Notes under the pieces: generated by a model
The model's input: the letters and a program-made list of their open reading frames with translations, nothing else
The model's database searches: none
What the model was told of the DNA's origin: nothing
Part shown: piece by piece, positions 1-32,000 of the stretch
How positions within the stretch are numbered: the stretch's first letter is position 1
How the letters are laid out: each line of letters starts with the position of its first letter
Translations under genes and position numbers: made by a program
Assembly (NCBI RefSeq): GCF_000018305.1
Contig: NC_009954.1
Location: forward strand, 1,620,001-1,652,000
Reading direction: 5' to 3'
Length of the DNA: 32,000 nt
Source of the DNA: Caldivirga maquilingensis IC-167
Lineage (GTDB): Archaea > Thermoproteota > Thermoprotei > Thermoproteales > Thermocladiaceae

Positions 1-425
1 TGGATTACGTTGGGTTAAACTACTACACTGTGGCTAAGGTTAAGTTTAATCCATTAACCATGGGTGAATTAGTGACCTCTAGGCAGAGTCAAAGGGGTTG
101 GGTTATTAACCCAGGTGGCTTGAAATGGGCTATTAGGCTGGTTAGGAGAATAGGGAAGCCAATAATGATTACTGAGAACGGCATAGCCACGGATAATGAT
201 GAGGACAGGATAAGCTTCATTGAGAAGCACTTGGCAATAGCAATTAAGGAGAAGGTACTGGGTTACCTATACTGGAGTCTCCTTGATAACTACGAGTGGG
301 AAATGGGCTATAATGCTAAGTTTGGTTTAATTGAATGCGACCCAGTGACCTTAACCAGGAGGCCTAGGGGAAGCGCCTACTTCCTAGGTAAATTAGCCAG
401 CGGTAACCCAATTACCTTGCATTAA
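1..425 (+). CDS. Glycoside hydrolase family 1 beta-glycosidase, C-terminal part (5' end lies outside the window)
   Basis: The frame is open from the window edge (DYVGLNYYT...). It contains the GH1 nucleophile motif ITENG and the C-terminal YWSLLDNYEW..GY..KFGL signature. Confidence 0.85.
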   Translation, partial: DYVGLNYYTVAKVKFNPLTMGELVTSRQSQRGWVINPGGLKWAIRLVRRIGKPIMITENGIATDNDEDRISFIEKHLAIAIKEKVLGYLYWSLLDNYEWEMGYNAKFGLIECDPVTLTRRPRGSAYFLGKLASGNPITLH

Positions 426-441
426 TCCAGTCGTAATGGGG

Positions 442-636
442 TTAAGCTATTACGCGGATTAACTCAGCCTCAGTGGATTCACCAAGGTAAGTATTCACTG
501 AAACCTCCTTATCACTTATCCTCTTAGCAATGAATTCAACACCATTAGCCTTAAGCACCGCGGCGCACCAATCCGGGCTGGGTTCAATGAGGTAGACCTT
601 AGGCCTATTGCCCCTTCTCAGCCTCCACATTACCAA
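442..636 (-). CDS. Hypothetical small protein (64 aa), overlapping the 3' end of rpoL
   Basis: ORF only. It is co-directional with rpoL and overlaps it by 26-32 nt. I recognise no family motif. Confidence 0.3.
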   Translation of the reverse strand: MVMWRLRRGNRPKVYLIEPSPDWCAAVLKANGVEFIAKRISDKEVSVNTYLGESTEAELIRVIA

Positions 637-919
637 CCCCCAGTTGAGGCATTAACTTACCCTCCAATTCCCCTATATCATTAAGTATCCTGTTAACAGC
701 ATCCTCAAGCACCTTAAGTGGATCCTTACCCTTAGTCCTAAGTTTAAGAGTAATATTCCTAAGCAGTGGGTGATCCATATCAAACGTCGCGAATTCAACC
801 TCAGGATCCTGTAGAATATAGGTTAAGAGTGGTGACATGACTGTGTAATCCTCACCCTCAACAGTAACCTCCATGTAATCACCACTCAACTTAATGCTCT
901 TAACCTTAATCCTAGGCAT
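605..919 (-). CDS. rpoL: DNA-directed RNA polymerase subunit L (Rpo11)
   Basis: Size is about 100 aa. The pattern ...VEGEDYTVMSPLLTYILQDPEVEFATFDMDHPLL....LKLRTKGKDP... matches archaeal RpoL/Rpo11 (EGEDHT-LGN-L...V.FA.Y...HPL). A TATA box lies 24-31 nt upstream. Confidence 0.85.
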   Translation of the reverse strand: MPRIKVKSIKLSGDYMEVTVEGEDYTVMSPLLTYILQDPEVEFATFDMDHPLLRNITLKLRTKGKDPLKVLEDAVNRILNDIGELEGKLMPQLGVGNVEAEKGQ

Positions 920-942
920 TACACCCTCCCTCAGGTAAACCC

Positions 943-950
943 TTTATAAA
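943..950 (-). promoter_or_regulatory. TATA-box-like element (TTTATAAA) for rpoL
   Basis: TTTATAAA sits 24-31 nt upstream of the rpoL ATG (917-919). This is consistent with a leaderless archaeal transcript. Confidence 0.45.
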
Positions 951-1141
951 ACTGCACTTAAACATTACCTTGAAGTAACCGTTAAGTGGGTCTTGAATCA
1001 TTGTGAATCCTAGAATAATTCCAGCCGACCCATTCATAACCAGCACCCCTCGTTACTTAACGAGAATTTCTTTAACTCACTCATTCACTTACGTTAAACC
1101 TAGATATAGCACCGTAACCCCTGGTGTTAATAATGGAGTTC

Positions 1142-3034
1142 TCATGTATTAAATGGAGTCCGATAATTCTGTCTCCTAGCCTTATACTCCTCTAAATCCT
1201 TCTTAACCCTCTCATACGTAAACTTACTTACCCTACCCTCTCTATAAGCCTCCTCAATTACACGTGTACTCTTCTCCTCAAGCCTATTAATTATCGGTAT
1301 CCTAATCCCCCTCTCCCTGGCAACCATTAATGACTTGGGGTAGCCGGCATGAGCATGCCTAACAACACCGGAACCTGGATCAACAGTAAACACCCTGAGC
1401 GCCTTCTCCTCAGCTAATTCACTGCCATCAACAACCATACCGAAACCAGCGTGTATTGAGAAGCCAATACCGACTCCACCACCGTGGTGGAAGCATGTCC
1501 AGGTTGCCCCTGCTGCAGTGTTTAATGCGTAGTTGAGTATTGGCCAGTCACCAATTGCATCGGAGCCATCAAGCATGCCTTCAGTCTCCCTGAAGGGTGA
1601 TGCCACAGAGCCACTGTCTAAGTGGTCTCTACCAAACCATATGGGTCCATGTAATTCACCCTTCCTAACAAGCTCACTAACCACTTTACCGAATAATGCC
1701 CTCTCACCATAGCCTAAATAAACAACCCTGGCTGGTAACCCCTGGAACTTAACATATTGATGAGCCGCCTTAATCCACCTAATCAATTTACTGTTTCTTT
1801 CAAATAAGGTTAATAACACGTCATCCAGTTTATAAATATCATTAGGATCACCCACCAGGCTAGTCCACCTAAATGGGCCACGTCCCTCCTCAAATAAGGG
1901 CCTCATGTACTCCATTTGGCCAGGTATCTTGAATGCATCATTGACGCCAGCATCATAAGCCTGCTTTCTTAAATTATTACCGTACTCAAAGGTCACGGAA
2001 CCCATTCTCTGTAGTTCAAGCATTAATTGAACATGCCTCTTCATTGTTTCCTTAGCCATCACCATGTATTTCTCAGGGTCACTCTTCCTTAATTGCATTG
2101 CCTGCTCAATGGTTAGGCCTTTAGGTACGTATGATAATGGGTCATGTGCAGGTGTTTGATCGGTTAATATTTCCGGCACTATATTATCCTTGATGAGTTT
2201 CTCAAGTAAATCAACGGCGTTAGCCAGAACACCTATGCTTACTGCCTGCTTCTTCTCCTTAGCATCAATAGCCATGTCGATTGCCTTATCAATGTTATCA
2301 GTCCAAGTATCTAAGTAACCTGTATCAATCATTCTTCGAATCATATTAACATCCACATCGGCTATTAACGCAACGCCACCAAGCATTTTAATCGCTAATG
2401 GTTGGGCACCACCCATGTTACCAAGGCCAGCGCTAACCACTAGCCTACCCTCTAATGAACCATTAAAATGCCTATCAGCGGCGGCTCCAATTGTTTCATA
2501 GGTACCTTGAAGAATACCCTGTGTACCAATGTAGGCCCAGCATCCTGCAGTCATCTGGTGGAAACTGATTAAACCCTTAGCCTCAAGCTCCCAGAAAACC
2601 CTCCAATCAGCCCACTTTGGAACAAGCATTGCATTACTCATTAAAACCCTGGGCGCACTCCTACTAAGCCTCCAAATAGCCACAGGTTGGCCACTCTGGA
2701 TTACAAGTGTATCCTCACTATCCATGGTAAGTAAAGCATCCACAATATCCTCGAAATCATCCCACGACCTAGCAGCCTTACCGGTACCACCGTAGACTAT
2801 TAAATTCTTAGGATCCTTAGCAACCATAGGATCAAGCACGTGAAAGAGCATTCTTAATGGACCCTCAATCTGCCAATCCCTACTATGTACGTGAATCTCA
2901 TCACCCTTAATGGCTTTAACAGTCCTGGACTCGGGATCATAGTAACCTGAGGATATAAGCTCCTCAATAGGCCTACCCCTGTACCTCTGGGGTACTGACA
3001 TTATGTAGCTTTTAATTCTAGGCTTATTAAGCAT
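1142..3034 (-). CDS. hutU: Urocanate hydratase (urocanase)
   Basis: Urocanase signatures YIGTQGILQGTYET and the NAD-site GLGNMGGAQPLA are present, and similarity runs the full length. The start may instead be the second ATG at 3001, which has CTTAATAAG about 26 nt upstream on the coding strand. Confidence 0.95.
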   Translation of the reverse strand: MLNKPRIKSYIMSVPQRYRGRPIEELISSGYYDPESRTVKAIKGDEIHVHSRDWQIEGPLRMLFHVLDPMVAKDPKNLIVYGGTGKAARSWDDFEDIVDALLTMDSEDTLVIQSGQPVAIWRLSRSAPRVLMSNAMLVPKWADWRVFWELEAKGLISFHQMTAGCWAYIGTQGILQGTYETIGAAADRHFNGSLEGRLVVSAGLGNMGGAQPLAIKMLGGVALIADVDVNMIRRMIDTGYLDTWTDNIDKAIDMAIDAKEKKQAVSIGVLANAVDLLEKLIKDNIVPEILTDQTPAHDPLSYVPKGLTIEQAMQLRKSDPEKYMVMAKETMKRHVQLMLELQRMGSVTFEYGNNLRKQAYDAGVNDAFKIPGQMEYMRPLFEEGRGPFRWTSLVGDPNDIYKLDDVLLTLFERNSKLIRWIKAAHQYVKFQGLPARVVYLGYGERALFGKVVSELVRKGELHGPIWFGRDHLDSGSVASPFRETEGMLDGSDAIGDWPILNYALNTAAGATWTCFHHGGGVGIGFSIHAGFGMVVDGSELAEEKALRVFTVDPGSGVVRHAHAGYPKSLMVARERGIRIPIINRLEEKSTRVIEEAYREGRVSKFTYERVKKDLEEYKARRQNYRTPFNT

Positions 3035-3139
3035 TATGCATACGCATTAATATAGATTCAGCATTGATAGTAATTACTTATTAATTTAAATAACTGGTAA
3101 TAAGATAAAACTTAAAAACAGATAAATATTACCTTATAA

Positions 3140-4420
3140 GTGGGGTCAGGATACAGTAATATACAGGTAGTGTTTAATTGGCGTAATGTAATCGGTTCCA
3201 TGCTTGGTTGGGGAATGGATGCTTACGACTTTGTTGCATACGATTTTGTGGCACCGGTTATAAAGGATTTATTCTTCGGTCAATTAGGCAGCTTAGGATC
3301 CATGCTAGCGACACTGGCAGTATTCAGCTTATCTCTAGTCGTTAGGCCACTTGGTGGCGTATTCTTCGGTAATTTATCTGATAAAATAGGTAGGCGTTAT
3401 GTACTTTACGTAACCATGTTAGGTGCAGGAATATCCAGTTTCTTAATGGGCTTTCTACCAACTTATGCTCAAGCCGGGTTAACCGCAATAATACTTCTTC
3501 TCCTTTTAAGGTTCGCGGTGGGCTTTTTCCTTGGTGGGGAATACTCATCAAGCGGTATTATGAGCGTGGAGAGTGTTACTAAGTGGAGGGGGCTCGCCAG
3601 TGGCATTATGCAGGCTGGTTTTGATATAGGTATCTTCGGGGTCACCTTTACATACACTATTGTTGCAACATACCTACCCAGTAGCGCAATGAGCACCATA
3701 GGTTGGAGGATCGTATTCTGGAGCGGCATAGTAACAACCATATTAGCCTTCATATTTAGAAGAAGGTTCCTAACGGAATCCCCTGAATGGGAGAAGGCGG
3801 AGAAGGTTAAGAGTCCATATAAGGTTCTATTTAAGAATTATTGGTTACCAATGTTAACCATTCTTCTAGCAACAATGGGATTCCTCTACGAGTACTATGT
3901 TATGCTTGAGTTATCACCATTTATACTTCAGAGCGTTCTAAGTTACTCAGCTGCATTATCCGGGTTAATACTAACAGTGCTTTCAGCTAGTGACGCAGCA
4001 GGTAGTGTGTTTGGTGGTGTGCTTGTGGATTTACTGAGAAGCTCCAGGAGAGCCTTATTAGTAACATCATTAATAATCCTAGTACTAATATATCCAACAA
4101 TGTATGGGGTATTAATTAATGGTAATGGCTGGCTTGTACTACTCTGGGATTTCCTAGCCGTGCTACCAGTCGGGGTTATGCAGGTTTATATTAGGGATCT
4201 TTTACCAGTTAACGTTAGATCCACAGGGGCTGGTTTAGGTTATAATGGTGGAACCTGGTTAGCTGCCTGGGCAGCATTAATAGCTACATTAATGGCCTCA
4301 GCATCAACTAAGCCTCAACCATGGTTATCATCAATAACAATTAATACATTAATAGGAGCAGTATTAATGATAATTAGCTTCATCCTAGCGGCTAAGGCAA
4401 TTAAATCACATTCACAATGA
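3140..4420 (+). CDS. MFS transporter, metabolite:H+ symporter (MHS)-like
   Basis: About 12 hydrophobic segments. MHS-type motifs are present: (D/E)xYDF near the N-terminus, GRRYVLYVTMLGAGISSFLMGFLP, and R..VGFFLGGEYSSS....ES....RG. GTG start. Confidence 0.85.
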   Translation: MGSGYSNIQVVFNWRNVIGSMLGWGMDAYDFVAYDFVAPVIKDLFFGQLGSLGSMLATLAVFSLSLVVRPLGGVFFGNLSDKIGRRYVLYVTMLGAGISSFLMGFLPTYAQAGLTAIILLLLLRFAVGFFLGGEYSSSGIMSVESVTKWRGLASGIMQAGFDIGIFGVTFTYTIVATYLPSSAMSTIGWRIVFWSGIVTTILAFIFRRRFLTESPEWEKAEKVKSPYKVLFKNYWLPMLTILLATMGFLYEYYVMLELSPFILQSVLSYSAALSGLILTVLSASDAAGSVFGGVLVDLLRSSRRALLVTSLIILVLIYPTMYGVLINGNGWLVLLWDFLAVLPVGVMQVYIRDLLPVNVRSTGAGLGYNGGTWLAAWAALIATLMASASTKPQPWLSSITINTLIGAVLMIISFILAAKAIKSHSQ

Positions 4421-4492
4421 ATCAATGACTTAAATCACCATGTAATAATATTATCCACCTAGTCCACTAGACTTTCCCCCATTTCACTTATT

Positions 4493-4587
4493 TTCACCTG
4501 CTTCATAATCGACCCATACCATTCTTTTCACTAAGGAGTATGCTAAGTCCCCTTAAAGTTTTCAGTGGGTTTTATGAAGCAGGTGAA
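4493..4587. repeat. Perfect 16-bp inverted repeat (ttcacctgcttcataa / ttatgaagcaggtgaa) separated by 63 nt
   Basis: The arms at 4493-4508 and 4572-4587 are exact reverse complements. They lie in the 226-bp spacer between the MFS gene and the hutG-like gene. Confidence 0.7.
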
Positions 4588-4646
4588 GATCCATGCCCTC
4601 ATTCTGTAGGTTAAGGTTATTAAATGGTTACGGGGTTACGTAATTA

Positions 4647-5564
4647 ATGAGTAATTTAAGGAATGATCCACCTTTCTTAAGGAAATCCATGTATAAGTTC
4701 ATTAAGGATCCTGGTGATGTTAGGATTGGTGAGGTTGTTAAAAGGGATTGGATTAGTGGGGACGTGGGAATACTGGGTGTACCATGGGATGGGGCAGTGG
4801 GTACTAGGCCTGGTTCCAGACTTGCCCCATCTAGAATTAGAAGCCTTCTCTATACTCAACCTTACACATTTCATGACTTAACCATTATTGATTTCGGTGA
4901 TGTTGATGTTGTTATTGGTGACCACAATGAGACTTGGCGTAGAACCGAGGCCACTGTTTCTGAGGCTTTAGGCTTAGTTAAGGAGCTTATCGTCATTGGT
5001 GGTGATAGTACAATATCCTACGCTACTTTCAGGGGCTTGAGGAGGACCACTGATAACTTAGCTTACATACTTTTTGATGCTCACCCAGATGTTAGACTGG
5101 TGGATGAGGGATTAACCAGTGGTCAAGTGGTTAGATGGATTAGGAGTATTAGTTCAAACGCGTATATTGCTATAATTGGGGTTAGGAAATACTCAAATGC
5201 ACCCTACCTATTCAGTGAATCTGAGAAGTTGGGAATCAAGGTCTATACTATGGATCAAGTGGACTCAATGGGTATAGAAGCCGTGGTGAATGATATTGAG
5301 AATAATGTGAAGAATAGGATCACCCATGTGAGCATTAACCTTGATGTTGTTGATCCAGCCTTCGCCCCAGGCGTTAATAGTCCATCACCAGGGGGATTCA
5401 CTTCAAGGGAAGTAATTAGGATTATTGCGGAATTAAGTAGGAGAATAAGGCCTAGGGTTTTTGATGTTGTTGAGGTTACGCCACCCTTTGATAATAATGA
5501 TTTAACAAGTATGCTGGCTTCAGTAATAATAATGAATGCAATATGGGTTAAGCAATTGCCTTAA
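4647..5564 (+). CDS. hutG: Arginase/ureohydrolase-fold protein, formimidoylglutamase candidate by context
   Basis: Ureohydrolase motifs are present: GGDST (canonical GGDHS), FDAHPD, and SINLDVVDPAFAPGV (canonical S.D.D..DP..APG). The gene is embedded among hutU/H/I. Two canonical metal ligands appear to be substituted (see findings). Confidence 0.7.
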   Translation: MSNLRNDPPFLRKSMYKFIKDPGDVRIGEVVKRDWISGDVGILGVPWDGAVGTRPGSRLAPSRIRSLLYTQPYTFHDLTIIDFGDVDVVIGDHNETWRRTEATVSEALGLVKELIVIGGDSTISYATFRGLRRTTDNLAYILFDAHPDVRLVDEGLTSGQVVRWIRSISSNAYIAIIGVRKYSNAPYLFSESEKLGIKVYTMDQVDSMGIEAVVNDIENNVKNRITHVSINLDVVDPAFAPGVNSPSPGGFTSREVIRIIAELSRRIRPRVFDVVEVTPPFDNNDLTSMLASVIIMNAIWVKQLP

Positions 5565-5573
5565 AATTATGAT

Positions 5574-7067
5574 TCAAGCCAAGTGATCAATTTTAAGGTT
5601 TATTAGACTTGCCAACTCATTAATGGAATTGGTTAATTTAGCCACAGCTTCATGATGGGATTGGGAACCGGTAACATACCTATTGATTATATCGTAAACA
5701 TGCATTGATACCTTACCGCAGTTCACGCAACCATTATTTGCATTAATCACTGAGTAGCTGACGTATGCTAATAATGATATTAACCATTTCATTAATGAGT
5801 TAACTTCATGGAGCTTAATAGCTGAATTAACGCTCATTGAGTTAACGTCCTCCTGAAGACCACTGGTTGGTATATTGTGAATAATGGATGGTGAAGCCAA
5901 TTCCCTAAGCCTAGCAGTTAATGCTGCAGCGGCGTATTGGGTTAGCATTAATCCAATTCGCCAAGGTCCATTAGCCAGGTAATTACTGGTATTGTTTATT
6001 TCCCTCCTCATTAATTGGGCTATCTGCCTCTCAAGTAGGTTGCCTAGGGTGGATAATGATGTGTTGAGGAGGTCAGTGGATAATGCCAGGTATTGGCCGT
6101 GGAAGTGGCATGTTGAGTATACGTTATCATTAATAATCACTGGGTTATCACTCACGGAGTTAACCTCATTCATAATATTGCGTAGGGACCATGATAATGC
6201 ATCCATAATAGGTCCAATTACCTGTGGAATACATCTAATTGAGTATGGGTCCTGAACCCTACCACTGGTGTTTACATTCGCACTATCACTTAGCGACTCC
6301 TGTATAATTCTCGCCACTTCAACTTCACCATAATGCAGCTTAATGGAGTTAACCTCAATACTGAGTGGCCGTATACTTGCCCGTGAAGCCTCAATCATAA
6401 GTATGATAATTGCCATTGCAGCCCTTATCAATGTGTATGCATCCCAAATACCCAAGGAGGCTAGGGCAGCGCTGTAGCTGGTTCCATTAATTAACGATAA
6501 TGCCTCCTTATAACCAAGCCTTAATTCATCAAGACCCAATGCCTTAAACACCTCAGCGCTATTCATGACTTCATTGCGATACTTAACCAAACCCTTACCG
6601 AGTAATGCAAGGGCTATGTGAGCCAGGGGTGCTAAGTCACCGGATGCCCCCACTGATCCATACTTGGGGACAAGTGGAGTTATGTTGAGGTTTAGGAATT
6701 GAATTAATCTTTCAATAATTCGACCCCTAATGCCGCTATAACCCAATGATAATTGATGCGCCCTAATTAACATGGTAGCCCTAACCCAATCATCAGGTGC
6801 GTAATCACCAACACCCATGGAATGATCAATAAGCATCTCCAGCGAGTACCTTGCAACATCCTCCGGATTAACGGTAACATTATGTAAGTCACCAAGACCA
6901 GTGTTAACACCATAAATCTTAATGCCACTGTTAACGGCTTTCTCAAGCACATCCAGTGATTTATTCATTAAATTTAAGGCACGTTCACTTACCTTAACCT
7001 CCTCGTGGTTTCGAGCAACATTAACCACATCAACAAGGTTAATTCTTTCCCCAATTTCCACCGTCAT
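5574..7067 (-). CDS. hutH: Histidine ammonia-lyase
   Basis: The MIO-forming motif GSVGASGDLAPLAH is present, with full-length HAL/PAL-family similarity (SLINGT, QDPYS.RC.PQV). Confidence 0.93.
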   Translation of the reverse strand: MTVEIGERINLVDVVNVARNHEEVKVSERALNLMNKSLDVLEKAVNSGIKIYGVNTGLGDLHNVTVNPEDVARYSLEMLIDHSMGVGDYAPDDWVRATMLIRAHQLSLGYSGIRGRIIERLIQFLNLNITPLVPKYGSVGASGDLAPLAHIALALLGKGLVKYRNEVMNSAEVFKALGLDELRLGYKEALSLINGTSYSAALASLGIWDAYTLIRAAMAIIILMIEASRASIRPLSIEVNSIKLHYGEVEVARIIQESLSDSANVNTSGRVQDPYSIRCIPQVIGPIMDALSWSLRNIMNEVNSVSDNPVIINDNVYSTCHFHGQYLALSTDLLNTSLSTLGNLLERQIAQLMRREINNTSNYLANGPWRIGLMLTQYAAAALTARLRELASPSIIHNIPTSGLQEDVNSMSVNSAIKLHEVNSLMKWLISLLAYVSYSVINANNGCVNCGKVSMHVYDIINRYVTGSQSHHEAVAKLTNSINELASLINLKIDHLA

Positions 7068-7087
7068 ATAAACCCCTCTATCGTGCT

Positions 7088-7104
7088 ATTATTAATATAT
7101 TTTC
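7088..7104 (-). promoter_or_regulatory. AT-rich TATA-like region for hutH
   Basis: tattattaatatatttt lies 21-37 nt upstream of the hutH ATG (7065-7067). Confidence 0.4.
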
Positions 7105-7200
7105 ACTGTAATAATCTATAGGACATGTTACAGTACTGTGGTTAATTCAATACTAGTGGGATTTAATGCATACTAGGTTTTTTGGATTTAAACGTATAAT

Positions 7201-7210
7201 ACTTATTAAC
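7201..7210 (+). promoter_or_regulatory. TATA-like element (ACTTATTAAC) for hutI
   Basis: It is centred about 28 nt upstream of the hutI ATG at 7234. The same 9-mer, ACTTATTAA, occurs at 3076-3084 in the hutU/MFS divergent region. Confidence 0.4.
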
Positions 7211-7233
7211 CGTATTGCATAGCAACATTATGT

Positions 7234-8484
7234 ATGAATAAGGTTTCGCTCTTAATAGGCCCAGTTAATCAACTGGTTACGGCTAAATCAATACCCTGGA
7301 GGCATGGTGACTCAGTCATTATAATTGAGGAGGCTGGCGTTGCCGTTAATGGCCATGAGGTAATTGATGTTGGCCCATGGAGAGAGATAAGTAGGAGATA
7401 TGAGGGTAAATGCAGGGTATCAGCAGAGGATTCACTGGTTACTGCCGGTCTCATAGATCCCCATACGCACCTACTTTTCGCAGGCTCCAGGGAGGATGAA
7501 CTAGAGCTTAAACTTCAAGGCACGCCTTATGAGGAGATACTTAAGAGGGGTGGCGGTATATACAGGACTGTTAATGAGACGGTTAATGCAAGTGATGAGG
7601 AGTTAAGGGGAATCCTATTAAGTAGATTACTAGAGGTAGCTAAGTATGGTACAACGACGATAGAGGTTAAGAGTGGTTACGGCATTAGCCCTAAGGAGGA
7701 GATTAGGCTTCTAAGAATAATTAATGACGCTGCCGGTGAAGCATTAATTGATGTTATACCAACATACCTAATTCATGTGCCGCCTAGGAACATGAATAGG
7801 GTAGAGTATATAAATGCCGTGACCGCATCATTGGATCAAGCCAAGGAATTAGCTAAGTTCATCGACGTCTTCTGCGATGACGGTGCATTCACTGTTAATG
7901 AAACTAGGGCAATACTTAATGAGGCTTCATTAAGAGGCTTTAAACTTAGGCTTCATGCTGATGAAATCGCCTACATTGGGTGCAGTGATTTAGTTAATGA
8001 ATTTAACTTAACGTCGCTTGATCATTTATTAAATATGCCTGAGCAGAATGCTAAAGCCATGGCTTTAAGAGGCTCAACAGCCACATTACTGCCTGCAACA
8101 GTACTATCATTAATGAGTAGTAAGAGACCACCAGTGAAGGCGCTTAAGGATTCTGGAGTACCTATAGCCTTAGGCTCAGACTTCAGTCCAAATACCTGGG
8201 TATTAAACATGCAGTACGTAATGGAGTTAGCCACATATTTACTCGGTATGACTCCCCTGGAGGTTTTAATGGCTTCAACAGTAAATGCAGCATACAGTCT
8301 AGGCTTCAGGGATAGGGGTATTCTACAGCCGGGTTACCTAGCTAACATGGTTATTTGGAGTATACCTAATTACAAGTGGCTGAGCTACGAGTTAGGTAGG
8401 AATAAGGCATTAATGACTATAAGCAGGGGCATTATCCTTGAATCAAAGCCCACCAACCCCAATGTAACCAAGGAATGTTCATAA
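7234..8484 (+). CDS. hutI: Imidazolonepropionase
   Basis: Amidohydrolase-fold motifs typical of HutI: DPHTHLLFAGSR, KSGYG, LRLHADE, ..LGSDF.P. Confidence 0.9.
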   Translation: MNKVSLLIGPVNQLVTAKSIPWRHGDSVIIIEEAGVAVNGHEVIDVGPWREISRRYEGKCRVSAEDSLVTAGLIDPHTHLLFAGSREDELELKLQGTPYEEILKRGGGIYRTVNETVNASDEELRGILLSRLLEVAKYGTTTIEVKSGYGISPKEEIRLLRIINDAAGEALIDVIPTYLIHVPPRNMNRVEYINAVTASLDQAKELAKFIDVFCDDGAFTVNETRAILNEASLRGFKLRLHADEIAYIGCSDLVNEFNLTSLDHLLNMPEQNAKAMALRGSTATLLPATVLSLMSSKRPPVKALKDSGVPIALGSDFSPNTWVLNMQYVMELATYLLGMTPLEVLMASTVNAAYSLGFRDRGILQPGYLANMVIWSIPNYKWLSYELGRNKALMTISRGIILESKPTNPNVTKECS

Positions 8485-8622
8485 TCAAGTAATGTAATGC
8501 AGGATGCGTGAATTCACTTAATTAAGGTTAAAAGGTATTAATTATCATTAAGAGTAGGCGCATCACGCTTAGGATGGTGTTTAAGCTCATGTGCATGCCT
8601 TAAGGGGCTATTGTACTGGGAT

Positions 8623-9339
8623 TTAAGTGACTTCACTTAACGCATTCAAAACCACTGCCCCAACCTTATTAATGATTAATTCAAGCTCCCTACCCTCCAG
8701 GAACCTACCGAACCTACCCTCGGTTAACTTATTTGTAACCACTAAGGCGGCTCCAGTCTTAATCCCCCTTATTAAACCCAGTAGAAATAATATGGCGCAC
8801 TCCATCTCAACCCCAATTACACCCCTTGAGCCAAGCATCCTAGGTAAATCCTCCTCGGCGTAAAAGGCGTCACTACTGTAGATTGCACCAATTATGAAGT
8901 TTAATCCTGAATTCGTGAAACTGCTTATTAACTTAAGTAGAACCTCATGATTAGGCACCGCTGGGTAAATTACACCACTCCCCAGGTACTGTGCGTATAT
9001 TCCACCAGCATTATAACCTGCGCCACTTGGTATTAACACTGTGCCGGGTTCAATGTCATTACGCAGGGCTGCAGCGGTGCCAAGCCTCACTATAACCCGA
9101 GCCCCCATGCTCACTAACTCCTCAATCACTATTGCCGCTGAGGGTGCTCCTATACCGTGGGTTGCAATAGTGATTTCAACACCATTGTATGAACCTGTGT
9201 AGGCTAGGAAACCCCTATTCTCATTAATTATCCTGGAATCCTTAAGCATACCTGCTAATTGCCTTGCCCTAGCTGGGTCACCAACCACTATAACCCTTTC
9301 AGAAACATCACCTTTACTAACCTTTAAGTGTATTGGCAT
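8623..9339 (-). CDS. Nucleoside phosphorylase, NP-I family (DeoD/Udp/hexameric MTAP-like)
   Basis: VGDPARA near the N-terminus, HGIGAPSAAI, RLGT, and VEMECAILF. These are typical of the PNP/UDP-1 family. Confidence 0.8.
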   Translation of the reverse strand: MPIHLKVSKGDVSERVIVVGDPARARQLAGMLKDSRIINENRGFLAYTGSYNGVEITIATHGIGAPSAAIVIEELVSMGARVIVRLGTAAALRNDIEPGTVLIPSGAGYNAGGIYAQYLGSGVIYPAVPNHEVLLKLISSFTNSGLNFIIGAIYSSDAFYAEEDLPRMLGSRGVIGVEMECAILFLLGLIRGIKTGAALVVTNKLTEGRFGRFLEGRELELIINKVGAVVLNALSEVT

Positions 9340-9387
9340 TAAGTCATTAAGTGAGTGAGTTTAATAAGCGTTAACACTGTATTTAAC

Positions 9388-9567
9388 CTACTTCTTAACC
9401 AATTGAGTCCCATCAATCGGGCACTTACCGAAAAGCTTCCTCTCAGCGCACACTACGCAGAATAATGTTCCGCAGCGTGGGCATACGTAGTAATCATCAT
9501 ACATCCTTATCTTAGCACCACACCTACGGCATCTACCTATCACAAGTGTTTTCGGTATGGCAGCCAT
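9388..9567 (-). CDS. Small zinc-ribbon protein (59 aa), absent from the supplied ORF track
   Basis: My translation is MAAIPKTLVIGRCRRCGAKIRMYDDYYVCPRCGTLFCVVCAERKLFGKCPIDGTQLVKK. It has three CxxC pairs plus one more Cys. On the coding strand, TTATTAAG lies about 25-30 nt upstream of the ATG. Confidence 0.55.
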   Translation of the reverse strand: MAAIPKTLVIGRCRRCGAKIRMYDDYYVCPRCGTLFCVVCAERKLFGKCPIDGTQLVKK

Positions 9568-9615
9568 CGTTGGGTTAACCTTAAATGCTTAATAAGTTTT
9601 GCTCAGTGACAATAA

Positions 9616-10749
9616 ATGCGGTTGGCGTTAACGCTACCATGTGGTTCACCAATGGAGCCTATATCATACACTACACCAATCCCCTACATAATCATTGGTG
9701 GGTTACGGATTATTGAACACTGGTTAATTAGACTGATTAATGAAGCTTCAGTGGTGCTTAATGTTGAGCAGACTCACGTCCACAGGAATAGGCTACTGAT
9801 TAGTGAACTAGGGATTCCACTTAACATTGAATACTCCAGTAATGCCGACGCCTACGTTAACCCATGCATAATCCCATACACCAGTAACGTTAAGGCCGTG
9901 GTTAAGCATATTAGTAATAATGAGTCGGTTACATGCGGTGGCTACGATTTAATTAAGATTAAGGATGGTGGAAGAATCATTAATGACTGCAGCATCGAGT
10001 TCATTAAAGGGCCATGGGATATAATTAAGCATAATAATACCCTACTTAAGGAGACAATTGAGGTATTAGCTGGAATCATTGGCTTAAGAGGAAGCGTAAT
10101 GTTATATGGGTCTGAGGCTTCAGGGGATGTTAAGTTCAACACCAGTGAGGGCCCGGTGCTAGTGGTTAAGAGTAGTATTAATGTGCCGGCTTACATTAAG
10201 GGCCCAGCATTAATAGGGGTGGGTACGGTCCTATCCCCCTTCACATACATTAGGGAGGGTACTGTAGCCTATATGGAGGATAGGTTATCGGGGGAGATTA
10301 AAAACTCGTTAATAGACTGCTGCACCTTCAAGGAGCATTACGGTTACTTAGGCGACTCCTACGTGGGTAAGTGGGTTAACTTCGGCGCCGGTACAACGGT
10401 CTCAAATCTAAAGAACACGTTAGGTACGGTTAGATTCAGGGGTATTGATACAGGCATGGTTAAATTAGGCCCAATCATAGGTGACTGGGTTAAGACAGGT
10501 ATTAATACAAGCATAATGACTGGTAAGGCCATTGGCCCAGGCTCCCACGTTTATGGGTTAGTAACAGTGGATACACCACCATTCACCATATACACTGGTG
10601 AATTAATAGCCTTCAATAGGGAGAAGGTTCATGAGGTTATTCTCAAAACAACCCGCAGTAATGAGGAGGCTGAGTACGCATTAAGGATCTACGACTCAAC
10701 ATTAAGCCTAAGAAGCGGCATTAAGATGAGTGGATACAAGTTACCATGA
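9616..10749 (+). CDS. Nucleotidyltransferase-like / left-handed beta-helix (hexapeptide repeat) protein, GlmU/RfbA-like architecture
   Basis: The C-terminal half has hexapeptide-type repeats (VGKWVNFGAGTTVSN, IGDWVKTGINTSI, GKAIGPGSHV). The N-terminus aligns to the sugar-nucleotidyltransferase loop, but the G-x-G-T-R motif is degenerate (LPCGSPMEP). Confidence 0.5.
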   Translation: MRLALTLPCGSPMEPISYTTPIPYIIIGGLRIIEHWLIRLINEASVVLNVEQTHVHRNRLLISELGIPLNIEYSSNADAYVNPCIIPYTSNVKAVVKHISNNESVTCGGYDLIKIKDGGRIINDCSIEFIKGPWDIIKHNNTLLKETIEVLAGIIGLRGSVMLYGSEASGDVKFNTSEGPVLVVKSSINVPAYIKGPALIGVGTVLSPFTYIREGTVAYMEDRLSGEIKNSLIDCCTFKEHYGYLGDSYVGKWVNFGAGTTVSNLKNTLGTVRFRGIDTGMVKLGPIIGDWVKTGINTSIMTGKAIGPGSHVYGLVTVDTPPFTIYTGELIAFNREKVHEVILKTTRSNEEAEYALRIYDSTLSLRSGIKMSGYKLP

Positions 10750-10809
10750 TACATTAATGCGGGTTTAGGAATCCAGTATGCTGCCCCAATAATGGACCTA
10801 AGGGCTTAT

Positions 10810-11286
10810 TTACGTTTTCACAACATCCTTGGCTAAATCAATAATACGCCTAATGTACTCCACATCCTCCTTAATGTGTCTTGGTTTCAGTCTAGCCTCA
10901 TGGAAACCCTCAACATGCAGAAACCACGCGGTCTTCCACCATAACCTAACCTCCTCCTTACCCAGCTTACCGCTTATTGAGTCAACAGCATCAAATAAAA
11001 GTACCGTAGTCCATCTACCCTGCATCTCAGCATTCTTAGCCTCATCTAGGTTTAACGCTACTGCAATTGCCTTAATAGCCTCCTCAGCAGCCTTATAGAG
11101 TTTTTCACTGGCTTGAATAGGATCCTTATCAATGAGGTCCTTGCCCTCATTAAGGAATTTAATGGCTAACTCTAGGTGAGCCTTGGAGCGTTCATTGGGG
11201 TTGAGGTTTAAGGCTTTTGATAATAAGTCAACTAAATCAATACCCCTCCTTAATGCTTCATTAATGAGTCTTTCAGGTAAAGCCAC
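10810..11286 (-). CDS. PaREP1-family protein
   Basis: It shows the PaREP1 helical pattern: ...LELAIKFLNEGKDLIDKDPIQASEKLYKAAEEAIKA.A......GRW.......AV..........W..AW.LHVEGFHE. This family is typical of Thermoproteales. Confidence 0.7.
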   Translation of the reverse strand: MALPERLINEALRRGIDLVDLLSKALNLNPNERSKAHLELAIKFLNEGKDLIDKDPIQASEKLYKAAEEAIKAIAVALNLDEAKNAEMQGRWTTVLLFDAVDSISGKLGKEEVRLWWKTAWFLHVEGFHEARLKPRHIKEDVEYIRRIIDLAKDVVKT

Positions 11287-11359
11287 CAGGTCACTTACTT
11301 AATTCCTAGTTATAAGGCTTCCCTTAATAAGGAAGCCTTAGCTTAAAAACACTGTCTGC

Positions 11360-12274
11360 ATGAGTGGGTTTAATAATTTGGGAAATGGCGGTTCAAGGGT
11401 TTTAGCGGGAATTCTTAAAAATGCTAATTCAATTATTAGTTATATGGATAGCTTAAGACTTGAGGTTAAGATAAGGTCTGTTCCCAAGGATCCTAGGAAC
11501 ATGGTTATTTTAGCCTGCCCAGAGCCTAGTTTAGCCTCAGTGGTTGCCACCGAGTACCTTATAGATACTTTAAAGATGGTTGAGATTGGGGCTATTAGGA
11601 TTAGGGGAATTGAACCAGCGGTCACGGTGATAGATGGTGTGGCCAAGTTACCGTACAGGTTATTCTACTCCCAGGAGAATGGACTCATAGTGGTTAGGCA
11701 ACACATACCAATCCCAATACCAATATATAGGGAATTCATAGATAAGGTAATATCATGGGCTGAGGAGAATGGGGTAAGCAAGGCCGTTTGCCTATCCACA
11801 ATGCCCTCACTAGGCCCCAGTGAAAGTGATAACGTGTACTTCGTTACCGATGAGTTAACGGTAAGTAACTTAACCAACGCAGGCTTCATTCCACTTAAGG
11901 AGACTGTAGTGGTTGGTGTTGAGGCGGAGTTCCTTGATGCAGTATTATCTAGGGGAACCATGAGTGGTATACTGCTTCTAGCTGAGTCAAGATTATTAAC
12001 CTCAATAAACAATTTAGTTAGGAGCGGTAGATTAGCCTCATATAGGGATATTACCTACATACTTAATCAAACAATAGGTAAGTTCGGACCTGACGTAACA
12101 GCAGCCGTGAAGCTGGTTAAGGCTATTTCAAAGCTAGTAAACACTGAGATTAAGACTGATAAGCTTGAGGAGCATGCATCCAAGTACTCATTCCTAGTGG
12201 AGAAGAGTATTGAGGAGTGGGCAAGGAGCTTAACCGCGGAGGAGGGTAAAGGCACCGCACCCTTAGTACTGTGA
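11360..12274 (+). CDS. PAC2 (proteasome assembly chaperone 2)-like / COG1938 family protein
   Basis: The N-terminal core MVILACPEPSLASVVATEYLIDTL....IGAI......PAVTVIDGVAKLPYRLFY resembles PAC2-family proteins. The true start may be the internal ATG at 11444. Confidence 0.55.
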   Translation: MSGFNNLGNGGSRVLAGILKNANSIISYMDSLRLEVKIRSVPKDPRNMVILACPEPSLASVVATEYLIDTLKMVEIGAIRIRGIEPAVTVIDGVAKLPYRLFYSQENGLIVVRQHIPIPIPIYREFIDKVISWAEENGVSKAVCLSTMPSLGPSESDNVYFVTDELTVSNLTNAGFIPLKETVVVGVEAEFLDAVLSRGTMSGILLLAESRLLTSINNLVRSGRLASYRDITYILNQTIGKFGPDVTAAVKLVKAISKLVNTEIKTDKLEEHASKYSFLVEKSIEEWARSLTAEEGKGTAPLVL

Positions 12275-12279
12275 TTGAG

Positions 12280-13104
12280 TCACATTGAGTCAAAGTCAAC
12301 TCTCTCAAAGCCACCCTTCTTAATAACATCCAGGGTACCTAGGAATGTTAAATCCGTTAAATACACCTCAATCCTATCCTGTATACTCCACGGCTCAACA
12401 TACCTAAGTATAGTCCTAGGGGCCTCGAAAACCGTTGTTAAGGTTGACGCCACATCAACACCAATGGTTAGATGATTAGCAGCAGGTAAAACAATAATGC
12501 TCAACTCCCCGCCCTCAAGCTCCCTGCCGTACAACCTCTTACCAAGCTCACCCTTATCAACCTTAATCTTCAGTATTGCAGGCCTCTTAGTTACGAAGCC
12601 ATGCTCATCCTGAATAACCACGGCTGGGTGGGTGTGACCCATCACTAGGACATCAGCCTTCTCAAAATCCTCAATACTAGGCTTTGAGTTACCGTGCAGT
12701 AGTAGGGCGTTCTTACCGTTTAAATTAACCATGAAGCCCCTTGAGTCATGGAACTTAACGTTACTTAACCCAATACTATTAACCACCTGCTCCAATCCAC
12801 CATCATGATTACCAGCCACTAATACAACCTCCTCGAAGCTCTTCGACAGGTTCTCTATGAATAACTTAACCTCATTAATTGATTCAATAGGGTAAGGTAA
12901 CTCATGCTTAACATCACCAAGAATCACAACCCTACTAGCCCCCTCCTCCTCAGCCCAGGAAACAATATTACTCACTATCCTACCCGTCTGAATAGGTACC
13001 CTAACCCCCTTTCCCTGGAGTTCAAACTCCATACCAACGTGAGTATCTGCAAGTATCAGCCACTTATCACCATTAATAACAGCGCTAATCCCCCTCTTAT
13101 CCAC
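12280..13104 (-). CDS. Metallophosphoesterase (ICC-like, COG1407-type)
   Basis: Calcineurin-like phosphoesterase motifs occur in the expected order: ADTHVG, ILGDVKHE, GNHD, LLHGN, GHTHP. Confidence 0.85.
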   Translation of the reverse strand: MDKRGISAVINGDKWLILADTHVGMEFELQGKGVRVPIQTGRIVSNIVSWAEEEGASRVVILGDVKHELPYPIESINEVKLFIENLSKSFEEVVLVAGNHDGGLEQVVNSIGLSNVKFHDSRGFMVNLNGKNALLLHGNSKPSIEDFEKADVLVMGHTHPAVVIQDEHGFVTKRPAILKIKVDKGELGKRLYGRELEGGELSIIVLPAANHLTIGVDVASTLTTVFEAPRTILRYVEPWSIQDRIEVYLTDLTFLGTLDVIKKGGFERVDFDSM

Positions 13105-13286
13105 AGGCTTAACTCACATAAACTGGTTTAATTTACCTTTCCCGCCTAACCCGAACCCGCTGTTTAAGCTCACTGAAGCGCTTCACATAAAGTATTTTAC
13201 GGACACTCATTGGTAAGCCTAATCAAGATTTCACCACTAGCCTATTAGTGAGTATTAACCCCAAGGTGTAGTATTAGAGTATACTC

Positions 13287-14402
13287 TTACTCAATCCACT
13301 TATTATTATGAATCTTATCCAGCAGGTACTCGTGTAGGAACTTTAATCCATGCGTCGACAACGCCTCAATCTCAACCTTCTTCCTAGTTCTCAGGAATAG
13401 GTCCAGTTCCCTCTTCCATTCATGACTCTGGAACCATGGGTACTTCTTAAGTTCCTGAGCCCTTTTAATATCCCTATCAGTGGCCTTTATTACGTAATTA
13501 TCACTGATCTTATACTTACTTATATCGCTTGCAGTCACCCCAATGAATTTAGCATCAGGGGTGGCTAACCTCTCATTCTCGTAACTCAACTTTATTGAAC
13601 CACTCCTGTATACACTGTAAATGTACCATCCGTATGGGTCCCCATCAGTGAAGACGTAAACCGGTAAACCGTAATCCTCACTAAGCCTCCTAACGAACCT
13701 CCTAGTAGCCCTATCGGGCATACCCTTAGCGGTAACCAGTAGGCATTTTTCACTATTCCAGTAACCCTCCCTATTAAGCCTTTGGAATATTGCATCCTTC
13801 TCAACCACTAAAACATACTTAGCATCCATTCTAACGATATCTAATTCATCTGGATTCGGAGGTAGGCTTAAGGCTGTATCACCCATTTTTGTCGCATCTA
13901 TTTCGAAACCCTTTGACCTAACCACAATGGGTCCAACAACCTTACCCTTAACATCAGCGGACACACCCATCTCCTCCCTAAGCACACCTGTGGCAACCTC
14001 AATATCCTCTATTACTGCATTGGACTCAGACTGCTCATCCCACGTATTCTCCCTAAATGACTTACTCAACTTAGGTTCATTAAGCTCCATGGTGTGTTTA
14101 CCATTATAGTAAAGGTCCCTTATGGTTGGGTAAACGTTCTCCTTAATTGATTGAATAATGAGCTTAAGCATCAGTGTAGTCTGCATAAAGCGCTTAGCCT
14201 CATTTAAATCCAGGAACCTCCTCTCAATAGCCTTAGGCCCCAGTACCAGTATCTTCCTCTTCTCATCCCATATAATATTAGTTAAAGTCCTAGCAGGTAT
14301 ACGCATCACCGGCTCCTCACCCTTATTAATGTAGTCAACAATAGACCTACCCCAATCCTCAAGAACCTTGAGTGCTTCACCCCTATCCTTAACCATACTC
14401 AC
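13287..14402 (-). CDS. top6A: DNA topoisomerase VI subunit A (Spo11-like)
   Basis: RDLYY (catalytic Tyr region), VLVVEKDAIFQRL, TAKGMPDRATRRFVRRL, and the Toprim motif VFTDGDPYGWYIY. Confidence 0.95.
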   Translation of the reverse strand: MSMVKDRGEALKVLEDWGRSIVDYINKGEEPVMRIPARTLTNIIWDEKRKILVLGPKAIERRFLDLNEAKRFMQTTLMLKLIIQSIKENVYPTIRDLYYNGKHTMELNEPKLSKSFRENTWDEQSESNAVIEDIEVATGVLREEMGVSADVKGKVVGPIVVRSKGFEIDATKMGDTALSLPPNPDELDIVRMDAKYVLVVEKDAIFQRLNREGYWNSEKCLLVTAKGMPDRATRRFVRRLSEDYGLPVYVFTDGDPYGWYIYSVYRSGSIKLSYENERLATPDAKFIGVTASDISKYKISDNYVIKATDRDIKRAQELKKYPWFQSHEWKRELDLFLRTRKKVEIEALSTHGLKFLHEYLLDKIHNNKWIE

Positions 14403-14477
14403 TCCCCATATGCACCACTGTTATTAAACCCATCGCTAATTAACAGTAGGCATAAGGCTTAAAATTAAGGAGGGAAA

Positions 14478-15011
14478 GTGAGTGCAATGGCATTATACAC
14501 GCCGTGGAGAATGGATTACATAACCGGGGCTATTGATAATAAGGAGTCGGGATGCTTCATGTGCAGGGCCGTTAACAGTAATGATGAATTAGTAGTCTAT
14601 AGGGGTAATTACTGCATAGTGATAATGAATAAGTACCCTTATAATAGGGGTCACTTACTCATAGCCCCTAAGAGGCATGTACCGGGTATAGTGGATTTAA
14701 CCGATGAGGAGTTGATGGAGTGCGCAATGTTGATTAAGGCATCCACCTGCGCGTTAAGTGAATTACTTAAGCCAGTGGACTTCAATATTGGTGTTAACGT
14801 GGGTAGGATTGCCGGTGCCGGTTACGAGGAGCATGTTCACTTCCACATAGTACCTAGGTGGAATGGTGACGTAAACAGTATCCCAGTTAAATACACCCTT
14901 GATGCGGTTATTAATGACATTAAGGAATTAATACCAGAGTTGAGCAAACTAATGAGGAGGTGCATGAGTAATGATGGTGGTGGCCCAGAGGTTCATACCA
15001 ATAAGGGTTAA
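14478..15011 (+). CDS. HIT-family nucleotide hydrolase/transferase
   Basis: The histidine triad HVHFHIVPRW is present. The N-terminal PWRMDYI and the NKYPYNRGHLLI motif are typical of the HIT/Ap4A-phosphorylase-like branch. GTG start, preceded by GGAGG. Confidence 0.88.
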   Translation: MSAMALYTPWRMDYITGAIDNKESGCFMCRAVNSNDELVVYRGNYCIVIMNKYPYNRGHLLIAPKRHVPGIVDLTDEELMECAMLIKASTCALSELLKPVDFNIGVNVGRIAGAGYEEHVHFHIVPRWNGDVNSIPVKYTLDAVINDIKELIPELSKLMRRCMSNDGGGPEVHTNKG

Positions 15012-15027
15012 TGTTGGACCAGTTACA

Positions 15028-15219
15028 ATGGGTACCGGCATTAACCTAGATGACTTCCTAAGACGCGTAAACACTGCTGTTAATGAGATTGGTAAGGAGT
15101 TAGCAACCAAGGGGAATATTAAGACAATGGGCTTCACCATGACTCAAATAACGGTAAGCAACATTGATGGACTCCTAATAGTGGGCTGGGCATACTTAAC
15201 CAATGACTCGCAATCCTAG
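15028..15219 (+). CDS. Hypothetical small protein (63 aa from ATG 15028; 82 aa if it starts at 14971)
   Basis: ORF only, and I recognise no motif. The longer version would overlap HIT by 41 nt. Confidence 0.3.
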   Translation: MGTGINLDDFLRRVNTAVNEIGKELATKGNIKTMGFTMTQITVSNIDGLLIVGWAYLTNDSQS

Positions 15220-15254
15220 GCTCAATAGTAAAGCCACCTATTGATAATAAAGAA

Positions 15255-15262
15255 TTTTAAAA
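15255..15262 (+). promoter_or_regulatory. TATA-like element (TTTTAAAA) upstream of the MNT-like/HEPN pair
   Basis: It sits 20-27 nt upstream of the GTG at 15282, in an AT-rich spacer. Confidence 0.4.
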
Positions 15263-15281
15263 AAGCCTAAAAACCAATACT

Positions 15282-15866
15282 GTGGCACTTGTAATTAACC
15301 TAAGAAGTGATTGGTGGCTTAGCCTCTATGAATTTACCAGAATCCTTCATCATAAACTCGGTGATTCACTAATCATGGTTATTGGATCACAGAACGGGGA
15401 ACCAATACTTAATGATACGAATACTTTAGTAGTCGTCCGTAGCATTGATGATAATGTTAAATTAAGCGCCGCTGAAGCTGCATTGAAAGTTAATGATAAG
15501 TTTAAGAACACGATAAGTTACATGATAACGACTGAAGATGATAAGGAAACAATAAGTAAATTCATTCATATATCTCCTGAGGATTGGTCGGATTATGAAG
15601 ATGCATTACGTGAATTCAAACAGTTACTTAAAGAGAATTTAGGGGATGAGCTTACTTCAATCATTGCACTACCTAAGGGTATCTTCATTAATGAAAGTAA
15701 TGTACTCGTAATCGTTAATGAGATTAAAAATGATGTAAGACTTAAAGTTGCTAAGGCTGCATTAGAGGTTAATGATAAGTTTAAGAGCACTATAAGCTAC
15801 ATGATAGTAGATAAGGGAGACCATGACATCATATCCAAGTTTAGGGAAATCGGACAAGTTAATTAA
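15282..15866 (+). CDS. Tandem-duplicated minimal-nucleotidyltransferase (MNT)-like protein lacking the catalytic DxD motif
   Basis: Two repeats of about 93 aa. R1 is ..EFTRILHHKLGDSLIMVIGSQNGEPILNDTNTLVVV...AALKVNDKFKNTISYMI...ISKF. R2 is ..EFKQLLKENLGDELTSIIALPKGIFINESNVLVIV...AALEVNDKFKSTISYMI...ISKF. Both align to the bona fide MNT in this window (VYLFGSVAEGTYTLSSDIDVLVV). GS is kept only in R1, and DxD is replaced in both copies. Confidence 0.6.
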   Translation: MALVINLRSDWWLSLYEFTRILHHKLGDSLIMVIGSQNGEPILNDTNTLVVVRSIDDNVKLSAAEAALKVNDKFKNTISYMITTEDDKETISKFIHISPEDWSDYEDALREFKQLLKENLGDELTSIIALPKGIFINESNVLVIVNEIKNDVRLKVAKAALEVNDKFKSTISYMIVDKGDHDIISKFREIGQVN

Positions 15867-16176
15867 GGAGGCGCAGTTGGATTTAGAGGTAGGAAATCTC
15901 AACAAATGTGCGTCTGCGAGTTACTTTTCAGTGACAAGAGCTGTGGAGAAGCTACTGGAGAGGGCACGTATGAACGTACCCAGGAGGGATGATGAGTTGG
16001 CTAATGTACTTAAGCACATGGGTTACACTGAAGAGGCTGTGTTAATGCTTTACTTATATGAGATGAGGAAGAGAGCTGATTATACTGATTACGAAATAAC
16101 AATTAAGGAAGCACGTAAAGCCTTGGAGATAGCTATAAGATTAAGGAACCTAATTATACAAATCATGACGCAGTAA
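15823..16176 (+). CDS. HEPN-domain protein (COG1895-like)
   Basis: A four-helix pattern: ...CASASYFSVTRAVEKLL......LYEMRKRADYTDYEITIKEARKALEIA. It resembles the HEPN consensus (a.s.aYYA...a..aLL ... R..aDY .... t.eeA). It overlaps the upstream MNT-like gene by 44 nt. Confidence 0.6.
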   Translation: MTSYPSLGKSDKLIKEAQLDLEVGNLNKCASASYFSVTRAVEKLLERARMNVPRRDDELANVLKHMGYTEEAVLMLYLYEMRKRADYTDYEITIKEARKALEIAIRLRNLIIQIMTQ

Positions 16177-16194
16177 TTGATAATGCCCGGTGCG

Positions 16195-16199
16195 TTTTT
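16195..16199 (+). terminator. Oligo-T run downstream of the HEPN gene
   Basis: TTTTT begins 19 nt after the stop codon. Archaeal termination commonly uses oligo-T tracts. Confidence 0.3.
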
Positions 16200-16231
16200 A
16201 ATTCGAGATTTACCGATGGGTAAAAGGATTA

Positions 16232-17578
16232 TTAACGTGACTCAAAGGACTTAGTTATATTAACCTTATCCACTAGGATATAGGGTACGGTTGATGGTAC
16301 GTGCATATCCCACCAGAAGACTTGAGTCGGCTTACCTGTGGAGTCCATGTAATTATTAAGCAGTGTATTAAACCTATCACTAATCCTAACACCCTTTAGG
16401 ACGTACTTAGGTTCCCCGTTCTCAATCAGTAAAACAACATCACGGCACACTGTTGAGAATATTCCCTCCCTAATGTTTTGGAACCTGGTGTACCAGTTAT
16501 TTTGAACGAAGACTCCGTTACCTAATTCATTAAACATTGATTGCGGATCATCCTTAAGTGAACCAGGTCCTATGTGTAGGTGCCTTATTGACGGTGTTAA
16601 CCAACCATGGGCGGCATTACCCGTTGACTTACCTGAAAGCTTACTCGCAGTCCTATTATTAGTTATGAAGGATGACAACACCCCATTCTTAACCAGGGTT
16701 ACGTTACTTGTCTGATTACCCTCAAAGTCCACTGGCTCTGAGCCAACTCTTGATGGGTCAGCTGATAAGTCAATTAATGTTAACGGCTCTGAAGCCACCT
16801 TATTACCAATATCCTTTACACCCAGTGGGGATAGGTTGCGTAATACGTTGTATGCGTTCATCCAGCTATTGGATATTATACTGTATAAGTGACCCGCAAC
16901 AAGTGGGCTCATAATAACCCTAAACCTACCCTCAACGCTTGTCTTAGGTAGTTTACTGGCTAATGATAGCATGAAGCCGACCCTTGAACCAAGGCCCTTG
17001 GCGTCAATGTCACTGAGCCTTCTTCCAGTTAAGGCATCCATTGATGATAACTCCGGGTCATTGTGAAAGGCCCTTATGGCTAGGTTAAAGAACGTCCCCT
17101 TCCAGTTTAGGTTTAACCCAGTGTGATCACTGTACATTGATTCACTCACACCGTATGTGAAGGCTCCAGCATTCCTCACCGAGCCCTCTGAGAGGCTTGC
17201 ATCAATTGCCTCCTTAACCATGTCAATCACCTTCTCCTCAGCATCCTCAATACTTGAATCATAGGAGTCCCAGGTTGATACTGAGCCTTGATGCGTTACT
17301 GGAACGTACTCTGGGTCTTCATTTAACCTACTTATCACTGATAAGGCCTCATTAAGCTTAACCTTAATTGCGTCTTCACTTAGGTTGGATGTATGGAATG
17401 TGTAAATCCTCCTATCCTTAGTTAAGTAAACTGAGGCCCATTCATCAATCCAGTAATTGAAGACTGATGCCTCATTGTTAGCAATCCTCAGCATTCTCCA
17501 TTTACTCACCCTAACCACTGCAACGGCTTCATTAAACCCTGTTTTCAAGGCTAATTTAACTATGGTTTCGGCGTCCAT
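16232..17578 (-). CDS. TldD/PmbA-family metallopeptidase (peptidase U62)
   Basis: Length of about 450 aa and family-typical segments (GAFTYG, LVKNGVL..F, GNA.HG, the C-terminal region). No partner TldD/PmbA paralogue is adjacent. Confidence 0.8.
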   Translation of the reverse strand: MDAETIVKLALKTGFNEAVAVVRVSKWRMLRIANNEASVFNYWIDEWASVYLTKDRRIYTFHTSNLSEDAIKVKLNEALSVISRLNEDPEYVPVTHQGSVSTWDSYDSSIEDAEEKVIDMVKEAIDASLSEGSVRNAGAFTYGVSESMYSDHTGLNLNWKGTFFNLAIRAFHNDPELSSMDALTGRRLSDIDAKGLGSRVGFMLSLASKLPKTSVEGRFRVIMSPLVAGHLYSIISNSWMNAYNVLRNLSPLGVKDIGNKVASEPLTLIDLSADPSRVGSEPVDFEGNQTSNVTLVKNGVLSSFITNNRTASKLSGKSTGNAAHGWLTPSIRHLHIGPGSLKDDPQSMFNELGNGVFVQNNWYTRFQNIREGIFSTVCRDVVLLIENGEPKYVLKGVRISDRFNTLLNNYMDSTGKPTQVFWWDMHVPSTVPYILVDKVNITKSFESR

Positions 17579-17637
17579 TAATTAGATGTTGTGGACTGGT
17601 TTTAAAGCATACCGTTGATCTTACTGGTTGCGTATCC

Positions 17638-19515
17638 CTAGGATTTCTGTTCACTGCTTAGGAATTCATTAATAGCCTTCTCAACATCACGTGAATCCAC
17701 CCTACCCCTATAATCCCTCATTATGATGGACATTAACTTACCCTTATCCTTAACACCATTATTAATCAATGATTTAACTATTGAGGCGACCTCACTATAC
17801 TGCATTCTCCATAAGCCCCCCTCATTAATAATATCCTCAACACCCCTCCTCCCACCCTCCTCCACGTACTTCTGAATAGTATCCTGAATAGCCTCCCTAG
17901 TTACCCTACCGTTAACGTAGAGTTCAAGGAGTTTATCAACAACTTGAATTATGTTGAGTTGCTCAATGTTCTTACCCATGCCTCCAATCATGTTAACGAA
18001 TATTGACGCCACGAGGGTTGGGTTAACCTTATCCTCATACTTCTTAATCAACTCCTCAGCCTCAATGGAGTACTCGGATGATGCCAATTGCCTAGCCAAC
18101 TCCCTGCTCATACCCATTGAGGTGTAGCGTTCAATCTGCTTATCTATGGGTTCAGGAACATACTTATCAGCCTTAGCCAGGAGCTCGAAGGTAATCCTAA
18201 TGGGCCTAAGGTCAGTTTCAGGATACATTCTAGCTGCACCGGGTCTAGGCCTCATGAAGTACGTTGTACCATCCTCCTTAGCCGCCCTAGTCTCCTCAGG
18301 CACGCCGTCGAATGCCTCCTTAATCCTATCCACAATAACCTTAGCAGCCTCCTGTAGTTCAACACCCTGTGGACCCATTAGGAGTATGAATGAATCAACC
18401 CCAAGCCTACTAGCCACCGCCGCCACCTCCTCCTTACTTATCCCATACCCAGGTAACTCATCACTATGCATTAACCCACCCAATCTAGTCCAGGCCCTAA
18501 CCCTATCAGCTAGCTCACTTCCGAATCTTCTTCCAGGTTGAAGTTCAAAGCCAAGTATCCCCCTTAACCCAGGGGCTTTAAGTGCAGCCACTATTCCCCC
18601 CTCGTTAATCGTTCTCTTAACTATACTTGACTTAGTTGATGAGAAAACACTTGTTACATCAATGAGGTCGGGTGTGTAGGATTCCCTTGATAAGCCCCTG
18701 TTGTTTAACTCATCCTTAATCTTAAGTAGGTTAACTTGCCTAAGGGCCTCATACTCAATAACCTTAGGTATTAGTGATAATTCCGGTACACCCTTAACCT
18801 CTGTTTTAGCCCCCTTGGCAATGGATATGTTTAAGTCCTGCCTAATAGCCCCAAGCCCCCTCTTAGTGCGCCTAGTGTTCATGATAGTCCTCCCTATTAA
18901 CCAAGCAACCTCCATTATTGAATTAGGCGGGTACTCCATAGGTCCTGTGGAAACCTCAATTAAAGGTATACCTAACCTATCTAACCTATACACAGTCACG
19001 TCACCCTTATCCTCAATTCTCCTGGCTGCATCCTCCTCAAGGGATATTGTCCATATGGGTACCTTGTAGTTTAGGAATTCAGCTAAACCATCATGAGCAA
19101 TAACCATGGTCCTTTGGAAACCCGACACATTGGATCCATCAATAACAACCTTCCTCATAACGTACACTTCATCAAACACCTTAGCGTTAAACACCTTTGA
19201 AACAGCTAAGGCTAGGAGCAGGGACTCCTCGTCAGGCTCATGGGGTGGCTCCTCATCCAACTCCACGAGGCAGGTAACGTCATTAAAACCCTCATACATC
19301 ATAGTCTTCATCTTCCTGAACTCCCATAAGGCGGCTGGGTCAATGGAACTCAACTCACTCATTGCTGGTCTAAGCCTCCTAATTATCCTGAAATCCGGCT
19401 CAGTATTCTTCAACTCCGGTTTACAGTGGCAGAACAGTTTCCTCCCAGTATCCAATTGAATATGTATCTCTAAACCCACCTTAAGTCCAAGCGCCCTATA
19501 GTCAAGTTTAACCAC
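17638..19515 (-). CDS. gatE: Glutamyl-tRNA(Gln) amidotransferase subunit E
   Basis: N-terminal LKVGLEIHIQLDT.RKLFC.C, an archaea-specific length of about 625 aa, and GatB/E core motifs. gatD is not adjacent in this window. Confidence 0.95.
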   Translation of the reverse strand: MVKLDYRALGLKVGLEIHIQLDTGRKLFCHCKPELKNTEPDFRIIRRLRPAMSELSSIDPAALWEFRKMKTMMYEGFNDVTCLVELDEEPPHEPDEESLLLALAVSKVFNAKVFDEVYVMRKVVIDGSNVSGFQRTMVIAHDGLAEFLNYKVPIWTISLEEDAARRIEDKGDVTVYRLDRLGIPLIEVSTGPMEYPPNSIMEVAWLIGRTIMNTRRTKRGLGAIRQDLNISIAKGAKTEVKGVPELSLIPKVIEYEALRQVNLLKIKDELNNRGLSRESYTPDLIDVTSVFSSTKSSIVKRTINEGGIVAALKAPGLRGILGFELQPGRRFGSELADRVRAWTRLGGLMHSDELPGYGISKEEVAAVASRLGVDSFILLMGPQGVELQEAAKVIVDRIKEAFDGVPEETRAAKEDGTTYFMRPRPGAARMYPETDLRPIRITFELLAKADKYVPEPIDKQIERYTSMGMSRELARQLASSEYSIEAEELIKKYEDKVNPTLVASIFVNMIGGMGKNIEQLNIIQVVDKLLELYVNGRVTREAIQDTIQKYVEEGGRRGVEDIINEGGLWRMQYSEVASIVKSLINNGVKDKGKLMSIIMRDYRGRVDSRDVEKAINEFLSSEQKS

Positions 19516-19682
19516 AGGAAGCGGGTGATTAAGTATTTTTAACCTTCACCACAAGCATAACCTAATCCTTTAGCACTGGGCTTCATGAGGAGTAATAATG
19601 CATCGTTAAATGCTTATGATTTGAAGGCGAATCCTAATGCATTGAAGCAATACGTGTTGATGGTGACTTTAAAATCTTTATT

Positions 19683-19712
19683 ATAGTGTAAAATTTAAAA
19701 ACTAAACACTAT
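19683..19712. promoter_or_regulatory. 7-bp inverted repeat (ATAGTGT-N16-ACACTAT) bracketing the TATA-like box AAATTTAAAA
   Basis: The arms at 19683-19689 and 19706-19712 are exact reverse complements. The TATA-like box at 19691-19700 is centred about 30 nt upstream of the ABC ATPase ATG at 19725. Confidence 0.45.
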
Positions 19713-19724
19713 CAGTTTTATCTG

Positions 19725-20579
19725 ATGCAGAATTCAAACAATATAATAGTGGAGGTTAATGGACTATGGAAGGCATTCAATGATGTGATTGTTAATGAGG
19801 ATATTAGTATTCATGTTGATGAAGGTGAAGTAGTATCCATACTGGGTCCAAATGGAGCTGGTAAAACCACACTACTTAGGCAAATCTACGGTGAATTAAG
19901 GCCTGATAAGGGTAGGGTCTTAATAATGGGTATGAATCCAGGTAAGGCTAAGGATAGGGGCATAATGAGTGTTGTCCCCCAGGAGGCTACACCATTTCAA
20001 TTACTTAAGGTTACTGAGCATGTTGAGATGCTTGTTAGGCTTAGGGGTGTACCTAAGGGTATGGTTAAGCATTGTGTTAAGGAAGCTATTAATGCAGTTG
20101 GCCTAGGGGATTACGAGAATAAGCTCATTGATGAATTATCAGGAGGCATGAAGAGACTAGTCCTAGTGGCCTCAGCAATAGCCTGTGGACCAAGATTAAT
20201 AATACTTGATGAACCAACCGTTGGTATTGATGCCCAGAATAGGAGGAGTATTTGGGACGCCATTAGGGGCGCCAGGGATAATGGATCAGCGATAATATTA
20301 ACCACGCATTATGTTCATGAGACAGAGGAACTCAGTGATAGAGTCTACTTAATTAATAGGAGGATACTCATGGAGGGTTCACCAAGTGAACTTAGGAGGA
20401 GGCTACCTTGGGTTGAGGTCAGGGGCGATAATGGTGATAAGCCGATTAGGGTTAATTGGGATGAGGCAATTAATATAATTAATGAGTTAGTTAAGAGGAG
20501 GGTTAGGTTTGAGGTTAAGGAGCCTTCCCTTGAGGACGTTTTCATTGAGGTATTCGGTGGTGGTCGTGAGACTGAGTAA
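19725..20579 (+). CDS. ABC transporter ATP-binding protein (ABC-2/drug-exporter type)
   Basis: Walker A GPNGAGKTT, Q-loop, signature LSGGMKRL, Walker B ILDEPT, and an H-loop (TTHY). Confidence 0.92.
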   Translation: MQNSNNIIVEVNGLWKAFNDVIVNEDISIHVDEGEVVSILGPNGAGKTTLLRQIYGELRPDKGRVLIMGMNPGKAKDRGIMSVVPQEATPFQLLKVTEHVEMLVRLRGVPKGMVKHCVKEAINAVGLGDYENKLIDELSGGMKRLVLVASAIACGPRLIILDEPTVGIDAQNRRSIWDAIRGARDNGSAIILTTHYVHETEELSDRVYLINRRILMEGSPSELRRRLPWVEVRGDNGDKPIRVNWDEAINIINELVKRRVRFEVKEPSLEDVFIEVFGGGRETE

Positions 20580-21306
20580 CATCTATACTGTGACTAAGTA
20601 CATTATGCTTAGTAGTAGGCATTGGATTTACGCATCATTAGCCTTCACATTAATGTTCCCAATCCTATGGCTCATACTACTTAGGGTTGTGGGTAATCCC
20701 CAGTACATGGGTTACTTCATAGTGGGTACTGTGGTTAACACGAGTTTCCTAGTACCATTCTTAGGTACATCTCAGGACATAGCCTACTTTAGGCGGGGAT
20801 CAGCAATATACGCGCTCTTATTCTCCAATGGTGCAGACCACTGGGATATAGCGCTCGGCTACATTACCCAATTAATTGCATTAAACCTACCATCAGTGGT
20901 TTCACTCCTAATACTGTCAACGTTAATAATAGGTACAAGCTACGGTGTAGTACAGGTATTAGCCACAGTAGCCACCGCAGTATTCATATCACTCTCCTCA
21001 GCTCTACTAGGCTATGCATTAGCCATGGGAATCAGGAACTACAGGATTGTGAATCAGGCAGCCCAGGTAATTCCATGGCCACTACTCCTACTAGCCCCAG
21101 TCTACTATCCAATCACCATACTGCCCCCAGTACTGAGGTACGTTAGCCTAGCACTACCCACCACTTACATGGCTTTGGCTATTAATGGTTCACTAAGCCT
21201 TAACTCAATGGAGTTAATTAAGGGATTACTAGGGCTCTTAGCCTATTCCTCAGCGTCAATCTTAATAGCCAGGTACGCGGTAATTAGGGGTGAGGTGAAT
21301 GGTTGA
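20566..21306 (+). CDS. ABC-2 type transporter permease
   Basis: Six hydrophobic segments and the typical ABC-2 size. The start is uncertain: GTG codons at 20557-20566 overlap the ATPase stop by about 14-23 nt, the next ATG is at 20605, and the ORF-track ATG at 20509 would overlap by 71 nt. Confidence 0.75.
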   Translation: MRLSNIYTVTKYIMLSSRHWIYASLAFTLMFPILWLILLRVVGNPQYMGYFIVGTVVNTSFLVPFLGTSQDIAYFRRGSAIYALLFSNGADHWDIALGYITQLIALNLPSVVSLLILSTLIIGTSYGVVQVLATVATAVFISLSSALLGYALAMGIRNYRIVNQAAQVIPWPLLLLAPVYYPITILPPVLRYVSLALPTTYMALAINGSLSLNSMELIKGLLGLLAYSSASILIARYAVIRGEVNG

Positions 21307-21617
21307 GTTTAAAAGTGAATTCCCCAGAGGACTTGGTGAGGATTGGGAGAGCCTTATCAAACCCCCTGAGGGTTCGGATACTGTTAATGCTAGTGAAGAA
21401 TCCAACCTTCATACAGGATATTGCCCAAAGCCTACACATACCCTACGCCCTAGCTCACATGCATTTGAAAATACTGGAGGAGTCAGGCCTAATAGAGGGC
21501 TCCTACGTAGTGGAGGAGGAGCCGAGGCCCCATTTAAGGAAGGTGTACAGGGTGAGGGACTTCAGGTTAATAATAGACAAGCAGCTGCTAGAGCAATTGG
21601 CGGGTTCATCCAAGTGA
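21303..21617 (+). CDS. ArsR/SmtB-type winged-helix transcriptional regulator
   Basis: LSNPLRVRILLMLVKNPTFIQDIAQSLHIPYALAHMHLKILEESGLIEG fits the ArsR HTH consensus (l.np.R..IL..L......v.eia..l.is.s.vs.HLk.L.eaGli). A TTG (21303) or GTG (21315) start overlaps the permease stop. Confidence 0.8.
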   Translation: MSLKVNSPEDLVRIGRALSNPLRVRILLMLVKNPTFIQDIAQSLHIPYALAHMHLKILEESGLIEGSYVVEEEPRPHLRKVYRVRDFRLIIDKQLLEQLAGSSK

Positions 21618-21619
21618 GA

Positions 21620-21955
21620 ATGCCCTACGCATCAATAGTGGTAATGCTCATTTCAGGCTTAGTAATAGGTGCAGGGGTTCCAGTGGCCTTATTCTACATG
21701 GCGTTTAAGGTTGGTTCATGGCCATTCCTCATAGCCGCAACAATACTAGGTGCCTTAGCCATATTCTGGGGAGCTGTAATAGCTATAGTTGCCTTCGTCC
21801 CAATACTGGATAGTATTGATAATCAGGTGAAGGTTATGAATGATCAGTTAAACACCTATAGGGCATTCATAAGGAGTCTACTTGAGGAACTTGATGACGT
21901 TAACACTGTGCTTAAGGAGATTAGGGATGATTTAAAGAAGGTGAGTGAGGCATGA
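21620..21955 (+). CDS. Small membrane protein with a C-terminal coiled-coil-like helix (111 aa)
   Basis: The ATG at 21620 is 2 nt after the ArsR stop. There are two or three hydrophobic spans (IVVMLISGLVIGAGVPVALFYMAF; WPFLIAATILGALAIFWGAVIAIVAFVPIL), followed by an amphipathic tail ...LLEELDDVNTVLKEIRDDLKKV. Confidence 0.6.
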   Translation: MPYASIVVMLISGLVIGAGVPVALFYMAFKVGSWPFLIAATILGALAIFWGAVIAIVAFVPILDSIDNQVKVMNDQLNTYRAFIRSLLEELDDVNTVLKEIRDDLKKVSEA

Positions 21956-22071
21956 GTGAACTTAAGTACGCCAATGCCAGTGATGAGGAGGTTATGGAGA
22001 AGATAAGGGAGAGAATTAGGGAGATGAAGCAGCTCCTCGGTGAAATAAGGGACATGCTTAAGGTGAGGTAA
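21952..22071 (+). CDS. Micro-ORF, 39-aa helical peptide (MSELKYANASDEEVMEKIRERIREMKQLLGEIRDMLKVR)
   Basis: Its ATG overlaps the upstream stop (gcATGa). Its TAA overlaps the downstream ATG (TAATG). It is below the ORF-track size cut-off. Confidence 0.4.
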   Translation: MSELKYANASDEEVMEKIRERIREMKQLLGEIRDMLKVR

Positions 22072-22586
22072 TGGCTGAGAAATTCGATAAATACTATGAC
22101 TACTTCAGCAGTATGCATGGGGGAATTAGGATTAGACCTAGGTCAATCAACCTAGGATTACTGAGGATTAACCTAGGTGGTGGATCACTAGTGGAGTTAC
22201 GAACCGGAGGCAGGGGTATGGCTTCAAGGATTAATGCCACTGGGGTTATGGAGGGTGAGCATGTTGAATTAGTGAATCCACCTGAGGATGTTAGGGTTAT
22301 TAGGGGTAGTTTTGTTAAGGTTCAGAATGGTGACTTAGAGGCTGTTGAGGGTGAGGAAGTAGTCCTATATAATGTTAATGTTAGTAGGGTTACTGGGAGG
22401 AGGGTAAAGATAATGAATAGTGACGTTAATCACATTGAGGCCGAGGATGCAACACTAATTAATACAGATGCTGGAGAAGTCATAGTATCACGTGGCGAAT
22501 TCATAAACTGCGACATAGATACCCTTGAATACAGGGAATCATATAAAGTCGTAAATACTGATGTAAAGAACCTGAGGAAGGCTTAG
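22071..22586 (+). CDS. Beta-solenoid-type repeat protein (bactofilin/DUF4097-like periodicity), 171 aa
   Basis: At least six consecutive repeats of about 15 residues with the pattern [VF]-x-[VLI]-x-N-x-[DN]-[VLA]-x-x-[VI]-x-[GA], for example VKVQNGDLEAVEGEE / VVLYNVNVSRVTGRR / VKIMNSDVNHIEAED / ATLINTDAGEVIVSRGE. No TM segment. Confidence 0.55.
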   Translation: MAEKFDKYYDYFSSMHGGIRIRPRSINLGLLRINLGGGSLVELRTGGRGMASRINATGVMEGEHVELVNPPEDVRVIRGSFVKVQNGDLEAVEGEEVVLYNVNVSRVTGRRVKIMNSDVNHIEAEDATLINTDAGEVIVSRGEFINCDIDTLEYRESYKVVNTDVKNLRKA

Positions 22587-22594
22587 GTGAATTC

Positions 22595-22981
22595 ATGAGC
22601 AGTAGGGATGAGATTAATACGTTAATTCGAAGGGCAAGGGATTTCCTAGCCACAGCCAGGTACCAGTTCAATAATGGTATCTACGATTTAGCTGTCTTTA
22701 ACCTAGAGCAGTCCCTGCAACTCTTCCTGAAGGCAAGAATACTGGAACATGGTGTTCAATACCCCCGCACCAATAGTATTAGGTATTTACTGAAATTCCT
22801 TCATGATATAGCTCATGATTACGAGAAGCCAATAATCAGTGGCATTCTTAGTAAATACCTCTTCGAGCTGGGTGTTCTCGAGGACGCGTATATAAATGCT
22901 CGTTACGTTCCTAGAGAGTACACTAGGGAGGAGGCTGAGGCCCTCATTAAGGTTGTGGAGGAGGTGATGAATAGTGTATGA
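22595..22981 (+). CDS. HEPN-domain protein (COG2250-type), toxin-like partner of MNT
   Basis: ARDFLATARYQFNNGIYDLAVFNLEQSLQLFLKA... and the C-terminal LEDAYINARYVPREYTREEAE match classical HEPN (..yYIptRYP...yt.eeA). GGTGA lies 5-9 nt upstream of the ATG. Confidence 0.85.
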   Translation: MSSRDEINTLIRRARDFLATARYQFNNGIYDLAVFNLEQSLQLFLKARILEHGVQYPRTNSIRYLLKFLHDIAHDYEKPIISGILSKYLFELGVLEDAYINARYVPREYTREEAEALIKVVEEVMNSV

Positions 22982-23288
22982 TTATTTAATTAATGAAGCG
23001 AAGAAAAGGCAGGAGATCTTCAGGAATCTAGACAAATACTTAAGAATCATTAAGGACACTGTTAAGGAATTGGATCAGGGGGCTGAGGTTTATTTATTCG
23101 GATCAGTGGCTGAGGGAACGTACACCTTATCCAGTGACATAGACGTATTAGTGGTAACTATGCTAAATCCAGGCATTGTACTTAAGAGGCTTTGGGAAGT
23201 GGGCATTAGGGATCCCTTTGAAGTACATGTACGGACACCAGATAAATTAAAATACTACAGTAGATTCAGTAAATTAATCAAGATGTAA
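22974..23288 (+). CDS. Minimal nucleotidyltransferase (MNT, Pol-beta superfamily)
   Basis: The canonical motif LFGSVAEGTYTLSSDIDVLVV (GS...DxD) is present. The GTG start overlaps the HEPN stop by 8 nt. Confidence 0.9.
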   Translation: MYDYLINEAKKRQEIFRNLDKYLRIIKDTVKELDQGAEVYLFGSVAEGTYTLSSDIDVLVVTMLNPGIVLKRLWEVGIRDPFEVHVRTPDKLKYYSRFSKLIKM

Positions 23289-23557
23289 TATCATATTGAC
23301 TACAACCAACCCATGAATCAGTACCTATGGCACATTTACGCAACTATTTGCTATTACCTCTAAGTAGTGAAGGGTAGGAAGACACTAATGGGGATCCCTT
23401 GCCATGACTAGAATCCATTGTTAAGGTCATTGGTTCAGTGCTTTAAGGGGATGCAATGAGATGATTTTTATAATTTAAATGATTGTTTAATAAATTTAAT
23501 AATGATTACTTATCTTAAGGGTAAAATTTAATTAATCCCCAATAATGAGCATTCAGG

Positions 23558-24169
23558 ATGCTGAATAGTAAACGTGTAGTTAAGTATAATGGTGAGGCAG
23601 CCTACAGCGTCACTGTAGCCGGGTTAAGGAGATTACTACCCATTATTGAAATTGGGGAAGTTACGATAAGTAATGGTAGATTCAAGGCTTACATAGCCTC
23701 AGACTCAGAGCTCGTGCTTGGTGACGTGGAATTCATAAATGCCGTATCAAGGGAATTAGCCAACTTAGTGAGGATACATAAACCTGAAGTTATAGTGACT
23801 CCGGAGGCTAAGGCAATAGCGTTAGCCTATGGGGTGTCTAGGGAATTAGGCATAGGTAGGTTCGTGGTTGCCCGCAAGAGTGTTAAGGCATACATGGGTA
23901 AGTATGTTCATGTTAAAGTTAACTCCATTACAACTAAGGGGGATCAATTCCTTGTTCTTGATTCATACGCCATGGGGTACGTTAGTAATAGGAACGTATG
24001 CATAGTGGATGATGTGGTGTCCACTGGAGGTACCATTAATGCCCTTGAGGAGTTAATGAGGATTAGTAATGCTCATGTAGTCTGTAAGGCTGCCATTTGG
24101 ATTGAAGGACCATGGATTAATGATGAGGAGGTGCTGCATCTAGGCGAGTTACCAATCTTCATAGCTTAA
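23558..24169 (+). CDS. Purine/adenine phosphoribosyltransferase-family protein
   Basis: PRPP-binding motif VCIVDDVVSTGGTINA. An AT-rich TATA-like box lies about 25 nt upstream. Confidence 0.85.
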   Translation: MLNSKRVVKYNGEAAYSVTVAGLRRLLPIIEIGEVTISNGRFKAYIASDSELVLGDVEFINAVSRELANLVRIHKPEVIVTPEAKAIALAYGVSRELGIGRFVVARKSVKAYMGKYVHVKVNSITTKGDQFLVLDSYAMGYVSNRNVCIVDDVVSTGGTINALEELMRISNAHVVCKAAIWIEGPWINDEEVLHLGELPIFIA

Positions 24170-24256
24170 TGATGATTCATCGAATAACACATGGTGATCA
24201 ACGGTGAATTAATTGTATTTTACGTAGCGAAACCTATTAATACCGTCCTAGGGTGA

Positions 24257-24703
24257 TTGCGGATAATGATAAGGTTAACTATTGAAATGAACGCTAATGC
24301 ACCGCCTGAGGCTATTTGGAGGATTATTAGTAATGTTCAGAATATGCCTAGGTACTGGTACCTGCATAGGGATGTGAAGGTTCTTGAGAAGGCTGGCTCA
24401 TACTTAAGAGTATTAATTAACCTAGCATTACCGAGACCATTCAGTAAGGAAGAGGCCTTGGTTAGGGTATCTGGCCAAGAGTTGATGGTTATGTTTAACT
24501 TCATTAAGGGTCCTTTAAAGGGTAAGCACATAATTAAGGTTAATAACGGCAATGTGGTAAGCACATGGAGTGTTAATGCATCTCTACCATTATTAATCTT
24601 CAAGCCATGGATCATTCAACGCTTAAGGGATGCTACAGTTAACGCATTAGCAAGATTAATTAATGATGCAGTAAACCTAAGTTACCTCGAATACCAGCCA
24701 TAA
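24257..24703 (+). CDS. SRPBCC (START/polyketide cyclase-like) superfamily protein
   Basis: N-terminal I.MNANAPPEAIWRIISNVQNMPRYW resembles the SRPBCC consensus (i.ap.e.vW....d.en.p.w). Size is about 145 aa. The start is either TTG 24257 or ATG 24266. Confidence 0.6.
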   Translation: MRIMIRLTIEMNANAPPEAIWRIISNVQNMPRYWYLHRDVKVLEKAGSYLRVLINLALPRPFSKEEALVRVSGQELMVMFNFIKGPLKGKHIIKVNNGNVVSTWSVNASLPLLIFKPWIIQRLRDATVNALARLINDAVNLSYLEYQP

Positions 24704-24806
24704 AGCCCTAAGAGTGGATAAGGGGTAATAGACTGAAGTCTCACACCTTAGTGACAGTAATCTTAGTGGCGCTAGCTTCTTAAACATACTCACTGAACCC
24801 TCATGA

Positions 24807-25598
24807 ATGCCATTAACCCTAATATATGCAGCGGCTTCAGTAACCGCAGTGGTGATGATAATTTACACATTGATTAATAATTCACCATGGTTAATTAACC
24901 GTGAATTAAAAATTACTAGCATTAACCTAAACTCCAATTCAATTCTAGTGGTTTCAGACTTACATACTGATGCTAATTCAAGTGACTTAACCGTAATAAG
25001 TGAATTAACCAGGAGGAGTGAAATAGATGTCATTGTTATTGCAGGTGATTTATTCGACCGTAGAGTTAAGGTTAATGATAATGAATTAAGGGTACTGCTT
25101 CACCAAGCCACTCTAAGGCTGGGATTAATTAATACTAATGGTAGTGAATTAACCTTAATCTACGTGAGAAGTGAATCCTCACATGACCCAGGGATTAAGG
25201 GTGGTGAGTCTATTAAAATAGCTAAGTTCAGTAATGTACTAGTGGTAACAGTGCCTAGGATTATTAAGGTTAATTTCCCTAACTGCAGTAATGCAGTATA
25301 CATAGCTCACGGTGATTACACTGTGAGTAATGGCTTATTAGCAGGCTTAATTAACATAATTCCCCTAACCCTACTTAAGCTACCTATTGTGGAATTAATA
25401 ACTAGAAGGGTACTGAATGTTAATAATGGTGATTGGGTAATCATTGGGCACACTCATTTACCGGTAATAAGTAGTAGGTTTAAGGTTGCTAATCCTGGTT
25501 CATGGAAGGGCATCCTCTTCGTTAAGCCTTATAACGGGTACGTATTAATTAAATGCATTAATAGTAGGTTAGTTGCTAAGTTAGGTAGAGTGAACTGA
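24807..25598 (+). CDS. Membrane-anchored metallophosphoesterase (LpxH-like fold)
   Basis: An N-terminal TM segment is followed by VVSDLHTD, IAGDLFD, AHGDY and IGHTHLP. Confidence 0.75.
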   Translation: MPLTLIYAAASVTAVVMIIYTLINNSPWLINRELKITSINLNSNSILVVSDLHTDANSSDLTVISELTRRSEIDVIVIAGDLFDRRVKVNDNELRVLLHQATLRLGLINTNGSELTLIYVRSESSHDPGIKGGESIKIAKFSNVLVVTVPRIIKVNFPNCSNAVYIAHGDYTVSNGLLAGLINIIPLTLLKLPIVELITRRVLNVNNGDWVIIGHTHLPVISSRFKVANPGSWKGILFVKPYNGYVLIKCINSRLVAKLGRVN

Positions 25599-25639
25599 TT
25601 TGAGCAATCTTTATTAATGGCTAGTTTCATGGTGTTTCC

Positions 25640-26485
25640 ATGAATCTGAACTACGTAATCAACGGTATTATTCTAGGTATTGTGCAGGGCATTAGCGAAT
25701 GGTTACCCATAAGTAGTAAGACTCAAATAATGATGACATCAATATACGCACTGCACTTGTCATTTAACCAAGCCTACGCGCTTGGATTATTCCTTGAGGC
25801 CGGTACAGTACTGGCTGCTTTAATTTACTTTAGAAGGGAAGTATGGGGGATATTGAAGGCCCTCGTCCTTAGGGGAAGTAAGTATGATTACATGATGCTT
25901 AAGTACATTGTAGTCATAACCATTCTAACTGGATTAGTCGGTGTTCCACTTTACCTAACAATAGCTGACTCAATTAGGGGTATTGGTATTGGCTTACCCA
26001 TGATTGCATTAGGCCTAATACTAATCGCTGACTCAATACTAATAGCGTTCTCAAGGCTCAGGTACATGCCTAGGAAGAGCTTGAGTGATTTAAGAATGTG
26101 GGAGGTTGCAGTAATAGGTGTGGTTCAGGGCATTGCTGCATTACCAGGGGTTAGTAGGTCTGGTGTAACGGTATCGGCGATGCTTCTACTAGGCCTTAAC
26201 CCTGAGGATTCATTTAAATTATCCTTCATATCAATGATACCTGCAGCAATAGGAGCATCAATAGTCCCGGCACTATTAACGAAGCACTTATTCAGCACAT
26301 TAATTACCGATGTCAACACCTACACTATTATTACCGCAATAGTGATTGCGGCATTAGTCAGCATTGTGTTAATAGATGCCTTAATTAAGTTCGCCAGGGG
26401 GAGGCATGTAGTAGTATTAACAGCATTACTGGGTGCCTTAGCCATATTAAGTGGTGTGTTAAGTATGGTAACTGGCTTAGGTTAA
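25640..26485 (+). CDS. uppP: Undecaprenyl/polyprenyl-diphosphatase (UppP/BacA family)
   Basis: BacA motifs GIVQGISEWLPISS and PGVSRSGVT, with about 8 TM segments. Confidence 0.9.
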   Translation: MNLNYVINGIILGIVQGISEWLPISSKTQIMMTSIYALHLSFNQAYALGLFLEAGTVLAALIYFRREVWGILKALVLRGSKYDYMMLKYIVVITILTGLVGVPLYLTIADSIRGIGIGLPMIALGLILIADSILIAFSRLRYMPRKSLSDLRMWEVAVIGVVQGIAALPGVSRSGVTVSAMLLLGLNPEDSFKLSFISMIPAAIGASIVPALLTKHLFSTLITDVNTYTIITAIVIAALVSIVLIDALIKFARGRHVVVLTALLGALAILSGVLSMVTGLG

Positions 26486-26505
26486 CCGTGCCTTAACCTA
26501 AGCCA
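26473..26505 (+). other. 13-bp-stem / 7-nt-loop hairpin overlapping the uppP stop codon
   Basis: tggcttaggttaa-ccgtgcc-ttaacctaagcca. The arms at 26473-26485 and 26493-26505 are exact reverse complements. Confidence 0.5.
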
Positions 26506-26551
26506 TTAGTTTAAAGCTAAAGCTTATTAACACCTGGGGAATGACGGATGC

Positions 26552-27016
26552 GTGACTGAGGAGGAAAGCCGCATTAGGCCGATTCCATTCGTTGAGGTTC
26601 AGGAGGTTAATGGACAGAGGGTGGTTATAGCTACGGGTAAAAGGAAGACTGCCGTGGCTAGGGCTGTAATTAGGCCTGGTTCAGGTGTTGTTAAGGTTAA
26701 TGGTGTTCCATTAACCATATGGCCCATGGAGGTTGCCAGGCTTAAGATGATGGAGCCGCTTGCGCTTGCTGGAAGAGACATTGTTAATAAGGTTGATATT
26801 GACGTAACTGTGAGCGGTGGTGGATTCATGGGTCAAGCATCAGCCGTGAGGATGGCTATAGCAAGGGGGCTTGCGGCTTACTTCCAAAGCAAGGAATTAC
26901 TTAACCTATACATGCTGTATGACTCAACAATGATTAAGGGAGATGAGAGGAGGACAGAACCCAAGAAGCCTGGCTTAAAGCATGCTAGAAGCAAGAGGCA
27001 GAAGGCGTATAGATAA
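26552..27016 (+). CDS. rps9: 30S ribosomal protein S9 (uS9)
   Basis: GKRKTAVARAVIRPGSG.VKVNG and the C-terminal KKPGLKHARSKRQKAYR are typical of uS9. GTG start. Confidence 0.93.
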   Translation: MTEEESRIRPIPFVEVQEVNGQRVVIATGKRKTAVARAVIRPGSGVVKVNGVPLTIWPMEVARLKMMEPLALAGRDIVNKVDIDVTVSGGGFMGQASAVRMAIARGLAAYFQSKELLNLYMLYDSTMIKGDERRTEPKKPGLKHARSKRQKAYR

Positions 27017-27210
27017 CCATCCCCATTCTAAGGGGGAATCCTACACTAATGCCTTATTACTCGCATTGGTGAGGGCTTAAACCCTTAGACTAATGCGCCT
27101 TTAATCATAATTAATGAGGCTTCATTTTTAATCATTAATCTAAATTAACGATTCCATAATCCAACACCTAATGGTTAATGCATGGTAAATTTAGTTACTA
27201 AGGGCAAAGA

Positions 27211-27218
27211 TTTATTAA
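27211..27218 (+). promoter_or_regulatory. TATA-like element (TTTATTAA) for rpoN
   Basis: It lies 23-30 nt upstream of the ATG at 27241. Confidence 0.45.
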
Positions 27219-27240
27219 GGTATCAGTACCGCATCAGTGG

Positions 27241-27444
27241 ATGATAGTCCCAATTAGGTGTTGGACCTGTGGAAGACCACTAGGTCACTTATGGGAACCT
27301 TTTAGAAATAGGGTGCTTGCCGGGGAGGATCCAGGGAAGGTGCTTGATGACCTGCATGTAACCAGGTACTGCTGTAGAAGAACACTACTTGCACACGTGG
27401 AGTTAATAAACCAAGTACTGCCATATGGCTTAATTGAGAAGTAG
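27241..27444 (+). CDS. rpoN: DNA-directed RNA polymerase subunit N (Rpo10)
   Basis: [15 protein letters not shown]....F and the ...RYCCRR zinc-binding signature. Confidence 0.95.
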
Positions 27445-27458
27445 AGAAGACCCTCAAT

Positions 27459-28214
27459 TCATTTACTTAACCTAAGCACCGTAACACCATCACTTACATC
27501 AAGGTACGCCGCCCCAGCCATTATCAGTTTATTAACTTCACTTATCGGAATCCCTGAATCAAGCAATGCCCTTAGGGGAATTTCCCTACTACCTCCCATT
27601 AATTCCTTAATACTAAGGGGGATGTAATCGCCCTCACTTCCCCTACTCCACTCCACTGGTATTCTAATGTTTAATTTACCTTTACCTTGAAAAACATGAT
27701 CAAACGGTGAGACTTGATTCCCTTCAGGCGCTATTGTTGTGTAGACGTTAATGCTAATGCCCCTTAACTTAAGGTAGAGTAATAGATCCTTAAGCCTAAA
27801 CCACCTATCGCTATACACCTCGTATATTATTTCCTTACCTATAATCCTCATTACCGGTAACGCAATTAATAACCCTAAGATAGTGGAAACAGGCTCCAAT
27901 GGTGGTATTGGTATAGTGAAGCATGGTCCCTTCAATAAGCCGGGTGGTTGAGTATCAATAAGCCTTAAAGCCGGGCATATAAGCCCCTCGCATTCACTAA
28001 TAAAATTACCCACATTACTTACATTACTGGGTTTAATAATGAAGCCATACTCCATTGCTAACCTGGTTATCACTAACTCATCCTCATCATTGAGGGGTAG
28101 GTTTAAGCCCATTATACTGCAGTTTGAACCATACCGCCATGTAACCATGCCTTTAATAATGGGTACTGTTGATGGTAGAACTAGGAGGTTTAATTGACCA
28201 ATGCTGCTCCTCAT
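27459..28214 (-). CDS. Hypothetical protein (251 aa), translationally coupled to the upstream pilin-like gene
   Basis: ORF only. Its start lies 2 nt after the stop of the 28217-28627 gene. I see no Walker motifs or other recognisable signatures. Confidence 0.5.
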   Translation of the reverse strand: MRSSIGQLNLLVLPSTVPIIKGMVTWRYGSNCSIMGLNLPLNDEDELVITRLAMEYGFIIKPSNVSNVGNFISECEGLICPALRLIDTQPPGLLKGPCFTIPIPPLEPVSTILGLLIALPVMRIIGKEIIYEVYSDRWFRLKDLLLYLKLRGISINVYTTIAPEGNQVSPFDHVFQGKGKLNIRIPVEWSRGSEGDYIPLSIKELMGGSREIPLRALLDSGIPISEVNKLIMAGAAYLDVSDGVTVLRLSK

Positions 28215-28216
28215 TA

Positions 28217-28627
28217 TTAATCATTCACCACACTACTGTAATACCCGCTACTTGTCCTTACTATAACGTAGTAGGCGTACACGCACCCAACCCCCTCTGC
28301 ATCCACTATTAATTGATCACCACCCTTCAGTACAATGGGCTTAGTTAAGTTAATCGGTAAGCCGTTTACGTATGCGCCAGTTACCGTGCATGTAACTTGG
28401 TTACCATCCTGGTTAGTGAAGTTAACGCCGAGTACTGTCACTGAACCTAGGCCCATGTTCTTTATGGTGGCTTGAATCATGCTTGGGGTTACTTCACCTG
28501 CACTTACAAGTAATTGACTATACGTACTCATGCTATTTGATACGAAAACCCACAGTATTGCAGCCACTATTACGGATAAGACAACCCCTATTATGGTCCA
28601 GACTATGTTACTTAACCCACTACTCAT
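28217..28627 (-). CDS. Archaeal type IV pilin-like protein (class III signal peptide candidate)
   Basis: The N-terminus MSSG|LSNIVWTIIGVVLSVIVAAILWVF has a short polar leader, a G-L-S junction and a hydrophobic helix of about 22 residues. It is followed by a beta-rich, Gly/Val/Thr-rich domain. The -2 Lys/Arg usually seen before the cleavage site is absent. Confidence 0.55.
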   Translation of the reverse strand: MSSGLSNIVWTIIGVVLSVIVAAILWVFVSNSMSTYSQLLVSAGEVTPSMIQATIKNMGLGSVTVLGVNFTNQDGNQVTCTVTGAYVNGLPINLTKPIVLKGGDQLIVDAEGVGCVYAYYVIVRTSSGYYSSVVND

Positions 28628-28732
28628 AGGGTAGTTACAGTTAACTGGGCGTTAACTAGTGCGTAAATAGGGTAACGGTAATTGCCTCATTCCCCTACTT
28701 AACCTCAACCTAAACTTAACCAATGCTAATCA

Positions 28733-29617
28733 ATGGTAATGATATGCCTGGGTAATTACGGTCTATGCATTGCGTTACTAGGTTCATCCCTAAACATAAT
28801 TTATGGTTACGTATTAATGAGTTGGGGGAACGCCATGATTAGGAGGATTGGGGAAACCCACATATTTGATACACTGCTGGGCTTCTCAATGTACATAATT
28901 GCATTATTGATACTAATTAATCAACAACACTTAATGGAAATGATTCTGAATGGTTTAAACCTAAGGGTTGAATACATCACTCAGCATATTAAGGTTACTC
29001 AATGTTCACTCACATCCTATGGAAACTGCGTAACCGTGGGGGAGGCAATTAAGAAACCCATAATCGACCCTGGGTCAGCATCATTGGCGTTCAGTAATAT
29101 GGCTAATGCCTTAATTAACTCATTAACTCAACTATATGTTGCCGAGGTGACGTTAACTGTTCTCCCCTTTGTATCACCAGTGGGCTATTACTTGAATGAC
29201 ATATCAAGGTACTTCACCTGGCAGGCTGAGTGGGCATTGGTTAACACTTACATGCTCTACTACCTATCCACAATAGCTGGTTACGCAATGCAGTTAACAG
29301 CTCTTGGGGCTAGTTTAATCCCAATTAGGCAGGTTAGGTGGATTGGCGGCTTCCTCTTCTCAATGGGTCTAGTAACCCCGATTTACGTTGTCACTATGGC
29401 TAATTGGTTGGTTAGCCAGGGGTTGGTTATTTCAATTAACCCATCATTAATTAATGATGTTAAGGGCATAATATCCCTTGGAACAAACCTGTTTAGCCTA
29501 GGTAGTAGGCTTGAGGAATTTAACGTAATGGTTGACGTATCAATGGCAATATACTCATCGATACTCTACGGCTTAAGTAGGCTGCTTGGGGAGGTTGGTT
29601 TATTAATAAATGTTTAG
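28733..29617 (+). CDS. Polytopic membrane protein (about 6 TM, large loop between TM2 and TM3), unknown family
   Basis: The hydrophobicity pattern supports a membrane protein. It is divergent from the pilin-like gene across a 105-bp spacer. I recognise no motif. Confidence 0.5.
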   Translation: MVMICLGNYGLCIALLGSSLNIIYGYVLMSWGNAMIRRIGETHIFDTLLGFSMYIIALLILINQQHLMEMILNGLNLRVEYITQHIKVTQCSLTSYGNCVTVGEAIKKPIIDPGSASLAFSNMANALINSLTQLYVAEVTLTVLPFVSPVGYYLNDISRYFTWQAEWALVNTYMLYYLSTIAGYAMQLTALGASLIPIRQVRWIGGFLFSMGLVTPIYVVTMANWLVSQGLVISINPSLINDVKGIISLGTNLFSLGSRLEEFNVMVDVSMAIYSSILYGLSRLLGEVGLLINV

Positions 29618-29631
29618 GACGCAGTCTGAAG

Positions 29632-30963
29632 ATGCCTAAGCCAACTGAGGCTCCCTTGGATCTGCAAGTAGGTATGGAGTACTACATAACCGACTGCGGT
29701 GGAGTTGGGGGTAGGTTAAGGAGTAGTTATGAGGATTTCATTGTTGAGGAAGTTTTAATCGATGGGATGGTTATATCATTAAAGGCTCCAGTGAATATTA
29801 AGCCTAAGCCCGGTCCATACACTTGGATTATTATTGAGAAGAGGGGGATTGATACAATTAGCCTAGTGGTTACGCTTAGTAGGAGGCTTGGCGTTAAGCT
29901 TAGTGACGTATCGTATGGTGGATTAAAGGATACTAAGGCAGTGGCTACTCAAGTAATATCAATTAAGGGTATTACACCAATGCAATTAGAGGGCTTAGAC
30001 CTAGGTCCTAGGGTTAGGGTGGTGGCTTCATTCTCAATGGATAAGCCCTTCACACCCAGTGAAATATGGGGGAATCAATTCACCATAGTGATCAGGGGCA
30101 TTACTGGTGATGAATCAGTATTTAATTGTGTCATTGAGCAGGTCATGGAGAGGGGGTTACCATCATACTATGGTTACCAGAGGTTTGGTTTAAGGAGACC
30201 TAACTCACATATAATAGGTAAATTAATCATAATGGGTGACTTCGAGAAGGCTGTCGAGGAATTGGTTGCTAAACCATACCCCTATGAGGATGATACCATT
30301 AGGAAGGCTAGGGAATTAGCGGGAATGGGTGAGTACTCTAAGGCCCTTGAGTTACTACCAAGGAGCATTAGGTATCTTCCTGAGAGGCTTGTGCTTAAGC
30401 AATTATTAATGGACCCGGGAAACTACATGAATGCTTTAAGTAAATTACCGGTGAATTTACTTAAACTATACGTTGAGGCTTATCAATCCTACCTCTTCAA
30501 TAAGGCTTTAAGCGCCAGGATAGGGAGGGGTATTAGTATAAATAGGGCCGTTGATGGTGACTTAATAGTCCTCCTTGATGAACACGGGTTACCCACTGGT
30601 AATGTTATTAAGGCTGAGGGTTCAATGGTTGATAAGGTTAATTCAATAATAAGTAAGGGTAGGGCAACGGTGGTTGGGCACCTTGTGGGTTACAGGAGTA
30701 GGTTTAATAATGGTGTTCAGGGTGAGATTGAATTAAGCGTACTTAAGGCTGAGGGCATTGAGCCAAGTGACTTTAAGGTAAGTGGCATGCCTAAATTAGC
30801 CACTGGGGGTGGTGTTAGGTGGCTCAGCATTAAGCCGATTATACACTCAATATCAGTAAATGGAAGCAACGCTAAATTAATCTTTAAACTACCTAAGGGT
30901 AATTACGCAACAACCCTGCTTAGGGAATTCATTAAACCTAATAGGCCTGAATTAGATTTCTAG
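29632..30963 (+). CDS. truD: tRNA pseudouridine synthase TruD/Pus7 family (archaeal Psi13 synthase)
   Basis: The catalytic-Asp motif [12 protein letters not shown] and the YGYQRFG motif are characteristic of TruD. Confidence 0.9.
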
Positions 30964-31820
30964 ACGCAGGCATTTTTAAGCGTCTCCTGGCACTTAAGGT
31001 GAACATCCTTAGGTATCCTAGGTATTACCTCAGTCATAACCCTCTTAGCTAAATCAAGCTTCTCACCCATGGTCTTCTCCACAAGCTCAGCGGTAACTGG
31101 CTGGTGGGGGACCCATATATCGTAGTCAGTTATTACGGCTAATAAGGCGTAACACATGCCTAATTCCCTAGCCAGATTAACCTCAGGTACAAGGGTCATG
31201 CCTATTATATCGCATCCATAAACATCCCTCCATATTCTCGACTCAGCCTTAGTACTGAACCTCGGCCCCTCAATGCATACGTAGCATCCTGAATCATGGG
31301 TCTTATTATACTTTGAAGCAGACTCAATGATTAGTCTCCTTAAATCATTACTGAATGGTTCAAGGCCTATTTGAACATGACAAACCCTGGGTCCATCATA
31401 GAACGTGTACTCCCTGTTCTTAGTCATGTCCACGAATTGGTCAGGAACCACGAAGTCACCTGGTGCGTAATCCTGCCTTAAACTACCCACGGCACTTATA
31501 GATAATATAACCCTAGCCCCCAGGGCCTTAAGAGCCCATATATTAGCCCTATAGGGTATTTTATGAGGTGGGTACCTATGCCCACGACCATGCCTAGGCA
31601 GGAAGGCAACCCACTCACCCTTAACTCTACCTATTATCACATTATCACTGGGTAAGCCATATGGGGTATGCAACTGAACCTCCACAGGCTCCTCAAATAT
31701 ACCTGGGTCATATAGCCCTGAACCACCTATTACCGCAACGTAGGGTTTACCTACACCAAGCTCACTCTCACTAACTTCACCTGAGGATATGCCTTCACCA
31801 GATATCTTAATTAGCCTCAT
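30960..31820 (-). CDS. mtnP: S-methyl-5'-thioadenosine phosphorylase (trimeric PNP/MTAP family)
   Basis: [37 protein letters not shown], and [19 protein letters not shown]. Confidence 0.93.
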
Positions 31821-31856
31821 TACTCAATGTTTACTGTTAAGGTTTTAAGTATTACT

Positions 31857-32000
31857 TCAAGTTATTGGGTATGCTTGTTCTAGTTGTTTTTGGTCTTCTT
31901 GGTTTATTCTCCATCCTAATGCCCCTAGGTTCTCCCTTAAATGCTCCTCCCTTGTTGCCTTTGGTATCGCCACTGTGTTTGGTTTGCTTATTAACCAGTT
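31857..32000 (-). CDS. Aldo/keto reductase, C-terminal 47 codons (5' part lies outside the window)
   Basis: My translation of the minus strand is NWLISKPNTVAIPKATREEHLRENLGALGWRINQEDQKQLEQAYPIT*. It matches the AKR C-terminal consensus (..v.iPga...ehl.eNl.a....l..ee...l). Confidence 0.7.
   Translation of the reverse strand, partial: NWLISKPNTVAIPKATREEHLRENLGALGWRINQEDQKQLEQAYPIT

Follow-up and report, generated by a model that had tools for sequence, protein, structure and literature searches.

A probable MNT-derived, tandemly duplicated protein encoded together with an AF0298-like HEPN in Caldivirga maquilingensis

Introduction

Pairs of HEPN and MNT genes are predicted to rank with the commonest toxin-antitoxin (TA)-like modules in prokaryotes, above all in thermophilic archaea (PMC7641770, PMC2701414). 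The genome of Caldivirga maquilingensis IC-167 contains a two-gene cassette which raises the question of how such a pair could operate once the signature motifs of its nucleotidyltransferase (NTase) partner are lost. To our knowledge, the sole HEPN/MNT mechanism demonstrated is AMPylation by an active MNT, for the DUF86 class. We have analyzed this cassette within a window of 32,000 nucleotides (NC_009954.1, positions 1,620,001 to 1,652,000), this being the whole stretch of DNA considered, starting from a first-pass annotation which had described a tandem-duplicated and catalytically dead MNT-like protein coupled to a HEPN gene. The cassette belongs to a family for which we found no earlier description, and whose module is recognized by no family model. 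The family would constitute a natural experiment, in which the GS/DxD signature is lost, the coupling to HEPN is strict and conserved, and one asparagine is invariant. Judging from sequence, the cassette may be a chemical-modification antidote turned into a simple binding partner.

Organization of the locus

Both genes lie on the forward strand. In the ORF listing the upstream gene (15282..15866) starts with GTG and encodes a two-module protein of 194 amino acids, whereas the downstream gene (15823..16176) encodes 117 amino acids and is assigned through Pfam as an AF0298-like HEPN-T of family PF05168. The ORF coordinates agree with the overlap of 44 nt noted previously (15823..15866, forward strand), a coupling of the operon type. 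In the NCBI annotation the upstream gene is shortened to 163 aa, with M32 as its start; residues 1–31 are conserved in all homologues and the start of the Caldivirga gene appears to be mis-annotated, and the HEPN gene is seemingly absent from the reference annotation.

The two signals that had been pointed out around the pair are indeed present, as read directly from the forward strand: a TATA-like box, TTTTAAAAAA, at 15255..15264, some 20–27 nt upstream of the GTG, and a T5 run at 16195..16199, 19 nt past the HEPN stop codon, which is a possible archaeal terminator. The position of the box is consistent with a leaderless archaeal transcript, and similar A/T boxes also precede homologues; box and run are plausible as signals, within a spacer whose AT-richness defeats statistics. 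The scan for promoters and terminators evidenced no hairpin-type terminator, and as its motifs follow the bacterial consensus, the scan is uninformative for an archaeon. With respect to base composition, the AT-richness attributed to the whole cassette holds for the 194-aa gene, with a GC content of 0.33–0.35 at 15200–15800 versus 0.42–0.46 in the flanks, but the dip is confined to this gene and does not extend to the HEPN gene (0.39–0.41). The suggestion of an acquired cassette is weakened by the identical synteny found in Caldivirga sp. UBA161. An 82-aa ORF at 14971–15219 was treated as non-coding, as it has no family match and overlaps the end of the HIT gene.

Duplication and predicted structure

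The 194-aa protein consists of two copies of a module of about 94 aa, R1 (aa 1–94, 15282..15563) and R2 (aa 95–194, 15564..15866), both on the forward strand. Compared with each other, the halves show 47% identity across 89 aa (E 6e-25), and the repeat is visible also in the DNA (71% identity across 119 nt), so that the tandem duplication stands far above chance. The AF2 model (pLDDT 82.4) evidences in each module the same succession of elements, H-E-E-H-E-H; the orientation of one module relative to the other is not confident (pTM 0.51) and the linker, at about aa 95–104, is modelled with low confidence. A model of the single module reached a pLDDT of 91.1 and a pTM of 0.81. The 194-aa protein has no match in Pfam, NCBIfam, PADLOC or PHROGs; DUF4211 and Phage_Gene33 were weak matches, far under the cut-offs. 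De novo designed TIM barrels, which the full-length profile retrieved from the PDB at E 1e-6, were discarded as a repeat or composition artefact, with no stretch passing.

Relationship to the MNT family

The first-pass annotation had aligned each copy, position for position, with the genuine MNT encoded at 22974–23288 of the same window. This alignment does not hold: the BLASTP E-value is 80 and the family HMM assigns 0.9 bits to that MNT, below its own shuffles, and the similarity was dropped as evidence. The Pfam route to the same assignment fails as well. The MNT of the window matches the Pfam MNT models at E 2.9e-12; the 194-aa protein and each of its halves have no match to PF01909 or PF18765 at E ≤ 10, and none of the 31 family modules matches them at E ≤ 0.1. 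That the Pfam NTase models miss all 31 members is an argument for an unrelated small α/β domain, either ferredoxin-like as the C-terminal domain (CTD) of MamM/CDF proteins or RsfS-like. The top Foldseek E-values obtained for the single module point in the same direction, being those of the MamM CTD and Era (∼0.03), with no NTase at E ≤ 1e-3. However, the MamM matches are poor (TM 0.39–0.45, rmsd 4.6–6.2 Å). The Foldseek matches of highest probability include NTase domains, such as that of AAD(9) (prob 0.97, TM 0.55), with MntA at 0.69–0.84, and the order of secondary structure elements in the module is that of the MNT core.

It is profile comparisons that provide the link to MNTs. A family HMM built without any MNT, and run over a test set of 9003 sequences, gives 44.3 bits to P0075, a genuine MNT, and 27.3 bits to the MNT P0076; the shuffles, some 3000 for P0075, reach no more than 15.9 and 13.0 bits, respectively. 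Both are PF01909 proteins, and both align as single stretches over around 75–82 module positions; rescaled from the 9003-sequence set to a library of 1.84 billion proteins, the P0075 score corresponds to E ∼1e-6. The alignment of the family with an MNT alignment by hhalign gives 94.9% (E 4.6e-8, 79 columns), the negative control with HEPN being clean at 0.08%. An exhaustive HMMER search with a single-module profile resulted in 68 matches, of which about 58 belong to the family, in one- or two-module form, and two are genuine PF01909 MNTs (E 1.5e-4 and 1.7e-4). It also returned giant proteins (3–8 kaa, 8–18 stretches), which were rejected as spurious, P0033 and P0069 being Big_9/cadherin repeats and the remaining ones being presumed alike on size and number of stretches. 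These giants count in favour of an unrelated domain, and the E-values of the exhaustive search are therefore not fully trustworthy. The best sequence match in the PDB is ASFV Pol X (E 0.04), in chains that carry the same Asp-to-Asn change, which we take to be an engineered substitution; its alignment pairs GS with A-l and D-V-N with d-s-N. Taken with the recurrence of one motif register in three independent alignments (see below), and with a gene arrangement identical to that of an MNT followed by a PF05168 HEPN, the profile scores make an origin outside the MNTs very improbable. The derivation of the module from an MNT, as put forward initially, is thus upheld by the profiles, and the 194-aa protein is very likely an MNT-derived partner of the HEPN.

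Degeneration of the catalytic signature

The counterpart of the DxD motif is D45-T46-N47 in R1 (15414–15422) and E138-S139-N140 in R2 (15693–15701), both read on the forward strand, and the three alignments agree on this register. It follows that the first carboxylate is kept and that only the second Asp is lost, to Asn. The initial statement that DxD is replaced in both copies is thus correct for the second Asp but not for the first carboxylate, its register being off by two residues. Among 31 diverse modules aligned, N47 is the only invariant column; the residue at the first position is mostly D or E, a few members having G instead. As for the nucleotide-binding loop, GS survives only in R1, as had been noted (I-G35-S36-Q), and R2 has A-L-P in its place; at this hG[GS] position the family consensus is I-A-L-P, with some members having I-G-L, and G-S is restricted to the R1 modules of the Caldivirga clade. 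The loop between the GS and DxD positions is shorter than in MNTs. No conserved acidic column corresponding to a third carboxylate was found at or beside strand 3 (T-I-S-Y-M-I / I-S-P-L-I), a region where the alignment with MNTs is unreliable.

An Asp-to-Asn change at the second DxD position inactivates Pol-beta-family enzymes. The NTase signature is degraded, with A-L-P for GS and D/E-S-N for DxD, and it is probable that the 194-aa protein is not a conventional nucleotidyltransferase. Since the first carboxylate and the invariant Asn are retained, some binding of ligand or metal by the module may persist.

The HEPN partner

The downstream gene had been identified as a HEPN from its helical pattern, and the profiles agree: the 117-aa protein matches PF05168 with 25.4 bits (E 1.7e-5), above the Pfam cut-off of 22 bits. 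The partner family is PF05168, not DUF86, this model being matched by all ten partner proteins (best E 6.3e-10), and the solved structure nearest to the HEPN profile is AF0298 (2hsb, E 1e-8). Canonical HEPN-T proteins carry, in the insert between helices 2 and 3, the motif P-R-T-H-S, S-K-T-H-R-G or A-K-H-S-G, whose alternative His is predicted to be catalytic (PMC3710099). In the present subfamily the insert reads invariantly (P/T)-R-[RK]-D-D and the conserved alternative His is absent; in Caldivirga, P-R54-R55-D56-D57 sits where canonical relatives have this His. The R...D-Y motif that closes helix 3 is present, R82, K83, A85 and D86 being invariant among the partners, and position 87 is Y in eight of the ten and H in two, with R-x4-H instead of R-x4-Y in the lineages of loci L013 and L016. 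In Caldivirga this motif is R82-K-R-A-D86-Y87 (16066–16083, forward strand), which departs from Rx4HxY in having neither the His nor the Tyr at +2. Because the canonical His is missing in eight of ten members, this HEPN is perhaps not even a toxin.

R-x4-Y in place of R-x4-H in these eight partners, and the conversion of the AF0298-like alternative His (PRTHS / SKTHRG) into an invariant RRDD, favour a domesticated, non-toxic complex, in which the MNT would have lost catalysis and the HEPN its RNase histidines, and which, as a stable heteromer, would serve the host in RNA or nucleotide binding, or in regulation, instead of acting as a TA pair. Indeed, HEPNs without catalytic residues probably bind RNA non-catalytically (Anantharaman et al. 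2013, PMC3710099). On the other hand, R-x4-H is kept in two lineages, and motif-less HEPNs can still be toxic in a genome-scale toxin screen (PMC3710099).

The conserved polar motifs have changed jointly in both partners, from GS/DxD to ALP/DSN and from the His insert to RRDD, which may also be read as a pair that is still an enzyme, with D/E-S-N of the module and R-R-D-D of the HEPN forming a composite nucleotide and metal site at their interface, whose catalytic carboxylates would be supplied in trans, so that nucleotidyl transfer or some other reaction would continue. The invariance of N47, D56 and D57 argues here for a specific function and not for decay. Kanamycin nucleotidyltransferase, whose NT and HEPN-like domains jointly build the active site, is a precedent. 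In the MntA–HepT structure, moreover, the nucleotide sits in a cavity built by both proteins and touches HepT residues (PMC7641770). Nevertheless, most members lack the G[GS] loop, by which the beta and gamma phosphates are held, the following loop is shorter, and a spatial proximity of RRDD and DSN would have to be assumed. The Asp-to-Asn change is also inactivating in Pol-beta-family enzymes, and an enzyme of this kind is quite improbable.

Distribution and gene neighbourhood

The family comprises about 58 clusters from Thermoproteota-type archaea and is unnamed in Pfam and NCBIfam; a contig profile scan with a narrow alignment yielded four loci. The co-location of both genes in other genomes, on which the pairing depends, was found throughout: in 17 of 17 loci this special AF0298-like HEPN gene is directly downstream of the module gene and on the same strand, either overlapping it (by 11–47 nt in L001, L008, L013, L014 and L015) or a few nt apart (after a gap of 7–19 nt in L007, L016 and L017). 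A conserved operon of two small genes with the presumed protective gene in 5' position, patchy distribution and variable context are features of type II-like modules, and the pair shows them, with synteny being conserved within Caldivirga.

The neighbourhood also bears on the possibility of a domesticated complex. The flanking genes differ between lineages and the distribution is patchy; the neighbours include other HEPN/MNT or PaREP1 genes in some loci, and the upstream gene is AT-rich. The HEPN gene is truncated in L005 and L006 and frameshifted in L012, the module gene being intact in L005 and L006, as expected if the harmful partner decays first. All these traits are typical of TA-like selfish modules and argue against domestication, whereas two observations argue for it: the pair lies between the same housekeeping genes in both Caldivirga genomes examined, and no family member was found on viral contigs (profile scan) or plasmids (tblastn). 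Considering both sides, together with the HEPN motifs, we regard a domesticated complex as unlikely.

Comparison with known systems

The closest known systems are the thermophile-type MNT/HEPN-T modules (PF01909 + PF05168; COG1708/COG1669 + COG2250; AF0298/UPF0332-like), which are enriched in thermophilic archaea (PMC2701414). As in the Caldivirga pair, these are two small overlapping genes with an NTase fold, in Caldivirga a predicted one, encoded 5' and a PF05168 HEPN 3', the HEPN R-x-x-A-D-Y motif and profile are common to partners of active MNTs, and the module has detectable homology to some MNTs. In fact, P0075 has a PF05168 partner in the same gene order and with a matching overlap; this HEPN is 24% identical to that of the window and both have R-x-R-A-D-Y-D-D. 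What sets the Caldivirga type apart is a module without NTase signature, missed by the Pfam NTase models, an insert with RRDD in place of His, and the frequent tandem fusion of two modules.

The type VII HepT/MntA system, to which the pair had been compared initially, is a less suitable comparator, as the partner here is an AF0298-like HEPN-T (PF05168) with R-x4-Y and not a DUF86 protein with Rx4HxY. The likeness consists of a HEPN gene with a gene of putative NTase fold in antitoxin position beside it, a Tyr adjoining the HEPN R-motif, and the presence of MntA among the better fold matches. In type VII, the DUF86 toxin HepT carries Rx4HxY, and MntA, which is defined by an intact GSX10DXD (PMC7641770), oligo-AMPylates Tyr104; neither Rx4HxY nor an intact GSX10DXD occurs in the Caldivirga pair, the 194-aa protein having GS only in R1 and Asn for the second Asp.

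Covalent fusion of domains of the MNT/HEPN module is also known from FhepTA, kanamycin nucleotidyltransferase and the AadA-type ANTs, and the NT domains of AAD(9) and AadA are the highest-probability structural matches of the module. These are, however, fusions of MNT to HEPN with active NTase sites (PMC13000451, PMC3710099), whereas in Caldivirga an MNT-like domain is fused to another one, the HEPN is a protein of its own and the NTase site has degenerated. A further resemblance is to RsfS/iojap, at Foldseek probabilities of 0.63–0.75. RsfS is a pseudoenzyme of NTase fold, small and devoid of catalytic residues, which acts purely through binding; it differs in lacking a sequence link, a HEPN partner and a tandem duplication, and in its phyletic range.

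Proposed mechanism

As a whole, the observations are best explained by a diverged thermophile-type MNT/HEPN pair, made of a fused pseudo-MNT and an AF0298-like HEPN-T, an explanation to which we give about an even chance. The upstream protein would consist of two fused MNT domains having lost the Pol-beta catalytic signature; it would no longer AMPylate the HEPN and would instead act as a stoichiometric binding partner, i.e. an antitoxin or regulator such as in type II systems. Docking onto the HEPN catalytic cleft may occur through the former active-site face, with D/E-S-N. Members with one module would form homodimers, the two-module form would be a covalently fused dimer placed over one HEPN dimer (1:2), and the differing first helices of the two modules could provide an asymmetric contact.

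Neutralization or regulation by binding alone is a tentative proposal whose chances we put slightly below even. In S. oneidensis, the MntA variant D39E/D41E keeps HepT binding but loses neutralization (PMC7641770; for catalytic-dead MntA see also PMC11586414), and binding alone is therefore insufficient in that system. If neutralization does occur by binding, the family would document a transition from an enzymatic (type VII) to a stoichiometric (type II) mode within one lineage and would add a pseudoenzyme antitoxin. A more elaborate scenario, which we consider improbable, is the switch of a type VII-like pair to a system with catalytic or ligand-binding residues redistributed between the partners, where D/E-S-N of the module and R-R-D-D of the HEPN would make up a composite site and the antidote would be a gene-converted asymmetric pseudo-dimer, repeatedly fused and kept uniform by gene conversion save for helix 1. 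A HEPN regulator based on a pseudoenzyme, or complemented in trans, would have no described counterpart.

Module number and probable gene conversion

The two-in-one inactive architecture had been presented as not described, and in agreement we found in the literature no description of a HEPN whose MNT partner is inactive or in tandem; this architecture is not defining, however, as the majority of members (around two thirds of the clusters) are single-module proteins, the two-module ones numbering about 20. The same type of HEPN accompanies one- and two-module proteins, which fits the two-module form being a fused dimer. The single-module forms L011 and P0065 are close relatives of two-module forms and may reflect assembly collapse. 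Many of the members with two modules have repeats that differ in helix 1 and yet share identical C-terminal halves, which points to gene conversion. The recurrent fusion from one to two modules, with probable gene conversion outside helix 1, offers a handle on the stoichiometry and asymmetry of the complex, and the two-module genes are a clear small case of intragenic concerted evolution.

A module family coupled to a modified HEPN protein

Strict coupling links an MNT-derived protein that lacks the Pol-beta signature with a modified HEPN-T protein. Indeed, in 17 of the 17 loci recovered with a member of the module family, a member of one special HEPN subfamily is encoded directly downstream on the same strand, its gene overlapping the module gene or lying 7–19 nt from it; the loci amount to ~11 distinct sequence lineages and comprise both single-module and two-module forms. 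The flanking genes vary between lineages, some loci adjoining PaREP1 genes (L001–L004 at ~5090–5584, also 6843–7325 in L003, and L008 at 135–804) or a canonical HEPN+MNT pair (L013, opposite strand, 1737–2457). As family loci often adjoin other HEPN-superfamily genes, this suggests small islands of HEPN-type modules. At L005/L006 (3257–3448) the module gene is intact and the HEPN gene next to it is shortened to 63 aa, and at L012 (2745–3047) the HEPN gene has a frameshift right at the R-K-K-A-D-Y motif, in an A-rich stretch where a sequencing error could be responsible.

The assignment of the 117-aa protein (15823–16176, + strand) as a HEPN is borne out by its match to PF05168 (25.4 bits, Pfam cut-off 22). 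In agreement, orthologous partners at other loci match this model in 10 of 10 cases (best E 6.3e-10), and the partner profile matches the solved structure AF0298 (2hsb) with E 1e-8. The window protein is a member of the HEPN-T class, as defined by Anantharaman et al. 2013 (PMC3710099), and not of the DUF86 class of characterised HepT toxins. Residues K28, S31, Y34, F35, D56, D57, A60, N61, L78, R82, K83, A85 and D86 are invariant across 10 members, and position 87 is Y in 8 and H in 2 of these, resulting in R-x4-[Y/H]. Whereas canonical HEPN-T proteins have a His in the insert between helices 2 and 3 (P-R-T-H-S, S-K-T-H-R-G or A-K-H-S-G), the studied subfamily has (P/T)-R-[RK]-D-D at this place. 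The partner is a genuine PF05168 member, yet one of a distinct subfamily.

The module proteins escape standard annotation: neither the 194-aa protein (15282–15866, + strand) nor either half matches any Pfam, NCBIfam, PADLOC or PHROGs model, so that the proposed comparison of each half with the nucleotidyltransferase (NTase) Pfam models was negative. Word-indexed searches retrieved only 12 close homologues, all with two modules, from Caldivirga and 'Thermoprotei archaeon' MAGs. When a single-module profile was used for an exhaustive HMMER search, 68 matches were returned at E ≤ 1e-3, ~58 of which are family members of ~100 aa (one module) or ~170–230 aa (two modules), while two are genuine PF01909 MNTs, P0075 (E 1.5e-4) and P0076 (E 1.7e-4). 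Organisms named are Caldivirga, 'Thermoprotei archaeon', Crenarchaeota SCGC AAA471-B05 and one Candidatus Methanomethylicia MAG, and the database names read only 'hypothetical protein', save for one JGI label, 'tetratricopeptide (TPR) repeat protein'. The other 8 matches (P0033, P0037, P0047, P0052, P0060, P0069, P0078 and P0081) are giant or repeat proteins and are considered spurious, the two that were checked being Big_9/cadherin repeat proteins. Against the module profile, bacterial Ig/cadherin-repeat giants attain E values as low as 1e-14 by adding up many weak stretches, a false-positive mode which calls for caution in reading E values from this search. De novo designed TIM barrels, matched in the PDB search with the full-length profile, are likewise false positives.

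MNT ancestry and fate of the catalytic motifs

The alignment of both copies to the MNT at 22974–23288, on which the first-pass annotation relied, is not significant (BLASTP E 80; family HMM 0.9 bits). A broader family HMM made from 31 diverse modules, with no MNT taken in, gives P0075 a score of 44.3 bits and P0076 one of 27.3 bits, the maxima for ~3000 shuffles of each being 15.9 and 13.0, respectively. Comparison of the family and MNT alignments, profile to profile, gives 94.9% probability (E 4.6e-8, 79 columns), against 0.08% for a negative control using the HEPN alignment. The gene context is also shared: at the P0075 locus a genuine MNT gene lies 5' of, and overlaps by 4 nt, a gene for a PF05168 HEPN, a layout as in the cassette, and this HEPN is 24% identical to that of the window, with R-x-R-A-D-Y-D-D common to both.

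AlphaFold2 models the single module confidently (pLDDT 91.1, pTM 0.81), and its helix-strand-strand-helix-strand-helix order fits the MNT core; for the full protein pLDDT is 82.4 per module and pTM only 0.51, which leaves the relative module orientation undefined. Foldseek against the PDB found nothing at E ≤ 1e-3. The single-domain matches of highest probability are NTase domains, among them AAD(9) (0.97, TM 0.55), followed by AadA (0.85–0.89), MntA (0.69–0.84), the minimal NTase 1wot (0.75) and RsfS, whereas the E-values of the MamM CTD and Era are as good or better, with poor TM and rmsd. The predicted fold is thus compatible with an NTase, though not decisive. It is mainly the profile results and gene context that support MNT ancestry.

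Three alignments agree on one motif register, placing G35-S36 of R1 and A-L of R2 at the GS position, and D45-T-N47 of R1 and E138-S-N140 of R2 at the DxD position. The claim that the GS loop survives in R1 only is thereby upheld, while that of a DxD replaced in both copies stands for the second Asp, which is Asn in each, and fails for the first, where D45 and E138 provide a carboxylate. N47 is the sole invariant column in the 31 modules, although the Ser before it and the V-L-V-V after it are nearly so, and the loop from GS to DxD has 8 residues, versus 10 in P0075. The top PDB sequence match, a weak one (E 0.04), is a form of ASFV DNA polymerase X in which the second catalytic Asp is replaced by Asn, its V-G-S-L...N-D-V-N-L-L-I-I-V aligning to v-i-A-l-p...y-d-s-N-V-L-V-V-v of the family.

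Internal duplication and homogenisation of the repeats

The ORF does consist of two module copies, as was originally described: R1 and R2 share 47% identity over 89 aa (E 6e-25) and 71% in DNA across 119 nt, which establishes the tandem duplication as real. Of the 58 clusters, ~20 consist of two-module proteins; a single partial protein carries three modules. From D/E-S-N to the C-terminus (~50 aligned columns), R1 and R2 do not differ at all at the protein level in at least 8 lineages, while the first helix is just ~30–65% identical; identical C-terminal parts with a divergent helix 1 occur in L001, L010, L013 and L014 and in P0032, P0036, P0041, P0043, P0045 and P0050. Against 71% in the window gene, inter-repeat DNA identity is 70% in L009, 75% in L008 and 89–90% in L013, L010 and L014, and reaches 100% over 159 nt in L001, with a sharp boundary (4130–4288 = 4415–4573).

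In helix 1, R1 of Caldivirga resembles R1 of the L001 clade, and R2 resembles R2. The two-module proteins of both are thus orthologous, the duplication is older than their split, and gene conversion is the best explanation for the identical tracts. This points to concerted evolution inside a single gene, with tracts whose ends vary; Caldivirga, at 71% nucleotide identity, has escaped it. That helix 1 stays divergent while the remainder is homogenised suggests that R1 and R2 are required to be non-equivalent. Some single-module forms (L011, P0065) resemble recombinants with an R1 head and an R2 tail; possibly, these are identical repeats collapsed in metagenome or single-cell assembly.

Proposed mode of action

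MntA uses G27/S28 to bind the beta and gamma phosphates, and D39, D41 and D71 to bind two Mg ions (PMC7641770). Since GS is mostly gone from the family, the D41 equivalent is Asn and a D71 equivalent is not evident, we infer that the module is no conventional NTase. The cassette works most like the MNT/HEPN-T modules of thermophiles, and descends from them. The 194-aa protein differs from a PF01909 MNT in HMM match, GS and DxD, and the cassette departs from type VII HepT/MntA in that both the DUF86 with Rx4HxY and GSX10DXD are absent.

As to biological role and mechanism, we infer, as the most economical model, that the module protein would pair stoichiometrically with the HEPN dimer, as a fused dimer (1:2) where it has two modules and as a homodimer (2:2) where it has one. 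A caveat for binding alone is that the MntA of S. oneidensis, when catalytically dead, still binds HepT without neutralising it (PMC7641770). As the HEPN is without canonical histidines in most members, the pair may instead be a domesticated, non-toxic complex; the joint appearance of invariant N47 in the module and R-R-D-D in the HEPN leaves room for a composite site between them. The literature search found no paper on a HEPN whose MNT partner is inactive or tandem, in keeping with the initial view of this architecture as undescribed. Noteworthy to specialists would be that the pseudo-MNT is conserved, that the HEPN motif has changed along with it and that the fused form shows concerted evolution.

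The cassette in the window

The GTG-initiated 194-aa gene shares 44 nt with the HEPN gene. Direct reading finds a TATA-like box, TTTTAAAAAA, ~20–27 nt 5' of the GTG, and a T5 run 3' of the HEPN stop codon, both on the + strand and plausible as archaeal expression signals. The NCBI product has 163 aa and begins at M32, omitting most of R1 helix 1 (nt 15282–15374). As residues 1–31 are kept in all homologues, with L3, S9, D10, W12, F18 and L22 invariant, the GTG at 15282 is the better start. Database matches included no NCBI entry for the C. maquilingensis HEPN, and the sole near-identical one is a 99-aa Logan-derived sequence, so that the reference genome may lack an annotation of this gene. 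The N-terminal 8–10 residues (nt 15282–15305, also in homologues), preceding helix 1, form a conserved alternating-hydrophobic segment (A-L-V-I-N-L, P-I-V-L-E-M or Y-L-L-E-L), modelled with pLDDT <50, which might become a strand only upon dimerisation or HEPN binding.

Housekeeping genes flank the cassette (topoisomerase VI-A, HIT protein, PmbA/TldD, GatE). The first-pass annotation regarded it as AT-rich and possibly acquired: GC is 0.33–0.35 across the 194-aa gene versus 0.42–0.46 in the flanks, while the HEPN gene is near the local average, and synteny identical to that of Caldivirga sp. UBA161 argues against recent arrival in the genus. An 82-aa ORF in the preceding spacer (14971–15219) overlaps the HIT gene 3' end, has no family match and is probably no gene.

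A canonical HEPN and MNT pair lies ~6.5 kb away (22595–23288), with no detectable similarity to the cassette. Its order is the opposite, HEPN (PF05168, 98.8 bits) preceding MNT (PF01909) with an 8-nt overlap, and its HEPN reads P-R-T-N-S in place of the P-R-T-H-S of relatives.

Follow-up and report, generated by a model that had tools for sequence, protein, structure and literature searches.

The window analysed here comprises 32,000 nt of Caldivirga maquilingensis IC-167 (contig NC_009954.1, 1,620,001 to 1,652,000). Direct reading of its open reading frames placed eight co-directional genes on the + strand between 19725 and 23288, all at the positions given by the first-pass annotation. The genes and their candidate signals are:

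19686-19701, +: head promoter, BRE-like element plus TATA box (GTGTAAAA-TTTAAAAA), read directly, in a conserved block
19707-19724, +: conserved block CACTATCAGTTTTATCTG, between TATA box and start codon; candidate initiator/operator from cross-genus alignment
19725-20579, +: ABC transporter ATPase, DrrA-like, 284 aa (Pfam ABC_tran, 8.5e-30)
20566-21306, +: ABC-2 type permease, 246 aa, GTG start (Pfam ABC2_membrane, 9.5e-11)
21303-21617, +: ArsR-type winged-helix (wHTH) regulator, 104 aa, TTG start, no cysteine (Pfam HTH_5, 1.3e-9)
21614-21955, +: membrane protein with two transmembrane (TM) segments and a long C-terminal helix, 113 aa (AlphaFold2; no Pfam model)
21952-22071, +: 39-aa helical microprotein (occurrence in 47/47 lineages, pN/pS, hhalign to the TM protein C-terminus)
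22071-22586, +: predicted beta-solenoid protein, 171 aa (AlphaFold2; positional counterpart of bactofilin-domain proteins)
22595-22981, +: HEPN domain protein, 128 aa, toxin-type half of a putative pair (Pfam HEPN, 2.9e-28)
22974-23288, +: minimal nucleotidyltransferase (MNT), 104 aa, GTG start, antitoxin-type half (Pfam NTP_transf_2, 2.9e-12)
23465-23469, +: TTTTT, first downstream oligo-T run

The string and its expression signals

The junctions were read from the window sequence and then checked against homologues:

ATPase/permease, +: stop 20579, GTG 20566, 14-nt overlap
Permease/ArsR, +: stop 21306, TTG 21303, TTGA overlap
ArsR/TM protein, +: stop 21617, GTG 21614, GTGA overlap
TM protein/39-aa protein, +: stop 21955, ATG 21952, ATGA overlap
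39-aa/171-aa protein, +: stop 22071, ATG 22071, TAATG overlap
171-aa protein/HEPN, +: stop 22586, ATG 22595, 8-nt gap
HEPN/MNT, +: stop 22981, GTG 22974, 8-nt overlap

All seven junctions are thus overlaps or gaps of at most 8 nt, against only 2 of the 12 same-strand neighbour pairs elsewhere in the window, which bears out the tight co-directional string described in the first-pass annotation. One start had to be revised: the ATG at 21620, with a 2-nt gap, was proposed for the TM protein, whereas the gene callers and the N-termini of homologues favour the GTG at 21614. The permease start at GTG 20566 is supported by its homologues, which are 246 aa long and share an N-terminal RLSNxYTV that is encoded upstream of ATG 20605. 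GGTGA-type Shine-Dalgarno motifs lie 5-15 nt ahead of the ArsR, 39-aa, 171-aa, HEPN and MNT starts, with weaker versions ahead of the permease and the TM protein.

The claim that a single promoter precedes the string also held. The TATA box TTTAAAAA (19694-19701), with a BRE-like GTAAAA upstream of it, is centred ~27 nt before ATG 19725, implying a leaderless or near-leaderless first gene. Only one other TATA-like match was found on the + strand within the string, at 21308, and it falls in codons that Vulcanisaeta lacks. From 19700 to 23464 the + strand is free of T runs of five or longer, so that the TTTTT at 23465 is the first candidate archaeal termination signal past the string. The eight genes are likely to be read as one transcript.

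The head promoter lies inside a block conserved in an alignment of seven Thermoproteales loci. The final ~45 nt before the start codon could be aligned among Caldivirga, Vulcanisaeta, Thermocladium, Pyrobaculum and a metagenomic relative, and the sequence upstream of them did not align across the same genera. The CACTATCAGTTTTATCTG block is flanked by an imperfect inverted repeat, AAAACT (19698-19703) and AGTTTT (19714-19719), and its motif showed no enrichment elsewhere in the window. From this arrangement we infer a candidate operator; the repeat is AT-rich and variable in spacing, and the promoter-proximal block could be just an initiator or transcription start element.

A conserved four-gene module with variable companions

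The first-pass annotation had suggested comparing the core across archaea and asking whether the ABC-2 genes and the toxin-antitoxin pair are constant companions. Our census gathered 76 loci from 50 distinct lineages, and counts are given over the evaluable ones. The order ArsR-type regulator, two-TM protein, microprotein, beta-solenoid was invariant (48/48, 47/47 and 45/45 lineages) across three classes of Thermoproteota, with occurrences in Thermoproteales, Bathyarchaeia and Verstraetearchaeota. The regulator lies directly upstream of the TM protein in all 48 lineages, with a median gap of 3 nt. The proposal that these four genes form one functional unit is therefore supported. A six-gene core in the same order was found in Caldivirga sp. 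UBA161, two Vulcanisaeta, Thermocladium, Pyrobaculum neutrophilum and a metagenomic relative.

The Caldivirga ATPase scored 5.1e-57 against the NCBIfam drrA subfamily model, under its curated cut-off, and its counterparts at the same position in Thermoproteales relatives are 63-85% identical. The four-gene module stands nearly always beside a transporter, but its side and class vary: the ABC-2 exporter is upstream in 10/10 Thermoproteales and downstream in 20/26 other lineages, and the ABC pair is replaced by an MFS transporter in three loci and by an OPT transporter in one lineage, the module being kept. A single lineage (L052) has no adjoining transporter. The exporter was thus rightly seen as a companion of the module, which it accompanies even on the other side. 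Since the order is kept with the ABC genes upstream, downstream or replaced, it is the trio that the regulator accompanies, rather than the ABC genes. Between the upstream and downstream architectures the ATPases are only 33% similar and the permeases marginally so; the two ABC pairs were possibly recruited independently.

These data bear on two alternative explanations. In the first, the locus would be a cytoskeletal or envelope-assembly machine, in which an anchored bactofilin-type scaffold positions or gates the transporter, for instance to export an envelope lipid, glycan or peptide, with ArsR as a conventional, unsequestered autorepressor. The near-constant transporter neighbour agrees with this, as does the tight translational coupling, suggestive of stoichiometric complex formation; moreover, bactofilins are best known as membrane-bound scaffolds that localise proteins (10.1101/617639; PMC12364344). 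However, a transporter that is interchangeable (ABC-2, MFS, OPT) or absent is easier to reconcile with a regulatory relation than with a dedicated physical machine, and a regulator that is invariant and coupled like the structural genes exceeds what a generic operon repressor needs. Hence, we regard such a machine as rather unlikely, if worth keeping in view.

In the second alternative, compaction of the genome would have brought together an ArsR-regulated multidrug-type ABC-2 exporter, a trio of small proteins with an unrelated role and a toxin-antitoxin pair, and their co-transcription would be without functional meaning. ArsR-type regulators adjoining efflux pumps are common, the two sets of ABC pairs are only distantly related, and HEPN-MNT is demonstrably independent of the other genes. 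For the core, though, the census largely refutes this explanation, given an order that is invariant in ~45-48 lineages of three classes whatever the ABC position. Overall we consider it improbable.

The HEPN-MNT pair was seen beside the module in just 2 of the 37 lineages that could be evaluated, and in L021, one of these two, it is on the opposite strand; it is thus an accessory, variable companion and not part of the core. This result contradicts the view of the eight genes as one system. The string is two units, the core module with its exporter (19686-22586) and the HEPN-MNT pair (22595-23288). In the Caldivirga lineage the pair joined the string at its 3' end; it is probably co-transcribed, with no functional integration, and probably relies on the promoter of an unrelated operon. 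Both domains that define type VII HEPN-MNT pairs are present, in adjacent genes 7 and 8 with the 8-nt overlap, and the MNT carries a GS...DxD motif (FGSVAEG...SSDIDVLV, read directly); its match to the NCBIfam MntA antitoxin (2.3e-5) is under the cut-off. In contrast to type VII pairs, HEPN here precedes MNT, and this putative pair is attached to an unrelated operon.

A defence island had also been suggested; in it the ABC ATPase, HEPN-MNT and the membrane proteins would act jointly against viruses or in abortive infection. A HEPN-MNT pair is indeed present, the MNT weakly matched PADLOC candidate families, and the ATPase matched AAA_21/AbiEii-like and mad3/mad8 models. Yet these PADLOC matches reflect generic ABC-ATPase (P-loop), wHTH and nucleotidyltransferase similarity, with no system architecture; the three proteins lacking a known family had no PADLOC match, the ATPase has a canonical ABC-2 permease as its partner, and HEPN-MNT is missing from 35 of the 37 lineages. 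In Bathyarchaeia the module occupies a stable housekeeping neighbourhood, between Lhr helicase and DNA ligase, and not a variable island. A defence role is accordingly very improbable, and that suggestion found no support.

The membrane protein, the microprotein and the solenoid

Profile and structure searches had been recommended for the TM protein and the solenoid. They left the TM protein unplaced, with no Pfam match and no structural relative in the PDB. Its family has more than 200 clusters at 90% identity, and every match with a named organism is from Thermoproteota. AlphaFold2 predicted helices 5-33 and 36-112 (pLDDT 86), which amount to a helical hairpin with a long helix, and the family shows a GxGVP motif in TM1 and an invariant C-terminal pattern, RA..R..LEELD....L..IR..L. 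Basic N-termini across the family suggest an N-in/C-in topology, which would put the conserved C-terminal helix on the predicted cytoplasmic side.

The microprotein is 39-46 aa long and present in 47/47 evaluable lineages, and the Caldivirga ORF has no Pfam match. Its pN/pS was 0.04 between two Caldivirga species and 0.2-0.4 in more distant pairs; by this measure it is under purifying selection, and it is a real gene, as first proposed. Alignment with the C-terminus of the TM protein (hhalign) gave a probability of 91%, an E-value of 1.2e-6 and a score of 33.6, whereas none of 30 column shuffles scored above 15.1. On this profile match, the microprotein is a free-standing paralogue of the C-terminal helix of the TM protein. 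The two genes are thereby tied by descent, which is a further argument against genome compaction.

The beta-solenoid fold proposed for the 171-aa protein was supported by AlphaFold2, which modelled residues 55-171 as all-beta (means of 10-residue blocks of 89-98 from residue 61) after a disordered N-terminus; the sequence, too, repeats every 15-16 residues, and Asn residues form a ladder along it (N85, 101, 116, 131, 146, 162). The protein is rare, with only 11 representatives among 1.84 billion proteins. It had been counted among the unknown proteins, and this was corrected by position: in lineages L013, L019, L041, L052 and L063 the solenoid slot holds proteins scoring 35.8-61.6 bits against the Pfam Bactofilin cut-off of 27.9. 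By profile score, the lineages tested outside Thermoproteales have a genuine Pfam Bactofilin protein as their solenoid. The conserved N-terminal motif of the Caldivirga protein (MAEKFDKYY) follows a pattern, MAEK[FY]D.Y, common to both types, e.g., MAEKFDEYEK in L058.

Direct searches with the Caldivirga protein gave no match in Pfam even at E<=10, hhalign probabilities of just 1-6% with the bactofilin-type counterparts, and only generic beta-helices in the PDB (Foldseek, E>=0.2). It is thus a divergent, shortened positional counterpart of the bactofilin-domain proteins that is not tied to bactofilin by sequence, and for this reason its polymerisation in Caldivirga is assumed.

A proposed regulatory mechanism and its relation to known systems

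The closest solved structure to the regulator is Phr of P. furiosus (2P4W, 2.4e-9), and the lack of cysteines excludes a Cys-based metal site. Our best reading, drawn by analogy and put forward tentatively, at slightly less than an even chance, is that the regulator is sequestered by a bactofilin-type scaffold anchored in the membrane, which would thereby control the operon together with its transporter. The core operon would comprise the four invariant, translationally coupled genes in fixed order, with the transporter, which in Caldivirga is an ABC-2 exporter encoded first. The solenoid would form a sub-membrane scaffold. A helical assembly, made up of the TM protein tail, the microprotein and the conserved N-terminal helix of the solenoid, would link this scaffold to the membrane and keep the wHTH regulator off DNA. 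A membrane or envelope perturbation, or the substrate load of the transporter, may then alter the assembly so that the regulator is released or recaptured. It would act at the conserved element between TATA box and start codon, setting the expression of exporter and module.

Another arrangement would make the module a DNA-membrane tether or segregation device, with the wHTH on a chromosomal site and the TM protein and microprotein as its link to a bactofilin filament. A DNA-binding domain and a membrane anchor are indeed combined in the module, and in Myxococcus bactofilins scaffold chromosome-segregation proteins, PadC/ParB being tied to BacNOP (10.1101/617639). Against this, no gene resembling ParA, ParB or SegA is linked with the module, its constant neighbour is a transporter, and the conserved DNA element coincides with the promoter of the operon itself, which fits autoregulation. 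We consider a tether highly doubtful.

The sequestration reading agrees with the original idea that the regulator senses the state of the membrane by way of the TM protein and the solenoid, which matches the best-supported mechanistic analogy, BacR-BacEF and the wHTH-membrane-Toastrack modules. PadR-HAAS-Toastrack systems were proposed as envelope-signal transducers (10.1101/2020.09.24.301986), the role we propose here. Such modules (PadR-HAAS, GntR-ABC-permease, LiaF-type) similarly combine a small wHTH, a membrane-associated transducer made of helices and a beta-helical platform beneath the membrane, and the operon of one variant also has an ABC ATPase and permease (10.1101/2020.09.24.301986). 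Homologous parts were not detected: the TM protein had no DUF1700, DUF1129 or DUF1048 match, and the archaeal solenoids score as Bactofilin, with sub-threshold matches only to DUF2807. The HTH of this archaeal lineage is ArsR-type and not PadR or GntR, and the microprotein has no described equivalent.

Bathyarchaeia and Verstraetearchaeota slot proteins exceed the Pfam threshold for canonical bactofilins (PF04519: BacA, CcmA, BacNOP), but they are longer (259-293 aa), and they contain a hydrophobic, FG-rich internal segment as well as a second mini-solenoid at the C-terminus. The Thermoproteales solenoid (149-175 aa) lacks SGS-type repeats and has the 15-16-residue repeat instead. A beta-solenoid core flanked by short terminal extensions is common to bactofilins, halofilins and the module solenoids; these extensions include a conserved N-terminal segment that may bind the membrane or a partner. 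A term search of the halofilin paper (PMC11459167) returned no mention of Thermoproteota lineages, operons or synteny, so that the gene context of the module is not described there. The literature searched contained no description of the four-gene Thermoproteota module, which is apparently undescribed.

In Bacillus subtilis, BacR is encoded with the bactofilins BacE/F, which bind it and block its DNA binding; its membrane localisation depends on bactofilin, and vancomycin sends it to the nucleoid (PMC13649987). The BacR (YhbD)-BacE-BacF operon differs from the archaeal module in its regulator (DUF4004 there, ArsR-type HTH_5 here); yhbDEF as described also lacks the obligatory two-TM anchor and helix-mimic microprotein of the archaeal module, and the near-constant transporter partner is a feature of the archaeal module. 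In addition, the Caldivirga solenoid does not score as a bactofilin, and the signal must differ, since archaea lack the type of peptidoglycan wall that vancomycin targets. Both operons nevertheless encode a DNA-binding regulator together with bactofilin-type beta-solenoid proteins, autoregulation of the B. subtilis operon is matched by that proposed here, and the proposed logic would be the same, with a regulator held at the membrane, off DNA, and freed on envelope stress.

Gene string and transcription signals

The eight tightly packed, co-directional genes proposed by the first-pass annotation were confirmed as eight plus-strand open reading frames (ORFs) at 19725-23288, and Pfam returned five of the domain assignments that it had made (ABC_tran, ABC2_membrane, HTH_5/ArsR, HEPN and NTP_transf_2). 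The membrane protein (gene 4), the 39-aa ORF (gene 5) and the 171-aa protein (gene 6) were not recognised by any Pfam or NCBIfam family. Hereafter, genes 3 to 6 are referred to as the module or quartet, and L-numbers denote homologous module loci in other Thermoproteota genomes.

Pfam assignments in the gene string (19725-23288, + strand)
Gene 1, ABC ATPase: ABC_tran, 8.5e-30
Gene 2, ABC-2 permease: ABC2_membrane, 9.5e-11
Gene 3, regulator: HTH_5/ArsR, 1.3e-9
Gene 7, HEPN protein: HEPN, 2.9e-28
Gene 8, minimal nucleotidyltransferase (MNT): NTP_transf_2, 2.9e-12

Genes 1 and 2 have the make-up of an ABC-2 exporter, with an ABC ATPase and a separate ABC-2 membrane subunit, and no substrate-binding protein gene was present within the string. 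The gene junctions were as tight as originally described, with two start-site refinements. GTG 20566, in a 14-nt overlap with the ATPase stop, is the most likely start of the permease, because its homologues are 246 aa long and keep residues encoded 5' of the first ATG. For the membrane protein the tight junction itself stood, but the ATG at 21620 initially chosen gave way to GTG 21614, with a GTGA overlap, which is probably the start since a start-[KR]-[LM]-P-Y N-terminus is kept in relatives. Of the other junctions, three are TTGA, ATGA and TAATG overlaps, one is a gap of 8 nt and one an overlap of 8 nt. Outside the string, only 2 of the 12 same-strand neighbour pairs in the window are this close.

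A promoter precedes gene 1, its distance from the ATG corresponding to the geometry of leaderless crenarchaeal mRNAs:

19694-19701, + strand: TATA box TTTAAAAA with BRE-like GTAAAA, centre ~27 nt 5' of the gene 1 ATG

GGTGA-type Shine-Dalgarno motifs were found 5-15 nt 5' of most internal starts, and T5 runs, which usually signal termination in archaea, are absent from the plus strand between 19700 and 23464. Together with the promoter and the single, probably fortuitous internal TATA-like match described next, this makes a single transcript likely. The only other plus-strand TATA-like match in the string, TTTAAAA at 21308-21314, lies inside the first ArsR codons; if functional, it would yield a transcript without the regulator start, and it is probably fortuitous because Vulcanisaeta lacks those codons. 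A sigma-70 promoter and intrinsic-terminator scan of the window, irrelevant to an archaeon, was uninformative, and Rfam gave no RNA family match in the window.

The promoter region could be aligned across seven loci, belonging to four named genera and one metagenomic relative, with the aligned stretch comprising only the last ~45 nt, i.e., the BRE/TATA elements and the block between the TATA box and the start codon. In this block, Caldivirga and Pyrobaculum have CACTATCAGTTT and Vulcanisaeta has CAGTATAAATTT. Archaeal repressors commonly bind in this interval, and we consider the conserved block a candidate operator only. The inverted repeat flanking it is AT-rich and imperfect, and the operator-like motif was not enriched in the window (3 matches vs 3.9 expected). 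In Bathyarchaeal modules (L013, L016/L017, L023 and L025), the stretch 5' of the regulator gene carries two direct AAA(A/G)TTTATATAT-like copies spaced by ~21-22 nt, one presumably being the TATA box and the other a possible operator or additional promoter.

Conservation of the quartet and its neighbours

Caldivirga sp. UBA161 has the complete eight-gene string, and genes 1 to 6 keep their order in Vulcanisaeta distributa, Vulcanisaeta sp. JCM 16159, Thermocladium modestius, Pyrobaculum neutrophilum and a metagenomic relative. Carriers of the module that can be cultivated include Vulcanisaeta moutnovskia, Thermoproteus tenax and P. neutrophilum. The membrane protein provided the best search handle, its profile finding >200 clusters (90% identity), and the organism-named hits were all from Thermoproteota (Thermoproteales, many Bathyarchaeia and Verstraetearchaeota). 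We have then scored 76 loci, representing 50 distinct lineages (95% identity of the membrane protein), with an HMM of each component.

Gene neighbourhood census (evaluable lineages)
ArsR-type gene directly 5' of the membrane protein gene: 48/48
Micro-ORF directly 3' of the membrane protein gene: 47/47
Solenoid gene after the micro-ORF: 45/45
ABC ATPase and ABC-2 permease upstream, Thermoproteales: 10/10 (L008, a frameshifted draft and apparent exception, scored as present)
ABC ATPase and ABC-2 permease downstream, other lineages: 20/26
HEPN-MNT adjoining the module: 2/37

The median gaps between HMM envelopes within the module were 3, 15 and 14 nt. Loci devoid of the ABC genes had an MFS transporter (L041, L042 and L063), an OPT transporter (L019, L020 and L044) or a HAD hydrolase (L052) as neighbour. 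This pattern indicates that the invariant unit is the quartet, with the transporter as a usual but movable and exchangeable partner. The comparison of the core across archaea suggested by the first-pass annotation therefore bore out the quartet, whose order is kept in every evaluable lineage. Its reading of the string as one system was upheld in part: the core and the exporter form a genuine unit that is conserved in the sampled Thermoproteota lineages and apparently undescribed, but the eight-gene system was not supported.

Several observations concern the chromosomal surroundings. The divergent upstream neighbour of the string is common to Caldivirga sp. UBA161 and absent beside the module in the other genera examined, so the chromosomal position of the module is not conserved beyond Caldivirga:

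17638-19515, - strand: archaeal Glu-tRNA(Gln) amidotransferase subunit E type gene (GatB_N, GAD, GatB_Yqey)

Upstream of the module, Vulcanisaeta distributa JCM 11216 (L008) differs from Caldivirga and contains, at 6114-6881, an ORF with a C-terminal CxxC...CxxC pattern, putatively transposase (TnpB/OrfB)-like. The ABC genes of three JCM drafts (L008-L010) are split into several frames, probably by sequencing errors. In Bathyarchaeia (L013, L016 and L023-L026), genes for an Lhr-type helicase, a SAM methyltransferase, a 4HBT thioesterase and a CxxCxxCC protein lie upstream of the module, with a DNA ligase downstream in some loci; this stable neighbourhood suggests a place in the chromosomal core and not on a mobile island.

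Genes 7 and 8, which overlap by 8 nt, are adjacent HEPN and MNT genes, as in type VII toxin-antitoxin pairs. Direct reading revealed the MNT motif FGSVAEGTYTLSSDIDV (reference pattern GSx10DxD) and, for the HEPN catalytic motif (Rx4-6H), only a candidate R62-x6-H69 plus an ARY motif. Besides Caldivirga, the pair was found beside the module only in L021, at 6251-6974 (- strand), where it is convergent with the module, just downstream of it, and 59% and 63% identical to the Caldivirga proteins. L021 is a distant Thermoproteales relative, and the closer Vulcanisaeta, Thermocladium and L027 have no such pair. This scatter could reflect an old association, later inverted and lost several times, or more than one insertion at the operon 3' end. 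HEPN-MNT is an add-on, an occasional neighbour and not part of the system, and should not be annotated as such. The defence island suggested by the first-pass annotation is left unsupported, like the eight-gene system, because the pair is an add-on. PADLOC found no defence system: no system-specific protein set was present, the matches were limited to generic similarities to ATPases, wHTH proteins and NTases, and the three unknown proteins and the HEPN protein had no match at all. Even taken jointly, defence, chance packing and DNA tethering appear quite improbable as accounts of the module.

A second overlapping gene pair lies elsewhere in the window. It is kept in Caldivirga sp. UBA161, is unrelated in sequence to the HEPN-MNT of the string, and may be another toxin-antitoxin-like pair:

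15282-16176, + strand: genes for 194 aa and 117 aa, 44-nt overlap, the second with a weak HEPN match in precomputed Pfam data

Components of the module

The regulator is a plain ArsR-type winged-helix protein, with its HTH_5 match above the Pfam cut-off and a below-cut-off NCBIfam HTH_metalloreg match (3.1e-9). Its nearest solved structure is the Pyrococcus furiosus heat-shock regulator Phr (2P4W, 2.4e-9). Neither of the ArsR/SmtB metal sites (alpha3 CxC-type or alpha5 D/H-rich) was found: direct reading of its 104 aa showed no cysteine, which excludes a Cys-based alpha3 site, and no alpha5-type D/H cluster was seen by eye. Its conserved histidines sit in the recognition-helix motif PYALAHMHL, and PY.LAH.HL is common to all module orthologues of the regulator.

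In the AlphaFold2 model of the membrane protein, residues 5-33 and those from 36 onward form a helical hairpin that continues into a long helix up to residue 112 (pLDDT 86); Foldseek gave no significant relative of this model in the PDB (best E 2.3). A GxGVP motif in TM1 and the C-terminal pattern RA..R..LEELD....L..IR..L are both (nearly) invariant. The N-termini are basic across the family, which suggests an N-in/C-in topology, with the conserved C-terminal helix being cytoplasmic.

The micro-ORF had been called as a gene, and this was corroborated by its kept length and sequence, its purifying-type pN/pS and its presence in all 47 evaluable lineages. The microprotein has 39 aa in Thermoproteales and 43-46 aa elsewhere, with the consensus LKY..lSDEE......rl.EMK.LL.EIRD.LK across classes. 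Between two Caldivirga species there were 10 synonymous and 2 nonsynonymous differences (pN/pS 0.04), and more distant pairs gave pN/pS values of 0.2-0.4. When its profile was compared by hhalign with the C-terminal helix of the membrane protein, leaving two fragments of the latter out of the alignment, the match had a probability of 91%, an E of 1.2e-6 and a score of 33.6, with column-shuffled controls (n=30) scoring at most 15.1. Based on this match, the microprotein is, as judged from sequence, a free-standing paralogue of the anchor tail. The anchor (>200 clusters) and the 39-46-aa microprotein represent two new small-protein families, both outside the domain libraries. A phospholipase-D anti-phage protein was also considered for the microprotein and rejected, the NCBIfam match (E 4e-4) covering only a coiled-coil stretch of an 895-position profile.

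The beta-solenoid proposed for the 171-aa protein agreed with the AlphaFold2 model, in which residues 55-171 form, with high confidence, an all-beta repeat supporting a beta-helical core, following a predicted disordered N-terminus. The sequence repeats every 15-16 residues and shows an Asn ladder. Its family is very small: exhaustive HMMER searching of 1.84 billion proteins yielded 11 representatives, all belonging to it, and a word-index search matched only 3 Caldivirga proteins. With a Caldivirga maquilingensis hypothetical protein the identity was 100%. The profile and structure searches that had been recommended gave no significant match to a known family for the 171-aa protein itself, its counterparts elsewhere scoring as Bactofilin. 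Pfam returned no Bactofilin (PF04519) match for the protein and 10 relatives even at E≤10, and the solenoid profile had chance-level matches only among PDB sequences. Foldseek against the PDB gave generic beta-helices with no significant hit (best E 0.2); all hits were beta-helices, the Thermus thermophilus bactofilin 6RIA ranking 40th.

The slot after the microprotein is occupied in all evaluable lineages, and in Bathyarchaeia and Verstraetearchaeota it holds proteins of 259-293 aa. The five of these scanned were all above the Pfam Bactofilin threshold (35.8-61.6 bits vs 27.9). Alignment of the Thermoproteales solenoid with these counterparts by hhalign gave probabilities of 1-6%, none significant, with the weak signal arising at the N-terminal motif and at the long proteins' C-terminal mini-solenoid, outside their central SGS repeats. 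The N-terminal motif is common to the long proteins and the Caldivirga protein (MAEKFDKYYDYF vs MAEKFDEYEKIL, MAEKYDEYEKIL and MSERLKEYEDYF); the Caldivirga MAEKFDKYY compares with MAEKFDEYEK and MAEKYDEYEK in PF04519 proteins of 52-58 bits, a likeness without statistical support for homology. We read the Thermoproteales solenoid as a reduced, divergent orthologue of the bactofilin-domain protein, its membership of the bactofilin family being putative.

In the long proteins of L013 (6475-7356), L017, L019, L023, L041 and L052, the bactofilin repeats and the C-terminal mini-solenoid are separated by a hydrophobic Gly/Phe-rich stretch (e.g., VEGFVLFGIPIFGKRF), which could be a membrane-inserting loop. 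The short Thermoproteales solenoids have a similar phi-phi-G motif (INLGLLRINLGGG) directly after the N-terminal motif. The comparison suggests that losing the central repeats gave rise to the short form.

Proposed mechanism and comparison with known systems

The four quartet genes are inherited as a block, translationally coupled and adjoining a transporter. They encode a DNA-binding protein, a membrane anchor with a conserved helix, a copy of that helix and a bactofilin-type solenoid whose N-terminal segment is conserved. We propose that the anchor tail, the microprotein and the N-terminal segment of the solenoid would form a helical assembly, which would anchor a scaffold of solenoid proteins beneath the membrane and keep the regulator there. 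An altered membrane or transport state would change this assembly, and the regulator would shuttle between the scaffold and the conserved promoter-proximal element, tuning the exporter and the module itself. By analogy, we give such a sequestration switch a little less than an even chance. As an alternative, the scaffold could position the transporter, with the regulator acting only as an autorepressor. This is a serious rival that we regard as rather unlikely, and the exchange of transporters (ABC-2, MFS or OPT) is more readily explained by a regulator-target relation than by a fixed physical machine.

The sequestration switch can be put in a broader and more tentative form, as an undescribed, phylum-wide archaeal device in which a bactofilin-type scaffold, a 2-TM anchor and a helix-mimic microprotein would run a partner-switch on an ArsR-type factor. 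Tether and release would couple the membrane or transport state to expression of the co-encoded efflux transporter, and the microprotein would be a competitor or a co-assembly partner of the anchor tail. No helix-mimic control element was found described for bactofilin systems in the literature searched.

To our knowledge, little is known on membrane or envelope sensing in Thermoproteota, and many of them lack the two-component and sigma/anti-sigma systems that bacteria use for envelope sensing. The module, present from hyperthermophilic Thermoproteales to sedimentary Bathyarchaeia and Verstraetearchaeota, would be a concrete, testable candidate for a pathway sensing the membrane or envelope. 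Its proposed function rests on analogy, and its conservation, the microprotein family and the bactofilin link make it directly testable. If true, bactofilin biology would extend to an archaeal branch for which no description was found, in a regulatory and not a morphogenetic role.

As in the first-pass annotation, where no described system had been recognised, we found no description of the module in the literature searched, which was not exhaustive of all literature. Searched by term, the halofilin paper on archaeal bactofilins makes no mention of Thermoproteota lineages, operons or synteny. We rate the module as a putative membrane- or bactofilin-based switch on a transcription factor beside a transporter, and two bacterial systems resemble it in its proposed working without counting it as a member. 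The second precedent, from comparative genomics, is that of the wHTH-membrane-Toastrack systems, with PadR-HAAS-Toastrack proposed as an alternative to two-component signalling (10.1101/2020.09.24.301986). The module has none of the HAAS, Toastrack and PadR wHTH combination of PadR-HAAS-Toastrack or LiaF-type systems: its regulator is HTH_5 and not PadR/GntR, the membrane protein had no DUF1700, DUF1129 or DUF1048 (HAAS) match at E≤1, and the solenoid of the window had no DUF4097, DUF2154 or DUF2807 (Toastrack) match. The long solenoid counterparts matched DUF2807 only below threshold (E 0.003-0.009) and Bactofilin significantly, so those scored are Bactofilin, not Toastrack.

The strongest precedent, and an experimental one, is BacR-BacEF. 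Bacillus subtilis encodes BacR together with two bactofilins, BacE and BacF, which bind it, and bound BacR loses DNA binding; its membrane location depends on bactofilin, and vancomycin treatment moves it to the nucleoid (PMC13649987). Here too the regulators differ, the Pfam scan of gene 3 listing HTH_5, HTH_20 and MarR_2 and not DUF4004, and the microprotein has no described counterpart in either BacR-BacEF or the Toastrack systems. The parallel between the module and this very recent Bacillus finding suggests that sequestration of transcription factors by bactofilins may be a general principle.
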